Assembly (NCBI GenBank): GCA_035545635.1
Contig: DASZXY010000006.1
Coordinates: 153,882 to 217,881, forward strand
From: Mycobacteriales bacterium
Lineage (GTDB): Bacteria > Actinomycetota > Actinomycetes > JAFAQI01
Direction: 5' to 3'
DNA: 64,000 nt
Shown here: positions 1 through 64,000 of the stretch, one piece after another
Layout: each line of letters starts with the position of its first letter
Numbering within the stretch: position 1 is the stretch's first letter
Notes under the pieces: model-generated
The model's input: the letters and a program-made list of their open reading frames with translations, nothing else
Databases searched by the model: none
Told to the model about the DNA's origin: nothing
Translations under genes and position numbers: made by a program

Positions 1-1454
1 GCGTAGGACGTCGGGTTGGTGCCCTTGCCGGTCGCGAGCTTCGGGAGCCACTTCGCGTAGAAGCCGCCGGCCTTTACGGCGGTCTTCGCCTTGTCCGACA
101 GCGCGACGTCCGGCTCGATGATGTCGCCGGCGACGGTCAGGTGCTGATCGACCGCTTCTCTGGCGATCATCAGATGCATGATCTCGGTGGAGCCTTCGAA
201 GATGCGGTTGATCCGCATGTCACGAAGCAGCTGCTCGGCCGGGACCGGCTTCTCGCCGCGCGCCTTGAGGGACTCGGCGGTCTCATAGCCGCGGCCGCCT
301 CGGACCTGGATCATGTCGTCGACGACCTGCCACGCCATCTCCGACCCGTAGAGCTTGGCGAGGGCCGCTTCGATGCGAATGTCGTTGCGCTTCTCGTCCG
401 CAAGTCGGCTCGAGACGTCGAGCATCGCCTCGAGGCCGAATGCCGTGCCTGCGATGGATGCGATCTTCTGCGCGACGGCGTCGTGCTGTCCGACCGGGAT
501 GCCCCACTGGATCCGCTCGCTGCCCCACTCTCGCGCGATCTTCAGCGCGTACTTGCTGACGCTCGCGCAGATGGCGGGAAGTGCCAGCCGGCCGGTGTTG
601 AGCGTCGTCAACGCGATCTTCAGGCCCATGCCTTCCTTGCCCACCACGTTCGCGGCAGGGATGACGACGTTGTCGAACTTCGTCACCGAGTTCTCGATGC
701 CGCGCAGACCCATGAAGGAGTTACGCCGCTCGACGCTGACACCGGCCGTGTCCATCGGGACGATGAACGCCGTGATGCCACCGCGGTGGCCCTCGCTCTT
801 CGGCACCATCGCCATGACGATCACGACATCGGCGATCACGCCGTTGGTAGCCCAGAGCTTGGTGCCGTTGATCGTGTAGCTCGTGCCGTCTTCGCTGGGG
901 ACCGCGCTGACGCCGACGCGGGCGGGGTCTGAGCCGACGTCAGGCTCCGTCAGGAGGAAGGCGCTGATGTGCGTGCGGGCGACCTTTGGCAGCCATTCCT
1001 TCTTCTGTTCTTCTGAGCCGAACAGCATCAGCGGCTGCGGCAGTCCGATCGACTGGTGTGCGGACAGCAGAGTCGAGATCGCCGCGTGCCAGACGCCGGT
1101 CAGCGCCAGCGCCTTGTTGTAGTAGACCTGCGAGAGCCCGAGACCGCCGTACTCGGTCGGGATCTTCATGCCGAGCGCGCCAAGCTGCTTGAGACCTTCG
1201 ACGACGTCGTCAGGAATCTTCGCGTCGCGCTCGATGACCAGTGGGTCGACCTTGTTCTCGAGGAACGAGCGCAGCTCGGTGAGGAAGGCCTCGCCGCGCT
1301 CGACCGCTTCCGGCGCGAGGGCGGGTTGGGGGTGGATCAGGTCGAGGCGCAGATGACCGAGGAACAGCTCTTTGCCGAAGCTCGGCAACGTCCACTCGGT
1401 CTCGCGTGCTGCCTCGGCAACCTGACGGGCTTGCTTCTCGCTTACCTGGCTCAT
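1..1454 (-). CDS. acyl-CoA dehydrogenase, long FadE-type (C-terminal part lies beyond the window edge)
   Basis: Absent from the ORF track because it runs off the window edge. My minus-strand translation from ATG 1454 (GGGAG about 7 nt upstream) reads MSQVSEKQARQVAEAARETEW...SAFLLTEPDVGSDPARV...LRDMRINRIFEGSTEIMHLMIARE. These are classic ACAD motifs. The plus-strand ORFs 141-932, 355-879 and 1056-1640 are its shadows. Confidence 0.85.
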   Translation of the reverse strand, partial: MSQVSEKQARQVAEAARETEWTLPSFGKELFLGHLRLDLIHPQPALAPEAVERGEAFLTELRSFLENKVDPLVIERDAKIPDDVVEGLKQLGALGMKIPTEYGGLGLSQVYYNKALALTGVWHAAISTLLSAHQSIGLPQPLMLFGSEEQKKEWLPKVARTHISAFLLTEPDVGSDPARVGVSAVPSEDGTSYTINGTKLWATNGVIADVVIVMAMVPKSEGHRGGITAFIVPMDTAGVSVERRNSFMGLRGIENSVTKFDNVVIPAANVVGKEGMGLKIALTTLNTGRLALPAICASVSKYALKIAREWGSERIQWGIPVGQHDAVAQKIASIAGTAFGLEAMLDVSSRLADEKRNDIRIEAALAKLYGSEMAWQVVDDMIQVRGGRGYETAESLKARGEKPVPAEQLLRDMRINRIFEGSTEIMHLMIAREAVDQHLTVAGDIIEPDVALSDKAKTAVKAGGFYAKWLPKLATGKGTNPTSY

Positions 1455-1522
1455 CGTGCGGCTCCCGGCGTAGGTCCGTTGCCAGGAGTGTTACCCGCCG
1501 GTAGGCCTGCCGCAACCGGCCG

Positions 1523-2737
1523 TCAGGAGCCGGATACGCGAAACGGTGTGCGGATCCAGGTTCGGCCGTTGTCGAAGCTGGTCACGAACGCCGGCAACCG
1601 GCCACTCGTGACCCCGACGATGTGGCTGGGGCTGATGTAGGCCGCGAAGGTCACGGCTCCAGGGACGTCAGCGCGGGTCCAGCGGTTGCCGTGCTGGTGG
1701 CTCAGGAATGGCGCGCCGGTCCCGGTCGTGATCAGGAACTCGTCGGGTGACCCTGCGGACAGGGAGCCGGCAAAGGCGCGCACATGCGGGACGTTGGCGA
1801 TGTTGGCCCAGTGGCCGCCGGCGTCGATCGACTCGAAGAGACTGCCGACGCCACGCGCGGGGGTGCACTCGGCGGCGAGGCCCTTCTCGCTCCAGGCGGC
1901 GAAGGCCTGGCCACCGCCGCCGCAGGGGTTCTCCGGGTGGCTCCAGCTGAACCCGTCGTTGAGGCTGGTCCACATGTCGTCACCACCGGTGACGTAGATC
2001 GTGTGTCCGCGCAGCGTGATGGCTGGGTCGACGTTGCCGATCGGCTTGACGGCGGTGACCGGCACCAACGTGGGGTCGGCCAGGGTGCCTTGGAACAGCT
2101 GCAACGTCCCGCACTGGATACACGAGCGGACCAGTGCCCAGATGACACCGTTCGAGGTTTCCAGGTCGGCGATGTAGCCGGGGCTGGTCAGCGTGCGCCA
2201 CACGACGCCGCCGTCATACGTCGCCTGGTACTCGTCGCCGAAGCTGAGGCCTTGCATCAGGTTGGCGAAGCGCACCGATCCTTGCGGCGGTGTGGTCGCC
2301 GCTTCGATCGTCCAGCTCGCGCCGGCGTTGTCCGTACGGGCCAGGCCACCCGCGACCGTGCCGCCGCGCACCCGCAGCGACCCGGTCACCCATCCCTCGG
2401 ACTGCGAGACGAAGCTCACGGCCTCCGGCACCAGGCGGTCGAGAGACGGCCGGACGATCGGGTTCAGCTGGTTGTCACCGAGCGTCGATGTCGAGTCGCT
2501 GTGCGGTGGCGACTGGGAGAAGTGGATCTGCTGGTTGTCACTCGACCCGCGGACGGCGAGCACCGCTGGTGTCGCGCCGGCCAGCAGCACGACACCGGCC
2601 AGGCCGGCGAGCATCCCCTTCGCCCGCTTGCGCCGGCGAGCGCGGCCGGAGATCGCGGCCCACGCGCCTTCCGGTGGATCGAGCTCTTCGCCGCGGCCGC
2701 GCAACAGGCCTTCGAAGTCGACGTCGTCGTGGTTCAT
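1523..2737 (-). CDS. single-pass membrane protein with extracytoplasmic Asp-box (BNR-like) beta-propeller; candidate anti-sigma/sensor partner of the upstream ECF sigma
   Basis: 404 aa. Short N-terminal cytoplasmic segment, then TM segment GMLAGLAGVVLLAGATPAVLAV. Three exact S/T-x-D-x-G-x-x-W boxes (TYDGGVVW, SIDAGGHW, SFDNGRTW) plus two degenerate ones. ATGA overlap (2734-2737) with the sigma gene. Confidence 0.7.
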   Translation of the reverse strand: MNHDDVDFEGLLRGRGEELDPPEGAWAAISGRARRRKRAKGMLAGLAGVVLLAGATPAVLAVRGSSDNQQIHFSQSPPHSDSTSTLGDNQLNPIVRPSLDRLVPEAVSFVSQSEGWVTGSLRVRGGTVAGGLARTDNAGASWTIEAATTPPQGSVRFANLMQGLSFGDEYQATYDGGVVWRTLTSPGYIADLETSNGVIWALVRSCIQCGTLQLFQGTLADPTLVPVTAVKPIGNVDPAITLRGHTIYVTGGDDMWTSLNDGFSWSHPENPCGGGGQAFAAWSEKGLAAECTPARGVGSLFESIDAGGHWANIANVPHVRAFAGSLSAGSPDEFLITTGTGAPFLSHQHGNRWTRADVPGAVTFAAYISPSHIVGVTSGRLPAFVTSFDNGRTWIRTPFRVSGS

Positions 2738-3267
2738 CGTGAGTCCTCGAGCAGCGTTTGCAGCCGCGCCCTCGCGTCGTACAGATCGCGCTTCACCGTG
2801 CCCGGCGCGACACCAAGCTCCCTAGCGACGGCCTCGATCGGCATGTCCGCGAAGTAATGGAGTACGACGACCTGCGAGAGCCGCCGCGGCAGCGTCTCGA
2901 CGAGCATTCGAAGCTCTGGTGCCGGCGCCGCGGCGCTGGCTGTGGCGGTCGCGGTCTTGCGCAGTGCGACTCGTTCGCGCTCGCTTCGGCGCCAGCGGTC
3001 GCGGATCAGGTTGAGAGCGGTGGTGTAGAGGTAGGCGCGCGGGTCGCTGACGGTGCTCCAGCGCCCGAGCAGCCGGACGAAGGCCTCGGCGGCGATGTCG
3101 TGCGCGACGTCGTCGTCGCCGATCATTCGGCGGCACCAGCCGGCGAGCGGGGCGTAGTGCAGCCGGAAGACCGCCTCACCGGTCGGTGCGGCATCCACCG
3201 GTGCAGCCTCCCCCACGCCACGAGAGAGCCCAGTATCGATCACCGGGACAACTGCGCTCACATCCAT
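2734..3267 (-). CDS. ECF (group 4) RNA polymerase sigma-70 family factor
   Basis: 177 aa. Region 2-like DDDVAHDIAAEAFVRLL...YLYTTALNLIRDRWRR and region 4-like LPRRLSQVVVLHYFADMPIEAVARELGVAPGTVKRDLYDARARL. Confidence 0.85.
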   Translation of the reverse strand: MDVSAVVPVIDTGLSRGVGEAAPVDAAPTGEAVFRLHYAPLAGWCRRMIGDDDVAHDIAAEAFVRLLGRWSTVSDPRAYLYTTALNLIRDRWRRSERERVALRKTATATASAAAPAPELRMLVETLPRRLSQVVVLHYFADMPIEAVARELGVAPGTVKRDLYDARARLQTLLEDSR

Positions 3268-3305
3268 CAGACGACCGGTGTGGGTTCCTGGTTGGTGGGA
3301 GTTTC

Positions 3306-4286
3306 CTAGCTGGGCGTCAGCAGGACCTTGCCGATGTGCTCGCCGTCCGCAACGAGGCGGTGGGCTTCCGCGACCTGGCTCATCGGGAGCGTCGTGTGGA
3401 TCGTCGGGCGCACCCTGCCCTCGGCGACGAGCGGCCAGAGTCCCTCTACTACGGCCTGGCAGATCGCTGCCTTCTCCGGCAGCGGGCGGGCGCGCAACGA
3501 CGTGGCGTGAACGCTGCCGCGCTTGGTCAGCAGCGAGGCGATGTCAAGCTCGCCGCGGGTCCCGCCTTGCATCCCGATGATGACCAGCCGGCCGTTCGTC
3601 GCCAGCGCAGTCACGTTGCGCTCGAGATACGCCGCACCCATCAGATCGAGGACCACGTCGGCTCCGCGCCCGTCGGTCGCTGTCATGGTCGCCTCGACGA
3701 AGTCCTCGTCGCGGTAGTTGATACCGACGTCGGCGCCGAGCTCCCGGCAGCGCGCGAGCTTCTCGGCAGAGCCGGCGGTCGTGAGGATGGTCGCACCGAG
3801 TGCCTTGCCGATCTGGATCGCCATCGTGCCGATTCCGCTGGCTCCGCCGTGGACGAGCAGCGTCTCGCCAGACCTGAGCGCCGCGAGCTGGACGACGTTA
3901 GACCAGACGGTGGCGCCGACCTCCGGAAGTGCGGCGGCCTTGAGCACGTCGACTCCCGGCGGGAGTGGCATCACCTGTCCGACGGGCGCCAACGCCCGCT
4001 CGGCCTGGCCACCGCCGGCGAGCAGGGCACAGACCTCGTCGCCGACCGACCAGCTCGTGACGCCGGGCCCGACCTGGACGATGCGTCCGCTGCACTCCAG
4101 GCCGAGGGTGTCCGTGACACCGGCAGGTGGGGGGTAGAAGCCCATCCGTTGCAGCAGGTCGGCCCGGTTGACGGCGCTGGCCGCGACCTCGATCACGACC
4201 TCGTCGGGGCCGGGGACCGGGTCTTCGATCTCGGTCCACTGCAAGACGTCGAGGTCTCCGCCGCCGCTGCACCGGACTGCTTTCAT
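3306..4286 (-). CDS. qor: NADPH:quinone oxidoreductase (zeta-crystallin / MDR family)
   Basis: 326 aa. EVVIEVAASAVNRADLLQRMGFYPPP, GDEVCALLAGGG, LLVHGGASGIGTMAIQIGKALGA (Rossmann). Confidence 0.85.
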   Translation of the reverse strand: MKAVRCSGGGDLDVLQWTEIEDPVPGPDEVVIEVAASAVNRADLLQRMGFYPPPAGVTDTLGLECSGRIVQVGPGVTSWSVGDEVCALLAGGGQAERALAPVGQVMPLPPGVDVLKAAALPEVGATVWSNVVQLAALRSGETLLVHGGASGIGTMAIQIGKALGATILTTAGSAEKLARCRELGADVGINYRDEDFVEATMTATDGRGADVVLDLMGAAYLERNVTALATNGRLVIIGMQGGTRGELDIASLLTKRGSVHATSLRARPLPEKAAICQAVVEGLWPLVAEGRVRPTIHTTLPMSQVAEAHRLVADGEHIGKVLLTPS

Positions 4287-4376
4287 GCGCTCACGCTCTG
4301 TCCTGTTAGCAATCGAAATGTCGGATTCGCCGTCTTTCTCTGTATCAATACGTCACAAAGGGACATCATTTGACCC

Positions 4377-5591
4377 ATGAGCCCGCAGGACTCGCCGCTC
4401 TTCGCGCGGGTGGAGCGCGACATCCCAAAGCTCGCCAGGCGGATGCTGGACCGGTTCGTCGCGGAGATCCCGCTCTACAGCATGCTGCCCCGCGAGCAGC
4501 TCGAGGGTGAGATCGCGTCGATCACGGCGCTCAACCTGCGCTTGTTCTTCCAGTCGCTTCGTACCGACGGCCCGATCCCCGACGAGGAGCTCGTCGACAT
4601 CCGCAGCTCTGCCGCACGCCGGGCAGAGGAACGCGTGCCGCTCGACGCCGTACTGGCGGCCTACCACATCGGGGGCCGGATCGGCTGGGAGGCGTTGGTT
4701 GAGGCCGCCGAGCCAACCGAGCACGAAGTGCTGATCGTCGTCGCCGGACGGGTGCTGGAGTTCGTGCAGCAGGTGACCGGCGCGGTCGCGTCGGCTTACC
4801 TCGAGGAACGGCAGAGCATCTACGGCGAGGAGCGCGACGCGCTGCGTGCCGTTGCCTCCGCGCTGTTGGCCGGCGAGTCCGCCGACAAGCTCGCCGCTCG
4901 GGTCGGGGTCAGCATCGCGCCGTCGTACGTCGTCCTCGACGTCAGCATCGGCGACCACCCGGACGAGCAGGAGCATGGTGTCGGGGGCGCGGTCGCTGCG
5001 CGGCGCAAGCTTCGCCGGGTCCAGGGCCGACTGGAGCGGTGGGCGGGGCAGCCGGTCATCGGGCTGCTCGAGCCGATCGGCGGACCGGTGCTGATCGCGA
5101 CCACCCCTGATGAGTCGGACAAGGTGATTGCTGCGATGCCCGAGCTGCTCACCGAGCTGGCGGACGCCGCCGGCGCGCCGGTGAGCGCAGGCATCGCCTT
5201 GGCGGCGACGATCGGCGACCTCGCCGCCGCGACGCGCCAGGCGGGCGACGTCCTCGCCCTGGCAACCGGCCTCGGCAGGGGGCCCGGCGCCTACACGTTG
5301 AGCGACGTGTTGCTGGAGTACCAGCTCTCGCGTCCGAGCGACGCGCTCCCTGAGCTCGGACTGCTGCTCGAGCCGCTGGAGCGCAATCCGGACCTGGTGC
5401 TCACTCTCGAGACCTATCTCGCGCACGACCTCGACCGTCGCGGCACTGCCGCGGCGCTGCACGTGCACCCGAACACCCTCGACTACCGGCTCCGGCGCGT
5501 TGTGGAACTCACAGGGATCGACCCTGCCACCACGCGTGGCCTGCAGCTCGTCGGTGCCGCACTGGCGGCGCGTCGGCTACGAGGCGAGTAG
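4377..5591 (+). CDS. PucR/CdaR-family transcriptional regulator
   Basis: 404 aa. C-terminal PucR HTH: TLETYLAHDLDRRGTAAALHVHPNTLDYRLRRVVELTGID. Divergent from qor. Confidence 0.8.
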   Translation: MSPQDSPLFARVERDIPKLARRMLDRFVAEIPLYSMLPREQLEGEIASITALNLRLFFQSLRTDGPIPDEELVDIRSSAARRAEERVPLDAVLAAYHIGGRIGWEALVEAAEPTEHEVLIVVAGRVLEFVQQVTGAVASAYLEERQSIYGEERDALRAVASALLAGESADKLAARVGVSIAPSYVVLDVSIGDHPDEQEHGVGGAVAARRKLRRVQGRLERWAGQPVIGLLEPIGGPVLIATTPDESDKVIAAMPELLTELADAAGAPVSAGIALAATIGDLAAATRQAGDVLALATGLGRGPGAYTLSDVLLEYQLSRPSDALPELGLLLEPLERNPDLVLTLETYLAHDLDRRGTAAALHVHPNTLDYRLRRVVELTGIDPATTRGLQLVGAALAARRLRGE

Positions 5592-6521
5592 CTCCTTCAG
5601 CAGCCGGATCATGTCGCTGCTCGCTTCGGCGGCTCCGGCGCTCAGCTGCGTGAACCCGAAGAAGCCATGGATCATCCCGTCGTAGCGGCGTACGACGACC
5701 TCGACACCGGCGTCGGCCAGCGCCTTGCCGTAGGCGAGACCCTCGTCGCGCAGCGGATCGAACTCCGCGACGCCGATGACGGCGGGTGGCAGACCGGTCA
5801 GATCGGAGACCGCGATTGGTGACAGCCCCGGCGCTGCCGGGTCGATCCCGTCGGGGAGGTACTGCTCGCGGAACCACAGCATGTCTTCCGCGGTGAGGAA
5901 GTAGCCCTCAGCGTTCTCCACGCGTGAGGGGAAGTCGCCGTCTTCCGTGAAGTCCACGCCGGGGTAGATGAGGAACTGCGCGGCGAGTGCCGGTCCCTCG
6001 CCACGGCAGGCGAGCGCGACGTTTGCGGAGAGGTTGCCGCCGGCGCTGTCGCCACCGACCAGCAGCTTGCTTGCGTCGCCGCCGAGCGAGTCGATGTTGG
6101 CGGCGGCCCAGCGGGTGGCAGCGAGGCAGTCCTCTAAGCCGGCCGGGAAGGGATGCTCCGGCGCAAGCCGGTAGTCGACGCTCACGACCACCATCTCGCC
6201 GTCGCGGCAGATCAGGCGCGCCTGGTCGTCGTGCGTCTCGATGTCGCCGATGACGAACCCGCCGCCGTGGAAGAACACCATCGTCGGGACGGGACCGTCG
6301 ACATCCGGGCGGTACAAGCGGGCGGCACGCTCTCCCGCGCCGCCCGTGACGGTGATGTCCTCGACCGAGCGGACCTGCGCCAGTGTCGCGGCGTTGCGCA
6401 CGCCGACGGTTCCGGCGCGGAAGCCGGCGCGCGCCTGTTCTGCGGTGCTCGACGCGATCGTGGGTGCGCCCGCGTCAGCGAGAAACTTCAGGATGGCGGC
6501 GATCTGCGGGTCTAGCGGCAT
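5577..6521 (-). CDS. alpha/beta hydrolase, hormone-sensitive-lipase-type esterase
   Basis: VFFHGGGFVIGD oxyanion motif and GDSAGGNL nucleophile elbow. Start taken at MPLDPQ (ATG 6521); ATG 6539 is also possible. Confidence 0.8.
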   Translation of the reverse strand: MPLDPQIAAILKFLADAGAPTIASSTAEQARAGFRAGTVGVRNAATLAQVRSVEDITVTGGAGERAARLYRPDVDGPVPTMVFFHGGGFVIGDIETHDDQARLICRDGEMVVVSVDYRLAPEHPFPAGLEDCLAATRWAAANIDSLGGDASKLLVGGDSAGGNLSANVALACRGEGPALAAQFLIYPGVDFTEDGDFPSRVENAEGYFLTAEDMLWFREQYLPDGIDPAAPGLSPIAVSDLTGLPPAVIGVAEFDPLRDEGLAYGKALADAGVEVVVRRYDGMIHGFFGFTQLSAGAAEASSDMIRLLKELLAS

Positions 6522-6618
6522 CGCTAGATCATGGCCCATGCAATGGGCCGTCGCATGGGTGGTTCATGCATTTCGGGGCCGCTTTGGCCATGCGATGTCA
6601 CATTGCTTGGCTGAATCG

Positions 6619-7449
6619 TCAGGTCGGGCTGGCGAACATCGCCGCACTCTGTGCGGCGGCCGCCGGACAGACCAGGTCGCGGTCGCGGTGGTTGGTCCAC
6701 CACTGCATCAGCCAGTCGTCGCCGCCCGACGGACCGGTGCCGCAGGCGTGCTGAGCGTGCCGGGCGTGACCGGTTCCGATCGTCGACCACGTGGGCACCG
6801 TCGGCAGCTGCCAGCCCCCGACGACGTTCTTCCAGCCGTTCGGGTACGTGTAGAGCCCGACGGGGTAGCCGGCTGCGTTGTAGGCCTTGATGACCGCTTT
6901 GACGACGGCGCGGTTGTCGCGATGGCTCTTGCTCCAAGGGAAGGTCGGGTACGGCTCGACATCGACCCAGATCATCGGCGCCGTCATGTTGGCCGCGGAC
7001 ATCGTGCCGAGGTTGAACGTCGCCTCGGCGTACGCCGTGTTGCGCAGAGCACCGCGTGCGGTGCTTGCGTCGTACGGACCGTCCTGGCCGTAGGTGACGA
7101 TGTCCTTCTTCCGCGGGTACGTCGTCATCGCGTAGGCGCCGAGGTAGCGCTCGTGCGCCGCGACCCAGGCGACCTGGTCGGACAGGCAGGGATTCGCGTG
7201 GAAGCCCGGGCCGTTGGTGACGCCGACGATCACGAAGCTGGCGTCCGTCGTGGGCATCGGCTGGCCTTCTGTGCGCCGCTTGGGGATGCCCATCCCCTTC
7301 GGGCAGTTCGGCCATGAGATGTCGGCGCCGTGCACACCGGTCGTGGGCGCGCCCGTGACCCCCGACGCCTCGGAGGCACCGAGCGTCGCAACCATGACCA
7401 GCGCCATCGCGACAAGGCTGCGCAAAGCTGCGACGGCTGGGACCCGCAT
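6619..7449 (-). CDS. secreted GH25-like / DUF1906 (Rv2525c-like) glycoside-hydrolase-fold protein
   Basis: Signal peptide MRVPAVAALRSLVAMALVMVATLGASEA, then HGADISWPNC and VDVEPYP motifs typical of the family. Start taken at ATG 7449 within ORF 6619-7467. Confidence 0.65.
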   Translation of the reverse strand: MRVPAVAALRSLVAMALVMVATLGASEASGVTGAPTTGVHGADISWPNCPKGMGIPKRRTEGQPMPTTDASFVIVGVTNGPGFHANPCLSDQVAWVAAHERYLGAYAMTTYPRKKDIVTYGQDGPYDASTARGALRNTAYAEATFNLGTMSAANMTAPMIWVDVEPYPTFPWSKSHRDNRAVVKAVIKAYNAAGYPVGLYTYPNGWKNVVGGWQLPTVPTWSTIGTGHARHAQHACGTGPSGGDDWLMQWWTNHRDRDLVCPAAAAQSAAMFASPT

Positions 7450-7487
7450 CCGAACAGGACAGCACACCTTGCCCGCGACCTCTAGTT

Positions 7488-8024
7488 GTGAACCGGCCGT
7501 CTAGCCTCGCGAACGTGGAGACCGAGACAGGTGACTGCCCCGCCTGCGGTCGGCCGCTGGATCGCCACGAGCGCAACATCCGGTTCCGGCTGCCCGATCC
7601 GGTGCAGGAGACGATCGAGCAGGAGAACGCGCCCGGCGCCTGGATGAGTCACGCCGACGCGCAGACCTCGGTGATGATGCAGGTCCCGGATGTCGGCCCG
7701 TTCGTTCGGGCGTTGATCCCGGTCGCGCTCACCGGCGGTCACACCGTGACGTTCGGTGTCTGGTTGCTCGTCGATCCCGAGGACCTGCAGCGGGCGTCCG
7801 CGATCTGGCATCAACCGGAGTACGCCGATCTCGTCCTCGAGGGGTGGCTCGCCAACTCGCTGCCCGGGTGGGGGCTGTTGGGTACGCCGGTTAAGGCCGC
7901 CGTGCGCAAGCGACAGCACACGCCGTACTGCGTGGACAGCAGCGATCCGGTTCTCCATGCGGTGCTCACGCAGGAGTGGCGCCACGACCTGGTGCTCGAC
8001 GCACTCGAGGTGCACGGCATCTAA
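7488..8024 (+). CDS. DUF2199-like protein
   Basis: 178 aa. N-terminal CPACG zinc-ribbon-like motif, IRFRLPDP and TFGVWLLVDPEDL segments resemble DUF2199. Assigned from memory of the family only. Confidence 0.5.
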   Translation: MNRPSSLANVETETGDCPACGRPLDRHERNIRFRLPDPVQETIEQENAPGAWMSHADAQTSVMMQVPDVGPFVRALIPVALTGGHTVTFGVWLLVDPEDLQRASAIWHQPEYADLVLEGWLANSLPGWGLLGTPVKAAVRKRQHTPYCVDSSDPVLHAVLTQEWRHDLVLDALEVHGI

Positions 8025-8037
8025 CCTGGTGCGGCCT

Positions 8038-8126
8038 GGAGGGCTCGCCTAGTGGACGATGGCGGCGGTCTTGAAAACCGCTAAGCGGGGTGACTCGCTT
8101 CGTGGGTTCGAATCCCACGCCCTCCG
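8038..8126 (+). tRNA. tRNA-Ser (anticodon TGA)
   Basis: Hand-folded. Acceptor GGAGGGC/GCCCTCC, anticodon stem GCGGT/ACCGC with loop CTTGAAA, long variable arm, T-arm GTGGG-TTCGAAT-CCCAC, discriminator G. No encoded CCA. Confidence 0.9.
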
Positions 8127-8313
8127 CTGTGTGAAGTCGCGAGACTTGCTGTAGGTCTGTACGGCCGTGGTTGCTGTGTTGCCAGGCTCACGACGCTGTG
8201 TCGCGGCTCGTGTCTGCATCGCCCACCGCATGTGCGCGAGCGTTCGGCATTAGCGACCAGGGGCTTTCCGGGCCGAGGTCGCGCATCGGCAGCCGGCGGC
8301 TGGGACCTCCCCA

Positions 8314-8868
8314 TCAACGCCTGTTGATCTCACGGAGGTGGACGTTGTCAGCGACGCGCCGCGCCTCGAGAGCTGCAACGAGTTCGGCTCGCGCCCGGTA
8401 AATCCGCGACCGGACGGTTCCAACGGGGCATCCGATGGTGGCGGCGGCTTCCTCGTAGGAGAAGCCGAGGACCTGGGTGAGCACGAAGGCTTCTCGCCGG
8501 TCCGGTTCGAGCCGGCTGACGAGATCGTTGAGCGCAGCCGCTTCGGAAAGGTCGTGTTTGGTCGGTGGCTCGACGATCAGACCGACGTGTTCGACGGCCC
8601 GCCGGCGCTGTCTCAGCCGAATCTCGTCGATGCAAGTGTGGCGCGCGATACCGAGCAGCCACACTTTCGCGGGGGCGTCGCCGCGATAGCGGGGAAGAGC
8701 GCGGATCGCCTTGAGATAGGTCTGCTGAACGAGGTCGTCAGCGCCCTGATCGTCCACGACGGCAGCGCAATACCGCCGTACGTCCGTGATCGTTGAGGTG
8801 ATGAATCCGGCTAGTGCTGCGGCGTCGCCACGGGCTGCGCGAAGAGCCTGATCCGTGACGTCGCCCAC
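8314..8868 (-). CDS. sigC: ECF sigma factor, SigC-like
   Basis: 184 aa. ADDLVQQTYLKAIRALPRYRGDAPAKVWLLGIARHTCIDEIR and REAFVLTQVLGFSYEEAAATIGCPVGTVRSRIYRARAEL closely parallel my recollection of mycobacterial SigC. Divergent from the copper operon. Confidence 0.8.
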   Translation of the reverse strand: MGDVTDQALRAARGDAAALAGFITSTITDVRRYCAAVVDDQGADDLVQQTYLKAIRALPRYRGDAPAKVWLLGIARHTCIDEIRLRQRRRAVEHVGLIVEPPTKHDLSEAAALNDLVSRLEPDRREAFVLTQVLGFSYEEAAATIGCPVGTVRSRIYRARAELVAALEARRVADNVHLREINRR

Positions 8869-8951
8869 GCGGCGAGGCTATCGAGTCCGAATCCGGCACC
8901 GGACGGCGGCGGGCGCGGGAACTATCGCAGGTCCTCGCGCGACCATTCGAC

Positions 8952-9623
8952 ATGAGGTGTGACTTGGTGCGGGCGGCACTGTCTGCCCGCATGGATGGCG
9001 AGCTGGCCGAGCTACCCACGGAGGCGCTCGACCGGCATCTGGCGCAGTGCTCTGACTGTCGGCGGTGGGAGCGGCAGGCCGTCGCGGTCTCCCGGCAGGC
9101 CCGGGTATCGGCGGCGCCGAATCTCGACGACCTCGTCGCACGGGTGGTGGCGGCCGCGCATGACATCGACGCCCACTCTGAACGAGAGTGGCGAGGAGTA
9201 CGGCTGGGCATTTGTGTGGTGGCGGCGCTCCAGTTCGCAGTCGCGATTCCGGTCCTCGTGCTCGGCCATGACCGAGAGGCTCCGTTGCACGTCTCGCACG
9301 AGATGGGGTCATGGGATGCAACGATCGCGATCGCGCTCGTCCTCGCGGCGCTTCGGCCGGTGCGCGCGGTCGGTATGAGCGCCCTCGTCGGTGTGGGTGC
9401 GTTGTTGTTGTGCACGACGGCCGTCCTTGACCTGGCGGCCGGGCGGACCAGCGTGATGGACGAGGCGCCGCATTTGCTCACCGTCGCCGGATGGTTGCTG
9501 CTGCATCGTCTCGCTGTGCTTGAGTCGACCCGACGGCCGGACGACCCCGCGCGGGACCTCGCTGACGTCGGCCATGGTGTCGCGGAGTCCGACTCGAGAG
9601 AAATCCGAGGGCTCTCGGCGTGA
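8952..9623 (+). CDS. zf-HC2 type membrane anti-sigma factor
   Basis: MRCDLVRAALSARMDGEL...HLAQCSDCRRW (H-x3-C-x2-C) followed by at least 3 hydrophobic segments. GTGA overlap with the next gene. Confidence 0.75.
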   Translation: MRCDLVRAALSARMDGELAELPTEALDRHLAQCSDCRRWERQAVAVSRQARVSAAPNLDDLVARVVAAAHDIDAHSEREWRGVRLGICVVAALQFAVAIPVLVLGHDREAPLHVSHEMGSWDATIAIALVLAALRPVRAVGMSALVGVGALLLCTTAVLDLAAGRTSVMDEAPHLLTVAGWLLLHRLAVLESTRRPDDPARDLADVGHGVAESDSREIRGLSA

Positions 9624-10267
9624 TTCGCCGCATGCTCGTGGGGCTCTGCTTCGCCGCTCTCGCCGGGGCATCGGCGTGCGCGTCAGGTTCGACGCCCTTG
9701 GCGGTGGTGAGCGGGGGGGTGAGCGCACACGGGCTGAGGGGCGACGTCCTGTCGCCGCCGACCACGGAGCCGCCCGTCGTCCTCGCCGACACCGTGGGCA
9801 CGTCTTTTCACCTCGCTCGGGAGACGCGCGGCAAGGTGGTCCTCGTCTACTTCGGCTACACCCACTGCCCGGACGTCTGTCCGACGCTCATGGCGGACGT
9901 CGCTCAGGCGCTGCGGGAGTCCAGTGCGGCGGTCCGGGCCGATGTGGAGGTCGTGTTCATCAGCGTCGATCCGGTCCGCGACACCCGTTCCGTGATCCGT
10001 CGCTGGCTGGATCACTTCGACCCGGACTTCGTCGGGCTGCGCGGTTCGATCGGGCGGGTGATCGCAATCCAGAAGGCGATGGGGGTGCCGGTCAGCAAGG
10101 TCACCCCTCACAGCAGGCACGGATACAGCGTTGCTCACTCCGCGGAGCTTCTTGCCTTCACTCCGGATCGCGAGGCACACGTCGTCTATACCGATGGGCC
10201 GACGACGATAGGCGACCTTCGCCATGACCTAGCCGTCCTTACCACCGACAAGGCGTACGGCGCATGA
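9620..10267 (+). CDS. SCO1/SenC family copper chaperone (lipoprotein)
   Basis: Lipobox LAGASAC. Thioredoxin-fold motif VLVYFGYTHCPDVCP (CxxxC). Confidence 0.85.
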   Translation: MIRRMLVGLCFAALAGASACASGSTPLAVVSGGVSAHGLRGDVLSPPTTEPPVVLADTVGTSFHLARETRGKVVLVYFGYTHCPDVCPTLMADVAQALRESSAAVRADVEVVFISVDPVRDTRSVIRRWLDHFDPDFVGLRGSIGRVIAIQKAMGVPVSKVTPHSRHGYSVAHSAELLAFTPDREAHVVYTDGPTTIGDLRHDLAVLTTDKAYGA

Positions 10268-10815
10268 GGCGGCGGTCGTTGCACCTGCTTGTGCCCGTGC
10301 TGCTGGCGGCGTCGACAGCAGCGTGCGGCGGCGCCTCGGGCGGCGGTGCGGCGCCACTTCCGCCACTCTCCCTCGTCGGCGGACACGCTCAGATCGGACA
10401 TCTCACGATCACTCGGGCCTACATCCCCGATCCCGCGACTCCGTCGCTGGCTGCGGCGTACTTCACCGTGACGAACGCCGGACCGGCTGACCGGTTGGTG
10501 TCGGTCCGGACCGCCGCCTTTCGCAGCGCGACGTTGCACCGCGAGGTCACCACCGCCCGCGGACTAGAACAGATGGTCGCGGTGCCGGCGGGAGCCGTTG
10601 TCCCCGCCTATGGCCGCCTCGTACTAATGCCGGGCTCGTACCACGTCATGTTGCGGCGCCCGCTGCGCGCGCTACGGCAGGGGGTGACCGAGCGTCTGAC
10701 GTTGCGCTTCGCGAAGGCCGGCGTCGTTCGCCTGGTGGTGCCCGTCGTCCCCGCCACCGGACTGCCCGGGTCGACGGCCGGCTCCAGTGGAGACATGGCC
10801 GGTATGTCGAAGTGA
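10264..10815 (+). CDS. PCu(A)C (DUF461) periplasmic copper chaperone
   Basis: Lipobox AASTAAC. AYFTVTNAG...LHREV...MV...SYHVML matches the H/M-rich PCuAC pattern. ATGA overlap upstream, GTGA overlap downstream. Confidence 0.8.
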   Translation: MRRRSLHLLVPVLLAASTAACGGASGGGAAPLPPLSLVGGHAQIGHLTITRAYIPDPATPSLAAAYFTVTNAGPADRLVSVRTAAFRSATLHREVTTARGLEQMVAVPAGAVVPAYGRLVLMPGSYHVMLRRPLRALRQGVTERLTLRFAKAGVVRLVVPVVPATGLPGSTAGSSGDMAGMSK

Positions 10816-11822
10816 TGCCACCCCCCGGCTTCGACGGCTGGCTCCCTCCGCTCACGGTCGGCCGCTTCTTCACCACGTGGTCGCTGCATCCGTGGTCCGC
10901 GGTGGTCTGCGCGGCCATGGTCGGCGGGTACCTAGCGGTCCGCCGCTTGGCCGTCGGACGCAAGGGTGCCTGGCCGTGGCGAGCATCGCTGGCCTGGCTG
11001 ACCGGAGTCACGCTGCTCGCATTTGCGACCCAGGGCAGCCTGCGGGTCTACGACGATTCGCTGTTCTGGATTCATATGGTCGGACACCTCGTGCTCGTCA
11101 TGGTGGTGCCGGTGCTGCTCGTCGCCGGGCGGCCGTTGGACCTCGTGGTGGCGGCGCTCCCCGACGGCTTGTCTCTCCGAGTGGCGACTGTGCTGCGCGG
11201 GCGGGTCATCTCCGCGATCACCAACCCAGGCGTTGGGCTGATTCTCTACACGGCCGTAATCGCCGGGACCCACCTCACCGGCTTCATGAACCAGATGATG
11301 CTCCACCCGTGGCTTGGTGGAATCGAGCAGCTGATGTACGTCACCGCGGGGGTGCTGTTCTTTTTGCCGCTGGTGGGCGTCCCGCCGATCCGATGGCAGG
11401 TTTCAGCGCCGCTGCGGATGGCGATGTTCGTCGTCGCGATGCCGATCGACACCTTCACCGGCGTCATCCTCGGCCAGACCAACACCTACCCATGGCCGGC
11501 GATGGCCGCGATGCATCCACCGTGGGCGCCGAGCCTCGTGACCGACTTGCACGCGGGCGGCGCGGTGATGTGGATCGGTGGCGACGCGATCATGACGGTG
11601 ATGTTCGGCCTCGCCGCGATCGCCTGGGCGCGTTCGGCGTCGCTCGGCGAGGGTGCAGAGCTCGGCGGGTGGCTCGAAGCGGCACGGGCGAACTATCAGC
11701 ATGGTCTCGTCGGCTCAGGCTCCCCCACTTCCGCAGTCTCGGCGTCTGCGAACCCGGACAGCGACGACGCTCTTGATGCGTACAACCAATATCTGAAGCG
11801 GCTGCACGCGCGCCGCGATTGA
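10812..11822 (+). CDS. cytochrome c oxidase assembly factor CtaG-like (caa3_CtaG family) membrane protein
   Basis: 336 aa polytopic protein. FWIHMVGHLVLVMVVPVLLVAGRP motif typical of the family. Confidence 0.75.
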   Translation: MMPPPGFDGWLPPLTVGRFFTTWSLHPWSAVVCAAMVGGYLAVRRLAVGRKGAWPWRASLAWLTGVTLLAFATQGSLRVYDDSLFWIHMVGHLVLVMVVPVLLVAGRPLDLVVAALPDGLSLRVATVLRGRVISAITNPGVGLILYTAVIAGTHLTGFMNQMMLHPWLGGIEQLMYVTAGVLFFLPLVGVPPIRWQVSAPLRMAMFVVAMPIDTFTGVILGQTNTYPWPAMAAMHPPWAPSLVTDLHAGGAVMWIGGDAIMTVMFGLAAIAWARSASLGEGAELGGWLEAARANYQHGLVGSGSPTSAVSASANPDSDDALDAYNQYLKRLHARRD

Positions 11823-11914
11823 CGGCTCACGAAGCCGGGAACTTCTTGAGGTCCGCAGCCGACGTATATGTAGTCGCGGCATTGGATCGCGCCGGGAGAG
11901 GGGACGTACGTCGG

Positions 11915-12616
11915 ATGAAACGCACTGCGCTGCGTGCGGGAGTAGTCGCCGTCGCCGCGACCGTCGGAGTCGCCGCGTTGGGAGCACCGGCGCTTGCACA
12001 CGTCACGGTGACAACGATCGGGCCTGCGACGCAGGGCGGGTACGCCGTGCTCGACTTCAAGGTTCCGAGCGAGTCCGACACTGCGTCGACGATCAAGCTG
12101 GACGTCACGTTCGACACACCGCTCGCGTTCGCCAGCCCGCAGATCATGCCGGGCTGGACGATCAAGACCAAGCAAGTGAAGCTTGCACAGCCGGTAACGA
12201 CGGACGACGGCACGATCACGACAGGGGTTGGCGAGGTGGTCTGGACCGCCGATGGGAAAACGGCGAAGGATGGCGTGCCAGCTGGCGACTTCCAGCAGTT
12301 CTTCGTCTCGGCGGGCACGCTGCCGACTGCCGCCTCGATGACCTTCCGTGCGATTCAGACCTACAGTGACGGGACCGTGGTCAAGTGGATCGAGCCAAGG
12401 ATCGAAGGTCAGCCTGAACCTGACCACCCGGCCCCCTCGCTCACGCTCGCTCCGGCCTCCGACTCAACGTCGGCGACGCCCGCGGCGAAGGCGCCTGTCG
12501 GTACGGCGACCGTCAAGGACAGCACGGGCAGAGCCCTTGGCATCGCGGGCATCGTCGTCGGTGCGCTGGGGTTGCTCACAGCCCTGGTTGCTCTCGGCCG
12601 CCGTCGCAGCACATAG
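11915..12616 (+). CDS. ycnI: YcnI (DUF1775) family copper-binding protein, C-terminally membrane anchored
   Basis: Start moved to ATG 11915 (RBS GGGAGAGGGGA). Signal peptide ends ...APALA|HVTVTT, so the mature N-terminus is His. C-terminal TM segment ALGIAGIVVGALGLLTALVAL. Confidence 0.8.
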   Translation: MKRTALRAGVVAVAATVGVAALGAPALAHVTVTTIGPATQGGYAVLDFKVPSESDTASTIKLDVTFDTPLAFASPQIMPGWTIKTKQVKLAQPVTTDDGTITTGVGEVVWTADGKTAKDGVPAGDFQQFFVSAGTLPTAASMTFRAIQTYSDGTVVKWIEPRIEGQPEPDHPAPSLTLAPASDSTSATPAAKAPVGTATVKDSTGRALGIAGIVVGALGLLTALVALGRRRST

Positions 12617-12664
12617 CGTTCGTCCAAACGTCGCCGCCACCACTGGCCGCGACGGCGTGAAGGG

Positions 12665-14371
12665 GTGACGATGGGTCCGGCCGCCGCGACACTGCGGCGG
12701 CGCGGCTCGCGGCGCCGGAAGCTCGCCTCTGCTGCCCTCATCGCCGGCGTGGCGGGCGGGTTTGTCGTGGCGACTGCCGCACCCGCGTTCGCACACGCCG
12801 TGCTGGAGCAGACCACGCCGGTTCAGGGCAGCGAGGTCCGCAAAGCTCCAACCGAGGTGTCGTTGCACTTCGGCGAAGGCGTTGGCATCGACAGCCAGTC
12901 GATCAAGGTCACGGACGCATCGGGCATGCGGGTGGACAAGGGGGATGTCCATCATCCGGAGGGCGACCAGAGCACCGTCGTCGTGGATCTCAAGCCGGGC
13001 CTTGCCAAGGCTTCCTACGCGGTCACCTGGCACGTAGTGAGTGCCGACAGTCATCCCGTCGGTGGCACTTTCACCTTCGGCTACGACGTCCGTCCCGGTG
13101 CCGCGCCCACTGTGCCGAGCGGCCCAGTGAGTGTTCGCGCGCTGCACTACGTGGGCAGGTTCAGCGCGTTCTGCGGCCTTGGGATGATGCTCGGCGGCAC
13201 GGTGTTCCTGGTAGTGATCTGGCCCGCCGGCGCGGCAACGCGTCGCGCCCGACGGCTGATCGGTGCCGGTTGGCTCGTCACGCTGCTGTCCGCCGCACTG
13301 CTGTTTCTCATGGAAGGTCCGTACGGCCAGACCCTCGGTCTCGGGGCCACCTTCCACCGCTCGGTCTTGTCCTCGACGTTCCACGAGCGCTATGGGCAAC
13401 TCATGATCGCCAGGATCTGGTTGCTATTGCTCGTCGCGCCCGCCTGGCGGCTGATGCCCGCGAGGCGCACTGATGAACGCAGGTTTCTCGCCGTTGCCGG
13501 CCTCGGCTTGCTTCTCACCTATTCCTTGGCCGAGCACTCCGGGCAAGGGATCGAGGTCCCGCTCGCCGCTACCGACGACGTGATCCACCTCGCTTCGGTA
13601 TCGATCTGGCTCGGCGGGCTCGCCATGATCGTGACGGCTCTCGTGCGCCAGCCTGCTACGACCGTGCGCTCCTTGGAGCTCCGCGAGTGGTCGCGGTTGG
13701 CAAGCACGGCCGTGATCCTGCTTGTCCTGTCTGGTGCATATCTGACATGGCGCAACGTCGGCATGCTTCCGGCGTTGTGGTCCACCGACTATGGACGGCT
13801 GCTGCTCATCAAGTGGTGGGGGCTGGTCCTGCTGCTGGCGCTGGGCAACCTCGGCCGCATGTGGGTGCTGCGCTGGGCCGCTCCCGGCGGGACCCCGTCG
13901 GAAGAGACCACGCGACGGCTGCGGGCCTCCGTGTCATTGGAGGTGATGATCGGAGTCTGCTTGCTCGCCGCTGCGGCAGCTTTGATCAACTCCGTCCCCG
14001 GTCGTCAGTCCTACGCCCCGGCCTACACGGCACACGTCAAGGCCGAGGATGCGGTGGGCAAGCTGCTCGACGTTCGCGTGCACCTGTCGTCGACGAAAGC
14101 GGGTCCAGTGTCGGTGACTGCGGACGTCACCGACTCAGCGGAACACGACGTTGCGCTGAGCGGCGTCACGGGGGACGTGGCACAGATCGGCCAGACCCTC
14201 GAGCCGGTGAGGTTCACGATGAGCAACTTTGGCCTCGCGCAGGGGCACGGCAGTGTTGTCGGTGTCGTGATTCCTACGCCCGGCCAGTGGCAGATGATCC
14301 TGCAGATCGTCACCGAGGATGGTGACGACTATGCGGCGGCGGTGTCGTTCACGATCAACGCTGCTTCCTGA
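12665..14371 (+). CDS. CopC-CopD fusion copper transport protein (YcnJ-like)
   Basis: Signal peptide ...APAFA|HAVLEQTTP (CopC with N-terminal His), then about 8 TM CopD-like segments and a C-terminal extracytoplasmic domain. Confidence 0.85.
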   Translation: MTMGPAAATLRRRGSRRRKLASAALIAGVAGGFVVATAAPAFAHAVLEQTTPVQGSEVRKAPTEVSLHFGEGVGIDSQSIKVTDASGMRVDKGDVHHPEGDQSTVVVDLKPGLAKASYAVTWHVVSADSHPVGGTFTFGYDVRPGAAPTVPSGPVSVRALHYVGRFSAFCGLGMMLGGTVFLVVIWPAGAATRRARRLIGAGWLVTLLSAALLFLMEGPYGQTLGLGATFHRSVLSSTFHERYGQLMIARIWLLLLVAPAWRLMPARRTDERRFLAVAGLGLLLTYSLAEHSGQGIEVPLAATDDVIHLASVSIWLGGLAMIVTALVRQPATTVRSLELREWSRLASTAVILLVLSGAYLTWRNVGMLPALWSTDYGRLLLIKWWGLVLLLALGNLGRMWVLRWAAPGGTPSEETTRRLRASVSLEVMIGVCLLAAAAALINSVPGRQSYAPAYTAHVKAEDAVGKLLDVRVHLSSTKAGPVSVTADVTDSAEHDVALSGVTGDVAQIGQTLEPVRFTMSNFGLAQGHGSVVGVVIPTPGQWQMILQIVTEDGDDYAAAVSFTINAAS

Positions 14372-14453
14372 GCAGGTGGCACACCCGAGGTCGTGATCAA
14401 ACCGGACCTGATCAAGCAGGTATACGGCGCGGACGGCGGTAGGGTCCCGCGAC

Positions 14454-15986
14454 GTGAACATCGCTGACCACGCCGCGAGCCGTCCTGATGCGGTCGCACT
14501 GCTCGGTCCCGGTGACGACCGGGTCACGTATGGCGAGCTGCACGATCGCGCGATGCGCGTGGCCGGGCTGCTTCACGAGGCGGGACTGCGCCGAGGTGAT
14601 GCCGTCGCGCTGATGCTGCCCAACCGGCGCGAGTTCCTCGAGGTCACCTGGGGTTGCCAGCTTTCCGGGCTCTACTACACGCCGGTCAACACGCACCTCA
14701 CCTTCGACGAGGTCTCCTACATCGTCGAGGACTGTCAGGCGCGCGCTTTGTTCATCGACGAGTCGATGGGAGAGCTCGCGACCGCGCTGCGCAACCATGA
14801 CAGCAACGTCGAGGTGTGGGTGGTTGTTGGCGCGCAATGGGAGGACTGGCAGTCCTACGACTCTGCGCTCACAGCGGTGACCGAGCAGGCGGAGGTGTCC
14901 GACGGCTGCGAGATGCTCTACTCCTCCGGCACCACCGGTCGACCCAAGGGAATCCGTCGGCCGCTGCCGACCGAGAACGGGTCGTGGGCGCAGGGGGTGC
15001 TGGAGCAGGCAGTGACCCACCTCTACAAGGCCACCGCCGACAGCGTGTACCTGTCACCGGCTCCGCTGTACCACGCGGCCGGCGTCAACTACACGATGGC
15101 GATCCACCGGGTTGGCGCGGCCACCGTCATCGTCCCGAAGTTCGACGCTGAGGACACGTTGCGGTTGATCGAGCAACATCGCGTCACCCACGCGCAGTTC
15201 GTCCCGACGATGTTCGTCCGGATGCTGAAGCTGCCGAAGGAGGTGCGCGAGAGCTACGACGTGTCGAGCCTTCGGTGGGTGGTACATGCCGCAGCACCGT
15301 GCCCGGTCGAGGTGAAGCAGGCGATGTTCGACTGGCTCGGCCCGATCATCTACGAGTACTACGGCGGGACCGAAGGCTTTGCCGGCGCGACCATCGGGCC
15401 GGAGGAGTGGCTCGCGCATCCCGGTTCAGTGGGCCGCCCGTTGACCACCGTCCATGTGATGGGCGAGGACGGCGAGGAGCTGCCGGTCGGCGAGGCCGGG
15501 GAGCTGTTCTTCGAGGGCGGCCCGGACTTCGAGTACTGGCGCGACCCCGAGAAGACGAAGTCGCTGTCCAACTCGCACGGCTGGCGCAGCCTCGGCGACA
15601 TGGGATACGTCGACGAGGAGGGCTACGTCTATCTCACCGACCGCGCGACGTTCATGATCGTCTCCGGCGGGGTGAACATCTACCCGCAGGAGACCGAGAA
15701 CGTGCTCATCATGCATCCGAAGGTCGCTGACGCTGCGGTGTTCGGGGTGCCGAACGAGGAGTTCGGCGAAGCGGTCAAGGCGGTGGTGCAGCCGCTCGAT
15801 GGCATCGAGCCGACCGCCGAGCTGGCCACAGAGCTCACCGATTACTGCAAGGCCAACCTCGCGGCGTACAAGTGCCCGCGGTCGATCGACTTCGACCCCG
15901 AGCTGCCGCGCGACCCGAACGGCAAGCTGTACAAGCGGCGGATCCGCGATCGCTACTGGGAGGGCCGCACGTCGCGCATCCTCTGA
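14454..15986 (+). CDS. acyl-CoA synthetase (AMP-forming, ANL superfamily)
   Basis: MLYSSGTTGRPKGI P-loop motif, YYGGTEG, GDMGYVDEEGYVYLTDR, PRDPNGKLYKRRIR. Confidence 0.85.
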   Translation: MNIADHAASRPDAVALLGPGDDRVTYGELHDRAMRVAGLLHEAGLRRGDAVALMLPNRREFLEVTWGCQLSGLYYTPVNTHLTFDEVSYIVEDCQARALFIDESMGELATALRNHDSNVEVWVVVGAQWEDWQSYDSALTAVTEQAEVSDGCEMLYSSGTTGRPKGIRRPLPTENGSWAQGVLEQAVTHLYKATADSVYLSPAPLYHAAGVNYTMAIHRVGAATVIVPKFDAEDTLRLIEQHRVTHAQFVPTMFVRMLKLPKEVRESYDVSSLRWVVHAAAPCPVEVKQAMFDWLGPIIYEYYGGTEGFAGATIGPEEWLAHPGSVGRPLTTVHVMGEDGEELPVGEAGELFFEGGPDFEYWRDPEKTKSLSNSHGWRSLGDMGYVDEEGYVYLTDRATFMIVSGGVNIYPQETENVLIMHPKVADAAVFGVPNEEFGEAVKAVVQPLDGIEPTAELATELTDYCKANLAAYKCPRSIDFDPELPRDPNGKLYKRRIRDRYWEGRTSRIL

Positions 15987-16041
15987 CCTCCGTTGACGCC
16001 CGGACAGGCCAGACTTACCGTCAGCCCTGCTTGTAAGTGAA

Positions 16042-17547
16042 ATGGAGGGCACGGTGAGGCCACGGCAGCTTCGGCGGATTGCGTGCGTGGTCATCGGTCT
16101 GGGAGCGGTGAGCGGCCTGGCGGCCTGCGGCACCACCGTGCCGCCGTCGAGCTGGCCAGCTGTCAGCGCCAACGGCACCGGCCCGAGCGACGGGTTGAGT
16201 GGGCCGACCGCAGCGTCGGAGACGGGGGAGCGGACCGCCGGTCGGGCGCAGACGGCCGTCTCGACGCTGACCGGGTCGGCGTCACCGGCAAACCCGACCG
16301 CGGCCGGGTCCGGATCGGCTCGCGCGTCCGGGTCTGCGGCCCCGACTCGCACCTCGATCGCGAGAGCGGCCCCGATCAAGATCGGCTACGCCTACATCGA
16401 CAGCGGTGAGAGCAACACGGTGCTCTCCGGGATCGGCAAGGGTCTCGCCTCTGCCGACCTGCACGGAGAGATGGAGGCGTACGCCGACTACCTCAACGCC
16501 CACGGTGGGGTGCTCGGCCACAAGCTCCAGATGGTGTTCTACCGCGCGAGCTCGAGCTCGACGCTGCAGTCGATCGGACAGGCGGTGTGCGCGAAGGAGA
16601 CGCAAGACGACCGAGTCGACATCAGCCTCGATGGCAACTACGGAAACGTCGTCTTCCCGTGCATGACGAAGGCGCGCATCCCGGACATCTACGTCGGCAT
16701 CGACGCGCTGACGCTGGCGGACTACCGCTCGTTTCCGTACGTGATCGAACCCGACTCCATAGCGATTGATCGGCTCGCCTCGATCGAGGTCCCGCAGCTC
16801 GTGAAGATGGGGTACCGGCCAAGTGGGCTGACCCAGAAGCTCGGGATCCTGTACTACAACGACGCCAACACCACTGCGGGTTTCAACGCGTTGAAGTCCG
16901 CGTGGGCGCTGCAAGGGGTGAAGGTTGCGGACAGCGTCTCGCTCAACAACTGGAACTCGGTGGGTGATCTTGCTGGCCTCGAAACGTCGGTTCAGGCCGC
17001 CGAGCTGAGATTTCGCGCCGATGGGGTGACGCACGTGATGTGCGTCGAGACGAACGCGTTCATCTGCGGCTTCTTCGGCCTGTACGCCGGGTCGCAGGGC
17101 TACTACCCGCGCTACGCGTACACGAGCCTCCAGCCACTGACGAACATCCTCGCGAACGTGTCGGCCAAGAGTCTGAAGGGTTCCGTCTTTGTCGGGTGGA
17201 ACCCGCCCGAGGACCTCAGCCGGCTGTCGTCGATGCCGTCCGGGGTGCGCTCCTGCTGGTCGTTCATGAACAAGCACAGCTTCCCGACGGGCACAGGCAA
17301 CGAGCGGGACGGGGCCGCCGGGGTGTGCGAGGCGCTCGACTATGTGGTCGCCTCGGTAACGGCGGCTGGGTCCACCGATCCCGATGCGCTCGCCGCCGCC
17401 GCCGAGCGGATCGGCCCGTCGTACCGGTCACGTCGGGTGCTGGGTGTCGGCACCGGGCAGGCAGGTGTCGACGTGGTGCGGCGCGGGGCCTACCAGACGG
17501 GTTGCTCGTGCTTTGCCTATACGAGTCCGCCCATCCGGTTGCGGTGA
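16042..17547 (+). CDS. solute-binding lipoprotein (Leu/Ile/Val-binding-type periplasmic binding fold), no adjacent permease
   Basis: Lipobox GLAACG, Ser/Ala/Thr-rich linker, then IKIGYAYIDSGE... type I PBP-like body. Family call is tentative. Confidence 0.6.
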   Translation: MEGTVRPRQLRRIACVVIGLGAVSGLAACGTTVPPSSWPAVSANGTGPSDGLSGPTAASETGERTAGRAQTAVSTLTGSASPANPTAAGSGSARASGSAAPTRTSIARAAPIKIGYAYIDSGESNTVLSGIGKGLASADLHGEMEAYADYLNAHGGVLGHKLQMVFYRASSSSTLQSIGQAVCAKETQDDRVDISLDGNYGNVVFPCMTKARIPDIYVGIDALTLADYRSFPYVIEPDSIAIDRLASIEVPQLVKMGYRPSGLTQKLGILYYNDANTTAGFNALKSAWALQGVKVADSVSLNNWNSVGDLAGLETSVQAAELRFRADGVTHVMCVETNAFICGFFGLYAGSQGYYPRYAYTSLQPLTNILANVSAKSLKGSVFVGWNPPEDLSRLSSMPSGVRSCWSFMNKHSFPTGTGNERDGAAGVCEALDYVVASVTAAGSTDPDALAAAAERIGPSYRSRRVLGVGTGQAGVDVVRRGAYQTGCSCFAYTSPPIRLR

Positions 17548-17552
17548 TCGAG

Positions 17553-18161
17553 ATGTCAGGATTGGTGGCGCCGCGCCAGACACAGGCGGAGCGCAGCGAG
17601 TCGACCATCAATCGCATCCTCGACGCGACCGTGGAATGCCTGGTCGAGCTCGGTTACAGCCGCACCAGCACCCTGGTTGTCCATGAGCGCGCCGGCATCT
17701 CGCGCGGCGCGCTGCTGCACCACTTCCCGTTACGTGCGGAGCTCATGGCCGCTGCGGTGGACCACATGTTCGAACAGATGCAGGCAACTATCGACGTGAC
17801 TTCTGGGAGCCAGGGCGATCCCGTCGATCGGGCCGTGCGGACGCTGTGGTCGACGTTCACCTCGAACCTCGGCGTCGCGGCGCAGGAGCTGTTGACGGCA
17901 GCGCGCACGGACCCCGAGCTGCGGACGGCGCTGGTGCGGCGCGAGGCCGACCTCAACCGTCGCATCCACGCAATGTTCGGCCGGGTCTTCGGACCCGAGC
18001 TGGTCTCACGCCCTCTTTACGACACGACGTTCCGGCTGCTTGCCCAGGCAATGCGCGGTGCAGCCGCGACCCGTGCGTTGCATCCGGATGCGTCGGCGCG
18101 GCCGGACCTCATCCGATGGGCTGAGGTCGCGACCCGACTGCTTGCCGTGGAGTCGCTGTGA
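17553..18161 (+). CDS. TetR family transcriptional regulator
   Basis: Start moved to ATG 17553 inside ORF 17040-18161. INRILDATVECLVELGYSRTSTLVVHERAGISRGALLHHF is the TetR HTH. Confidence 0.8.
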   Translation: MSGLVAPRQTQAERSESTINRILDATVECLVELGYSRTSTLVVHERAGISRGALLHHFPLRAELMAAAVDHMFEQMQATIDVTSGSQGDPVDRAVRTLWSTFTSNLGVAAQELLTAARTDPELRTALVRREADLNRRIHAMFGRVFGPELVSRPLYDTTFRLLAQAMRGAAATRALHPDASARPDLIRWAEVATRLLAVESL

Positions 18162-18522
18162 CGGGAAGTCCCGCTGCGCGCCAGGCGCGGAAGCCGCCGA
18201 CGATGTCAGTGGATCGGTGAATGCCGAGGGCCTGCAGGCTTGCCGCCGCCAGACTCGATGCGTAGCCCTCGTTGCAGAACAGCACGACCCACGCGTCGTA
18301 CGACGCGTCGGCCAGGCGAGCACCAGACGCCGGGTCGAGCCGCCACTCGAGGACGTTGCGATCGATGACGATCGCGCCGGGGATCCGGCCCTCGGTCTCG
18401 CGGTTGACCTCGGGACGGATGTCGATGAGCAGGGCGCCCTGCCGTTGCGCCTGCCTTGCTTGCGCTGCTGTCAACCGGTCGAGCGAGGTACGGGCCTGCG
18501 CGAGTGCCTGGTCGATCGTCAT
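18109..18522 (-). CDS. rhodanese-like domain protein
   Basis: Start at MTIDQ (ATG 18522) inside ORF 18109-18918. LIDIRPEVNRE...VVLFCNEGYASS (active-site Cys loop). ATGA overlap with the upstream cupin gene. Confidence 0.75.
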   Translation of the reverse strand: MTIDQALAQARTSLDRLTAAQARQAQRQGALLIDIRPEVNRETEGRIPGAIVIDRNVLEWRLDPASGARLADASYDAWVVLFCNEGYASSLAAASLQALGIHRSTDIVGGFRAWRAAGLPVTATPRQAVGSRPQPIG

Positions 18523-19046
18523 GCCGGGACCGCCCACTTGCGCCGTCCCCGCCGCGACTCGCCGCGCGTCTCGACCGTGCGAACCCGAGCGAGCGCCTGG
18601 CCGTTCGGGTGAGGTGCGTAGAACGACATCGACTCGAGCGGCGGGGAGTAGGCGTGCAGGCTGATCGCGGCGGCGGGGCCGGCGTTGTAGACGTCGTGCA
18701 CCGTGCTCGGCGCGATCGCGACGGCGCGGCCGGTGGGCACGATGGTGGTCGTGGTCTGTGCGGTGTCGGGCCAGGCCCGGACTTCCGTCAGCTCGCCCTG
18801 TACGACGAGGAAGGCGCCGGCGGACTGGCCATGGTCGTGCAGGTCGGTCGACTGGCCGGCCAGCCAGCTCAACAACCAGATGTCGGCCTGCTCGCTGGTG
18901 TGCAGTCGGCACCACCACCGCCCCGAGGGGTCGAATCGCGCCAGGCTGCGCCAGCGTGATGTGCGCTCGCCGAGCCGCTCCAGTGCAGCGGCGAGCTGAT
19001 CGGCAGAGAAGTGGGTGTCTGCGGAAAGCTCAGAAGTGATCGCCAT
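18519..19046 (-). CDS. cysteine dioxygenase type I-like cupin (thiol dioxygenase)
   Basis: 175 aa. WLAGQSTDLHDHGQSAGAFLVVQGELTE...VHDV cupin His ligand pattern. Confidence 0.7.
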   Translation of the reverse strand: MAITSELSADTHFSADQLAAALERLGERTSRWRSLARFDPSGRWWCRLHTSEQADIWLLSWLAGQSTDLHDHGQSAGAFLVVQGELTEVRAWPDTAQTTTTIVPTGRAVAIAPSTVHDVYNAGPAAAISLHAYSPPLESMSFYAPHPNGQALARVRTVETRGESRRGRRKWAVPA

Positions 19047-19196
19047 GACATATGTATATCAGACCACTCAACTTACTTAGAACACTCCAGTCAGCGTAGC
19101 CGGGGACAACCAATGGTCCGGCCCGCCCGCGCTGGGGAACGCAGGCGCACAGGCTGCGTACGGAATGGCCGCGACGGTCAGGGGTATGCCCCCGGC

Positions 19197-20987
19197 ATGC
19201 CGACTGTCGCTGACCAGATCCTTGCCCGGCTTCGCGAGTGGGACGTCGAGTGCGTCTTCGGTTATGCGGGCGACGGCATCAACGGGCTGCTGGCCGCGTG
19301 GGGTCGCGCTGACAACCAGCCGAAGTTCGTGCAGGTCCGTCATGAGGAGATGGCGGCATTCGCCGCGGTCGGCTACGCGAAGTTCTCCGGAAAGGTCGCG
19401 GTGTGCGCGGCGACGTCCGGTCCCGGGGCGATCCACCTCCTGAACGGTCTGTACGACGCGAAGCTCGACCATGTCCCGGTCGTCGCGATCGTCGGCCAGA
19501 CGAACCGCAGCGCGATGGGCGGCTCCTACCAGCAGGAGGTGGACCTGCTCAGCCTGTTCAAGGACGTCGCGAACGAGTACTGCCAGATGGTCACGGTGCC
19601 CGAGCAGCTCCCCAACGTCCTCGACCGCGCGATGCGCACCGCGATGACGCAGCGCTGCGTCGCAGCGGTGATCGTCCCGTCGGACGTGCAGGAGCTGGAG
19701 TACTCGCCTCCCACCCACGAGTTCAAGATGGTCCCGTCCAGTCTCGGAATCGTCGAGCCGACGTTGACCCCGCCAGAGCACGAGCTGGCACACGCCGCTG
19801 AGATCATCAACGCGGGCTCCAAGGTCGCGATCCTGATCGGACAGGGCGCCCGCGGTGCGGCCGACCAGGTCCTCGACCTCGCCGAGCTCACCGGCGCCGG
19901 CATTGCCAAGGCTCTGCTCGGCAAGGACGTCATCTCCGACGAGCTCCCGTTCGTCACCGGGGCAATCGGACTACTCGGCACCCGCCCGTCGTACGAGCTG
20001 ATGACCGGGTGCGACACCCTCATCACCGTCGGGTCGAACTTTCCCTACACGCAGTTCATGCCGGAGTTCGGTCAGGCCCGGGCAATCCAGATCGACATCG
20101 ACCCGCGGTTCATCGGCATGCGCTACCCCTACGAGCTGAACCTCGTAGGCAGTGCCGGACCGACGTTGAAGCAGCTGTTGCCGATGATCGAGCACAAGGG
20201 CGACCGGTCGTGGCGACAGACGGTAGAGAAGAACGTCGCGCGCTGGTGGGACGTGATGAGTCGCTCGGCAATGGTCGATGCCGATCCGATCAATCCACAG
20301 CGCGTTTTCTCGGAGGCCTCGGAGGTGCTCCCCGACAACGTGATCATCGCGGCCGACTCGGGGTCATCGGCGAACTGGTACGCCCGCAACATCAAGCTGC
20401 GACCCGGGATGCGCGGATCGCTGTCCGGCACGCTCGCGACGATGGGCAACGGCGTCCCCTACATGGTGGGTGCGAAGTTCGCCCACCCTGGCCGCCCCGC
20501 GATCGCCTTCGTCGGCGACGGGGCGATGCAGATGAACGGCATCAACGAGCTGATCACCATCTCGAAGTACTGGCAGGAGTGGGCAGACCCCCGGCTCGTG
20601 GTCGCCGTACTGCACAACAACGACCTCAACCAGGTCACCTGGGAGATGCGGGCGATGGAAGGTGCTCCGCAGTTCCTGCCGTCGCAGCACCTGCCGTCCT
20701 TCCCCTACGCGCACTACGCGCGGAGTATCGGACTGGAAGGGATTCTGGTCGAGAAGCCCGAGGAGATCGGCGCGGCTTGGCGCAAGGCGCTCGCAGCGGA
20801 TCGGCCGTGCCTGCTCGAGTTCGTCACCGATCCCGCGGTGCCGCCGATTCCGCCGCACGCGACGCTCGACCAGATCGAGAACATGATCGCGTCGGTGGTA
20901 CGCGGCGACTCCGACCGCTGGGACGTCATCAAAGAAGGCGTGAAGCTCAAGGCGCAGGAGTTCCTTCCCGGTGCGCGCGACAAGTAG
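19197..20987 (+). CDS. poxB: thiamine-diphosphate-dependent pyruvate oxidase / pyruvate dehydrogenase (quinone)
   Basis: Start moved to MPTVADQILARL (ATG 19197). VRHEEMAAFAAVGYAKFSGKVAVCAATSGPGAIHLLNGLYDA and GDGAMQMNG (TPP motif) parallel E. coli PoxB. Confidence 0.85.
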   Translation: MPTVADQILARLREWDVECVFGYAGDGINGLLAAWGRADNQPKFVQVRHEEMAAFAAVGYAKFSGKVAVCAATSGPGAIHLLNGLYDAKLDHVPVVAIVGQTNRSAMGGSYQQEVDLLSLFKDVANEYCQMVTVPEQLPNVLDRAMRTAMTQRCVAAVIVPSDVQELEYSPPTHEFKMVPSSLGIVEPTLTPPEHELAHAAEIINAGSKVAILIGQGARGAADQVLDLAELTGAGIAKALLGKDVISDELPFVTGAIGLLGTRPSYELMTGCDTLITVGSNFPYTQFMPEFGQARAIQIDIDPRFIGMRYPYELNLVGSAGPTLKQLLPMIEHKGDRSWRQTVEKNVARWWDVMSRSAMVDADPINPQRVFSEASEVLPDNVIIAADSGSSANWYARNIKLRPGMRGSLSGTLATMGNGVPYMVGAKFAHPGRPAIAFVGDGAMQMNGINELITISKYWQEWADPRLVVAVLHNNDLNQVTWEMRAMEGAPQFLPSQHLPSFPYAHYARSIGLEGILVEKPEEIGAAWRKALAADRPCLLEFVTDPAVPPIPPHATLDQIENMIASVVRGDSDRWDVIKEGVKLKAQEFLPGARDK

Positions 20988-21435
20988 GGAGGGCGCGAAA
21001 GCGGTCCATGGCATCGACCGCGTCGTACGCAACATCGAGACCGGCCGGTTCGAGCGATCGCTGTCAGGGCTGACCGCCATCGGTTCGGTCATCACTGCCG
21101 CGGAGATCTACCTCGAGCACGACCGTGCGAGCTTCGGAAACTCGATGATGTGGCTGCCGGTCGCCCTCGGCCCGGTCGGCTTCGCCGCCGGAGTGGCGGG
21201 CGTGTTCAGCAAGCGCGCCGCCAAGACCTTGTTGCCGCTGACCTCAGCGGCGATCGTCGCCAACGGCCTCCAGGGGACCTACCTGCATCTGCGCGGGGTC
21301 GGGCAGCGCCCTGGTGGCTGGCGGCTTGGCAAGTACAACCTCGAGATGGGGCCGCCGGTGTTCGCCCCGCTGCTGATGACGATGGTGGGTGGGATGGGGC
21401 TGCTCGCCGCGATTCTGCGGCGTGAGGGTGAGTAG
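20971..21435 (+). CDS. small polytopic membrane protein associated with the GMC dehydrogenase set
   Basis: 154 aa with about 4 hydrophobic segments. Abuts the next gene, sharing nt 21435. Start uncertain (GTG 20971 overlaps the poxB end). Confidence 0.55.
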   Translation: MRATSREGAKAVHGIDRVVRNIETGRFERSLSGLTAIGSVITAAEIYLEHDRASFGNSMMWLPVALGPVGFAAGVAGVFSKRAAKTLLPLTSAAIVANGLQGTYLHLRGVGQRPGGWRLGKYNLEMGPPVFAPLLMTMVGGMGLLAAILRREGE

Positions 21436-22148
21436 TGGAACCACGGTTTCCCGGCTTCGACGTCCTCGGTCAGGCGCGGCACTGGGACGAGACAACGGCT
21501 GGCGCGGTGCTGGCTCGGCTCGGCCCCAGCCCGCCGCTGCGGTTCTTCTCCTTGGATGAGGAAGCGGTCGGCCGTGCGCTGTTCGACCAGATCCTCGACC
21601 AGCGCGAAGCGCCTCGAGTCCCGATTCTGGAGATGGTCGACTCCCGGCTCGCCGAGGCACAGACCGACGGTTGGCACTACGCCGACATGCCAGAGGACGG
21701 CGAGGCCTTCAAGGCCAGCTTCGCCGCCCTCGACAAGGACGCGCACGCCGCCTTCGGCCGCCCGTTCGCTGAGCTCGACTGGTACGACCAGGCAGACCTG
21801 ATCCAGGCCGTGCAGCAGCTCAACGAGTCCGAGTGGCACGGCCTGCGGGCCGATCGGGTGTGGAGCCTGTGGACGCGCTACGGCTGTACGGCGTTCTACA
21901 GCCACCCGCAAGCGTGGAACGAGATCGGGTTCGGCGGCCCGGCCTACCCGCGTGGCTACAAGAACCTCGGCATCGACGCCCGCGAGCCCTGGGAGGTCGC
22001 CGACCGAACCGACGAGGATCCGGTCGGCCGCGGTGAGGAGATCGAGGCGGCTCGCCGCCGCCACGCCGAGGCACGCACCCGGGAGCTGAAGCGTGCCCAC
22101 AGCAAGGGACCGCACGGCGTCGGCGACGAGCTGAGCGGGTCGCGATGA
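21435..22148 (+). CDS. gluconate 2-dehydrogenase subunit 3 family protein
   Basis: 237 aa. FFSLDEEAVGRALFDQIL...DWYDQADLIQAVQQL pattern of the family. ATGA overlap with the GMC gene. Confidence 0.7.
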   Translation: MEPRFPGFDVLGQARHWDETTAGAVLARLGPSPPLRFFSLDEEAVGRALFDQILDQREAPRVPILEMVDSRLAEAQTDGWHYADMPEDGEAFKASFAALDKDAHAAFGRPFAELDWYDQADLIQAVQQLNESEWHGLRADRVWSLWTRYGCTAFYSHPQAWNEIGFGGPAYPRGYKNLGIDAREPWEVADRTDEDPVGRGEEIEAARRRHAEARTRELKRAHSKGPHGVGDELSGSR

Positions 22149-23803
22149 GCGCGCTTACCCAAGTCCGCCGGCGCAACGAGTCGGCATGGTTGCTGCCCAA
22201 CGACGGGACCCGCACCAACCACCAGCTGCGTCGCGACATGCGGCGCTTCGCCGACGACGAAGAGGTCGACATCGCCATCGTCGGCGCGGGCGCCGGCGGG
22301 TCGGTCCTGCTGCAGCGGCTGGCCCGCGCCGGCTGGCGTGCGGTGGCGTTCGATGCCGGCCCGTTCTGGGATCCGGACCGAGACTGGGTCAGCGACGAAG
22401 CCGGCTCGCACCATCTCTACTGGACCGAGCCGCGGGTCATCGACGGCGCCGACCCGGTCGTGCTCGGATCGAACAACTCCGGACGCGGAGTCGGTGGGTC
22501 GATGGTGCACTTCGCCGGTTACGCCCCTCGGTTTCACCCGTCCGACTTCTCGACGTACTCCAACGACGGGGTCGGTGCCGACTGGCCGATCTCCTACGCC
22601 GACCTCGCGCCCTACTACCGGCTGATGGAAGAGGAGCTTCCGGTCGCCGGCCAGTTCTGGCCGTGGGGAGAACCGCATCCTTACCCGCACTCACCGCATC
22701 CGGTCAGCGGCAACGGGCTGATCGCCCAGCGAGGCGCCTTGCAGCTGGGTATCGAGATGCGGGTCGGCCCCGTCGCGATCACCAACGGCAGGTTCGGCAA
22801 CCGTCCCCACTGCATCTACCGCGGCTTCTGCTTGCAGGGATGCAAGGTCAACGCGAAGGCATCACCACTGATCACCCATGTTCCCGATGCCCTCGCGCAC
22901 GGCGCAGAGATCCGTGCGGACGCGATGGTGAGCGCGGTCGAGGTGGATGACGAGTCCGGGCTGGTCACCGGTGTCCGCTACTTCAAGGACGGGCGTGAGC
23001 GCCGGCAGCGGGCGCGCATGGTGGCGGTGTGCGGCTACTCGATCGAGACTCCTCGCCTCTTGCTCAACTCCGCGACGAAGCGCTGGCCCCACGGACTGGC
23101 GAACGACAACGACCTGGTCGGGCGCTACGTCATGGTGCAGGGTGCGCCGCAGGCGGCCGGGCGGTTCGACGAAGAGATCCGGATGTTCAAGGCGCCTCCG
23201 CCGGAAGTGAGCTCGGAACAGTTCTACGAGACCGACCAGAGCAAGCCGTATCGCCGCGGATACAGCATCCAGACCGTCTCCCCGCTGCCCATCACCTGGG
23301 CGGAGCACGTCGCGGCCCAGGGGCATTGGGGCACGGTGCTTCGGGAGTACATGGCCGACTACGTGCACTGGGCGACGCTCGGTGCGCTTTGCGAGTACCT
23401 GCCGCAGGCCGACAACCGCGTGACGCTGGCGAAGGAGACCGATCGCTACGGCCTGCCCGTGGCTCAGTTCAGCTACAGCCTTTGTGACAACGATCGGGCC
23501 CTGCTCGACGACGCCCGCCAGATGCAAGCGCAGATTCTCGAGGCCGCCGGTGCGACCGAGGTCATCACGATCGACCGCACGGCGCACCTGATCGGTGGCG
23601 CCCGCATGAGTGACCGGCCGGAGTCCGGTGTCGTCGACGCCGACCTGCGCACCTGGTCGATCCCGAACCTGTATGTCGTCGACGGGAGCGCCCTGCCGAC
23701 CCAGGGAGCGGCGAACCCCGCCTTGACCATCATGGCCGTTGCGGCTCGTGCCGCGGACCGCATGATCGCCGGGCAGCGTTCCGGGGTCCGCGATGGCCGG
23801 TAG
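22145..23803 (+). CDS. GMC family FAD-dependent oxidoreductase
   Basis: DIAIVGAGAGGSVLLQRLARAG (GxGxxG) and C-terminal HLIGGARMS...NLYVVDGSALP GMC signature. Confidence 0.85.
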   Translation: MSALTQVRRRNESAWLLPNDGTRTNHQLRRDMRRFADDEEVDIAIVGAGAGGSVLLQRLARAGWRAVAFDAGPFWDPDRDWVSDEAGSHHLYWTEPRVIDGADPVVLGSNNSGRGVGGSMVHFAGYAPRFHPSDFSTYSNDGVGADWPISYADLAPYYRLMEEELPVAGQFWPWGEPHPYPHSPHPVSGNGLIAQRGALQLGIEMRVGPVAITNGRFGNRPHCIYRGFCLQGCKVNAKASPLITHVPDALAHGAEIRADAMVSAVEVDDESGLVTGVRYFKDGRERRQRARMVAVCGYSIETPRLLLNSATKRWPHGLANDNDLVGRYVMVQGAPQAAGRFDEEIRMFKAPPPEVSSEQFYETDQSKPYRRGYSIQTVSPLPITWAEHVAAQGHWGTVLREYMADYVHWATLGALCEYLPQADNRVTLAKETDRYGLPVAQFSYSLCDNDRALLDDARQMQAQILEAAGATEVITIDRTAHLIGGARMSDRPESGVVDADLRTWSIPNLYVVDGSALPTQGAANPALTIMAVAARAADRMIAGQRSGVRDGR

Positions 23804-24902
23804 TGGGGACCCGCGCATCGAGTCGGTGACGGCGGCGGCGTACGTGATCGCCACCGACGCACCGGAAGCCGACGGCACGCTGTCCTGGGACAAGACGACC
23901 GTGGTCGTCGCCTCAGTCCGCGGCGGTGGTCGCGCAGGTCTCGGCTGGACGTACGCCGCGGGCGCGGCGGCGCACGTGATCGAGGACGTGCTCGCGGGAG
24001 TCGTCACCGGCCGGTCGGCGACCGACCCTCGGGGGGCCAACGCGGAGATGGCGAAGGCGGTGCGAAACGTCGGGCGGCAGGGCATCGCCGCCACCGCGAT
24101 CTCAGCCGTCGATGTCGCGCTGTGGGATCTTCACGCCAAGCTGCAGGACCTCCCGTTGTCCCGAGCCCTCGGCGGCAGCAACAGGCCGGTCCCGGTCTAC
24201 GGCAGCGGCGGCTTCACCACCTACGACGACCACCAGACCGCAGACCAGGTGAGCGACTGGCTGGAGCGCTGCGGCGTCACCGCCGTGAAGATCAAGATCG
24301 GCGAGTCCTGGGGGACGCTGCCACAACGCGATCTCTCCCGCGTCGAGCTCGTGGCGGGGCTGGTGGGCGAGGGGCGCGAGGTGTTCGTCGACGCAAACGG
24401 CGGCTACACGGTCGGCCAAGCAGTTCGGATGGCCCGCCGCTTCAGCGACCTCGGCGTGACGTGGTTCGAGGAGCCCGTCTCGTCAGACGATCTGGCCGGG
24501 CTCAATGCGATACGCAGCTCCGTCGACCTGGATGTCGCGGCGGGTGAGTACGGCTACGACCTCGCGTACTTCGAACGGATGGCGGCGGCGGGCGCGGTGG
24601 ACTGCCTTCAGGTCGACGTGACCCGATGCGGTGGCATCACGGACTTCCTGCGCGCCGCCTCGGTCGCAGCCGCCCACGGCCTCGACGTCTCTGCGCACTG
24701 CGCGCCGCACCTGCACGCGGCCTTTGCCGGCGTCGTTCCGAACCTTCGCCACATCGAGTACTTCCACGACCACATCCGGATCGAGGAGCAGCTGCTCTTC
24801 GACGGAGCCGTGGCGGCTGCGAACGGCTGCCTGCGCCCGTCCGATCGAGCCGGCCACGGCATCGCGCTGCGCGACGACGCCGATCGGTGGCGTGCGGCAT
24901 GA
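23793..24902 (+). CDS. enolase-superfamily enzyme (mandelate racemase / muconate lactonizing family)
   Basis: VKIKIG, FVDANGGY, WFEEP, AAGEY metal-ligand and catalytic-loop pattern. Confidence 0.8.
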   Translation: MAGSGDPRIESVTAAAYVIATDAPEADGTLSWDKTTVVVASVRGGGRAGLGWTYAAGAAAHVIEDVLAGVVTGRSATDPRGANAEMAKAVRNVGRQGIAATAISAVDVALWDLHAKLQDLPLSRALGGSNRPVPVYGSGGFTTYDDHQTADQVSDWLERCGVTAVKIKIGESWGTLPQRDLSRVELVAGLVGEGREVFVDANGGYTVGQAVRMARRFSDLGVTWFEEPVSSDDLAGLNAIRSSVDLDVAAGEYGYDLAYFERMAAAGAVDCLQVDVTRCGGITDFLRAASVAAAHGLDVSAHCAPHLHAAFAGVVPNLRHIEYFHDHIRIEEQLLFDGAVAAANGCLRPSDRAGHGIALRDDADRWRAA

Positions 24903-25636
24903 CGCTGGCGGTCGGCACGAGTGGCTGGCAGTACGCCGACTGGCGCGGCGTCTTCTACCCGCCGAAGCTGCCCCAGCGGCTGTGGCTCACGTCGTACTGC
25001 GAGTCCTTCGACACCGTCGAGGTGAACTCCAGCTTCTACCGGCTGCCGAGCGCCAACACTGTGCAGCGCTGGGCGGACGTGATCCCCGATGGCTTCGTGA
25101 TGGCGATGAAGGTGAGCCGGTTCCTCACCCACGTGAAGCGGCTGCGCGATCCCGCCGAACCGGTCGCGCGCCTGATGGGCGTGCTCGGACCGCTGCAGGC
25201 GCGCGGGCTGCTCGGACCGTTGCTCGTGCAGCTGCCGCCGGACCTCTCGGTCGAACTGGACCGGCTTGACCAGACGCTCGCGGAGTTTCCCGCCGACGTC
25301 CGCGTCGCGGTCGAGCCTCGGCATCAGTCATGGTTCACCGAGGATCTCCGGGCGCTCCTGACGGCGCACGGGGCCGCGTTGGTGTGGGCTGACCGCGCCG
25401 GCAGAAGCCTCGGTCCGCTCTGGCGAACTGCGAGCTGGTCCTATCTACGGCTGCACCACGGCAGAAGCGGGTGGGGCTACGACAACCGTGACCTCCGCCG
25501 GTGGGCCGGCCGTCTCGCGGAGTCCGGTGACGGGTACGCCTATGCCAACAACGATCCCGGCGGCGCTGCCGTGCGCGATGCTCGCCGGCTTCGCGCGATG
25601 GTGACCTCGCTCGGTCAGGTCGACGCCCGGTCGTAG
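24899..25636 (+). CDS. DUF72 family protein
   Basis: Start at MTLAVGTSGWQYADWRGVFYP (ATG 24899, ATGA overlap) inside ORF 24626-25636. FDTVEVNSSFY motif. Confidence 0.75.
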   Translation: MTLAVGTSGWQYADWRGVFYPPKLPQRLWLTSYCESFDTVEVNSSFYRLPSANTVQRWADVIPDGFVMAMKVSRFLTHVKRLRDPAEPVARLMGVLGPLQARGLLGPLLVQLPPDLSVELDRLDQTLAEFPADVRVAVEPRHQSWFTEDLRALLTAHGAALVWADRAGRSLGPLWRTASWSYLRLHHGRSGWGYDNRDLRRWAGRLAESGDGYAYANNDPGGAAVRDARRLRAMVTSLGQVDARS

Positions 25637-27390
25637 GCGCAGGCGGCGTTGATCAAGGCGAGATGGCTCAGTCCCTGCGGGAAGTTCCCCAGCATCGCGC
25701 CGCTCGAAGGGTCGTACATCTCCGAAAGCAGACCGACATCGTTGACCAGCGTCACCGCTTCGTCCATCACGGCTCGCGCCTCGGCGAGGTCGCCGAGCTG
25801 CACGAGAGCGTGGACCAGCCAGAAACTGCAGGCGAGGAAGCCGCCGCCGTCGTCGGAGCCGCTGTAGCGGCGTACGACGGGACCGTCGCAAAGCTCCTTG
25901 CGGATCGCCTCAATCGTGCCGGCAAGGCGTTCACCCCTGTCGTATCCGACGCGGGCCATCAGCAGAGTGGCCGCGTCCAGGCCATCGGTCCCCGCGTAGC
26001 CGGTGTAGCAGGAGCGCTCCTTGGACCAGCAGTGCTCGTCGACCCACTCGCGGACCGCGTCCCGCTCCCGCTTCCACCGCTCGACGTTGTCGGTGAGCAG
26101 CTGCCCCGCCTCGTGCAGGCGCACGGCACGGTCCAACGCGGTCCAGCACCCGATCTTCGAGATCGTGTAGTGACGCCGCTTGGGGAGCTCCCAGATCCCG
26201 GAGTCCTTGCGGTGCCAGGTGTCGCAGCATCGATCGACGAGCTCGGCGAGCAGCCTCGCGGTCTTCGGGTCCAGGCAGTGTCCGGCGGCGACGTACTGCC
26301 AGATCATGTCGAGCAGGTCGCCGTATGTGCCGAGCTGCTGTTGGTCGGCGGCGCCGTTGCCGATCCGCACCGGTGAGCTTGCCCGGTAGCCGGGGACATC
26401 GGGATGATCGATTCCGGCCGTCGGGGGCATGCCGTCCAGCCGGTAGAACACCTGGAGCTCCGGCTCGGTCCGGCGCAACGCCCCCAGCATCCATTGCACG
26501 GCGGCTTGCGCCTCGTCGTTGAGCCGCAACGTGAGAAGCGCATCGATCGTGAATGCGCAGTCGCGCACCCACATGAAGCGGTAGTCCCAGTTCTTGTCGC
26601 CTCCGATCGTCTCCGGCAGCGATGTCGTCGCCGCCGCCGCGACGGCGCCGGTCGGCACGTACTGCAGCAGCCGAAGCGCCAGCGCCGAGCGGCGTACCTC
26701 CTCCTGCCACGGGCCGTTGTAGTCGATCGCAGCGGCCCACTCTCGCCAGCGCCGCTCCGTGATGGAGAAATGGCTGTCGATCTCGGCTCGCTCGGCGAGG
26801 AAGAGTGGCGCATCGGTGGTGCCCAAGATCGCGAGAATGCCGGGGCGACCCGGGACTGCCGTGAAGGTTGCTGTCGCGCAGTGGCCATCTGTGGTCGGCT
26901 CGCCGACGTCGAAGTGGCGGACGACGAGCTGATCTTGGGCGACCCGGATGACCAGGGAGTCCTGCCGGTTGCTGATCCACGGCTCGGCGGTCCCGAGCTG
27001 CGTTCCGGGAGCGATGGTCCACCGCATCTCGACGGTGCCGCTGATCGCTTCCACCCGCCGTGCCAGCTCACTCCAGGCGAGGCGACCAGAGCGACCGAAC
27101 GGCAGGCAGTCGATGACCCGGACGACGCCGAGGTCGGTCGTGAATGTGGTCTCGAGCAGGTTCGTGTCGGGGAGGTAGCGCCTCGTCGACTCGTAGCGGT
27201 CGACCGGGGCCAGGTCTATGTAGCCGCCGCGAGGTGGGTCGAGCAGCGCGGCGAACGTCGGGTCCGCGTCGAGCGCTGGCACGGGCCACCAGTCGATCCG
27301 TCCGTCGGTGCTGACGAGCGCGACGGTGCGGCCGTCGCCGATCGCGGCGTAGGACTCGATCGGCGCGAAGCCGTCGGCGTCACGTCTCAC
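25615..27390 (-). CDS. glycoside hydrolase family 15 (glucoamylase/trehalase-like)
   Basis: IESYAAIGDGRTVALVSTDGRIDWWPVP, NWDYRFMWVRDCAF, QQQLGTYGDLLD. Start set at GTG 27390 (GTGA overlap with the SDR stop). The ORF track extends to 27468. Confidence 0.85.
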   Translation of the reverse strand: MRRDADGFAPIESYAAIGDGRTVALVSTDGRIDWWPVPALDADPTFAALLDPPRGGYIDLAPVDRYESTRRYLPDTNLLETTFTTDLGVVRVIDCLPFGRSGRLAWSELARRVEAISGTVEMRWTIAPGTQLGTAEPWISNRQDSLVIRVAQDQLVVRHFDVGEPTTDGHCATATFTAVPGRPGILAILGTTDAPLFLAERAEIDSHFSITERRWREWAAAIDYNGPWQEEVRRSALALRLLQYVPTGAVAAAATTSLPETIGGDKNWDYRFMWVRDCAFTIDALLTLRLNDEAQAAVQWMLGALRRTEPELQVFYRLDGMPPTAGIDHPDVPGYRASSPVRIGNGAADQQQLGTYGDLLDMIWQYVAAGHCLDPKTARLLAELVDRCCDTWHRKDSGIWELPKRRHYTISKIGCWTALDRAVRLHEAGQLLTDNVERWKRERDAVREWVDEHCWSKERSCYTGYAGTDGLDAATLLMARVGYDRGERLAGTIEAIRKELCDGPVVRRYSGSDDGGGFLACSFWLVHALVQLGDLAEARAVMDEAVTLVNDVGLLSEMYDPSSGAMLGNFPQGLSHLALINAACAYDRAST

Positions 27391-28379
27391 TGGCGGCGCG
27401 CAACCTCGCGGGCCCGCTCGGCCATTTTGTCGAGCGCACCCCAGACGGCCATCGAGGTGGCAGACCACGGATCGTGGTCATGTGCCTCGTCGTCGAACAT
27501 GCCGTGCGCGCCACGATCCGCTTCCTCGTCGCGGGGGACGAAGACGTTGGAGCCATGACACGGCCCGCTGTCGGTGACCTGTCCCTTGACGCCGGTTCGT
27601 GCCAGGTAGCGGTCGAGCAGTGCAGGCGCGAGACGGTTGCCGAGAACCGTGTAGGCGGAGGAGATTCCTACCCAGGCGTTGCGTCGTGGGTGCTCGGCCA
27701 GGAAGCAGATGGTGCGTGCGGCGATCTCGGGCTGAAACACCGGGGCAACCGGCCGGGGGTGGCCGGCCTGACCGTTGTCGTTCCAGTCGAATTGCGGGGT
27801 GTTGAGGCCGGGGAGCGTCGCGAGGCACATCCTGACCTTGCTGCGTTCGTGGCGCAGCTCGGTGATCACCGACTCGGTGAATCCCTTGATGGCGTGCTTC
27901 GCGCCGCAGTACGCCGACTGCAGGGGGATCCCGCGGTACGCGAGCGCACTGCTGACGTTGACGATCACCCCTCGGTTGCGGGGTCGCATCTTGCTGAGCG
28001 CTACTCGGGTGCCATGCACCTGGCCGAAGTACGTCACGTCGGTGATCCTGCGGAACGTCTCCGGGTCGGTGTCCCAGAACGTGCGAAGCGCACCGACGAA
28101 GGCGACGTTGACCCACAGCGTGATCGGACCGAGCTCTGACTCGATGCGCTCAGCTGAGTCCTGTACCGCCGCAAGGTCAGCGACGTCGGTCGGGATGCCG
28201 AGGCCGCGTCGACCCGCCGAGGTGATCTCGTCCTGCGTCGCTCGAAGACCGGCTTCGCCTCGCGCCAGCACAGCGATGTCCCACCCGCGCGAGGCGAGCT
28301 CTCGAACCGTGGCGCGCCCAACTCCGGCCGTGCCACCCGTCACCACCGCGACTCCGCGACGTTCCCGCGACGTACTCAT
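27387..28379 (-). CDS. SDR family oxidoreductase
   Basis: VAVVTGGTAGVGRA (TGxxxGxG), NVSSALAYRGIPLQSAYCGAKHA (YxxxK). Confidence 0.85.
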   Translation of the reverse strand: MSTSRERRGVAVVTGGTAGVGRATVRELASRGWDIAVLARGEAGLRATQDEITSAGRRGLGIPTDVADLAAVQDSAERIESELGPITLWVNVAFVGALRTFWDTDPETFRRITDVTYFGQVHGTRVALSKMRPRNRGVIVNVSSALAYRGIPLQSAYCGAKHAIKGFTESVITELRHERSKVRMCLATLPGLNTPQFDWNDNGQAGHPRPVAPVFQPEIAARTICFLAEHPRRNAWVGISSAYTVLGNRLAPALLDRYLARTGVKGQVTDSGPCHGSNVFVPRDEEADRGAHGMFDDEAHDHDPWSATSMAVWGALDKMAERAREVARRQ

Positions 28380-28473
28380 TCTCGTGATCTCCCGCGATAT
28401 CCCCTATGTGTGCATCACCCGGGCTTGGTGATCACAAACCCGATGCGTGCCGACCGCAAAGCCGGGTACGCGA

Positions 28474-29433
28474 ATGGGCATGACCCAGTTCGGCTACTTC
28501 TTGTCCTCGGAAGAACTCAGTCCGATGGAGTTGGTCAACACCGCGCAACTCGCGGAGCGCGCCGGCTTCGACCGGATCTGGATCTCCGACCACTACCACC
28601 CCTGGACGCGAGAGCAGGGGGAGAGCGCGTTCGTGTGGTCGGTGATCGGGGCGATCGCGGCGACGACGAACCTCCGCATCACCACTGCCGTCACGTGCCC
28701 GACCGACAGGATCCATCCTGCGGTGATCGCACAAGCGACCGCGACCGTCGCCTCGCTCGCACCCGGTCGGTTCTCCTTCGGTGTCGGCTCGGGCGAGCGA
28801 CTCAACGAGCACATCCTCGGTGGCCTCTGGCCGCCCACGGCGATTCGGCTGCAGCGGCTCGAGGAGGCTGTCGGCCTTATCCGTGAGCTGTGGAAGGGCG
28901 AGACGGTCACCCATCGGGGGGAGTACTACACGGTCGACGCCGCCCGGATCTTCTCGCTGCCCGAGCAGCTGCCACCGATCCTCATCTCTGGGTTCGGGCC
29001 GGCCGCAACTGACGTCGCGGCCCGCATCGGGGACGGTTGGATCACGGTGCAACCCGACGCCGAGCTGCTCAAGCGATACCGCGACGGCGGGGGCAAGGGC
29101 ATCACTCAGGGTGGCGTGAAGATCTGCTGGGCGGAATCCGCCGATGACGCCGCGAAGACGGCGTACCGGTTGTGGGGATTCGAGACCGTGGGCGGGCAGA
29201 GCGCCCAGGATCTGCCGTCGTGGGTGGAGTTCGAGCAGCTTGGCGAGGCCACCACCCCCGATCAGGTTGCAGAGGCCGTCCCTTGCGGTCCCGATCCGGA
29301 ACGCGCGGCGAAAGCGGTGCAGGACTACGTCGACGCCGGCTTCGACGAGGTCTACATCTCGCAGATGGGGCCGGACCAGGAGGGCGGTCTCCGCTTCCTG
29401 ACAGAAGAGGTACTACCGAAGGTGAGGCACTGA
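28474..29433 (+). CDS. LLM-class F420-dependent oxidoreductase (G6PDH-family type)
   Basis: MGMTQFGYFLSSEE...FDRIWISDHYHPW...GVGSGERLNEHILG. Start taken at ATG 28474. Confidence 0.8.
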   Translation: MGMTQFGYFLSSEELSPMELVNTAQLAERAGFDRIWISDHYHPWTREQGESAFVWSVIGAIAATTNLRITTAVTCPTDRIHPAVIAQATATVASLAPGRFSFGVGSGERLNEHILGGLWPPTAIRLQRLEEAVGLIRELWKGETVTHRGEYYTVDAARIFSLPEQLPPILISGFGPAATDVAARIGDGWITVQPDAELLKRYRDGGGKGITQGGVKICWAESADDAAKTAYRLWGFETVGGQSAQDLPSWVEFEQLGEATTPDQVAEAVPCGPDPERAAKAVQDYVDAGFDEVYISQMGPDQEGGLRFLTEEVLPKVRH

Positions 29434-29435
29434 CG

Positions 29436-29849
29436 ATGACCGATTCCGGAGCCCGCGAGCCCGACCCCGGCTCGGCGCTCGAGGACGAGGGCATGCCTGA
29501 CATGTCCGACGCGCTGCCCTCGAAGGTGATCACCGGTGATGCGCAGGAGGAGCTCGACGCCCCAGCCGAGGAGCCGCGCGCAACCGTCGACTTCGGTGTC
29601 ACGGCCGAGGAGGCCCGCAGCGGCGAGCCGTTGACCGGACGGCTGGCTCGCGAGGAGCCGGAGACGTCGCGGCTTCGCGGGGACGGCAGTGATACGCCGT
29701 ACCCGGAGGACCGGGAAGGCCAGGTCGGGCGCTTGGCCGAGGAACGCGAGGGGGGCACGGGCAAGGAGCAGGACGCGTGGGCGGTCGATGTCGGCGCGGA
29801 CCGCGGCGGGCTCGCGCCCGAAGAGCGGGCGATGCATGTCGAGCCCTGA
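29436..29849 (+). CDS. acidic DUF5709-like protein
   Basis: 137 aa, very Asp/Glu-rich, in frame within ORF 29172-29849. ATG 29436 lies 2 nt after the upstream stop. Confidence 0.55.
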   Translation: MTDSGAREPDPGSALEDEGMPDMSDALPSKVITGDAQEELDAPAEEPRATVDFGVTAEEARSGEPLTGRLAREEPETSRLRGDGSDTPYPEDREGQVGRLAEEREGGTGKEQDAWAVDVGADRGGLAPEERAMHVEP

Positions 29850-30369
29850 GACGTTGCTCCCCGACGGGCAAGCCGCGCAGGGAGGGAAGCAGTCGGCCGC
29901 CGAGCACTATGGGCGCCCCGCGTCCGAGTTGCGTGGCTACGCCGGCGTCATGGCGGTGTACGCCGTCGGCGTGGGAGCGGCGACGCTGGCGATGTGGCGC
30001 AAGAAGCGGCTGCCCGCGTCCTTCAGCGCCAAGGACCTCGCGTTGGTGGCGTTGGCGACCCACAAGCTGAGTCGGACGCTGGCTCGAGATGCGGTGACGA
30101 GCCCGCTGCGGGCGCCGTTCACGCGCTTCGAGGGGTCGGCGGGACCGGGCGAGGTCAAGGAAAAGGTCGCGGCCCGTGGGGCCGAGAAGTCCGTGGGCGA
30201 GCTGATCACCTGCCCGTTCTGCTTGGACCAGTGGGTCGCGACAGGGTTTGTCACGGGACTGGCGGTCGCGCCCCGCCTGACGCGGTACATCGCGGCGATC
30301 TTCGCGGCCCGTGCCGGCGCCGACTTCATCCACTTCGGATATGCCGCCGCAGAACAGGCCACGACGTAG
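29836..30369 (+). CDS. DUF1360 membrane protein
   Basis: Start ATG 29836. LATHKLSRTLARDAVTSPLRAPF and ELITCPFCLDQWVA motifs. Confidence 0.65.
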   Translation: MSSPETLLPDGQAAQGGKQSAAEHYGRPASELRGYAGVMAVYAVGVGAATLAMWRKKRLPASFSAKDLALVALATHKLSRTLARDAVTSPLRAPFTRFEGSAGPGEVKEKVAARGAEKSVGELITCPFCLDQWVATGFVTGLAVAPRLTRYIAAIFAARAGADFIHFGYAAAEQATT

Positions 30370-30565
30370 CACGCATCAGCCGCCGCGGGGACCCGGACGG
30401 TTTGCCCAAGGTGGCTACCGGAAAGGATCAACACGTAAAGGACTCAGCAGCGAGTCGGCCGATCCTGGTCACTTCTCGCCTGTAGGCCGGACCGGTCACG
30501 ATCTGAACTCGTGAGGAGCCGGCTGTGCGCGTTTGCTGTCGTCCGTGCTGGGTGGGGTCAGCCAA

Positions 30566-30904
30566 ATGACCGACAAGCTGCAACGGGTCCCACGCTGTTG
30601 CCCTGATCACCCGGACTGGCAGGTGCTCGCCGAACACCTGCAGCGTGACTTCCCGACCGTCTCCTGCGAGCTGGTTCTTCGCAATGTTCTCGACGCGCGA
30701 GCCGTCACCGAGCGCTTTGATCTTGGCGACAAGGAAGCCCTGGACATCGGTGAGCTCATCGCGAGGCATCGACTGCTGCTCACCACGGGTGCGATTGCGG
30801 ATGTGGCGAGGACCGACCCGCAGACCCACCACGTGGCGGGACGAACCGGCGATCTCGGTGAGGCGCCCGCGGGCAACGAGAGCGACACCTCCATCCGCGT
30901 GTGA
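30566..30904 (+). CDS. hypothetical protein
   Basis: 112 aa from MTDKLQRVPRCC. GC-rich third positions in this frame. No family recognised. Confidence 0.4.
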   Translation: MTDKLQRVPRCCPDHPDWQVLAEHLQRDFPTVSCELVLRNVLDARAVTERFDLGDKEALDIGELIARHRLLLTTGAIADVARTDPQTHHVAGRTGDLGEAPAGNESDTSIRV

Positions 30905-30960
30905 CGGCTCGACCTGCGGGCACGCCTTCTCACGCAACCGATTGAGAAGGAGACCGCGAC

Positions 30961-31506
30961 ATGGGGCAAGACGCCATCGACTTCCTGCTCGAGCAACACC
31001 GTCAGGTTGAGGGTCTGATCGACCAGATCAAGACCGCACCCGCGGAGTCGCGGGGCGACCTCTTCGATCAGCTTCGCGAGATGCTCGCCGTACACGAGAC
31101 GGCCGAGGAGCTCGTCCTTCGACCGGTGACCAAGGCGACCGGTGATGAAGGCAAGCAGGTCGCCGACGCTCGCATCGCCGAGGAGAACAAGGCGAAGCAG
31201 GTGCTGGCCGACCTCGAGAAGCTGGATCCGGCCAGCGAGGCCTTCCTCACCGAGTTCGGTTCGTTCGCCGCCGACGTGCTCGAGCACGCGAACAACGAGG
31301 AACAGCAGGAGTTCCCTCTCGTCCGGCGCGACAACGACGCCGACCGGCTGGCGAAGCTCGGTACGGCGATGAGGATGGTCGAGAAGGTCGCACCGACCCA
31401 TCCCCATCCGAGCGCCAAGAACGCTGCCATCACGCTCGCCGTGGGGCCTTTCGCGTCCTTGGTGGATCGTGCCCGCGATGCCATCTCCGGCGCGTTGAAG
31501 GACTGA
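30961..31506 (+). CDS. hemerythrin HHE cation-binding domain protein
   Basis: IDFLLEQHRQVEGL...LAVHETAEELVLRP...VLEHANNEEQQEFP His/Glu ligand pattern. Confidence 0.75.
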   Translation: MGQDAIDFLLEQHRQVEGLIDQIKTAPAESRGDLFDQLREMLAVHETAEELVLRPVTKATGDEGKQVADARIAEENKAKQVLADLEKLDPASEAFLTEFGSFAADVLEHANNEEQQEFPLVRRDNDADRLAKLGTAMRMVEKVAPTHPHPSAKNAAITLAVGPFASLVDRARDAISGALKD

Positions 31507-31508
31507 CT

Positions 31509-31766
31509 ATGGCCGATCAGCCCGGAGTCGCGCCGAAGACATCCGAGACGGACCCGCCAGCGGCAGACCGGCCCGTCGAGGAGAGCCCGGGTAGCCCGCC
31601 GCCGAAGCCGTTCGAGGCGAAGGACGCAGCCGGTCGGGCTGCAAATGATCCCTCGCTCACGGAACGCGTCGTTCCTGAGGCGCTGCAGGCCTCTCGCGGC
31701 AAGCCGGACGGGGAGGTCGACACCGGAAACCGGAACCGACCTCCCGCCGAGGGCCTGTTCTCCTAG
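31509..31766 (+). CDS. small Pro/Asp/Glu-rich hypothetical protein
   Basis: 85 aa. ATG lies 2 nt after the hemerythrin stop. Appears disordered. Coding status supported only by position and GC3. Confidence 0.4.
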   Translation: MADQPGVAPKTSETDPPAADRPVEESPGSPPPKPFEAKDAAGRAANDPSLTERVVPEALQASRGKPDGEVDTGNRNRPPAEGLFS

Positions 31767-32551
31767 TTCTGGTTGTAGCTGAACCCGGTGATGCGCTGCT
31801 GGTCGCAGACTGCGGTGCCGTTCATGTACCAGTTGTAGATCCGGCTGCCGGCACCGTCTTCCGACACGTTGATCGACCAGGGCTTGCCGAGTGCGAGCGA
31901 TCCGTGCAGCTTACCGACGTACTCGGCAGCGGTTGTCTTGGTGACGGTGGAGCGCCCGTGCCGGCCGAGTTTGACCGTGCCTGAACCGCTCAGGTTCTGG
32001 CCGGGTGACTCAGGGTCCGACCCTGCGATGTAGGAGATGTGCACAGAGGTGCAGGGGTTGTCGGTCACCTTCAGTGCCGTGTAGTCCACGTCGTTGCTGA
32101 AGAACCGGAAGACGTAGGGGAACCGGCCGTCGTACTTGCCTGACTCACCCTTCGGAAGCTGGAACAGGGACTTCCACTTGACCGTGCCGAACACATGCAG
32201 CTTGCGGCCCTTCGGAGCTGTCGCGAACTTGCCGGAATGGGTGAAGACAGCGATTCGGAAGTCGTAGATGCCGACCGGCTCAGCCGGAATCGTCGTCTTC
32301 CCGCTGCCTTCGTGAAGGTGACGGAAGGTCTGCCAGCCGTTGGCCGAGCTGTATCCCTGAAGCACCACGCTGTCCTTGCCGACTCCGTGCGCATGCCAGT
32401 GCACCTTGGTCGGCTTGTTCGCGTGGGCGTGCGCCGGCACCTTGAACCCGATGTCCGGCGTACCGGCGGCGCTGACCGGTGTCGCGACCAGCGCCGTCGA
32501 GGCGGCAACAGCGATGCCGATCAGGGAAACGAGCTTTCGCACGGTGGACAT
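31763..32551 (-). CDS. secreted hypothetical protein (Lys-rich, His-cluster)
   Basis: Signal peptide MSTVRKLVSLIGIAVAASTALVATPVSAA. AHAHANKPTKVHWHAHG cluster. Visibly lower GC3 than its neighbours. Confidence 0.7.
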   Translation of the reverse strand: MSTVRKLVSLIGIAVAASTALVATPVSAAGTPDIGFKVPAHAHANKPTKVHWHAHGVGKDSVVLQGYSSANGWQTFRHLHEGSGKTTIPAEPVGIYDFRIAVFTHSGKFATAPKGRKLHVFGTVKWKSLFQLPKGESGKYDGRFPYVFRFFSNDVDYTALKVTDNPCTSVHISYIAGSDPESPGQNLSGSGTVKLGRHGRSTVTKTTAAEYVGKLHGSLALGKPWSINVSEDGAGSRIYNWYMNGTAVCDQQRITGFSYNQN

Positions 32552-32747
32552 TCCTCTCGTCAGGACCAGGCGGGACCGCGCCCAATCTCACACGCCCGGT
32601 GCGAACTATGGCAAGAGGGACCAGGTGACCCGACCGGAGGAGGCGGCGTGGTCACAAGTGATCAATGCCGTATTCAGGCCTTACCGCGCCGCTGTGTGCG
32701 GCGTTACCTTGACGCCAATAGGTCCAGCTCCCGGGAGATCAACAGCC

Positions 32748-33377
32748 ATGACGGCAGTCTTCATCGTCGACCGCTACGAGCTGGTTCGTCGTGGCGTGGT
32801 CGACTTGGTCGACCGCGCTGATGACATGCGCGTCACCGGCGAAGCAAGCGAGGCGGGTCAGGCGCTCGCCGCCATTCTTTCGACCCGGCCCCACGTCGTG
32901 GTGGTCGAGATTCGCAACGGTTACCGCGACGGTGTCGAGCTGTGTCGCGCGGTGGTGAGCAGTGGATGTGGAACCCGGTGTCTTCTGCTGGCCGACGACT
33001 CCGGCGAGGACCTCATGTTCGAGGCCATCACCGCAGGCGCAGCCGGATACCTGTTGGACCGTGCGAGCGGTGAGGACGTCCTCGCCGCGATCCGCACCGT
33101 CGCCAACGGGCGGTCGATCCTCGATCCCGCCTTGACCCACCGCGTCTTCGCGCGGCTGCGCACGATTGAACAGCCCACCCCCACCGGCCTGGCGGCACTC
33201 ACCCCGCAGGAGCGTCGGGTTCTCGACCACGTCTCGGCCGGCATGACGAACCGGCAGATCGCCCGCCAGTGCGGCATCGCGGAGAAGACCGTGAAGAACC
33301 ACGTGTCCGCGATTCTTCGCAAGCTGGAGTTCTCCAGCCGGACCCAGGCCGCGCTGTACGCCCGCGAAAGCGCCTGA
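32748..33377 (+). CDS. NarL/LuxR-family response regulator with degenerate (pseudo-)receiver
   Basis: Start ATG 32748 (GGGAG RBS). C-terminal LTPQERRVLDHVSAGMTNRQIARQCGIAEKTVKNHVSAILRKL LuxR HTH. Receiver positions read DR/E/A/D instead of DD/D/T/K. Confidence 0.8.
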   Translation: MTAVFIVDRYELVRRGVVDLVDRADDMRVTGEASEAGQALAAILSTRPHVVVVEIRNGYRDGVELCRAVVSSGCGTRCLLLADDSGEDLMFEAITAGAAGYLLDRASGEDVLAAIRTVANGRSILDPALTHRVFARLRTIEQPTPTGLAALTPQERRVLDHVSAGMTNRQIARQCGIAEKTVKNHVSAILRKLEFSSRTQAALYARESA

Positions 33378-33396
33378 GTCCTACCTGCGCCCTCCC

Positions 33397-33436
33397 GACG
33401 ACTCCGAGCACTCGCCTCGGAGTCGTCCCGTTTCGT
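33397..33436 (+). terminator. intrinsic-terminator-like hairpin after the LuxR-type gene
   Basis: Perfect 12-bp stem GACGACTCCGAG / CTCGGAGTCGTC, 7-nt loop, then CCGTTTCGT. Begins 20 nt after the stop. Confidence 0.6.
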
Positions 33437-33470
33437 ACGGCGATGCGCCGCTGTGTGCTGAATCAGATGT

Positions 33471-33482
33471 CCGACATGTCGG
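33471..33482. promoter_or_regulatory. perfect 12-bp palindrome CCGACATGTCGG in the sigma-gene leader
   Basis: Read directly. The sequence is its own reverse complement. Confidence 0.35.
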
Positions 33483-33504
33483 TCACCCCGCCCAGGGCGT
33501 TGGA

Positions 33505-33518
33505 CCTAGACGTCTAGG
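33505..33518. promoter_or_regulatory. perfect 14-bp palindrome CCTAGACGTCTAGG in the sigma-gene leader
   Basis: Read directly. Its own reverse complement. Contains two CTAG tetranucleotides. Confidence 0.35.
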
Positions 33519-33809
33519 ACCTTTGGCCGGGCGGCTCACGCGCCAGGGCTGGTGGGCCCTGCCCATTCCTGGTCCCTGGGCCATTCCACAGCAGTACCAG
33601 GGGGCTATGCCTTGTTGCTCCGAACCCCTCTTGAACGGTGACAAACCGGACCAAATGCGACCCGAGAGCCGATGACTAGTTCGGTCCTAGGCCCCTCGTG
33701 CGGCATCAAAAGGAGCTATTTAGTCCGCCGCTCGCGGTCGCCAATACTTCGTCGACGCCTGGACAAGGGCGGAGAAGGACGACCACGGTCGGACGAAAGG
33801 GGCGGCGCG

Positions 33810-34805
33810 ATGAATGAGGTCGCTGCTTATGAGCTGCGGGCCACGACGGCTGCGCGACGTGCGAAGACTCTGTCGCCGGAGGCGGCGAGACTGGTCGAGG
33901 AGCACTTGTCTTTGATCCCGGCGCTGACTGCGGGGATGGCAGCGCACTATCCGCGGCATGCTGACCGCGAGGAGCTGGCACAGGCCGCTGCACTCGGCTT
34001 GGTGGAAGCCGCGCTTCGGTTCGACCCGAGCCGTGGTGTGCCCTTCGACCGGTGGGCCGTGACCCGCGTGCGCGGCGCCGTCGTCGACGCGATCCGAGCC
34101 ATCGACTTCGCGCCGAGGTCGGTTCGTTCCCGCTCGCGCCACATCGACGCCGCGCACGAAGCACTGAGTCAGAACCTCGGCCGCACGCCGACCACCGAGG
34201 AACTGGCGGCAACGCTGGAGATGTCCGCGCGCGAGCTCGATGGCCACCGCGCCCGCCGCGACAGCGCGCGCGTCCTGTCGCTGGACGCCCCGGCGGTCAC
34301 CGGCGAGGGCACCACCACCGGTCTGGTTGATGTCTTGGTCGAGCTCGACGCACCGACTCCCGAAGCGGTTGTCGACGAGGCCGAGTCGCTCGCGCTGCTC
34401 GGAGCCGCGCTGCGACTGCTGCCGGAGCGGTTGCGACTCGTGATCGACGGCTATTTCGTCGCCGGTCGGACCTCCCTCGAGCTTGCCGACGAGCTCGGAG
34501 TCACCGAGTCCCGAATCGCGCAGATGCGCGCGGAAGGCCTGGCGATGATGCGGCAGGCGCTCGCCGGCCCGCTCGAGCGCAGGACTGCCGTCGATGGCAC
34601 TGTCGGCCGTCGTGCCGCACGCAGTCGTGAGGCGTACGTCGCCGCCGTCGCAGACGAAGCGGCCTCGCTGGCCCGGGGTGGTCGTTGCACGACGGTGCGG
34701 GCTGCAGCCACCGACGGTTCGACAGTCGCGGTGAGCATCCCGAGGCAGCGAACGGAGCTGCCGCGGGTCGACGTCGTACCGGTTGCTCGCCGTACCGCTG
34801 CCTGA
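33810..34805 (+). CDS. FliA/WhiG-type (group 3, sigma-28 family) sigma factor with about 79-aa C-terminal extension
   Basis: Start ATG 33810 (GAAAGGGG RBS). ELAQAAALGLVEAALRFDPSRGVPFDRWAVTRVRGAVVDAIR (region 2), FAPRSVRSRSRHIDAAHEAL (region 3), LPERLRLVIDGYFVAGRTSLELADELGVTESRIAQMRAEGL (region 4). Confidence 0.85.
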   Translation: MNEVAAYELRATTAARRAKTLSPEAARLVEEHLSLIPALTAGMAAHYPRHADREELAQAAALGLVEAALRFDPSRGVPFDRWAVTRVRGAVVDAIRAIDFAPRSVRSRSRHIDAAHEALSQNLGRTPTTEELAATLEMSARELDGHRARRDSARVLSLDAPAVTGEGTTTGLVDVLVELDAPTPEAVVDEAESLALLGAALRLLPERLRLVIDGYFVAGRTSLELADELGVTESRIAQMRAEGLAMMRQALAGPLERRTAVDGTVGRRAARSREAYVAAVADEAASLARGGRCTTVRAAATDGSTVAVSIPRQRTELPRVDVVPVARRTAA

Positions 34806-34817
34806 TCCGAGGGCGAC

Positions 34818-35549
34818 ATGAACCAGCTCACTCATTCGCCGTCCACGATCGCGATTGCTCCGGCGCAACGCCGGCGCTTCCGCGCCGGTGGTTATGGAGT
34901 CGTGGTGGTCGCCTCGTCCACTGGCGGCCCCGACGCGCTGCTGCAGGTACTTCCGCACTGGGACCTGAAGGTGCCGGTGCTCGTCGTTCAGCACATGCCT
35001 GCGGAGTTCACCCGTTCGCTGGCAGAGCGTCTGGACCGCGTCTGCCCGATGCGGGTCGCAGAGGCACGTGACGGAGAAGCCGTCGAACCCGGGTCGGTCC
35101 TGATCGCCCCCGGCGATTTGCACCTGCGCGTGCGAGGGACCGCGTCGCGGCCCGAGGTGTACCTCACCTACGGACCGCTCGTGAACAGCCTGCGACCCGC
35201 TGCCGACGTGACATTCGGCGACGCTGCGGCGGTGTGGGGCGCCGACGTACTCGCGCTCGTGCTCACCGGTATGGGCCGTGATGCGGTCGAGGGCGCGCGC
35301 GCCGTCGCAGCCGCCGGCGGGATGGTGCTCGCCCAGGATGAGCCGAGTTCCGCGGTGTGGGGAATGCCCGGCGAGGTCGTCGAGGCGGGACTTGCCACGG
35401 CTGTTCTGCCATTGGATCGCTTCGCGACGACCGTCCCGACGTTGTGCCGTGCTGTGCCGCAGCCGTCGGAGCCGTTCGAAGCGCCGGAGGCGGTCCAAAT
35501 CCCGGAGCAGGTCAGCCGCCGGCCCCTGCCTTCGACGCCCTACTTCTGA
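34818..35549 (+). CDS. cheB: CheB-type protein-glutamate methylesterase/deamidase, catalytic domain only (no receiver)
   Basis: VVVASSTGGPDAL (Ser), VLVVQHMPAEFT (His), LTGMGRDAVEG (Asp). 12 nt after the sigma stop, with a GAGGG RBS. Confidence 0.85.
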   Translation: MNQLTHSPSTIAIAPAQRRRFRAGGYGVVVVASSTGGPDALLQVLPHWDLKVPVLVVQHMPAEFTRSLAERLDRVCPMRVAEARDGEAVEPGSVLIAPGDLHLRVRGTASRPEVYLTYGPLVNSLRPAADVTFGDAAAVWGADVLALVLTGMGRDAVEGARAVAAAGGMVLAQDEPSSAVWGMPGEVVEAGLATAVLPLDRFATTVPTLCRAVPQPSEPFEAPEAVQIPEQVSRRPLPSTPYF

Positions 35550-35605
35550 CAGCTGCGCCGACAGCTGGTGCGGGGTGCCGCGCCGAGTCGGCACACTCAT
35601 GTCTC

Positions 35606-36289
35606 GTGCTGCTGATTCTGGCGATCGTCGCGGCTGCGGGAGCCACCGCGGTTGCGGTGCGGTGGTGGGTCCGCCCGACCGACGCGATCGGGCGGCGCAA
35701 GAGGTTCCCGACGGTCAGCGTCGTCCTGCTATCAGTCATCGCGGTCGGGCTGGCCGCGCCGACCTGGTTGCGGCATCGCGAGGAAAGCCATCTGGGGAAA
35801 GCCGCTTCCGTCCTGGTCGGGCACCCCGCCACCGTCCACTGCCAGACCTTCGGGCAGACGTTCACCGACCTGTCCGGCGACCTCGGGTATGTGAAGTTCG
35901 GGCCCGACGGCCCCGAGCGTCACACGACGATCATGCGCGGGCCGTGTCGTGACCTTAAGCACTACTACGAAGGTGACCAGGCGCACCCGAGCGCGGCGGA
36001 GATCATCGCGGTTCACGTGCTGACACACGAGTCGATGCACATGCGCGGCGAGACGAACGAGGCAGTGACGGAGTGTGAGGCGATGCAGCGCGATGCGGAA
36101 ACCGCTCAGCTCCTCGGCGCGACACCGCAGGAGGGGCTGGCGCTGGCTCGCGCCTACTGGCTCATCGACTACCCGAACATGCCTGACACGTATCGAACTG
36201 GCGACTGCAAGCTGGGCGGCCCGCTCGACGAGCAGCTGCCGGACCCGCCGTGGACGTCCGGCGACTACGTCGCGCTGAAGCTCCCTTAA
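35606..36289 (+). CDS. N-terminally membrane-anchored protein with HExxH motif (putative zinc metallopeptidase-like)
   Basis: Start GTG 35606 gives VLLILAIVAAAGATAVAV anchor. VLTHESMHMRGE HExxH motif. The family is not recognised. Confidence 0.55.
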   Translation: MLLILAIVAAAGATAVAVRWWVRPTDAIGRRKRFPTVSVVLLSVIAVGLAAPTWLRHREESHLGKAASVLVGHPATVHCQTFGQTFTDLSGDLGYVKFGPDGPERHTTIMRGPCRDLKHYYEGDQAHPSAAEIIAVHVLTHESMHMRGETNEAVTECEAMQRDAETAQLLGATPQEGLALARAYWLIDYPNMPDTYRTGDCKLGGPLDEQLPDPPWTSGDYVALKLP

Positions 36290-37557
36290 CGAATGAAGAT
36301 CGGAGTGGTCAGCGACTCCATCAGCAGGTCGTCACGACACAGCGTGGTCTGCGACCCGATCACCTTGTCGCAGGTGTCGGTGCGCAGCTGACGGCCGTCG
36401 GGTTCGAGCAGCTCAGCGCGTACATAGACCGACGCCTTGGGAACTCCTGCGGTGCCGGGCCGGAAGGTGAGCGTTCCGGACGGCGGGAGGTCGACGAGCA
36501 CCGTCCCCTTGTCGGTCGTGATGCGCACCACCGAGCCGGGCAACGCGTTGATGGTGCGGACCCGGTACGCCGCCCCCGCCGTCGTCTCCGATCCGGCGAT
36601 CGCCTCGTAGTGGCCGTCGTGGTGGGCGTCGGCCTCGAGATACATCTGCGCGCCGAGCTGGCTCGGCGGCAGATCCGAGACGAACGTGTGGTGGGCGCGT
36701 AGCCCGTCGAGCACCCCCTGGATCGTCCGGTGCGTGACGTAGACCCACGTCGTCGGATCGCCGATGCCCTGAACGCTGTCAGTGAGTCGCCAGTGGGAGT
36801 CGCTGCCACCGGTTGCCGCGATCTCGTCGCCGCGCTGAAGGAATCCGTCGTACCAACGAAGTGAGAAGTTGTTGTCGTTGGCACTGGGCAGCGGATGCTG
36901 GAATGCCCACGGCCCGATGTTCCAGACCTCGATCGTGTCAGGCACAACTTCGCGCCGGTAGGCGTGCAGCCAGTTCAGGTCGCTCGGATGATTGATCTGG
37001 AACACCCCGCCGTTGCGTCGCAGGCCGTTCGCCAGCTCCCGCATCCCGTGCACCGACTTGTCCTTCGGCGCGGCGTCGCACTCGACGAGCTGGTGGCGGA
37101 TCGGCCCGTGATTGCCGTAGCAGGAGCGGGCGCCGAGCATCTGGACATGGCCGGCCTGCGAGTTCTCGTATCCCGGGATCGATACGAAGTCGGGGTGGGC
37201 TTTCTGCCAGGCGAGGACGGCGGGGTCGGTCTGGTTCATGACGTTGTTGTGGTCGGTGATCGCCACGAAACCGAGTCCGCGCTGCCGCGCTTCGTTCAGC
37301 CGGTCCGCGGGCGGAAAACCCCAGGTGTAGGAGTCCGCACACGGGCGCCGAGCCGCGAGGGATGGCTTCGTGTAGTCCCAGGCGGTGGTGGGGGTGATGC
37401 AGGTGTCGTGGCCATAGATCGTGTGCACGTGCAGGTCGCCGGGGATCCAGTACCCGTGTGGTGCCGTGACAGGGGAATGGTGGGCCGCGGCCGCGGGAAC
37501 CGTCAGGGTGAGCGCAGCCGCGACAGCGATACCGAAGATCAAGCGGGCGCCTCGCAC
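36286..37557 (-). CDS. secreted PHP-domain (CehA/McbA-like) metallohydrolase
   Basis: Signal peptide RGARLIFGIAVAAALTLTVPAAAA, GDLHVHT, VAITDHNN, GGSDSH. Start GTG 37557 preferred; ATG 37647 is possible. The first 225 aa of ORF 36286-38232 are rejected. Confidence 0.8.
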   Translation of the reverse strand: MRGARLIFGIAVAAALTLTVPAAAAHHSPVTAPHGYWIPGDLHVHTIYGHDTCITPTTAWDYTKPSLAARRPCADSYTWGFPPADRLNEARQRGLGFVAITDHNNVMNQTDPAVLAWQKAHPDFVSIPGYENSQAGHVQMLGARSCYGNHGPIRHQLVECDAAPKDKSVHGMRELANGLRRNGGVFQINHPSDLNWLHAYRREVVPDTIEVWNIGPWAFQHPLPSANDNNFSLRWYDGFLQRGDEIAATGGSDSHWRLTDSVQGIGDPTTWVYVTHRTIQGVLDGLRAHHTFVSDLPPSQLGAQMYLEADAHHDGHYEAIAGSETTAGAAYRVRTINALPGSVVRITTDKGTVLVDLPPSGTLTFRPGTAGVPKASVYVRAELLEPDGRQLRTDTCDKVIGSQTTLCRDDLLMESLTTPIFIR

Positions 37558-37620
37558 GTGGACAGATTCGCCGCCGACCCGGGTCAACCTTCGAGCGGTT
37601 CGAGCCGTTGAAGGAGGGAC

Positions 37621-38526
37621 ATGTCCGACTCGGCTGGTATCGACCATGCCCGTGCGACACGCTTGCTGCGTATCGCGCTGGGTTTGGCGATCTGTCTCGT
37701 CGCCCTGATGGGCACTGTCGTCGTCGCGGCGACCCCGCGCGGGCCGGGACCGGCGCAAGTGCGAGAGATCGACGCCTCGAATGTCGGCTTGGCGGCGCAC
37801 GCGATCGTGCAGCAGGCCGTGGACTCCGGCGCACTTCTCGCCGAGCCCGACGACATCGATGGACATCCTGCGGCCGCGATCATGACCGCGGTCTACGCGT
37901 TGCTGCAGAAGGCGCGCAACGACGACCCGAGCCTCGCCCTCACCGACACCAGCGAGCTGATGGGCCCCGTTCCCTGGAACCTGAGCCACCCGCTGCGCCC
38001 CCGGGCCAGGCATCGTCGGGTCACGGTGACCCACACGCTTCGCCGGTTCGAGCATGCGGTGCACGTCGGAACGTCGCGCGGATTCGGAATGCATCGCCGT
38101 CACGACCACGTCCTGCCGGCGCCGCGCCAGCGGCCCGACGGCGTTTACGTCGACCCGGCGTTGCCCCCGCTGCCGACAGACGCCTCGGTGGCGATGGTCG
38201 CGATCCGTGCCGCGATGTCGAAGCTCGGCCATCCCTACGTGTGGGCCGCCGCAGGCCCTGACACCTTTGACTGCTCAGGTCTGGTTCGGTGGGCCTACGG
38301 CAAGGCCGGCGTACCGCTGCTGCACTACACCGGCTTCCAGTGGAACGAAGGCAGGCGCGTCCCGGCTCACGACGTGCTTCCGGGCGACCTGATCCTGTTC
38401 TACAAGTCACTGAGCCACGTCGGCATCTACCTCGGTTCCGGGTGGATGCTCAACGCGCCCTACACCGGGCAGTACGTCAGCGTGATGCCGGTGCACGGCA
38501 AGGTCGCCGGCATCGTTCGTCCCTGA
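37621..38526 (+). CDS. NlpC/P60 family peptidoglycan endopeptidase
   Basis: N-terminal TM/signal anchor. C-terminal FDCSGLVRWAYGKAG...GDLILF...SHVGIYLG (Cys-His catalytic pattern). Confidence 0.85.
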   Translation: MSDSAGIDHARATRLLRIALGLAICLVALMGTVVVAATPRGPGPAQVREIDASNVGLAAHAIVQQAVDSGALLAEPDDIDGHPAAAIMTAVYALLQKARNDDPSLALTDTSELMGPVPWNLSHPLRPRARHRRVTVTHTLRRFEHAVHVGTSRGFGMHRRHDHVLPAPRQRPDGVYVDPALPPLPTDASVAMVAIRAAMSKLGHPYVWAAAGPDTFDCSGLVRWAYGKAGVPLLHYTGFQWNEGRRVPAHDVLPGDLILFYKSLSHVGIYLGSGWMLNAPYTGQYVSVMPVHGKVAGIVRP

Positions 38527-38530
38527 CCGG

Positions 38531-39214
38531 CTACGGCGAGGGCGTCGGGCTCGCCGTGTCGGTGAGAATCGGTGACGGCGAGGGCGATGGGCTTGGCGGC
38601 GGCGTGACCTGCGCGCCGTACCAGGCGACCCGGACGGCGTGCCAGCCGAGCGACCGGTAGCCGCTTCGGGTGCGTGCGTGGCTGTCGTAGACGTGCGCTT
38701 TCCAGTGCGAGGTGGCGTGCCGCAGCGGTCCGAATACGTCGCGGTGGTGGGTGCAGTGGAACAGCAGCTGATGACCGTTCAGCCGCCGTACCGACCCGGG
38801 ATCGAGCAGGCAGTGAACCTTGCCCCCGAGGCGCATCCCCCACGGCAGGCTCTGCTGGTGGTTGCCAGGTCGGTCTGACACCGGGCCGGACGCGTGCACC
38901 TGCACGACCTTGTGCCGCCAAGGCTTCGCCTGGCAGACCAGCGTCTCGGCGGTGGCGGTAGGCCAGCACGGATCGAGCACTGAGTGGTGGGTGCGCGGCG
39001 TCGAGCAGCGGTCAGCCACGCCGGTCATGAACGACCCCGTCTGGCAGGTCGCGTGACCCAGGCGACGGATGACCGTGTAGCCCGCCTGCAACTGCCCGGA
39101 GCCCCCGACGGGCGACACCGTCCGCACCGCAGTGGTGGGAGCGGCTGCCCGGGCGGGAGAGGAAATCGCACCAACCACCAGTAGGGCGACGACGGCAACG
39201 GCGCGTCCGGACAC
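38531..39214 (-). CDS. secreted Cys/His-rich hypothetical protein with Pro-Ser tail
   Basis: Start GTG 39214 gives signal peptide VSGRAVAVVALLVVGAISSPARAA. C-terminal PPPSPSPSPSP. Confidence 0.55.
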   Translation of the reverse strand: MSGRAVAVVALLVVGAISSPARAAAPTTAVRTVSPVGGSGQLQAGYTVIRRLGHATCQTGSFMTGVADRCSTPRTHHSVLDPCWPTATAETLVCQAKPWRHKVVQVHASGPVSDRPGNHQQSLPWGMRLGGKVHCLLDPGSVRRLNGHQLLFHCTHHRDVFGPLRHATSHWKAHVYDSHARTRSGYRSLGWHAVRVAWYGAQVTPPPSPSPSPSPILTDTASPTPSP

Positions 39215-39311
39215 GTTCGCAAAGTACCCCCGCGCAGGTAAACCAAGCGGTCCAACAGAGCGTCGTACGGTTGTGATCGACGTCGTTGCCGGTGAACAGA
39301 GGGGGCGGATC

Positions 39312-39812
39312 ATGAGCGCCCTCGGTGCCGATGAGGCGATCGTCGCGCTGTATACCGCGCAGTATCGCTCGCTGGTTCGGCTTGCGGCGTTGCTGCTGCA
39401 CGACACCGCGGCGGCCGAGGACGTCGTGCAGGACGCGTTCGTCGCGACCCACAAGTCGTGGCGGCGGCTGCGCGACCCGGAGAACGCGCTCGCCTACCTC
39501 CGACAGTCGGTCGTGAACCGATCGCGGTCGCGGCTTCGTCACCTGAAGGTCGAAGATCGCAAGGCCCCGCGCCCGATGCCGGACGCACCGAGTGCGGAGT
39601 ACGGCGCGCTGAACGCCGTCGAGCGCTCGGACGTGATGACGGCGCTTCGCGGTCTGCCGCGCCGGCAGCGCGAGGTTCTCGTGCTCCGGTACTACAGCGA
39701 CCTCACCGAGGCGCAGATCGCAGATGCGCTTGAGATCAGCAACGGCGCGGTGAAGAGCCACGCCTCTCGCGGCATCGCCGCGCTACGCGACAGCTTGGAG
39801 TCACAGCGATGA
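39312..39812 (+). CDS. ECF sigma factor (SigE/SigM-like subgroup)
   Basis: Start ATG 39312. AEDVVQDAFVATHKSWRRLRDPENALAYLRQSVVNRSRS and LPRRQREVLVLRYYSDLTEAQIADALEISNGAVKSHASRG. Confidence 0.85.
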   Translation: MSALGADEAIVALYTAQYRSLVRLAALLLHDTAAAEDVVQDAFVATHKSWRRLRDPENALAYLRQSVVNRSRSRLRHLKVEDRKAPRPMPDAPSAEYGALNAVERSDVMTALRGLPRRQREVLVLRYYSDLTEAQIADALEISNGAVKSHASRGIAALRDSLESQR

Positions 39813-41503
39813 GCACCGACGACCGCGAGATGGAGCGGCTGCTGCGCGAGGCGCTAGCCACAGAAGCAGACATGGTGCACCCAGAGGGGGACGGACTGAT
39901 GCGGATCCAGCAGCGCATCGGCGCTCGCAATCGCCAGCGGCGCTGGCTCCGGCCGGTGCTGGTGCTCGGCTCAGTTGTCGTGGTCGCGGTGGTTGCTGTC
40001 GGCGGAGTCACGATCGCGCGACACGGCGACAAGGCGAAGGTCTCGCCGACGAATCCCGGCACCGGGAGCGACGCCTTCCCCGCGCAGGGGATCTTCCCGT
40101 TCACCACGGCCGCAGAAGAGGCGGACTGGGAGCAGCAGTACGCCGACGGTCACTCGCCCTGGCCGTCCGACCCCGAGGCCGTCGCCACCTCCTGGGTGCC
40201 CAACTACCTCAAGGCCAAGGACGTCGACCAGCTCGTCAGCAAGGAGCAGACCGCGACTGTCGCTGACGTGACGCTGGGGCGCGACCAGTCGGAAGGCGGC
40301 CTGCAGCCGGTCGTCGTCGTGCACCTCGTGAAGTTCCACCAGGCGTGGATCGTCACGGGTGCGAGCGATCCCACCGACCAGCTGAGGATCTCCACTCCGG
40401 GCGCCGGCGACACCGTCAGCTCGCCGCTGACGGTGTCGGGGCCTGGCTTCGGTGTCGATGAGGTCGCCAAGGTCGAGCTTCGTGACGCGGAGACGCCGAG
40501 TCTGATCGCCACAGCTCCGACCGATGGCTTCGGCAGCGGAACCTCCGAGTGGTCCACGACGTTGTCGTTCAGCCAGCCGCAGTCCGCGGCGGGGGTCGTC
40601 GTGGCCATGACGATGTCCGCTGCCGATGGCGGCATCGCAAAGCTGGCAGCGGAGAAGGTCGACTTCGGTGCGGCCCCGCCGCCTTCGGCTGGCGCAGCGT
40701 TCTACGGCGTGCAGGGCGGCGTGATCGAGGCCTTCAACGAAAGCGGCAGGCCGGAAGGTCCCGTCGCCCTCGCCGGCGACGAGGGAACTGTGATGGAGGT
40801 GCACAAGGTCGGAGGCCGGCTGTACTTCACGGCGCGGACCGGCGACTGCATCACTTCTCTGTACTCGGTGGCGGCGACTGGCGGAACGCCCGCAGCGGTC
40901 GCCACGGCAGACCGGGACTACGGCATCGTCGGCTTCGATGTCAGCACCGACGGCAAGCAGGTGACGTACTTCGAGTCTTCGGGCTGCAACCAGAGCGAGG
41001 CTGGCATGGGAAGGCTCGTATTCGCGAACCTCGCCGAAGGAACGACCCGCCACATCGACTTCCCGAGTGAGCCGCCGGTCATCGTCGGCGATCCGGTCTG
41101 GGAGCCGGACGGCGTACACGTCGACGCCTTCGTCCGGACCGGGATGCAGGGCTACCTCGCTCGGTACGACGCAACCCACGGTGACAACGAGACCCCCAGC
41201 CACTACGCCTGTGGCGAGTTCGACCCAGCCACCCAGCTGACCGGCGCGCTGACCACGGACGCCGACGGCACGTTGTGGTTCGCCGGGCAGACCGGCTCCT
41301 CGATGCAGGTGCTGAGCTGCAAGGACGGACAGCCGAACGTGGAGCTGACGATTCCCGTCAACGGCTCGCCGACGTCGCTTGCCGTAGACCTGTCCGGAGA
41401 CATCCTGCTGACGGGTTCGGACGGCAAGGTCTGGCTCGGCTCCGCGGGCAAGACGCCGGCTGAGCTCCCTGCTGGCGCACGCGTGAGCTCGGTCACCTGG
41501 TAG
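39809..41503 (+). CDS. single-pass membrane protein with Ig-like and beta-propeller-like extracytoplasmic domains; sigma-coupled (anti-sigma candidate)
   Basis: ATGA overlap with the sigma gene. TM segment WLRPVLVLGSVVVVAVVAVGGV. ISTPGAGDTVSSPLTVSG (Gmad2-like Ig) then repetitive propeller-like C-terminus. Confidence 0.7.
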   Translation: MSTDDREMERLLREALATEADMVHPEGDGLMRIQQRIGARNRQRRWLRPVLVLGSVVVVAVVAVGGVTIARHGDKAKVSPTNPGTGSDAFPAQGIFPFTTAAEEADWEQQYADGHSPWPSDPEAVATSWVPNYLKAKDVDQLVSKEQTATVADVTLGRDQSEGGLQPVVVVHLVKFHQAWIVTGASDPTDQLRISTPGAGDTVSSPLTVSGPGFGVDEVAKVELRDAETPSLIATAPTDGFGSGTSEWSTTLSFSQPQSAAGVVVAMTMSAADGGIAKLAAEKVDFGAAPPPSAGAAFYGVQGGVIEAFNESGRPEGPVALAGDEGTVMEVHKVGGRLYFTARTGDCITSLYSVAATGGTPAAVATADRDYGIVGFDVSTDGKQVTYFESSGCNQSEAGMGRLVFANLAEGTTRHIDFPSEPPVIVGDPVWEPDGVHVDAFVRTGMQGYLARYDATHGDNETPSHYACGEFDPATQLTGALTTDADGTLWFAGQTGSSMQVLSCKDGQPNVELTIPVNGSPTSLAVDLSGDILLTGSDGKVWLGSAGKTPAELPAGARVSSVTW

Positions 41504-41645
41504 TCATTTCGGTCGATTTGACTAGGCGGAAACCGCCCGGGTTCGCCATGGTCGCGGACCCCTGAAATGCCGAATCCTGTGATGGGCCCGAACTTTCACC
41601 GCACAGCGGGGCGGGTCGGGACAAAGCGACATCACAGGAGACCAA

Positions 41646-42389
41646 GTGAGCACTCAACACACCCGTACCTCGATCGCTACCGGCGCCTGCCTCACCTTCG
41701 GTATCGCGGTCGCGGTGGCAGTAGGAGCCGTCCCACAGGTCTCCAGCCCCGATCACACGGCCCCGGCGGCGGTGCACGGCGTCGTACAGCCGTCTCTGGC
41801 TCGCCTTCTGCTCGACGCGAAGTCGGTGGTTCCCCGCCATGCGGCCGCCCACCGACACCACCAGCACGCCCTGCACGCCAACCGCGTGCACGTGACGGCA
41901 CCGGTCGCCGCGGGCTCCGCGACTGCGGCAGCCCCGAAGCCGGCGTCGACCGACCTGGTGTCGACGGTGACCGTCGAGCCGGCGACGAGCACGGGGGCGA
42001 CGGCGGAGTCGGCGAACCTCAAGCACGCGGCGGCGCATCACAAGAAGAAGCACCACAAGAAGAAGCACCACAAGAAGACCCACAAGCCGGCACAGCCGCA
42101 GAAGGCCGTGCGCACGACGCCCTCCGCGTCGGCCGTCTCCGGCGCGATCAGCGGGCTGCGCAACTTCGTGCACACGCCGCTCACCCCGACGAGCGCCCAG
42201 GTCGCGCAGTTCGGCGACGAGGTCTGCGACGCCTTCGACAACGGGTCGACCTTCGCCCAGGTGAAGGCCGTGATCCTGGACAAGGTCAAGCAGCTGCCGT
42301 TCACCACGGTCACGGCGGGTGCAGCGGACTACGTCGTGAAGACCGCGGTCTCCCTCTACTGCCCGGGCTACAAGTCCAAGGTCAGCTGA
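41646..42389 (+). CDS. DUF732-like secreted protein with His/Lys repeat
   Basis: N-terminal hydrophobic signal. HHKKKHHKKKHHKKTHK. C-terminal two-Cys DUF732-like domain (GDEVCDAFDNG...VSLYCPGY). Confidence 0.7.
   Translation: MSTQHTRTSIATGACLTFGIAVAVAVGAVPQVSSPDHTAPAAVHGVVQPSLARLLLDAKSVVPRHAAAHRHHQHALHANRVHVTAPVAAGSATAAAPKPASTDLVSTVTVEPATSTGATAESANLKHAAAHHKKKHHKKKHHKKTHKPAQPQKAVRTTPSASAVSGAISGLRNFVHTPLTPTSAQVAQFGDEVCDAFDNGSTFAQVKAVILDKVKQLPFTTVTAGAADYVVKTAVSLYCPGYKSKVS
42036..42086 (+). repeat. in-frame 15-bp tandem repeat (3 copies plus a partial copy) encoding HHKKK
   Basis: CATCACAAGAAGAAG / CACCACAAGAAGAAG / CACCACAAGAAGACC / CACAAG, read directly. Confidence 0.9.
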
Positions 42390-42395
42390 CCCGCG

Positions 42396-44354
42396 ATGCC
42401 TGCAGACATCCGGTTCACCATTCCGGTCCAGCGCACGGCGCGTACCGCCCTCGTTGTCGACGGGCTGGTCGCGGACGCGGCGAACGGCGCACGTCTGCTT
42501 GATGGTGTGTCGTTCGCGGTGAGCACGGGGTCGATGCTGGCGATCGCGGGTCCGACCGGCGCCGGCAAGACCAGCCTCGCCGCCGCGATCACCGGCGCGA
42601 TCCCGCTCACCTCTGGTGTCGTCATGATCGACGGCATTGACGTGTCGCGTCTCGACTCCTCTCGGCGCGGCATCGGCTACGTGCCGCAGGAGGACGACCT
42701 GCACGGCGAGCTCACCGTGCGGCAGACCCTCGACTACGCCGCTGAGCTTCGGCTGCCGGGTTGCGATGCCGCCGAGCGGCAGGCCTGTGTCGACCGGGTG
42801 CTCGCCGACGTGCGGTTGCAGCCGCAGTCCGGCACCACGGTGGCCTCGCTGTCGGTCGGTCAGCGCAAGCGGGTCGGCATCGCCTCGGAGCTGATCAGCC
42901 GTCCCGACGTACTGGTCCTCGACGAGCCGACTTCGAGCCTTGACCCCGGCTACGAGGCCACCGTGATGGCGACGCTGCGGGGGCTCGCCGAGCGCGGCAA
43001 GTGCATCATCGTCGTCACGCACAGCCAGCAGGTCATCGCCGCATGCGATCAGGTCGCGGTGCTTGCGACCGGCGGTGGGCTCGCGTACTTCGGTGTGACG
43101 TCCGGGATGCACGACTACTTCGGCACGTCGTCGGCGGCTGAGCTCTTCACATTGCTGGACGAGGGCGCCGACTCGCTGTTCATCCCGAAGCCGCCGGAAC
43201 CGGTCCGCTGCATGTCGGGCCGTCCGCGAGCTCGCGGCGCCAAGCGGTCGAGCCTCGCGCAACTCCGCACCCTCACTCGCCGCTACGCGCGGATCACGTT
43301 CGCCGACCGCCGTCGTACCACGCTGTTCGCGGTCCAGGCCCTCGCCCTCGGCGTGCTTCTTCTTGCGTTCGTCACGCCGGATGGCCTGCGACGCCCGCAG
43401 GATGCGCTCGGCCAGACGATCCCGTTGTCGGCCACCGGCATGGCCGTGCTGCTCACGACCTGCGTGACGTGGCTCGGGATGTCGAACTCGATCCGGGAGA
43501 TCGTCAAGGAGCGCCGCATCCTTGCGCGGGAGCGACGTGCCGGGCTCTCGGCTCGCGCTTATGTCGCGTCGAAGCTTGCTGTTCTCGGGCCGCTCGTCGC
43601 GGTGCAGGCGGCGGTGGTTGCGGCGATCTCGGTGCAGCGCCAGATGCTCCCCGGGTCCGGAGCTGTCCTGCCGTTCGGGGTGGTCGAGATCGTCGTCGCG
43701 ATGTCGCTCGGCGGGATCTGCGCCGTGACGCTGGCGATGTTCGTCTCAGCCGTCGTACGGACTGCCGACAAGGCGCTCGCGGTGCTGCCGATGATCGTCG
43801 TCGTCGAGTTCGTGCTGTCAGGCCTCTCGCCGTCAGTGCAGGTGCCGGGGCTGCCCTTGCTGCGTGACCTCGCCGCGTCTCGCTGGTCGGTGCAGGCCAT
43901 CGGGGCCACAGTGACGGGGAGCAGCCACGACTGGTGGCAGGCGGTGGGCGCGATGGCGGCCCTGAGCGTCGTTGCGGTCGTCGGCACGTTCCTTGCAGTC
44001 CATCGTTCGCTGCAGGCCCGCACCGTGCGACGGACCCGCTCTGCCGGATCGGTTCACCTGTCAAGCCGCTTCAACCCGGAGATGGTTCGGCTGGGCCGGG
44101 TGGGCGCGACGGGACTTGCGGCGCTCGCGCTCATCGTCACCGGCGCGCGCGTCATGTCTCCGGCGGGAGCCTCGCCATCGCAGGCGGCCTCGCAGACCTC
44201 GGCCCCGACGAGCGAGCAGGCAGCGCATCCGGTCGAGTTCGTCGCCGAGAACGTGCCGGGCGTCGTGGGCGAGATGTTCTGGCTGCTGCGCGCAGGTACG
44301 ACGGTGGGAATCGACGTCACGACAGCGGCGTACGTCGCCTCCGAGCTGCCGTAG
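42396..44354 (+). CDS. fused ABC transporter ATPase-permease (ABC-G / ABC-2 type)
   Basis: GPTGAGKTS Walker A, LSVGQRKRV signature, LVLDEPTSSLD Walker B, then 6 TM ABC-2-like domain and a C-terminal tail. Confidence 0.85.
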   Translation: MPADIRFTIPVQRTARTALVVDGLVADAANGARLLDGVSFAVSTGSMLAIAGPTGAGKTSLAAAITGAIPLTSGVVMIDGIDVSRLDSSRRGIGYVPQEDDLHGELTVRQTLDYAAELRLPGCDAAERQACVDRVLADVRLQPQSGTTVASLSVGQRKRVGIASELISRPDVLVLDEPTSSLDPGYEATVMATLRGLAERGKCIIVVTHSQQVIAACDQVAVLATGGGLAYFGVTSGMHDYFGTSSAAELFTLLDEGADSLFIPKPPEPVRCMSGRPRARGAKRSSLAQLRTLTRRYARITFADRRRTTLFAVQALALGVLLLAFVTPDGLRRPQDALGQTIPLSATGMAVLLTTCVTWLGMSNSIREIVKERRILARERRAGLSARAYVASKLAVLGPLVAVQAAVVAAISVQRQMLPGSGAVLPFGVVEIVVAMSLGGICAVTLAMFVSAVVRTADKALAVLPMIVVVEFVLSGLSPSVQVPGLPLLRDLAASRWSVQAIGATVTGSSHDWWQAVGAMAALSVVAVVGTFLAVHRSLQARTVRRTRSAGSVHLSSRFNPEMVRLGRVGATGLAALALIVTGARVMSPAGASPSQAASQTSAPTSEQAAHPVEFVAENVPGVVGEMFWLLRAGTTVGIDVTTAAYVASELP

Positions 44355-44380
44355 CTCCTGCGTGTGACACGCTCCCTCGC

Positions 44381-44881
44381 ATGGCGAGGATCGATCTTCC
44401 CGACGGTGACCAGCTCGACATCGTGAAAGCGCTGTCGCTTCGGCCGAAGCTGGCCGGCGCGGTTGCGGCGATGAACGACGCAGTGTTCGCGAGCACGCTC
44501 GACTGGCGGCTGCACGAGCTGGTGCGCATGCGGATCGCACAGATCAACGGCTGCACCGTCTGCTTGGCCTGGCGCACGCCGGAGGCGGTCGAAGCGGGGG
44601 TGACCGACGCGCTCCTGTCCGAGGTCTCTAGCTGGCGGGACGGCGCGGACTTCACCGAGGCGGAGCAGGTGGCCCTCGAGTTCACCGAGCTGTTCTGCAC
44701 CGACTCGGTGTCGATCACCGACGACCTGATGGCTCGCCTCGCGGCCCACTTCGATGCCGGTGAGATCGTCGAGCTCGCACTCGTCATCGGCAAGTACCTG
44801 TCGCAGGGGCGGTTCATGCAGGTCCTCGGGCTCGACCAGGAAAGCTGTGCGGTGCCCGCCGGAACGGGGGTCGCGCGATGA
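44381..44881 (+). CDS. carboxymuconolactone decarboxylase / AhpD-like family protein
   Basis: Start ATG 44381 inside ORF 43934-44881. RMRIAQINGCTVCLAW (CxxC). Confidence 0.8.
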   Translation: MARIDLPDGDQLDIVKALSLRPKLAGAVAAMNDAVFASTLDWRLHELVRMRIAQINGCTVCLAWRTPEAVEAGVTDALLSEVSSWRDGADFTEAEQVALEFTELFCTDSVSITDDLMARLAAHFDAGEIVELALVIGKYLSQGRFMQVLGLDQESCAVPAGTGVAR

Positions 44882-45963
44882 GCAAGACGTATCGCGTCGT
44901 GCAGTGGAGCACCGGGCACGTCGGCAAGCACGCCATTGCCGGAATCGACGCGCGTCCCGACGTCGAGCTTGTCGGGCTGTGGGTGTCCAATCCCGACAAG
45001 GTCGGCAAGGACGCCGGCGAGCTCGCGGGTCTCGGCCGCAACCTGGGCGTCACCGCGACCAACGACGCGGCCGCGCTGCTCGCGCTGAAGCCGGACTGCA
45101 TCGTGCACACGGCGTGGGCCGACGACCGGATCGTCGAGGCGCTCAGCGACCTCGCCCGCTTCCTGCGCGCGGGGATCAACGTCGTGTCGAGCAGTCCGGT
45201 GTTCCTGCAGTACCCGTACGGTGTCGCCGACGACATGGCGACCGATGTCATCGCCGCCGCGCACGAAGGTGGCGCGTCGATCTTCGTCAACGGTGTCGAT
45301 CCGGGTTTCGGCAACGACGTGCTGCCGCTGGTGATGAGCGGCGTTTGCGAGCGCATAGAAGAGGTGCGCTGCCTCGAGATCCTCAACTACGCGACGTACG
45401 ACCAGGCCTCGGTGCTGAGCGACATCATGGGATTCGGCGTCGCGCTCGACAAGACGCCGTTCATCCTGCTGCCGGGCGTGCTGACCATGGCGTGGGGGAG
45501 CGTCGTCTACCAGCTCGGCAAGGCGCTCGACGTGACGTTCGACACGGTCGAGGAGAGCTACGAGCGGTATCCGGCGCCCGAGGACTTCGACATCCCGACG
45601 GGGACGATCGCGAAGGGGACGCAGGCGGCGCTGCGGTTCGAGGTGCGCGGCATGATCGACGGCAAGTCCGTGATCGTGCTCGAGCACGTCACCCGGCTCC
45701 GTGACGACCTCGCGCCGGAGTGGCCGCAGCCGGCGGGTCAGGGTGGCTACCGGGTGGTCATCACCGGCGAGCCCAACTACACCCTGGACATGCAGATGCT
45801 GGGCACCGACGGTGACCACAACACGGCAGGGCTCAAGGCGACCGCCATGCGGCTGATCAACGCGCTTCCGCACGTGGTCGATGCTGCGCCGGGCCTGGTG
45901 ACGACCCTCGATCTCCCGCTCGTCGCTGGGAACGGGCTGGTGCGCCCTCCAGCGAAGAGATAG
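44878..45963 (+). CDS. DapB-N-like NAD(P)-binding oxidoreductase (amine dehydrogenase-like family)
   Basis: YRVVQWSTGHVGKHAIAGI N-terminal Rossmann-like motif. ATGA overlap upstream. Family call is tentative. Confidence 0.6.
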   Translation: MSKTYRVVQWSTGHVGKHAIAGIDARPDVELVGLWVSNPDKVGKDAGELAGLGRNLGVTATNDAAALLALKPDCIVHTAWADDRIVEALSDLARFLRAGINVVSSSPVFLQYPYGVADDMATDVIAAAHEGGASIFVNGVDPGFGNDVLPLVMSGVCERIEEVRCLEILNYATYDQASVLSDIMGFGVALDKTPFILLPGVLTMAWGSVVYQLGKALDVTFDTVEESYERYPAPEDFDIPTGTIAKGTQAALRFEVRGMIDGKSVIVLEHVTRLRDDLAPEWPQPAGQGGYRVVITGEPNYTLDMQMLGTDGDHNTAGLKATAMRLINALPHVVDAAPGLVTTLDLPLVAGNGLVRPPAKR

Positions 45964-46132
45964 TTGCGGGGAATAACTACCGCTCTGTCCGTTGCTCATG
46001 CCAAAGTAGACGCAAGCGAGCGCCGGATCGACCCCCCACCGAGTCGCCGAGGTGAACCTCTTTCGCCCAGGCTGACCCCGACTCCGTGTGGACGTGCCGG
46101 CAGCCGGGTGGATCGGCGACGGGAGGTGTGGG

Positions 46133-47044
46133 ATGACGGCTGAACGCCTCGACCTCGTCTCCGCCGCCGGCTCCGAGATCCAGCACGACGTGGACGACCT
46201 GATCGTCCAGATCGAAGAGCCCGTCGTCGTCCACGCCGACCGGTCCTGGTACGCCCGGCTGCAGGCTCACCGCAAGACCTGGATGGCGATCCGGGGCTTT
46301 CGCGAGGTGCTGCTGATCGCGGCCGTCTACACGATGTACGACCTGACGAGGTTCCTCGTCGAGGGCAAGACCAGCATCGCGATGGGCCACGGCAACGACC
46401 TGCTCAGGCTCGAGCAATCGGTCGGGATGGCACCGGAGCACGCGCTGAACAAGCTGTTCACCGCGCATCTCTCGCTCGGGCTGCCCGCTGACTACATCTA
46501 CGCGACGCTGCACTACATCGTGACGCCCGTCGTACTGGTCTGGATGTGGCGCAAGCACAGCAGGTCCTACGGTCACGCCCGCACCGTCCTGATGGTGGCG
46601 ACGATCCTCGCGCTGGTCGGCTACTCCCTCTACCCGGTCGCTCCGCCGCGGCTGCTGCACGGCTACCTCGACACGATGGCGCAGTTCTCGCACTACGGCT
46701 GGTGGAGCACCGCGGCGAGCGCGCCGCGTGGACTTGGCGGCGACACGAACCAGTTCGCCGCGATGCCGTCGCTGCACGTGGGGTGGGCCATCTGGTGCGG
46801 CTGGATGATGGTGCGCTACGGCAAGCACCGCATCACCAAGGTGTTCGGGGTGGCGTACCCGGTCATCCTGTCGCTGGACGTCATGGTCACGGCCAACCAC
46901 TACTTCCTCGACGTGGTTGGTGGCGCGGTGGTCATGGCCGTGGCGTACGGCGCGGTTCGGCTCCTCGCCTACGCCGGCTTCGTCTCCTTCCCCAAGTACG
47001 CCGCCGCCGAGCCTGCATCGGCAGCGGAAGCCGCTCCCGCTTAG
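46133..47044 (+). CDS. PAP2-superfamily membrane phosphatase/transferase (PAP2_3-like)
   Basis: Polytopic. NQFAAMPSLHVGWA and ANHYFLDVVGG motifs. Start ATG 46133 chosen within ORF 46088-47044. Confidence 0.7.
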   Translation: MTAERLDLVSAAGSEIQHDVDDLIVQIEEPVVVHADRSWYARLQAHRKTWMAIRGFREVLLIAAVYTMYDLTRFLVEGKTSIAMGHGNDLLRLEQSVGMAPEHALNKLFTAHLSLGLPADYIYATLHYIVTPVVLVWMWRKHSRSYGHARTVLMVATILALVGYSLYPVAPPRLLHGYLDTMAQFSHYGWWSTAASAPRGLGGDTNQFAAMPSLHVGWAIWCGWMMVRYGKHRITKVFGVAYPVILSLDVMVTANHYFLDVVGGAVVMAVAYGAVRLLAYAGFVSFPKYAAAEPASAAEAAPA

Positions 47045-47057
47045 TAGCCGGCGACTC

Positions 47058-48701
47058 TTGGCATCTACCTACGCCGGCATCGGCGTGAGCGCCGGCGTGG
47101 CCGTCGGCCCCGTCGCCCGCGTCCATGGTCCGGTGTTGCCGCCGCGCGACGGGGCGCCGGTCGATGCACCAGCTGAGACCGCGCGTGCGATCGAGGCGTT
47201 CGAAGCGGTCGGCGGTGAGCTCGAGGCGCTGGCGTCGCGGGCTGGTGCTTCCGGCTCGACACTGGTCCGGCAGGCACGGATCGCCCGCGACCCGGCGCTT
47301 ACCGCGCTCGCGGGCCAGCTGGTCAGCACCGGCCGGGCCGCACCGCGAGCGGCGTGGGAGGCGTTCGCGGCGTATCGGGACATGCGTGCCGCCGACCCGA
47401 TGCGCGCAGTCCCCGACCGCGCCGAGCTCGACGACATCCGCGACCGGGTCGTCGCGCGGCTGCTCGGCGAGCCCACCCCGGGTATTCCCGATCCGGGCAC
47501 TCCGTTCGTGCTCGTCGCGCGCGACCTCTCGCCGGCCGTCACCGCCGGTCTCGACCCGGAGCGGGTGCTCGGAATCATCACCGAGCGTGGCGGTCCGACC
47601 AGTCACACGGCGGTGCTCGCAAAGTCGCTCGGCATCCCTGCCGTCGTCGCGTGCCCTGGCGTCGCGTCGCTTCGCAGCGGCCAGCGCGTCATGGTCGACG
47701 GCGCCGTCGGCGAGGTCACGGCCGATCCGGACTCAGACACGGTGGGCGCGGCCGTCAAGCTGCCGAAGCCCGACGCGGTCGTGACCGGTCCGGGCCGCAC
47801 GCGCGACGGCCGGCCGGTGCGGCTGTTCGCCGCGGTCGGCGGTGTGGGGGACGCGGATGACGCCCTGGCGGCGGGGGCCGAAGGCGTCGGGGTGTTCCGT
47901 ACCGAGTTCGCGTTCCTCGACCGGGACGAGCCCCCGTCGGTTGCCGAGCAGGCCGCGGCGTACCGCGAGGTCTTCGACGCGTTCGGCAGCCGCGAGGTGA
48001 CGGTTCGGACGCTCGACATCGGTGCCGACAAACCCGCTTCCTACGTGCGGCTCGGTGACCAGCCGAACCCGGCACTGGGCGTGCGTGGGATTCGGGTCGC
48101 GCGGCGCCACGTCGAGCTGCTCACCGACCAGCTGACCGCGATCGCGATGGCGTCGCGCGGGTCCGAGACTCCGGTGCGGGTGATGGCGCCGATGGTTGCG
48201 ACGACGGCGGAGGCGGCATGGTTCGCGGCGCAGTGCCGCGAGCACGGCATCGGTACCGCGGGCGTCATGGTCGAGGTTCCGGCTGCGGCGCTTCGCGCGG
48301 CCGACATGTTGCGCGTCGTCGACTTCGTCTCGGTCGGAAGCAACGACCTGGCGCAGTACACGTTTGCGACCGACCGCGCCGACGGTGAGCTTGCCGACCT
48401 GCTCGACCCGTGGCAGCCGGCGTTCCTCGACCTCGTGGCGACGGTGTTGCGGGCTGGTGCGGTCGCGGGCCGGCCGGTCACGGTTTGCGGCGAAGCGCCC
48501 AGCGACCCGATGCTCGCGCTGGTCCTTGTCGGGCTCGGCGCCGGCGCGCTGTCGATGACCTCACGAGTGCTGCCCGACGTACGGGCGACGCTGGCGCGGC
48601 ACAGCTACGACGACTGCGTGCGCTACGCGACCGCCGCGGTCTCCGCCGACGGCCCCTCAGAAGCAAGAGCCCGAGTAAGAGACGCCCTCGACCGCAGCTA
48701 G
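47058..48701 (+). CDS. ptsI: phosphoenolpyruvate-protein phosphotransferase (PTS enzyme I)-like PEP-utilising enzyme
   Basis: GGPTSHTAVLAKSLGIPAVV (phospho-His), SVGSNDLAQYTFATDR, VCGEAPSDP. Start TTG 47058 inferred from (M)ASTYAGIGVSAGVAVG. Confidence 0.75.
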   Translation: MASTYAGIGVSAGVAVGPVARVHGPVLPPRDGAPVDAPAETARAIEAFEAVGGELEALASRAGASGSTLVRQARIARDPALTALAGQLVSTGRAAPRAAWEAFAAYRDMRAADPMRAVPDRAELDDIRDRVVARLLGEPTPGIPDPGTPFVLVARDLSPAVTAGLDPERVLGIITERGGPTSHTAVLAKSLGIPAVVACPGVASLRSGQRVMVDGAVGEVTADPDSDTVGAAVKLPKPDAVVTGPGRTRDGRPVRLFAAVGGVGDADDALAAGAEGVGVFRTEFAFLDRDEPPSVAEQAAAYREVFDAFGSREVTVRTLDIGADKPASYVRLGDQPNPALGVRGIRVARRHVELLTDQLTAIAMASRGSETPVRVMAPMVATTAEAAWFAAQCREHGIGTAGVMVEVPAAALRAADMLRVVDFVSVGSNDLAQYTFATDRADGELADLLDPWQPAFLDLVATVLRAGAVAGRPVTVCGEAPSDPMLALVLVGLGAGALSMTSRVLPDVRATLARHSYDDCVRYATAAVSADGPSEARARVRDALDRS

Positions 48702-48703
48702 CG

Positions 48704-48820
48704 GATCGCATGTCACATAGGTGCTGTGACGCGAAGCTCCTATGTCACATGCATGTCGTGAAATGCGACCCCCATGTCACACAGGTGTCGCAAATCGCAG
48801 CACCTATGTGACATGCGATC
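48704..48820. repeat. 117-bp array L: four ATGTSACAY dyads at 32-bp phase, perfect 23-bp terminal inverted repeats
   Basis: Dyads at 48710, 48742, 48774 and 48806. GATCGCATGTCACATAGGTGCTG (48704-48726) is the exact reverse complement of 48798-48820. Confidence 0.9.
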
Positions 48821-48823
48821 TCA

Positions 48824-49798
48824 TCAAGCGGCGGCGCTCTCGATCAGGCGAACACCTGGCGGCAGGCCTTGGCCTGCGAGGCGCCGGTAGCAGGCCACCA
48901 CCTCGCCGAGCACGGCTCTTCCTTCGCGCCGGATTCGACGCGGCGAGTTGTGAAGGGCCGTCAAGCCGGCCGCTGTAATCGCGTCGTGCCGCTCCTGCAT
49001 GCTCTCGAAGAGATCCTCGCCCTCGTGGAACTCCCGGCCGTTCACCTCGTGAATGAGTGGCGCCCCTGGGAAGAGCGCGTCGGGAATGACCCTCCTTCCG
49101 TCGGGAAGCACGAGTACCTGGTTGAGCAGCGGCTCAGGGAGCTCGGGTGAGGAGCGGCAAAGCCGCACGAAATCAACTTCAGGTGCTGACCGGGCACCGC
49201 TCGCGATCTCCATCACGGCTCGTCGTGCGACGCCCGCGCCTCGACCGGTGCTGTGCTCGGCCTCCTCGGTGAGCGCCGCCACGCCCGCGATTCGGCGGTT
49301 CACGGCATCGGCGAGCATTGCGTGGGCCGTCTGAGGCACTCCAATCCGCGCCGCGGCTTCTACGAGGGCCCTCTCTGGTGGGCAGTAGGAGAGACCTTCG
49401 ATCAGTCGCGGCTCAGGGATGCGATGGGTGCGCCGAACGACGACGAATCCGCGACTCGCGCGGTGCTGCTCAGCCGGGATCAGAACGTATAGGTCTGACT
49501 CGGGCGGTAGGTACCGTACGCCGTATCGCGCGAGGGCCGTCACGTCAGCCAGCTGCGCGGACTCGCCGGCGTAGAGAAGCGCGGCTCGACTGCGTTGGCG
49601 ATGGGTCAGCTCCCCACGGAAAGTCGCGTAGACCCCGGGAAGCGTCATCGACCAGCTCTTGGCGAGCCGTTGGCGCAGCTCGCTGACCGATAGCTCAGCC
49701 AGCGCTTGAGTGCGCGTAACGATTCCGTCTTGTTGTGCAGCGAGTGCGGTGAGCGACATGTCGAGAACATGCCTGTGCAGCCGACCTGGAAGAGACAT
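48824..49798 (-). CDS. AbiEi-type wHTH N-terminal domain fused to DUF559/Vsr-like nuclease-fold C-terminal domain; orphan (no AbiEii)
   Basis: LTALAAQQDGIVTRTQALAELSVSELRQRL (AbiEi_4-like) and RVIPDALFPGAPLIHEVNGREFH (D...E-x-N/D-G..H of DUF559). Start ambiguous: ATG 49798, ATG 49759 or GTG 49852. Confidence 0.75.
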   Translation of the reverse strand: MSLPGRLHRHVLDMSLTALAAQQDGIVTRTQALAELSVSELRQRLAKSWSMTLPGVYATFRGELTHRQRSRAALLYAGESAQLADVTALARYGVRYLPPESDLYVLIPAEQHRASRGFVVVRRTHRIPEPRLIEGLSYCPPERALVEAAARIGVPQTAHAMLADAVNRRIAGVAALTEEAEHSTGRGAGVARRAVMEIASGARSAPEVDFVRLCRSSPELPEPLLNQVLVLPDGRRVIPDALFPGAPLIHEVNGREFHEGEDLFESMQERHDAITAAGLTALHNSPRRIRREGRAVLGEVVACYRRLAGQGLPPGVRLIESAAA

Positions 49799-49839
49799 TG
49801 GGCGGGTGCCGGTGGATAACCGTCCGCACCCGCTGCGCT

Positions 49840-49955
49840 GTTCGTATGTCACATGGGTGTCGTGAATCGCGGCCCCTATGTGACATAGGTGTCGTGAACC
49901 GCGACCCCAATGTCACATGCGTGTGCGGTGGCACAGCACCGATGTGACATTCGAT

Positions 49956-49956
<1 letters not shown>
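49840..49956. repeat. 117-bp array R: second copy of the four-dyad 32-bp-phased array, same orientation as L
   Basis: Dyads at 49846, 49878, 49910 and 49942. About 74 percent identical to L by hand alignment (87/117). Termini only 18/23 self-complementary. Confidence 0.9.
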
Positions 49957-51917
<1,961 letters not shown>

Positions 51918-52391
51918 TCAACCTTCTAGTTCTTCTGCGATGAGCTGCAAGCCACGGATGACGGCTCGCTGCTCAGTGGGCTTCATCCGGTCGAGCGCCC
52001 GCTGTACGGGGCGTAGCCGGGTGTCGAGAATCGTTTGCGCGAGCGCGCGGTGCGTGTCGGTGACCGTGATGAGGGTGCGGCGCCGGTCGGTGGGGTCTTC
52101 GACACGCTGCACCAGCCCGCCGGTCTCGAGGTCGGTGACGACCTGACTGGCGGTGGCGAGGGAGATTCCGAGGCGCTCCGCGAGGGTGGTCACGCTCATG
52201 CCCTCGTCGCTGACGACCTGCATGAGGGCCGCGATGTGACGCGGGGCGGGGGGCGCGTCGCGCCACTTCTCCTCCGTCGCCGCGTCCGACGGCGGGACCG
52301 GGGTGCGTTCGAGCCGCTTCATCACGGTCCGTAACGCCGACAGCAGGTCAGCCGCTGTCGACGTCAGCGCAGTCTCGGTCGGCACCGTCAC
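51918..52391 (-). CDS. MarR family transcriptional regulator
   Basis: MSVTTLAERLGISLATASQVVTDLETGGLVQRVEDPTDRRRTLI wHTH. 6 nt upstream of the MFS start. Start GTG 52391 preferred over the track start at 52424. Confidence 0.8.
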   Translation of the reverse strand: MTVPTETALTSTAADLLSALRTVMKRLERTPVPPSDAATEEKWRDAPPAPRHIAALMQVVSDEGMSVTTLAERLGISLATASQVVTDLETGGLVQRVEDPTDRRRTLITVTDTHRALAQTILDTRLRPVQRALDRMKPTEQRAVIRGLQLIAEELEG

Positions 52392-52421
52392 ACAGCGAGG
52401 GTACCTAATTGCTTCGTACAA

Positions 52422-52434
52422 CAAAACCGTTTTG
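52422..52434. promoter_or_regulatory. palindrome CAAAAC-C-GTTTTG, candidate MarR operator
   Basis: Read directly. Lies about 30 nt upstream of the preferred MarR start in the MarR / GH25 divergent region. Confidence 0.3.
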
Positions 52435-52563
52435 CTGGGCGAATCTTCTGTGACCTACCTCACGCAGATCCGTGATCGGTGCGCGTCCGGCCAGGTGTCC
52501 AGCCGGTTCCGCACTAAAATCGGACACTTCCCGTCCTTTTCCCCCGGCCGGAGTCGCCCGCGT

Positions 52564-54339
52564 ATGCATCGTCGAGCCCGAATCGCTGTGGTCTTCGCGC
52601 TTGCCCTGGTTGCCGGTCAAGCCGGCCTCACCCCGGCGATGGGCAACGCCGCCTGTCTGTTGTGCACGTCCGCGCCGACCGCGTCGGCGACCGACTCCCC
52701 GACGGGCGCCTCGGCGACCCCGTCGGCCAGCGACTCGCCCACCGCGAGCCCGACCGTCTCAGCGACCGGCTCGCCGTCGATCAGTCCATCCGTGTCACCC
52801 ACCAGCGACGGCACGATCAGTGGCCCAGACGTCGCCTCCTACCAGCACCCCGCCACCGCGGCATACCCGCACGGCAAGCCCATCAACTGGTCGGCGGTCG
52901 CACGGGACGGCATGGAGTTCGCCATCGTCAAGGCGAGTGAGTCCACGACGTACAAGAACCCGTTCTTCGCTGCCGACTACCAGGGCGTTGCCGACGCCGG
53001 GCTCGTGCGCGGCGCCTACCACTTCGCGCGACCGGCGTACCCGCTCAACACCACAGCGACCGATCAGGCGGACTACTTCGCGAAGCTGATCGGCGAGGTC
53101 GACACCCCGGCGACACTGCCCCCGGCCCTCGACCTGGAGGTCACCGGCGGGCTGCCTCGCGCCGACCTGGTGACCTGGGCTCAGATCTTCCTGTACCGCC
53201 TGCGCTCGGACACCAACCGCACTCCGATGCTCTACACCTACCCGTCGTTCTGGACCGACGTGCTCGCGGACCCGGGTGCTTTCGCGCGCTTCCCGCTGTG
53301 GATGGCGTCCTACTGCCACCCGGTGCCGGGCTGCGCGCCGACCGCGGATCTCTGGCAGTACACCTCGTCGGCGTCGATCAGCGGGATCAGCGGAGGGGTG
53401 GACGAGTCGACGTTCGTCGGCACGCGCGGTACGGAGTGGGACGTGCTGTCCGACGGTACGACGGAGTCGCCGTGGGGCTCCGCCCTGCCGAAGCCGCCGC
53501 ACTCGCTCTCGGTCACCCCCGGTCCGACGACGGCCACCGTCTCGTGGGTTCCTGGCAACGCGGGCTCGGCGCGGGTGACGTCGTACACAGTGACGTCCAG
53601 CCCGGGCAACCTCACGGCGACGGTGAACGGCTCGTCGACCTCCGCGACGGTCGAGGGGCTCGATCCGGCGACCAGCTACACGTTCACTGTCACCGCCACC
53701 AGCTCGGCAGGGACCAGCGCGCCGTCGGACCCGACCGGCCCGGTCACGCCCATCGTCTCAACGCTCCTCGCTGTCACCCAGCCGGCGGATGTCGACTACG
53801 GACATCCGCTTCTGATCAGCGCGGTGCTGACCCGGACCGACACCTCCGCCGGGGTCGGTGGCCAGCCGGTCACCGTCGACCGTCGCGTGACCGGCCACTC
53901 GAAGTGGGTCAAGCAGCAGGAGCTCACCACGCAGTCGGACGGCAGCATCGCGGTGAAGCTGCACGCGAAGAAGTCCCTCGACGTCCGCATCCGGTTCCAG
54001 GGCGGGCCTGGCTACGAGCCCGACAAGGCGAGGGGCTCGACGGTCGTGCACTCCGTCGTCACGGCTGCCCTGTCGAAGTCGAAGGTGCGTCACGGGCACT
54101 CCGTGAAGCTCACCGGCGCGGTCGCCCCGGTGCTCGACGGCGAGGAGGTCTTCCGGCAGGAGCTCGTCCGCGGCACCTGGCTGACCGGGCCCGCCAAGAC
54201 GGTTCGCGAGGACGGCACCTTCAGCTTCAAGGTGCATCCGAAGAAGAAGAAGACGACCCACACCTACCGGGTGTTCGTGGCGGCGGACCACGGGCTCGGG
54301 TCCGGTGTCTCTCCGGCTCTGCAGCTGGTGGTTCGGTAG
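52564..54339 (+). CDS. secreted GH25 muramidase (lysozyme) with fibronectin type III domain and C-terminal Ig-like repeats
   Basis: Start ATG 52564 (signal MHRRARIAVVFALALVAGQA). GPDVASYQH...EFAIVKASE...GAYHFARP...DLE GH25 pattern. PHSLSVTPGPTTATVSWVPG...YTFTVTA FN3. Confidence 0.85.
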   Translation: MHRRARIAVVFALALVAGQAGLTPAMGNAACLLCTSAPTASATDSPTGASATPSASDSPTASPTVSATGSPSISPSVSPTSDGTISGPDVASYQHPATAAYPHGKPINWSAVARDGMEFAIVKASESTTYKNPFFAADYQGVADAGLVRGAYHFARPAYPLNTTATDQADYFAKLIGEVDTPATLPPALDLEVTGGLPRADLVTWAQIFLYRLRSDTNRTPMLYTYPSFWTDVLADPGAFARFPLWMASYCHPVPGCAPTADLWQYTSSASISGISGGVDESTFVGTRGTEWDVLSDGTTESPWGSALPKPPHSLSVTPGPTTATVSWVPGNAGSARVTSYTVTSSPGNLTATVNGSSTSATVEGLDPATSYTFTVTATSSAGTSAPSDPTGPVTPIVSTLLAVTQPADVDYGHPLLISAVLTRTDTSAGVGGQPVTVDRRVTGHSKWVKQQELTTQSDGSIAVKLHAKKSLDVRIRFQGGPGYEPDKARGSTVVHSVVTAALSKSKVRHGHSVKLTGAVAPVLDGEEVFRQELVRGTWLTGPAKTVREDGTFSFKVHPKKKKTTHTYRVFVAADHGLGSGVSPALQLVVR

Positions 54340-54419
54340 CCCGCGCCCTGACGTCTGTGGCCGACTAGGCCCCACCCACAGCAGAATGTCCCCCTCAGCC
54401 ACCTTCACGGGAGACAAAC

Positions 54420-56057
54420 GTGCAGAGCTCGATGCAGGACTTCCCCCTTTCGATCGGGTCGATCCTCCGCTTCGGTAGGTCCGTCTTCGCAGACAGCGAG
54501 GTCGTCACGCTCGGCGAGGGTGGTGCTCGCCGTCGACGCTCGTACGGCGAGGTCTCCGACCGCGCCGCTCGCCTTGCCAACGGGCTTCGTGGCCTTGGCA
54601 TCGACGGCGACCAGCGCGTCGCGACGTTCATGTGGAACAACGCCGAGCACCTCGAGGTCTACCTGGCCGTGCCGTCGATGGGCGCGGTTCTGCACACCCT
54701 GAACATCCGGCTGTTCCCCGAGCAGATCGTCTACATCGCCAACCACGCCGAGGACAAGATCGTCGTCGTCGACGACTCGCTGATCCCGATCCTCTCGAAG
54801 GTCCTGCCGCAGCTCGAGACCGTGCACACCGTGCTGGTGAACGGCTCCGGCGACCGCTCGGCCCTGGAGGGGGCGGGCAAGCAGATCCTGGCCTACGAGG
54901 ACGTCCTGGCCGGGTCGTCGCTCGAGTTCGACTGGCCGGAGGACGTGGACGAGCGCTCCGCCGCGGCGATGTGTTACACCAGCGGCACGACCGGCAACCC
55001 GAAGGGCGTCGTCTATTCCCACCGCTCGACGTGGCTGCACTCGATGGGGGCGTGCACCGGCAACAGCAACGCAATCTCTTCCGACGACCGGATCCTGCCG
55101 GTCGTGCCGATGTTCCACGCCAACGCATGGGGCCTGCCCTATGCGGCATTCATGTCCGGCGCCGACCTCGTGATGCCGGACCGCTTCCTGCAGGCCGAGC
55201 CGGTCGTCGGGCTGATCGACGCGGAGCAGGTCACGGTTTCGGCCGCAGTGCCGACGATTTGGAACGACGTGCTGCAGTACCTGCGCGCTAACCCTCGCGA
55301 CAGTGCGCTGGCGACGCTGCGCGCCGTGCTCTGTGGCGGATCGGCGGTGCCGCGGACGTTGATCGAGGCGTTCGACCGAGAGTTCGGCGTCACCATCTTC
55401 CAGGGCTGGGGGATGACGGAGACCTCACCCCTCGCCTCAGTGTCGAAGCCGCCCGCGGGGGTGACGGGGGAGGCGGCGTGGGACTACCAGGCGAAGGCCG
55501 GCCGGGTGCAGTTCGGCGTCGAGGTCCGCATCGTCGACGACGAAGGCACCGTGCTGCAGAACGACGGCAAGGAGGTCGGCGAGATCGAGCTCCGCGGACC
55601 GTGGATCACCGCGTCGTACTACAAGGACGACGACCCGGCGAAGTTCCACGACGGCTGGTTGCGCACCGGCGACGTCGGCGCGATCGACCCGATGGGCTAC
55701 ATCACGATCAGCGACCGCTCGAAGGATGTCATCAAGTCCGGGGGTGAATGGATCTCCTCGGTCGAGCTCGAGGGGGAGATCATGGCCCACCCCTCGGTGC
55801 TCGAGGCCGCCGTCGTCGGCGTCCCCGACGATCGGTGGCAGGAGCGGCCGTTGGCGTGCGTCGTGCCGAAGCCGGGCGAGAGCGTCGATCCGGCGGCGGT
55901 GCGCGACTTCCTGGTCGACCGGGTCGTCAAGTGGTGGCTGCCGGAGCGCTGGGCGATCATCGAGGCGGTCCCGAAGACGTCGGTCGGCAAGTTCGACAAG
56001 AAGGTGCTGCGCAAGCAGTACGCCGATGGCGAGCTAGAGGTCACGACGCTCGGCTAA
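54420..56057 (+). CDS. long/medium-chain fatty-acid-CoA ligase (ANL superfamily)
   Basis: MCYTSGTTGNPKGV, QGWGMTETSP, TGDVGAIDPMGYITISDRSKD, PKTSVGKFDKKVLR. Confidence 0.85.
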   Translation: MQSSMQDFPLSIGSILRFGRSVFADSEVVTLGEGGARRRRSYGEVSDRAARLANGLRGLGIDGDQRVATFMWNNAEHLEVYLAVPSMGAVLHTLNIRLFPEQIVYIANHAEDKIVVVDDSLIPILSKVLPQLETVHTVLVNGSGDRSALEGAGKQILAYEDVLAGSSLEFDWPEDVDERSAAAMCYTSGTTGNPKGVVYSHRSTWLHSMGACTGNSNAISSDDRILPVVPMFHANAWGLPYAAFMSGADLVMPDRFLQAEPVVGLIDAEQVTVSAAVPTIWNDVLQYLRANPRDSALATLRAVLCGGSAVPRTLIEAFDREFGVTIFQGWGMTETSPLASVSKPPAGVTGEAAWDYQAKAGRVQFGVEVRIVDDEGTVLQNDGKEVGEIELRGPWITASYYKDDDPAKFHDGWLRTGDVGAIDPMGYITISDRSKDVIKSGGEWISSVELEGEIMAHPSVLEAAVVGVPDDRWQERPLACVVPKPGESVDPAAVRDFLVDRVVKWWLPERWAIIEAVPKTSVGKFDKKVLRKQYADGELEVTTLG

Positions 56058-56086
56058 TCTGGCTGCGCGCGGCGGCGACGTCGCGA

Positions 56087-56179
56087 GGAGGCTTCGCCTA
56101 GTCCGGTCTATGGCGCCGCACTGCTAATGCGGTTTGGGTTTATCGCCCATCCCGGGTTCAAATCCCGGAGCCTCCGCCA
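56087..56179 (+). tRNA. tRNA-Ser (anticodon GCT), CCA encoded
   Basis: Acceptor GGAGGCT/AGCCTCC, anticodon stem CCGCA/TGCGG with loop CTGCTAA, long variable arm, T-arm CCGGG-TTCAAAT-CCCGG, then G-CCA. Confidence 0.9.
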
Positions 56180-56211
56180 CGTGGGCTTGACCCCGTTTAG
56201 TGGACCACTGC

Positions 56212-56850
56212 CTAGGACCGAGTGGCCGGCTGGTGGATGCTGACGGCGTAGCCGCCGCCTTCGTCGACGAACGGCTCAGCCGACCAGGTTGCGAATCGCT
56301 CACGCAACTCCAACCCGGCTGCGGTGCACCAGGCGTCGTACTCGTCCAGGCCGAACGGCGCCTCGTCGAGCGGCAGATGCGCCGCATCGAGCCCGAACCC
56401 GGCGACCATGAGGCCGTCAGGAGCCAGCCGCCCGGACAGGCCGGTGACGACGGCTGCCTCGGTGCCCTCGGCCAGCAGCGGGATGACGTTGCCCGCCGCG
56501 ACGACCAGGTCGAAGTCGCTGTCTAGGGTGCCCACGTCGACGAGGTCGAGGTGGCGCCACTCGACGTCGGTCGACGCGCGTTGAGCCACGCTCAGCATCG
56601 ACACGTCGCTGTCGACACCGATGCAGTCGTATCCGAGCTCGGCGAGCCGGATCGCCACCCGGCCCGTGCCGCAGCCGGCATCGAGGATGCGCGATCCCGG
56701 CGGGACCAGCGTCGCGCAGAGCGTCGCCTCACCGTGCATGTCCTGCCCGGCAGCGGCAAGGGCGGCGAAGCGAGCCGCGTAGGCCTCGCCGTGGTCGCCG
56801 GCCTTGCCGGCCGCCCACCGCGACTGCCTCGGATGCCCGGAGGCGCTCAT
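56212..56850 (-). CDS. class I SAM-dependent methyltransferase
   Basis: ILDAGCGTGRVAIRLAELG (motif I), DLVVAAGNV. Confidence 0.8.
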   Translation of the reverse strand: MSASGHPRQSRWAAGKAGDHGEAYAARFAALAAAGQDMHGEATLCATLVPPGSRILDAGCGTGRVAIRLAELGYDCIGVDSDVSMLSVAQRASTDVEWRHLDLVDVGTLDSDFDLVVAAGNVIPLLAEGTEAAVVTGLSGRLAPDGLMVAGFGLDAAHLPLDEAPFGLDEYDAWCTAAGLELRERFATWSAEPFVDEGGGYAVSIHQPATRS

Positions 56851-58055
56851 CCTCGCCGGGCTCGATGCATCCGGTACTGCACCTTGGCGATGTCGCGCTG
56901 CACCGCTGTCTCAGCGGCAGCCGACGGAACCCCGAGCGTCATCGCGCCCTCGAAGAACTCGCCGTCGGTCGTCCCTTGGTCACCACCCGAGCCCAGGATG
57001 ATCGCGCCCTCCTGACGCATCGGGGAGTACCCGCCTGGTGGGACCGTGCCGCTGTAGAAGGTTGTCAGGTCACGCGCGCTCGCTGGGGCGCCCTTGATCG
57101 CAAAGGTCTTCGAGCCCGGGTTCTCGAGCACTGCGGTGACGAACGGATGTCGCATCGCGAGGTTTCGAGAGGTGGCGTCGCAACAGAACCCGTCGCCGGC
57201 GCGGAAGGAGCCGCCGAGGTACGCCGTGGCGTTCTCGGGATAGTCGGTCCGCTGACCGGTCATGAACATCCCGTTTTCGAGGTCGGCCTGTACCCAAGGG
57301 CCGCCGTCGGGTCCGCAGGCGTCCCAACAAGCGCGACTGAAGTTGATCGCATCCATCGTTCCTGCGCCGTCGTCGGTGCCCTTGATCTCCGAGTTGCCGA
57401 AGTCGAAGCAACACTGGCTGCCGGTGAACATGCCGCCGAACACGCCATAGGCGCTCTCCGGCTGACCGTTGACCGCGACACCGCGAGCCCGCCGGTTCCC
57501 GTTGTTGTACGCCTGACCGTGGCTTCCGACGCAAGTAGCCGCGGTGAAGCACGGCAGACCGGTCGGAGAGTCGTCGACGAACTTCAGTCCGTACACCTGG
57601 TGACCAGCCGCGAAGATCGGCAACGCGCCCGCGTCGACCGGGTCGTGGGCAAAGTAGGTGTTGCTGTACGGCGCTGTCGTCGGTCCTTGTGGCACCAGGT
57701 CGTTGTGGTTGTCGGTCTGGTCGTAGATCTTGTCGACGACGCACGCCGTCCTCGCGCAGAAGCGGTCCTGTGCGGAGGCATTGGCGTAGCCACCTGGCTC
57801 CAGGACCCGGATGTCCCGGGTGCGGCCGTCGGACGCTCGGCGGACCTGATAGAGCGGGCCGGCAAACGCCGCGAACAAAGCCCGGGTCGAGCTGAACGCC
57901 GCGACGCAGGGCGTGTGGGCTGCCGCGTAGATGTCGCACGGCCGCCGATTCTGAGTCGCGGCCTTGGAGGCGGGCGCGGCAACAGCAGCGAGCGAGAGCA
58001 GCAGCGCGACCGCGACGCCGGAGGAGCACAGTCGGATCGTTCGCAGCCGCGCCAT
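56847..58055 (-). CDS. secreted GH54-like (alpha-L-arabinofuranosidase B catalytic-domain-like) protein
   Basis: Start ATG 58055 (signal MARLRTIRLCSSGVAVALLLSLAAVAAPA). PCDIYAAAHTPCVAAFSSTRALFAAFAGPLYQVRRASDG matches my recollection of the GH54 N-terminus. Confidence 0.65.
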   Translation of the reverse strand: MARLRTIRLCSSGVAVALLLSLAAVAAPASKAATQNRRPCDIYAAAHTPCVAAFSSTRALFAAFAGPLYQVRRASDGRTRDIRVLEPGGYANASAQDRFCARTACVVDKIYDQTDNHNDLVPQGPTTAPYSNTYFAHDPVDAGALPIFAAGHQVYGLKFVDDSPTGLPCFTAATCVGSHGQAYNNGNRRARGVAVNGQPESAYGVFGGMFTGSQCCFDFGNSEIKGTDDGAGTMDAINFSRACWDACGPDGGPWVQADLENGMFMTGQRTDYPENATAYLGGSFRAGDGFCCDATSRNLAMRHPFVTAVLENPGSKTFAIKGAPASARDLTTFYSGTVPPGGYSPMRQEGAIILGSGGDQGTTDGEFFEGAMTLGVPSAAAETAVQRDIAKVQYRMHRARRG

Positions 58056-58176
58056 ATCGGGACGTTTCGGCGATATCCGGATGCAGTCCTCCCTGCGCAC
58101 CGCCGATTGGCGCAGCGGACTAATCCACAACTGCTCCATCTGCTCATACAGCCGACCGGGTGGGTACGCCGAGATA

Positions 58177-58416
58177 GTGACTGTGAGCCCGACCCAGCTG
58201 CCCGAGTCCGACGAGCGCACCTCCTTCGCCGACGTGCTGGCCGAGCTGCTTCGGCCGCCGTACGTGTGGTGGCTGCTGATCGCCATGGTCTTGCAGGCGT
58301 ACACGCCGCTCTACATTGCGCCGGTGGCGACCGCCATTGCCGGGATGGCCGTCGGGTTCGCTCGACAGTCGGTGCGGGCGCGGCAGGGCGCAAGGGTCCG
58401 CGAGCGCGCCCGGTAG
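58177..58416 (+). CDS. small two-TM hypothetical membrane protein
   Basis: 79 aa from GTG 58177 within ORF 57964-58416. Strong GC3 bias. YVWWLLIAMVLQAY and IAPVATAIAGMAVGF hydrophobic segments, Arg-rich tail. Confidence 0.5.
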   Translation: MTVSPTQLPESDERTSFADVLAELLRPPYVWWLLIAMVLQAYTPLYIAPVATAIAGMAVGFARQSVRARQGARVRERAR

Positions 58417-58470
58417 GTCGTAGGCCCCGGCGGGGCAGGGTCGCCGACGCCATCGGCGAAGATCAACGGC

Positions 58471-60993
58471 ATGCGTCGTACTCCGCTTGCCGTTGCGCTC
58501 GTGGCTTCCACCGCGATCGCGCTCCCGACGGCAGTAGCCGCCGCTCCATCGCAGTTGTCCGAGCCTGCGCCGGCCAGGGTGAGCGCAAGCACGGACAGGG
58601 CTGCGGCACCCGTGCACAGGCACCACTACTCGGTCACTGTCACGCGGACCGAGGGCGGGATTCCGCACATCGTCGGCAAGACCTTCGGCGACATCGGCTA
58701 CGGCTACGGCTACTCGTTCGCAAAAGACAACATCTGCACGATGGCCGACACGTACATCACGGTCGAAGGCAAGCGCTCGATGTACTTCGGGCCGGACGGC
58801 AGCTACACGCAGCGCGGCAACGGCGTCACAGCGAACAACCTTGACTCGGACTTCTTCTGGACCGAGGTGCAGGACTCCGGCATCGTGCCTGAGCTCGCGG
58901 CACGCCGGCCACCGCTGGGGCCGGGCAAGTCCCTGCGGTCCGGAGTGCGCGGCTACGTCGCCGGCTACAACCGCTATCTGCGCAGTGTCGGCGGGCCTGA
59001 TGGCATCAAGGACCCGGCCTGCCACGGCAAGCCGTGGGTGCACCCGATCACGGTCAACGACGCGTACCTGCGCTTCTACCAGCTCGTCCTGCTCGCCAGT
59101 TCCGACGTGCTGATCCCCGGCATCGCCGGCGCAACGCCGCCGTCGACGACCAGCCCGGTGTCCGCGACGATGAACATCAAGCGCACTGCGACGTTGATCA
59201 CCGAAGGCTGGCGTCGCGCGATGGGCGATCTCGGTAGCAACGCGGTCGCCGTCGGCAAGGCGGGCACGCGTGACCACAAGCACGGCCTGCTGCTCGGCAA
59301 CCCGCACTTCCCGTGGGTCGGACCGGAGCGGTTCTACGACGCGCAGATCACGATCCCCGGCAAGGCCAACGTCACCGGCGCATCGCTGTTCGGTGTGCCA
59401 CTCGTGCTGATCGGTCACAACAACTGGATCGCGTGGAGTCACACCGTCTCCACGGCGTTCCGGTTCACGCCGTACCAGCTGACGATCGTGCCGGGCAGCC
59501 CGACGGAGTACCTGTACGACGGGCAGCCGACCAAGATGGAGCCGCGTCCGGTGTCGGTCGTCGTGCGTGGTCCGGGCGGCAAGCTGACCACCGTCCACCA
59601 CACGCTGTGGTGGACACGCTACGGACCGATGATCAACTCGATCGAGGGCATCCCGCTGCCGTGGACTGCTGCCACCGGCTTCACCTTCCGAGACGCCAAC
59701 GTCGACAACTTCCGGATTTTCAACCACTTCCTCAAGACCGACGAGGCACATTCGGCGCACCAGGTGCTGCACATCCTGAAGAAGTACGAGGGCATCCCCT
59801 GGGTCAACACCCTCGTCACCGACAAGACCGGGCACGCCCTCTACGCCGACATCGGCACGATCCCCAACGTCAGCAACGCGAAAGCTACGGCGTGCAACAC
59901 CGCGCTCGGCGCCGCCACCACCCAGCTGCTCGGCCTTCCGGTGCTGGACGGGTCGAGATCGGCGTGCAACTGGGGAAACGACAAGGACGCGATCGTCCCG
60001 GGCATCTTCGGCCCGAGCCATCTGCCGCACCTGTGGCGGCAGGACTACGTGACGAACTCCAACGACTCCTACTGGCTGTCCAACCCGCACCACCCGCTGA
60101 CCGGGTTCGCGCGGATCATCGGCAACGAGAACTCAGCACGCTCGCTGCGTACCCGGGTAGGCCTGATCATGACGCAGAACCGGGTGTCGGGGACGGGCGT
60201 GAAGAAAGGCTTCACGTTGCGCGCGATGCAGGACGAGGTCTTCTCCAACCGGCAGTACGCCGGCGACCTGTGGCGTGACCAGCTGGTGTCGTTGTGCCGG
60301 ACGCTCGAGCCGGCCGGGCTGATCCCGTCGACGGGCGGGGTGACGTCGATCGGCGATGCCTGCGACGTGCTGGCCAAGTGGGACCGCCACGAGAACGCCG
60401 ACAGCAAGGGCGCCATTCTCTGGCGGCGGTTCGTCGACAACCTGCAAAGCAGTCCCGCAGGCGTCGGCGGGACGCTGTCGCTCGCCGGCATCCCTTCGGC
60501 GTACTGGCAGCATCCGTTCGACGTCAGCGACCCGGTCCACACGCCGTACGGGCTCAATGTGGCAGACCCACAGGTGGCACTTGCTCTGGGTGACGCGATC
60601 ACCGATCTGCGTGACGCGCACCTGCCGCTCGACGTGGCGCCGGGCAAGGTGCAGGGCGTGCATCGAAACGGCACGTTCATCCCGATCCAGGGTGGCGAGG
60701 GCGATCCGAACGGCGAGTTTGACGCGATCTACGCGCCCTGGATCGCGGGCAAGGGTCTCGGCGACGTCGACGACGGCTCGTCGTTCGTGCAGGTCGTGAC
60801 GTGGCAGAACGGGAACCCGTGTCCGCTGGCGCGAACGATCCTGACCTATTCAGAGTCGACCGATCCGACGAACCCGCACTACGACGACCAGACAAAGATG
60901 TTCTCGAACAAGTTGTGGATCCACGACCGCTTCTGCGCGTCCGCCATCAAGGCCGACAGGAACCGACAGGTGACGCGGCTGACCGGTACTTAA
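58471..60993 (+). CDS. penicillin acylase family Ntn-hydrolase (AHL-acylase-like), secreted
   Basis: Signal MRRTPLAVALVASTAIALPTAVAAA. Autoprocessing site G|SNAVAVG. LLLGNPHFPW. Confidence 0.85.
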   Translation: MRRTPLAVALVASTAIALPTAVAAAPSQLSEPAPARVSASTDRAAAPVHRHHYSVTVTRTEGGIPHIVGKTFGDIGYGYGYSFAKDNICTMADTYITVEGKRSMYFGPDGSYTQRGNGVTANNLDSDFFWTEVQDSGIVPELAARRPPLGPGKSLRSGVRGYVAGYNRYLRSVGGPDGIKDPACHGKPWVHPITVNDAYLRFYQLVLLASSDVLIPGIAGATPPSTTSPVSATMNIKRTATLITEGWRRAMGDLGSNAVAVGKAGTRDHKHGLLLGNPHFPWVGPERFYDAQITIPGKANVTGASLFGVPLVLIGHNNWIAWSHTVSTAFRFTPYQLTIVPGSPTEYLYDGQPTKMEPRPVSVVVRGPGGKLTTVHHTLWWTRYGPMINSIEGIPLPWTAATGFTFRDANVDNFRIFNHFLKTDEAHSAHQVLHILKKYEGIPWVNTLVTDKTGHALYADIGTIPNVSNAKATACNTALGAATTQLLGLPVLDGSRSACNWGNDKDAIVPGIFGPSHLPHLWRQDYVTNSNDSYWLSNPHHPLTGFARIIGNENSARSLRTRVGLIMTQNRVSGTGVKKGFTLRAMQDEVFSNRQYAGDLWRDQLVSLCRTLEPAGLIPSTGGVTSIGDACDVLAKWDRHENADSKGAILWRRFVDNLQSSPAGVGGTLSLAGIPSAYWQHPFDVSDPVHTPYGLNVADPQVALALGDAITDLRDAHLPLDVAPGKVQGVHRNGTFIPIQGGEGDPNGEFDAIYAPWIAGKGLGDVDDGSSFVQVVTWQNGNPCPLARTILTYSESTDPTNPHYDDQTKMFSNKLWIHDRFCASAIKADRNRQVTRLTGT

Positions 60994-61045
60994 TGGTCAT
61001 CTCTGACTATTGAGATCAGCCGGACATTCACCGGAACATCGATGA

Positions 61046-62572
61046 GTGCCCGTGAGCCCGCGTCGAACGCTGCCCGCGGTTTCCGCCGCGGCTGTCCTCG
61101 GCGCGCTGATGATCCCCGCAGCTGCCGGTGCAGCGGTCGCGCGACCCGCAGCGCCGAGCGGTATGCGGGTCGTCGCGGCCACCGCTTCGTCGATCACGGT
61201 GCAGGTTGACCGGACCGCTCATGCGCACGCCTACCGCCTGTACACCTCGACCACCCGCAGCGACTTGTTCACCGCGAACATCAGCCACGCGCTCGCGTCG
61301 AAGGTGTCGCGATCGCCGCGGCTCACGATCAGCGGTCTGACGCAGCGATCCGTTCCGTACTTCTACCGCGTCGTCGCGATCAACCAGCGCCGGCAGCATT
61401 TCTCCGAGGCCATCGGCGAGGTCGGCCTTCAGCCGAGTCGGCCCGCCGGGCTCACCGCGACCGCCAACGCCAGCCGAACCTTCCTGACCTGGGGCAGCGG
61501 CCCGGCGACCGGGTTCCGGATCGAGCAGGCGACGAACCCGGCGATGACTGCCCACCACAAGACCTACACGATCCTCGGGCCGACGCCGTCGTTCACGCCC
61601 TACGGGCTGCATGCGGGGACGACGTACTGGTTTCGGGTGCGTGCCCTCAACGAGCGGACTCCCTCGGCGGCGTCCGCACCGGTATCGGCGCGCGCCCAGT
61701 CATCGATGCAGCCGGTGAGCGTCATGACCTACAACGTCCTCGAGGCAGACCTCGACGGTCGGCATGAGGGCAGCGGGGTCGTGGCGCCGTGGGATCAACG
61801 AAAGCTCGGCGTCGTCCGCTTCATCCAGCAGGCTTCACCCGACGTGATCGCCGTGCAGGAGGCGGCTGCCTGGGTCAAGCGGGTGAAGGGGCCGCGGCAG
61901 ATCGACTCGCTGAGGTCGGCGCTCGGCGGGGCGTATGCCTTGGCGCACACCGAGGTGCCGCCCTCACAGCCCTACTACAAGCGCACGGCCGACTACATCC
62001 TCTACCGCAAGGACGCGTACGCCGCGGTCGGGAGCGGGGACCACTGGTCACTCGGCTACAGCGGTCAGGTGAACCACTGGGCGGCATACCAGGTCCTGCG
62101 CAACCGGACGACTGGGGCGAAGTTCCTGATGGTCGGCACCCACCTGCTCGTCCCGCACGGCCATGAGGCCGACCTGCAGCGGGAGCAACAGACGAAGCGG
62201 CTCGTCCACTACGCGCGGGCCTATGCCCACGCACATGGCAACCTGCCGATCGTCTACGCGGGCGACTGGAACTCCGACCAGTTCCGCCACCACCCGGACG
62301 GACCCTCGGTCGTGATGAACAGCTTCGGCATCCCGAAGTCGTCGGCGATCGCGCAGCACTTGACGAACGCCCGCTTCAACACCGCGAACGGCTACGTGCG
62401 CCACGCGCCAAGCGATGCGGCTCACATCGACGATGTCTTCGTGTCCCCCGGCATCGCGGTGCGCTCCTGGCGCGAGCTGTTGCACCTCTCGCACGGACAC
62501 CTCGTCGGTGTGATTCCCAGCGACCACAACCCGGTCGTCGCCAACCTCGAAGTCCCCTACCAGTCCCGGTGA
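61046..62572 (+). CDS. secreted endonuclease/exonuclease/phosphatase (EEP) family protein with two N-terminal FN3-like domains
   Basis: Signal ...MIPAAAGAAVA. YWFRVRALN (FN3). VMTYNVLEA...VIAVQEA...GDWNSD...SDHNPV EEP motifs. Confidence 0.8.
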   Translation: MPVSPRRTLPAVSAAAVLGALMIPAAAGAAVARPAAPSGMRVVAATASSITVQVDRTAHAHAYRLYTSTTRSDLFTANISHALASKVSRSPRLTISGLTQRSVPYFYRVVAINQRRQHFSEAIGEVGLQPSRPAGLTATANASRTFLTWGSGPATGFRIEQATNPAMTAHHKTYTILGPTPSFTPYGLHAGTTYWFRVRALNERTPSAASAPVSARAQSSMQPVSVMTYNVLEADLDGRHEGSGVVAPWDQRKLGVVRFIQQASPDVIAVQEAAAWVKRVKGPRQIDSLRSALGGAYALAHTEVPPSQPYYKRTADYILYRKDAYAAVGSGDHWSLGYSGQVNHWAAYQVLRNRTTGAKFLMVGTHLLVPHGHEADLQREQQTKRLVHYARAYAHAHGNLPIVYAGDWNSDQFRHHPDGPSVVMNSFGIPKSSAIAQHLTNARFNTANGYVRHAPSDAAHIDDVFVSPGIAVRSWRELLHLSHGHLVGVIPSDHNPVVANLEVPYQSR

Positions 62573-62630
62573 TCTTGACGTTACGCGCCCATCAGGCCGG
62601 CTGAGAGGCGCTTGACGTCAAGATCACCGG
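62566..62630. terminator. long perfect inverted repeat between convergent genes (candidate bidirectional terminator)
   Basis: CCGGTGATCTTGACGT (62566-62581) pairs with ACGTCAAGATCACCGG (62615-62630), 16/16. Inner GCGCC/GGCGC pairing. The left arm overlaps the EEP stop; the right arm ends 4 nt before the ppc stop. Confidence 0.5.
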
Positions 62631-62633
62631 GGT

Positions 62634-64000
62634 TCAGCCGGTGTTCTGCAGGCCGGCGGCGACGCCGTTCACCGTCAACAGCAGCAGCTCGCGGAGTCGT
62701 TGCTCCTCCGCGTCGTTCTGGTAGTCGCCGCGGCGAAGCGCGGACAGCGCACGCAGCTGCAGGTTGGACAGCGCGTCGACGTACGGGTTGCGCAGGTCGA
62801 CGGCCGCGGACAGAATCCGACGGCTGGCGAGGAGCTTCGGTACGTCGAGTACAGACAGCACGATCGACGTCGTGAGGTCGAGCTCGGCGAGGATCCGGTC
62901 GGTGAGGTCGGGTCTGTCACCAAGCGCCAGGTAGCGCTCAGCCACTGGTCGGTCGGTCTTCGCGAGCGACATCTCCGCGTTGTCGAGCAGCGCGGTGAAC
63001 AGCGGCCATTCGCGATACGCGGCGCGGAGCTCCTCGATCGGCGCCGCGGCGAGCCCGGACCCGAGACCGAACCACCCGGTCAGGTTGCAGCGGGTCTGCG
63101 ACCACGCAAACACCCACGGGATCGCACGCAAGTCGGAGAGAGTCAGCCCGGTGCCGCCGGGGCGTCGCGCCGGGCGCGATCCGAGGGAGAGGTCGGACAG
63201 CTCTTCGAGTGGGCTGACCCGCGCGAAGTAGTCGGCGAAGCCGTCGGTCTCGACCAGGGCGCGATACGCCTTGCGGCCAGCCGCCTCCATCGTCGTGGCG
63301 AGGTCGGCGAACCGGTTGGCGGCGTCGGTGTTGCGGGTCGCGATCTCGTCGGTGCCCGACAGCAGCACCGCCGCGGCGACCTGCTCGAGGTGGCGCTCCG
63401 CGATCTGCGGGTTCCCGTAGCGGGCGTGGATCACCTCGCCCTGTTCCGTGACCTTGAACCGCCCGGCGACGCTGCCGGGCGGCTGGGCGAGGATCGCGCG
63501 GTTCACCGGTCCGCCGCCGCGCCCGAGGGAGCCGCCGCGGCCGTGGAACAACGTGAGCGCGATGTCGTGTTGCTGCGCCCACTGGGCGAGCGCAGCCTGT
63601 GCCTCGTACAGCAGCAACGTCGCTGACAGCGGGCCGATGTCCTTCGCGGAGTCGGAGTAGCCGAGCATCACCTCGAGCGCGGCGGGTGGCGCCGCCAACG
63701 TCGCCAGCCATTCGTCGAGGACGCCGGTGCAGCCGCGGAGATCCGCGCCGGTCTCGAACAGCGGTACGACGGAGAGCTCGAGCGCCTCGGCGCGGTCGCC
63801 AAGCGCGTAGCGGGCGAGCTTCGTGACGGCGGAGATGTCATCGGCGCTGGAACACATCGACACGACATAGCGACGGCACGCCCTCGGCCCCCAACGGTCC
63901 TGCAGGGCCGCGATCACCCGAATCGTCGCCAGCACCTCGCGTGTCGCGCCGTCCGTGGGAGTCCCGTCGTTCGCGTCCAGATCCGCGAGTGCCTTCGCGT
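62634..64000 (-). CDS. ppc: phosphoenolpyruvate carboxylase, C-terminal part (5' end beyond the window)
   Basis: MLGYSDSAKDIG, FHGRGGSLGRGGGP, IPWVFAWSQTRCNLTGW, C-terminal ...GLQNTG. The reading frame stays open to the window edge. Confidence 0.9.
   Translation of the reverse strand, partial: AKALADLDANDGTPTDGATREVLATIRVIAALQDRWGPRACRRYVVSMCSSADDISAVTKLARYALGDRAEALELSVVPLFETGADLRGCTGVLDEWLATLAAPPAALEVMLGYSDSAKDIGPLSATLLLYEAQAALAQWAQQHDIALTLFHGRGGSLGRGGGPVNRAILAQPPGSVAGRFKVTEQGEVIHARYGNPQIAERHLEQVAAAVLLSGTDEIATRNTDAANRFADLATTMEAAGRKAYRALVETDGFADYFARVSPLEELSDLSLGSRPARRPGGTGLTLSDLRAIPWVFAWSQTRCNLTGWFGLGSGLAAAPIEELRAAYREWPLFTALLDNAEMSLAKTDRPVAERYLALGDRPDLTDRILAELDLTTSIVLSVLDVPKLLASRRILSAAVDLRNPYVDALSNLQLRALSALRRGDYQNDAEEQRLRELLLLTVNGVAAGLQNTG

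Follow-up and report, generated by a model that had tools for sequence, protein, structure and literature searches.

Organization of the locus

The occurrence of a chemotaxis-type methylesterase gene directly behind a sigma-28 family gene, in DNA otherwise devoid of chemotaxis and flagellar genes, raises the question of where such a module originated and whether its CheB is still in use. The 64-kb stretch of DNA analyzed here (the window) comes from an uncultured soil Frankiaceae-like actinobacterium of the GTDB order Mycobacteriales, and the sequencing runs found to carry the sequence were soil DNA runs only. The open reading frames and translations given in the initial annotation for the regulator, sigma factor, and CheB were confirmed, and the features of the locus (positions in the window) were as follows:

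31763-32551, minus strand: conserved 262-aa protein with predicted signal peptide, left-flank marker of the syntenic place
32748-33377, plus strand: atypical NarL/DosR-type response regulator (209 aa), pseudo-receiver and GerE helix-turn-helix
33502-33521, no strand assigned: 20-bp palindrome GGACCTAGACGTCTAGGACC in the regulator-sigma spacer, candidate operator
33683-33693, no strand assigned: second GGTCCTAGG(CC) half-site, ~25 nt upstream of the putative -35
33719-33748, plus strand: putative promoter of the sigma operon, housekeeping type, TTTAGT-N18-AATACT, read by eye
33810-34805, plus strand: sigma-28 family factor of FliA/WhiG type (331 aa), regions 2, 3, and 4 with a family-wide C-terminal extension
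34806-34817, plus strand: junction and deletion scar, 12 nt from sigma stop to CheB start, with a GAGGG ribosome-binding site (Shine-Dalgarno)
34818-35549, plus strand: receiver-less CheB (243 aa), CheB_methylest domain only (PF01339)
34818-34886, plus strand: variable N-terminal leader of CheB, derived from what was the last part of the receiver-catalytic linker
34887-35456, plus strand: CheB methylesterase/deamidase catalytic core, Ser-His-Asp triad intact
35457-35549, plus strand: clade-specific CheB C-terminal tail, PxPSEPFExPE..IPEQ..R.P...PYF-COOH
35606-36289, plus strand: 227-aa membrane-anchored protein with HExxH motif (THESMH), possible third cistron
36286-37500, minus strand: CehA/McbA-family (PHP-like) metallohydrolase, convergent with the operon (NF038032, 115.5 bits, cut-off 80)
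37621-38526, plus strand: NlpC/P60 peptidase, right-flank marker of the syntenic place

The absence of further chemotaxis and flagellar genes around the module, noted at first inspection, held throughout the window: a tblastn search of all 64 kb with 33 such proteins from relatives (MCP, CheA/W/Y/R/X, FliW, FliF/G/H/I/K/M/N/O/P/Q/R, FlgD/E, FlbD, MotA/B, and FlhA/B) returned a paralogous NlpC/P60 protein as its sole match. The sigma-cheB adjacency was not unique to this strain, as the order regulator-sigma-receiver-less CheB was present in at least five assemblies (that of the window, GCA_035547035.1, DASZTL01, CAZEAM01, and GCA_051959585.1) and in several metagenome contigs, a recurrence indicating that the arrangement is no chance adjacency.

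Synteny with flagellated relatives and loss of an ancestral island

Gene order in GCA_035547035.1 (L002) was the same as in the window. The flagellated relative GCA_035550655.1 carried the regulator, FliW, and sigma genes followed by FlhA to MotA (L006), a FliE to FlgE-FlbD segment (L112), and, at another contig end (L005), MCP-CheB-CheY-CheR-CheX followed by NlpC/P60, ECF sigma, Gmad2, ABC, and phosphoesterase genes. The run from NlpC/P60 to the phosphoesterase was common to L005 and the window, and the NlpC/P60 of the window was 80% identical to that encoded directly after cheX. A further flagellated relative, recovered in the same soil study (L111), showed the order regulator-FliW-CsrA-sigma-FlhA, and in a more distant Mycobacteriales MAG (L013) fliA headed a single-strand cluster of a 265-aa protein gene and cheA-cheW-cheY-cheB-cheR-cheX. 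On the left flank, orthologues of the 262-aa protein (57-69% identity by tblastn), which had no Pfam or NCBIfam match, adjoined the regulator in all states of the locus.

Judged from these gene orders, the flagellated state of the place comprised pseudo-receiver regulator-fliW-csrA-fliA, a flagellar operon extending over at least 20 kb, and MCP-cheB-cheY-cheR-cheX-NlpC/P60, and the three genes of the window are the two surviving edges of this deleted flagellar-plus-chemotaxis island. By the same comparison, the lineage of the window lost fliW/csrA, all flagellar genes of the island, the MCP gene, the first ~145 codons of cheB (the receiver plus most of the linker), and cheY-cheR-cheX. Homology to the full-length CheB P0027 started at residue 146 of that protein, and no receiver-coding remnant was found upstream of CheB in any frame; translation of the catalytic domain now begins at an ATG of its own, 12 nt beyond the sigma stop. 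The genes for the 227-aa protein and the CehA/McbA-like hydrolase (82-86% identity among orthologues) were not seen in the examined parts of the flagellated relative's locus, so that at least one further rearrangement beyond the island deletion must be added. The 227-aa protein had no family match in Pfam or NCBIfam; its gene lay 34-58 nt after CheB, or after sigma where CheB was lacking, in all non-flagellated relatives, and no terminator was found between it and CheB.

The receiver-less CheBs were monophyletic (98/93) and sister to the full-length P0027/P0028 (100/99), a topology that identifies receiver loss as a single event. In the sigma tree, flagellated lineages were basal and the CheB-less lineage was nested among carriers of the truncated CheB. 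Read together on these phylogenies, the CheB clade gained a conserved C-terminal tail, purifying selection preserved the remnant, its triad unchanged, while species and genera diverged, and CheB was secondarily lost in one sub-lineage. As the regulator-sigma pair also occurred alone in an unrelated context (L113), the stable ancestral unit, by the loci compared, is the pair of pseudo-receiver regulator and sigma-28 factor, and in two or more lineages this pair has survived the loss of flagella. The fallback reading of the initial annotation, a chemosensory-pathway remnant tied to the sigma factor, is therefore essentially right, given the deletion scar joining fliA to mid-cheB and the purifying selection. 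Origin as an island remnant combined with selected retention of CheB in the sigma operon is probably the best explanation of the locus as a whole.

Structure and divergence of the receiver-less CheB

The CheB matched PF01339 over 172 of the 174 profile positions (E 1.9e-56, 191 bits), no Response_reg match was obtained in the profile search, and the scores against the NCBIfam CheB models (218 and 178 bits) were below their cut-offs of 293 and 342. The triad residues S34 (SSTGG), H59 (QHMP), and D155 (GMGRD) were invariant in 22 aligned sequences and presumably correspond, from motif mapping, to Ser164-His190-Asp286 in Salmonella numbering. The AF2 model of the core (pLDDT >90) superposed on 3sft, 1chd, and 1a2o with TM scores of 0.87-0.93 and an rmsd of 1.6 Å (Foldseek: 3sft 0.93, 1chd 0.87). 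The catalytic domain, triad, and fold are thus common to the E. coli/Salmonella (1A2O, 1CHD) and Thermotoga maritima (3SFT) enzymes, from which the present protein differs in having no receiver and hence no phospho-control, in its disordered PYF-ended tail, and in being encoded behind a sigma-28 gene with MCP, CheA, CheW, and CheR absent from the 64-kb window.

Constraint was unevenly distributed along the protein: the leader (4-26 aa, disordered in the model) was weakly constrained (pN/pS 0.4-0.6) and the core strongly (0.10-0.27). The PYF-ended tail was present in about 14 of the 17 receiver-less members, absent from full-length CheBs, and disordered in the model; its synonymous divergence equaled that of the core at a pN/pS of 0.2-0.55, so that constraint acts on the protein. 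Compared with full-length CheB, dN was raised, at 0.26-0.32, the corresponding values being 0.21 for the sigma factor and 0.15-0.17 for the NlpC/P60 protein, and together with the conserved new tail this suggests a changed interaction of the truncated CheB.

Possible targets of the truncated CheB

A census based on the relative's CheR, in which only orthologues of that protein were detectable, gave four clusters at 78% identity or above followed by a drop to 61% or below, compared with ~25 receiver-less CheB clusters and ~24 clusters of sigma orthologues (65-88% identity) in the same database. The cognate CheR thus seems to be missing from the truncated-CheB lineages, which, compared with classical adaptation, would favor deamidation or the de-esterification of some receptor-like protein, whether residual or non-canonical. 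Since the truncated CheB is maintained under selection, it probably still works on some target. It is possible, albeit doubtful, that the non-flagellated lineages have no chemoreceptors and that CheB was exapted via its PYF tail onto a non-chemoreceptor target, within a re-used flagellar-sigma operon.

Alternatively, the protein could be an ordinary chemotaxis enzyme serving canonical MCPs of a che system elsewhere in the genome, its position beside sigma being an accident. Campylobacter jejuni CheB likewise consists of the catalytic domain only, is a normally expressed protein, and works without a receiver (PMC3879368), and the strong constraint on the catalytic core would be expected of such an enzyme. 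However, in C. jejuni the flagella, MCPs (Tlps), CheA, CheW/V, and CheR are all still present, whereas here the source cluster was deleted along with its MCP, cheY, cheR, and cheX, no further che or fla gene lies in the window, and orthologous CheR is confined to ~4 related lineages against ~25 with truncated CheB. The new tail and raised dN also point to an altered interaction, and the ordinary-enzyme explanation is considered unlikely. The two receiver-less CheBs are of independent origin.

Selection on the CheB remnant

The birth of the truncated gene by deletion could also mean that it is functionless, open by chance or through its position on the sigma transcript, and heading for loss, as would fit its clean absence from one nested sub-lineage (L007/L008), where it is thus dispensable, and the degenerate tail of the closest carriers (P0022 and P0024). 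Against such an inert remnant, the reading frame was open and the triad intact in all 17 distinct 90%-identity clusters, 52 columns of their alignment were invariant, and each orthologue had its own start codon and a 5-20 nt spacer with a GAGG-like Shine-Dalgarno motif despite the variable leader. Whole-gene pairwise dN/dS within the clade was 0.07-0.22 at dS around 1 (0.8-1.5), approximate values given the nearness to saturation, and no higher than for sigma (0.13-0.33) or NlpC/P60 (0.15-0.25). The tail showed synonymous change alongside conservation of its amino acids. The kept triad, low dN/dS, and conserved tail indicate a retained enzyme rather than a pseudogene, and an inert remnant is improbable.

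The sigma factor as a probable flagellar FliA orthologue

The top NCBIfam match of the sigma factor was TIGR02479 FliA_WhiG, whose curated cut-off of 189.6 was not reached (151.6 bits), a point of difference from actinobacterial WhiG1-clade factors and Streptomyces WhiG; the WhiG equivalog model gave 138.5 bits against a cut-off of 343. Orthologues in the flagellated relatives (P0139 and P0140) adjoined fliW(-csrA) and converged on flhA...fliE, making the protein a probable flagellar FliA (putatively WhiG1-type) orthologue, and the label of a developmental-type sigma factor was accordingly not upheld. Actinobacterial WhiG1-clade sigma factors are associated with flagellar clusters (Denis et al. 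2026 preprint, PMC12871210), and the present sigma-28 family member resembles them in that its relatives' orthologues lie within a few genes of one. It also resembles Streptomyces WhiG, having been retained at this locus where the adjacent flagellar cluster was deleted.

Motifs of sigma-28 type (TAAA/CTCA-N15-17-GCCGA(TAA)) were not enriched in the window (three found, ~2 expected), no conserved promoter of this type was found near the module in the loci compared, and a single CTTA-N16-GCCGACA lay upstream of flbD in the flagellated relative. No FlgM-like Pfam match was present among the neighbor genes scanned.

The suggestion that the truncated CheB modifies the ~79-aa extension following region 4 of the neighboring sigma factor (at AAVADEAASL), thereby controlling sigma activity, is highly improbable despite the existence of this extension and the adjacency and probable translational coupling of the two genes. 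The extension was equally conserved in the flagellated relative, whose CheB is normal, and in relatives that lack CheB; its core (RRAA.xR..Y.AAL....S....RL) recurred in actinobacterial homologues of many other MAGs at identities of just 46-50%; its Asp-Glu pair varied (ADE, ADQ, AKR, AEQ, and A-x-x-S in others); and none of its Glu/Gln residues formed a pair within a heptad setting like that of MCPs. The first reading of the module is therefore partly supported, in its remnant origin and not in its proposed CheB substrate.

The pseudo-receiver regulator

The regulator scored 71 bits against GerE and only 39.5 bits against Response_reg, and its best named matches (NarL, MadR, and DevR) were all under the equivalog cut-offs. 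The closest solved structure was DevR/DosR (PDB 3c3w, E 1e-43), and in the alignment to it the phosphorylation pocket of the regulator read D8-R9-E54-A82-D104 where the canonical residues are D-D-D-T-K. This pocket was invariant in six orthologues, and the whole protein (dN/dS 0.08-0.18) was kept in flagellated, CheB-remnant, and CheB-less relatives; as the degenerate pocket was already present in the flagellated relative, its decay is no consequence of flagellar loss.

The initial description of this protein as WhiI-like is apt only as an analogy, in that Streptomyces WhiI/BldM share the NarL/GerE architecture, the degenerate phospho-acceptor pocket, and a genetic tie to a sigma-28-type factor. 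Unlike WhiI/BldM, the present regulator lies upstream of sigma and is degenerate already in flagellated relatives. The region upstream of its gene was conserved across the loci compared but held no conserved sigma-28-type motif, the one CTCA-N17-GCCGA in L111 not being kept in the other seven loci, and a WhiG-to-whiI direction of control is thus not indicated.

Regulatory DNA and a proposed mechanism

Columns of the GGACCTAGACGTCTAGGACC palindrome were invariant or nearly so in the regulator-sigma (or regulator-fliW) spacer of six loci covering all three states, and the neighboring regulator may bind it. The second GGTCCTAGG half-site fell inside a 70-nt block that has its match ahead of fliW in the flagellated relative. 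The sequence GCTATTTAG...CAATACT was invariant in six of six aligned loci, and TTTAGT-N18-AATACT, which was not called in a strict consensus promoter scan, is a candidate promoter of the sigma operon.

In the proposed mechanism, sigma and the catalytic CheB, perhaps with the HExxH membrane protein, would form one transcript from this conserved housekeeping-type promoter, and the adjacent phosphorylation-independent NarL/DosR-type regulator probably binds the GGTCCTAGG palindromes flanking it. E. coli CheB is activated when its regulatory domain is deleted (PMC8609364), and the present CheB, having no inhibitory receiver, would be a permanently "open" glutamyl-methylesterase/glutamine-deamidase. 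Its amount would be set by transcription and translational coupling to sigma rather than by CheA phosphorylation, and its tail may be the motif through which a partner or substrate docks.

Implications

Among closely related soil actinobacteria, the locus offers a rare and fully traceable series from the flagellated state through island deletion with a CheB remnant to loss of that remnant, with the regulator-sigma pair standing alone elsewhere. Here a sigma factor of flagellar type and the regulator paired with it outlasted the adjacent flagellar cluster, a step from which Streptomyces WhiG is considered to have arisen. The cheB remnant, for its part, is an allele of a two-component enzyme that lost a domain, came under a new transcription unit, and has been maintained by selection. 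If chemoreceptors are encoded elsewhere in these genomes, the case would be merely a second, independent receiver-less CheB of the C. jejuni kind. If the carriers are truly without chemoreceptors, the substrate of CheB would lie outside chemotaxis and widen the biology of CheB-type deamidases and esterases, and exaptation, if true, would provide the first CheB-family enzyme outside a chemosensory pathway together with a snapshot of the transition from FliA to a WhiG-like factor.

Gene organization of the module

The regulator, sigma factor, and CheB genes constitute a real and recurrent module that is best explained as the deletion scar of a flagellar-chemotaxis island. The three plus-strand genes proposed in the initial annotation were recovered with the same open reading frames, domains, and 12 nt gap in the window (65-71% G+C):

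32748-33377, plus strand: NarL/GerE regulator of 209 aa (P0001), its receiver a weak Pfam match (39.5 bits)
33810-34805, plus strand: sigma-28 family factor of 331 aa (P0002), with regions 2, 3, and 4 present
34566-34805, plus strand: C-terminal extension of the sigma factor after region 4, 79 aa
34818-35549, plus strand: CheB of 243 aa (P0003), consisting of the CheB_methylest domain alone (E 1.9e-56)

Alignment of the regulator to DevR/DosR (3c3w; E 1e-43) revealed a D8-R9-E54-A82-D104 pocket versus the canonical D-D-D-T-K. The best NCBIfam model for the sigma factor was FliA_WhiG (TIGR02479), with a score of 151.6 bits that lay under the cut-off of 189.6. The AF2 model of the CheB (core pLDDT >90) overlaid the catalytic domains of CheB structures 3sft, 1chd, and 1a2o at 1.6 Å, and its start codon follows the sigma stop by 12 nt that include a GAGGG ribosome-binding site. 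The suggested lack of chemotaxis and flagellar genes near the module held for the whole 64 kb, as tblastn with 33 such proteins from relatives gave no other match except an NlpC/P60 paralogue. An Rfam scan of 31-38 kb gave no match.

Comparative genomics of related loci

Related loci were gathered by exact-protein look-ups and one genome scan, and all came from soil MAGs of uncultured organisms, under the titles Mycobacteriales or Frankiaceae bacterium. A CheB-protein scan of metagenomes returned distant full-length CheBs only and no orthologue DNA. The loci share a left flank of DUF72, GH15, luciferase-like, DUF1360, hemerythrin, a 256-262 aa secreted protein (minus strand), and the 209 aa regulator, and a right flank of NlpC/P60, a gene of ~230-250 aa (minus strand), ECF sigma, Gmad2, an ABC transporter, and a phosphoesterase. 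Between these flanks, four states were distinguished.

The flagellated state 1 was represented by GCA_035550655.1 (loci L006, L112, and L005) and L111, a locus from the soil study that also yielded the window. Its gene order was regulator, fliW, (csrA), and sigma, followed by a convergent operon of fliE-F-G-H-I, fliK, flgD, flgE, flbD, motAB, fliMNOPQR, and flhBA, of which at least 20 kb was seen and the contig continues for 15 kb more. The other contig end carried an MCP, full-length cheB, cheY, cheR, and cheX, and then at once NlpC/P60. State 2 included the window, GCA_035547035.1, DASZTL01, CAZEAM01, GCA_051959585.1, and Logan contigs, with the order regulator, sigma, receiver-less cheB, a 227-231 aa HExxH membrane protein, a CehA/McbA metallohydrolase (minus strand), and NlpC/P60; the sigma-cheB adjacency, for which phylogenetic profiling had been proposed, thus recurs in several related MAGs as well as the Logan contigs. 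State 3 (GCA_025980775.1 and GCA_025929365.1) had the state 2 order minus cheB, and in state 4 (L113) the regulator and sigma were followed by unrelated metabolic genes. In L013, a more distant Mycobacteriales MAG, fliA headed a single-strand cluster of a 265 aa gene, cheA, cheW, cheY, cheB, cheR, and cheX; a fliA gene lying upstream of cheB is thus normal for the order.

Several further genes were observed in these loci. In the window, a 262 aa protein (31763-32551, minus strand) that matched no family and whose N-terminus resembles a signal peptide was always divergent from the regulator in states 1-3. The 227 aa protein (35606-36289) combined a membrane helix at its N-terminus with an HExxH motif (THESMH) and had no Pfam or NCBIfam family; in non-flagellated relatives its gene always came after the sigma operon, and none was found in the examined parts of the flagellated relative. 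The CehA/McbA-family (PHP-like) metallohydrolase (36286-37500, minus strand), with 82-86% identity among relatives, is convergent with the operon and overlaps its end by 4 nt. Within the flagellar operon of L112, an NlpC/P60+SLT fusion (5137-6141) whose NlpC part was 45% identical to the right-flank NlpC/P60 gene is probably a FlgJ-like rod-cap hydrolase. In L005, an AbiEi_1/DUF559 gene (5980-6864, minus strand), absent in the window's lineage, was inserted between the ~248 aa gene and the ECF sigma.

Direction of change

Maximum-likelihood analysis of the catalytic domains grouped the 17 receiver-less CheBs in one clade (98/93) sister to the two full-length state 1 CheBs (99/93), and both together were split from other actinobacterial CheBs at 100/99, so that the receiver was lost once from the syntenic cheB. 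State 1 sigmas were basal in the sigma tree and the state 3 sigma was nested among state 2 sigmas, beside that of GCA_051959585.1 in which the adjacency was verified; the cheB remnant was therefore lost secondarily in state 3. Homology of P0003 to full-length CheB started at full-length residue 146, within the linker. No receiver-coding remnant was detected upstream of P0003 in any frame, including hidden in the sigma 3' extension, and no FliW, CheY, CheR, or CheX remnants were found in the spacers; the sole spacer match to state 1 was a 70 nt non-coding block upstream of fliW that is kept upstream of the window's sigma. Synteny and the single-clade tree agree with the alternative raised in the initial annotation, i.e., a chemosensory-pathway remnant under sigma control. 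In the proposed scenario, the sigma operon would have captured the right-hand remnant of the island (cheB), which selection would then have kept.

The regulator-sigma pair and its control region

The regulator was conserved along its full length, pseudo-receiver pocket included, in all states (dN/dS 0.08-0.18), and it stays paired with the sigma even where the genomic surroundings differ (L113). The ancestral module is this pair and not the triple. L113 (JGI Ga0466951_0005395) carried at 1607-3405 only the regulator and a same-clade 286 aa sigma, ahead of aldehyde dehydrogenase and amidohydrolase genes, and looks like a second lineage keeping the pair without flagellar genes nearby. Three elements in the regulator-sigma spacer did not vary among relatives with flagella, with the CheB remnant, or without CheB:

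33502-33521: 20-bp palindrome GGACCTAGACGTCTAGGACC
33683-33693: second GGTCCTAGGCC
33719-33748: TTTAGT-N18-AATACT promoter-like pair

The same conserved spacer block precedes fliW in flagellated relatives. A consensus promoter and terminator scan gave no sigma-70 call and no terminator within the operon. We infer a putative housekeeping-type promoter governed by a palindrome-binding protein, for which the neighboring DosR-like regulator would be the obvious candidate. Upstream of the regulator (32640-32747), a strongly conserved block GTGGTCACAAGTGATCAAAGCC.ATTTCAGGCCTAACGC-N8-10-GCGTTACTTTGACGCC was present in 8/8 loci and holds a TAACGC/GCGTTA inverted repeat. This conserved upstream region had no sigma-28 motif and therefore, the Streptomyces direction from WhiG to whiI is not indicated.

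Sigma regions 2 and 4 were nearly identical between flagellated and non-flagellated lineages and therefore, promoter specificity is probably the same after flagellar loss. The motifs TAAA-N14-17-GCCGATAA, T[AC]AA-N16-GCCGA, and CT[CT]A-N16-17-GCCGA showed no enrichment, and no conserved sigma-28-type promoters were found in the window or related loci. Isolated matches in L002 (GCA_035547035.1) and L111 were not kept at orthologous positions, and in the flagellated relative one CTTA-N16-GCCGACA preceded flbD. Actinobacterial WhiG homologues have been divided into two clades, WhiG1 associated with the flagellar cluster and WhiG2 controlled by RsiG (2026 preprint; PMC12871210); judged by gene context in relatives, the window's sigma appears to behave like WhiG1.

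Constraint on the receiver-less CheB

Across four state 2 orthologues, the receiver-less CheB had dN/dS of 0.07-0.22 (Nei-Gojobori; dS 0.8-1.5), equal to or lower than the sigma (0.13-0.33), NlpC/P60 (0.15-0.25), and HExxH protein (0.16-0.34), all values being approximate as dS is near saturation. A 22-sequence alignment contained 52 invariant columns including the triad Ser, His, and Asp, and every orthologue kept a separate start codon with a GAGG-type ribosome-binding site, 5-20 nt past the sigma stop, despite a variable leader of 4-26 aa. The receiver-less clade also carries a C-terminal tail (PxPSEPFExPE..IPEQ..R.P...PYF) that full-length CheBs do not have. Its pN/pS of 0.2-0.55, together with synonymous divergence the same as the core's, indicates that constraint on the tail acts on the protein. 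The tail was disordered in the AF2 model, as would be expected of a docking motif. The PYF end was considered as a mimic of the MCP NWETF-type pentapeptide; it has no Trp at position -4 and mimicry is not claimed. Between receiver-less and full-length CheBs, dN was 0.26-0.32, greater than for the sigma (0.21) and NlpC/P60 (0.15-0.17) in identical genome pairs, which fits altered constraints following domain loss. RNA evidence was sought, and the sequence matched soil DNA runs only. From the pattern of conservation, we conclude that the truncated CheB protein is functional and that one sub-lineage can dispense with it.

Candidate substrates of the CheB

The earlier speculation that the CheB acts on the sigma's own 79 aa extension was not upheld. 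The extension was equally conserved in states 1, 2, and 3, its core RRAA.xR..Y.AAL..xS....RL was also present in actinobacterial MAG sigma-28 homologues with 46-50% identity, and the D-E of the suggested AAVADEAASL site varied among orthologues. By these comparisons, the extension is a sigma family-wide feature rather than a CheB substrate that evolved together with the remnant.

The receiver inhibits CheB and its deletion activates the enzyme, although receptor binding by the catalytic domain on its own is weak (PMC8609364). In C. jejuni, a naturally receiver-less CheB serves normal chemotaxis (PMC3879368). The che cluster that donated cheB is gone from the window's locus. As a proxy for genome searches, orthologues were counted in a 5.8-billion-protein database, a census blind to paralogous systems; the flagellated relative's CheR gave four clusters at ≥78% identity (next matches ≤61%) versus ~25 clusters for the receiver-less CheB, and ~24 for the sigma at 65-88% identity. 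State 2 lineages therefore seem to be without the cognate methyltransferase, which argues against classical methylation-demethylation adaptation and would leave deamidation, or action on another protein, for the CheB. MCPs may occur elsewhere in the genome. The module brings together two features already known, a CheB without its receiver and a sigma-28 factor kept after flagella were lost, and is not a new class.

Follow-up and report, generated by a model that had tools for sequence, protein, structure and literature searches.

An AbiEi-like/Vsr-like protein gene between inverted copies of a genome-wide extragenic palindrome in Mycobacteriales: a REPtron-like layout

The cassette between ptsI and an MFS gene

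The window, a stretch of 64,000 nucleotides from a contig of a Mycobacteriales bacterium, contains the minus-strand gene VHD81_02635 between ptsI and an MFS gene. On either side of it, immediately outside its stop and its start, lies a block of 117 nt with four short palindromic dyads (Table 1). As had been stated in the original prediction, the dyads start at 48710, 48742, 48774 and 48806 in the first block and at 49846, 49878, 49910 and 49942 in the second, and their spacing is exactly 32 bp. Exact ATGTSACAT sites number eight in the window, against an expectation of 0.12, and the paired-dyad pattern matches 12 times (0.00 expected).

Table 1. Features of the repeat-bracketed cassette, in positions of the window
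Feature	Position	Strand	Description
Repeat element A	48704..48820	.	Four ATGTSACAY dyads with a period of 32 bp; one copy of the dispersed family; ends GATCGC...GCGATC; distinct S spacer at the left (outer, ptsI) end; lies between the stop of ptsI (48699-48701) and the stop of the family gene (48824-48826)
Family gene VHD81_02635 (public call)	48824..49759	-	311 aa; ATG at 49759 as in the public gene call
DnaA-box-like 9-mer TTATCCACC	49811..49819	-	8/9 identical to TTATCCACA; 60 nt before the ATG; copy, in this leader, of the box found upstream of most family genes
Repeat element B	49840..49956	.	Four perfect ATGTSACAT dyads; S spacer at the right (outer, MFS) end; final base overlaps the MFS stop codon (49956-49958)

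Direct alignment of the two blocks confirmed an identity of 34/36 positions in the dyads and 44/69 in the spacers; together with 9/12 positions in the 6-nt leads and tails, which were read by eye, this amounts to the predicted 87/117. Each block alone is an imperfect palindrome of 117 nt and, folded as single-stranded DNA, reaches -41 and -34 kcal/mol, respectively (z -8.6 and -5.0). Because each block is palindromic, A and B repeat each other both directly and in inverted form. The same orientation that had been proposed for them is wrong, since a distinct spacer (AGGTGYTGTGRC..., S in Table 1) marks one end of the element, and by this asymmetric end the blocks are inverted with the marked ends facing outward. 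This arrangement is clearer in the orthologous loci. The remaining spacers share, throughout the repeat family, a 19-bp palindromic consensus (GTGTCGTGAATCACGACAC), so that they are not free sequence.

The sequence TAGCG is found on both sides of the cassette (48699-48703 and 49957-49961), inside the stop regions of the neighboring genes. It has no match in the orthologous loci L002/L025, and a target-site duplication is therefore not claimed; no regular target-site duplication was seen at the solitary element copies that were examined. A search of positions 48000-50600 against Rfam gave no match, and scans for promoters and terminators returned no site within the cassette.

The encoded protein is modeled confidently as an AbiEi-like winged-helix region (residues 1 to about 185) followed by a Vsr-like PD-(D/E)xK nuclease domain (about 190 to 300). 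The structure model of the full protein has a pLDDT of 92.3, that of residues 186-311 alone one of 90.4. In agreement with the predicted AbiEi-type winged helix-turn-helix (wHTH), the PADLOC AbiEi models match residues 3-173 with E-values of about 3e-8 to 4e-13, and Foldseek matched the N-terminal region to AbiEi (6y8q, E 2.8e-4) and Rv2827c (1zel); the Pfam model AbiEi_4 stayed below its cut-off on the window's protein. The eight best Foldseek matches of the C-terminal domain model are all Vsr-like nucleases, with a probability of 0.93-0.98 and TM values of 0.72-0.74 to the small domains among them. The C-terminal matches comprise the cleavage domains of AbaSI and PvuRts1I, the homing endonuclease I-Bth0305I and NGO0050 (3hrl). 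The last of these is a member of the DUF559 family. The DUF559-type assignment of the original prediction holds at the level of the fold, but not at that of the Pfam DUF559 model, which matched none of 26 family members at E<=1.

These 26 members share only 44-80% identity with the window's protein; ten polar positions in the nuclease domain are the same in all of them (E194, D196, D227, H237, E238, N240, H245, Q255, R257, and H270). The nuclease motif reads HE-x-NG, with E-x-N in place of the E-x-D or E-x-K of its relatives, and nuclease activity is therefore putative. Pfam, NCBIfam and a PDB sequence profile search gave nothing useful for the protein; in particular, no DDE, Y or S transposase domain was found with Pfam or NCBIfam, and neither collection gave a match to a Y1 (HUH) tyrosine transposase of the IS200/IS605 type. 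As had been noted for the window, where the neighbors are ptsI and the MFS gene, no AbiEii (DUF1814) toxin gene is adjacent, and the same applies to every related locus listed.

The repeat family across genomes and the constraint on its dyads

A pattern of three dyads was scanned over 185,579 species genomes and yielded at least 101 stretches. Among the matches listed, eight are non-actinobacterial and represent unrelated simple tandem repeats; the others come from a few soil MAGs of the Mycobacteriales and Frankiaceae. Four of these related MAGs carry at least 28, 23, 18, and 21 elements, respectively. Of 96 elements among the matches listed, 52 contain four dyads and 42 three, with five or six being rare. 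The two blocks of the window are thus copies of a REP/BIME-like extragenic palindromic repeat, which is spread chromosome-wide in a clade of Mycobacteriales.

Most elements are located at gene ends. Based on rough, heuristic gene calls (ORF length plus GC3), convergent genes enclose 36 of the listed elements and tandem genes 33, with one each between divergent genes and inside an ORF, so that 69 of the 71 classifiable elements follow gene ends. Such a placement is typical of REP and BIME repeats. Iterons and partition centromeres were ruled out, as the sites occupy many chromosomal loci and neither rep nor par genes adjoin them.

Since the same element occurs genome-wide, the arrays in the window are not private operators. 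A tblastn search with 120 homologues showed that the family gene adjoins just a handful of elements; most elements are far from any family gene. The idea of a self-contained module was therefore abandoned. The original prediction had named, among the outcomes that would speak against it, a generic genome-wide REP-like repeat with no association to the protein family. One half of this applies, since the block is such a repeat; the association with the protein nonetheless survives, as set out below.

Between orthologous genomes, identity at the 4-fold degenerate sites of the gene has dropped to 34-40%, a level of saturation. Over the same distances the flanking elements retain 81-94% identity in the dyads and 51-75% in the spacers and keep their phase, in line with the prediction that the dyads evolve more slowly than the spacers. 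Overall, the dyads are conserved at about 90% and the spacers at about 70%, while synonymous sites are saturated. Many solitary elements occupy syntenic sites in two or three genomes. These syntenic pairs are identical at 90% of dyad and 71% of spacer positions, whereas random pairs of elements reach 91 and 68%. Syntenic copies are thus no more alike than random ones, which points to a constraint towards the consensus, or to homogenization, rather than to recent common descent. Taken with the many conserved sites, this gives no direct sign of recent movement. In a comparison that looked for an empty site, between one related locus (L084) and positions 34.1-34.7 kb of the window, synteny is lost exactly where the element sits. 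Most of the evidence comes from MAG contigs.

Two tests bear on the physical form of the repeat. Watson-Crick pairing at variable positions does not exceed independence, neither within the spacers nor across the whole palindrome, and the dyad centers show no co-variation in pairs taken over the whole element. The dyad center is C or G in 337 of the 337 dyads among the matches listed. The lack of a Watson-Crick excess and the invariable C or G at the center favor, as far as sequence variation can tell, a recognition of the dyads as duplex over that of a strand hairpin, and the single-strand hairpin model was dropped for the repeat family of the window.

One gene per genome and a repeat-bracketed protein family

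With the 120 homologues, tblastn placed the gene nowhere in a genome but at its ptsI-MFS locus, and elements adjoined it every time; gene starts in the related loci were taken from these matches. Orthologues in the same slot were found in U6130 (L002/L025), U5953 (L096), U6222 (L102), Mycobacterium sp. bin.59 (L017), and a JGI contig (L003). The contig of the Frankiaceae MAG ends within the element on the MFS side. The comparison of related ptsI-MFS regions, suggested originally as a search for empty sites and sites with one array or two, returned the gene once per element-rich genome, in the same slot and with two flanking elements. In one further locus (L108) an orthologue with 68% identity occupies the ptsI-MFS slot, but the cassette is in inverted orientation and has only two dyads per side, 31 bp apart. 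In each genome, the enclosed gene is the only member, inherited vertically, of a systematically repeat-bracketed protein family.

The slot is constant in at least five genomes with saturated 4-fold sites, which makes the recent mobile or homing insertion of the original prediction unlikely. The same observation weighs on a broader possibility, in which the gene, and not the repeat, is or was the mobile part, its nuclease cuts the repeat family, homing-like repair copies the gene into repeat clusters, and the repeats themselves are made by something else. The resemblance of the C-terminal domain to the homing endonuclease I-Bth0305I (TM 0.72-0.74), the opposite orientation of the L108 cassette in the same slot, the inverted flanks, and the fact that some IS elements target REPs would fit such a repeat-targeting selfish gene. 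However, each genome has a single copy for each repeat family, the flanks consist of complete elements and not of the halves of a divided one, and Rhodococcus ruber and Rhodococcus jostii likewise have a slot in common (see below). Furthermore, no homologue of the family protein was found in a phage collection. We regard a selfish gene as quite unlikely. A plasmid collection gave a single homologue match, in a record that looks like a mislabeled chromosome.

Solitary elements could also be scars of cassettes that were deleted by recombination between the flanking repeats, comparable to solo LTRs. Flanking and solitary elements are indeed alike, and near-palindromic elements could recombine either way round. 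Yet about 100 insertions per genome, all of them later deleted, would have to be combined with one copy fixed in a conserved slot; inverted flanks favor inversion over deletion, and tblastn revealed no partial gene remnants beside solitary elements. An origin as scars is thus very improbable.

The wider family is large, with 533 representatives of clusters at E<1e-30 and 6,231 at E<1e-10, and its members are named "hypothetical", "AbiEi antitoxin" or "DUF559" in their sources. To compare the two flanks, 39 family genes from metagenomes and genomes were contrasted with 477 other genes of the same loci as controls. The similarity between upstream and downstream flank exceeded the 95th percentile of the controls in 35 of the 39 family genes, as against 4.4% of the controls, and a score of at least 20 was reached by 26 of the 39 but by 0.8% of the controls. 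The sequence of the flanking repeat differs among subfamilies, and for three subfamilies the repeats are also dispersed in the genome.

Two subfamilies illustrate this. Another hairpin, CCAAGCAATGTGGCATTGC...GCAATGCCACATTGCTTGG, flanks a paralogue in the MAG of the window itself (P0078) as well as the orthologue of that paralogue (P0085); it also occurs as solitary copies in four other loci (L018, L029, L082, and L090). In Rhodococcus ruber, the homologue WP_029540190.1, with 30% identity, is located between accD4 and emb genes and is flanked by ATGTSACAT hairpins of the form GGCCGAATGTCACAT-N21-ATGTGACATTCGGCC. Three further hairpins of this form are found at convergent gene ends, which makes five in 74 kb. 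The homologue of R. jostii occupies the same slot as that of R. ruber and has similar ATGTSACAT hairpin flanks, and the flanks of a Nocardia family gene have diverged.

An ordinary phosphoesterase gene (L007) also has two flanking elements. Double flanking can thus arise by chance, and one case proves little; at some 100 copies per genome, chance should produce one or two genes of this kind. A common intergenic repeat that merely happens to sit on both sides of an unrelated gene is nevertheless an extremely unlikely explanation here, as 35 of the 39 family genes show the pattern, with different repeats, and it recurs in Rhodococcus at 30% identity. On these statistical grounds the link between protein and repeat holds and is, judged from the flanking sequences, general across the family. 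Of the proposed protein with cognate site arrays, the specific association with a repeat has therefore stood, and the self-contained character has not.

The upstream regions share one further element. Most family genes have the motif TCCACAG in the leader, downstream of the first repeat and ahead of the start codon. It is part of a leader box that resembles the consensus of DnaA boxes, DnaA binding being putative. Scored against TTGTCCACA/TTATCCACA with at most one mismatch, the 9-mer is present in 23 of 41 family upstream regions, compared to 1.5% of random 200-nt windows. The distance from the box to the start is usually about 85-90 nt and amounts to 57-60 nt in the clade of the window.

The flanks also bear on a purely regulatory role. 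The protein may be an orphan AbiEi-type repressor or a nucleoid-type DNA binder with the upstream element as its operator; the downstream and dispersed elements would then be terminators, insulators or decoys, and the nuclease fold would be inactive or unrelated to the repeat. AbiEi autoregulates through paired inverted repeats, and the homology to AbiEi, the phasing of the dyads, the absence of hairpin covariation and the location of the elements at gene ends all agree with a pure regulator. In contrast, the downstream flanks of family genes show the same regularity as the upstream ones, one would not expect some 100 unrelated genes to have operators at their 3' ends, and the invariance of the ten nuclease-domain residues described above is left without a reason. 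A pure regulator therefore appears unlikely.

Known systems and a candidate mechanism

The layout is REPtron-like: a single-copy gene lies between inverted copies of an extragenic palindrome that is dispersed in the genome, and paralogues are associated with different repeats. As in REPtrons and REPIN-RAYT systems, the palindrome is genome-wide, extragenic and mostly located at gene ends, it persists for a long time, the gene between the inverted copies is single-copy and vertically inherited, and paralogues have repeat families of their own. The protein is a different one. RAYTs are Y1/HUH transposases, whereas the protein described here combines an AbiEi-like wHTH with a Vsr-like PD-(D/E)xK domain; as the defining enzyme is absent, it does not belong to the RAYT family. 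Further differences are that the pairing tests gave no support for a single-stranded hairpin substrate, that the host clade belongs to the Actinomycetota, and that the element is a phased array of several dyads in place of a REP doublet. BIMEs, for which binding of IHF, gyrase or Pol I has been reported in Escherichia coli, resemble the element in being intergenic and in having regularly spaced palindromic units within a larger palindrome. The element of the window differs from them in its sequence, its fixed 32-bp period, its odd palindrome of 9 bp and its one asymmetric end.

With the AbiE type IV toxin-antitoxin systems, the protein has in common the N-terminal wHTH and the fold and sequence of the AbiEi C-domain, and inverted repeats are located upstream in both cases. 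Here, however, the AbiEii nucleotidyltransferase is missing, a nuclease domain is fused in its place, and the repeats are also found downstream and genome-wide. Without a toxin gene, the locus is not an AbiE toxin-antitoxin pair. The Vsr-like domains of I-Bth0305I, AbaSI, PvuRts1I, and NGO0050 are similar in their C-terminal fold and in conserved acidic and His residues, but the family has the HE-x-NG motif and its gene lies outside any intron, intein or restriction system.

A REPtron-like system built on a non-RAYT enzyme is, in our judgment, somewhat better than an even bet as an explanation of these observations. In such a system, the winged-helix part would bind the ATGTSACAT dyads as double-stranded DNA. 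A period of 32 bp corresponds to about three helical turns, so that an arrangement of the dyads on one face of the helix is plausible, and several copies of the protein may bind there cooperatively, comparable to AbiEi on paired repeats. At its own locus, the protein would regulate its own expression through the upstream element, and expression is perhaps tied to replication by the DnaA-box-like site in the leader. Genome-wide, the nuclease domain would nick or cut at or near the repeats. RAYTs are thought to maintain, homogenize or occasionally copy REPINs, and cutting at the repeats may likewise lead to their maintenance, homogenization or occasional copying. Since a PD-(D/E)xK nuclease alone is incapable of strand transfer, any copying would need host recombination.

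The more far-reaching proposal is that REP-type systems have a second class without relation to RAYTs, formed by a large family of AbiEi-wHTH/Vsr-nuclease proteins in Mycobacteriales, Rhodococcus included, in which each protein recognizes its own genome-wide palindrome family and enzymatically maintains or spreads it, with an expression tied to the DnaA box. This is put forward tentatively, as a possibility to which we give a little less than an even chance.

Few non-coding features of bacterial genomes are as common as REP-type repeats. To our knowledge, the RAYT tyrosine transposase is the sole enzyme class so far tied to them, and it has been studied mainly in Proteobacteria. A literature search of incomplete coverage found no paper linking AbiEi or DUF559 proteins to such repeats. 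Because the system is also present in Rhodococcus, which is culturable and genetically tractable, binding, cleavage, and deletion experiments are feasible. If the proposal is true, REP-type repeats would have a second, unrelated protein partner, a very large family of "hypothetical proteins" would be explained, and the abundant intergenic palindromes of Actinomycetota would be accounted for.

Leader box upstream of the family genes

A 9-mer resembling a DnaA box (TTGTCCACA/TTATCCACA, at most one mismatch) was found upstream of 23 of 41 family genes, which encode an AbiEi-like winged HTH and a Vsr-like nuclease domain, compared with 1.5% of random windows. Its distance from the family gene is about constant, and at some of the family loci the box is paired, with 20-29 nt between the two copies.

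At locus L096, from the MAG U5953, the leader of about 95 nt is absent, including the DnaA-like box, and the reading frame has a GTG start inside the upstream element, in its last dyad.

Coordinates of the features described in this part
Feature	Locus	Position	Strand	Remarks
DnaA-box-like 9-mer	window	49811-49819	minus	also in L113, L165, L166, L002 and others
Missing leader	L096	2755-2900
Cassette of orthologue	L108	3860-5000
Flanking array	L116	1500-2800		direct-orientation tandem repeats, ACGGCGTACCGGCGTGACGCCGCTACCGGT-type unit
Flanking array	L117	1000-2200		AACGGCGTCACGCCGTT dyads, spacing about 34 bp
Doubly flanked phosphoesterase-type gene	L007	4891-6775
Second-family-like sequence	window	6515-6612		ATGTCACAT at 6595
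MFS C-terminus	window	49956-50280	minus

Layout variants of the cassette

The family gene with its two flanking elements also occupies the slot between ptsI and the MFS gene at the related locus L108, where the orthologue is 68% identical and the cassette lies in the opposite orientation. This could be due to an inversion between inverted flanking repeats. Each side of the L108 cassette carries just two dyads, spaced 31 bp apart. Some other family genes, at L116 and L117, are flanked by longer arrays in place of the single hairpin.

Double flanking was also found for an ordinary gene, a phosphoesterase-type gene of 534 aa at L007 with an element on either side, which is an expected chance case and serves as negative control.

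Further repeats and neighbouring genes

The only other occurrence of ATGTCACAT in the window lies in a region which appears to be a degenerate member of the second dispersed hairpin family (...GCGATGTCACATTGCTTGGC). Folding of this region is only weak (z -2.2), and it has no family gene in its vicinity.

The MFS transporter beside the cassette ends in a long, repetitive Lys/Ala/Pro-rich tail of APRKS/AAKK units, for which the DNA has 15-, 18- and 30-bp tandem repeats. The tail resembles the basic tails of HU/histone-like proteins from actinobacteria.

The record NZ_CP145323.1 (L162-L164) bears the label Rhodococcus ruber 'plasmid pmega_4', but it looks like part of a chromosome: its genes include serS, fadD32-pks13-accD4, emb arabinosyltransferase genes and dprE-type genes.

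Surroundings and ends of the elements

Stop codons and element ends were surveyed in loci L004-L104. TAG stops are more common in genes ending at most 45 bp from an element (38 of 63) than in other genes (162 of 404; p=0.004), and CTAG lies within 30 bp of an end in 32 of the 96 elements. In other subfamilies, TCTA or TAGA is present in the loops of many hairpins.

In a subset of elements (those in L020, L030 and L040), a further outer inverted repeat (CCGTTGCGTTGGC ... GCGACGCAACGG) lies outside the dyad array, which suggests a longer composite element.
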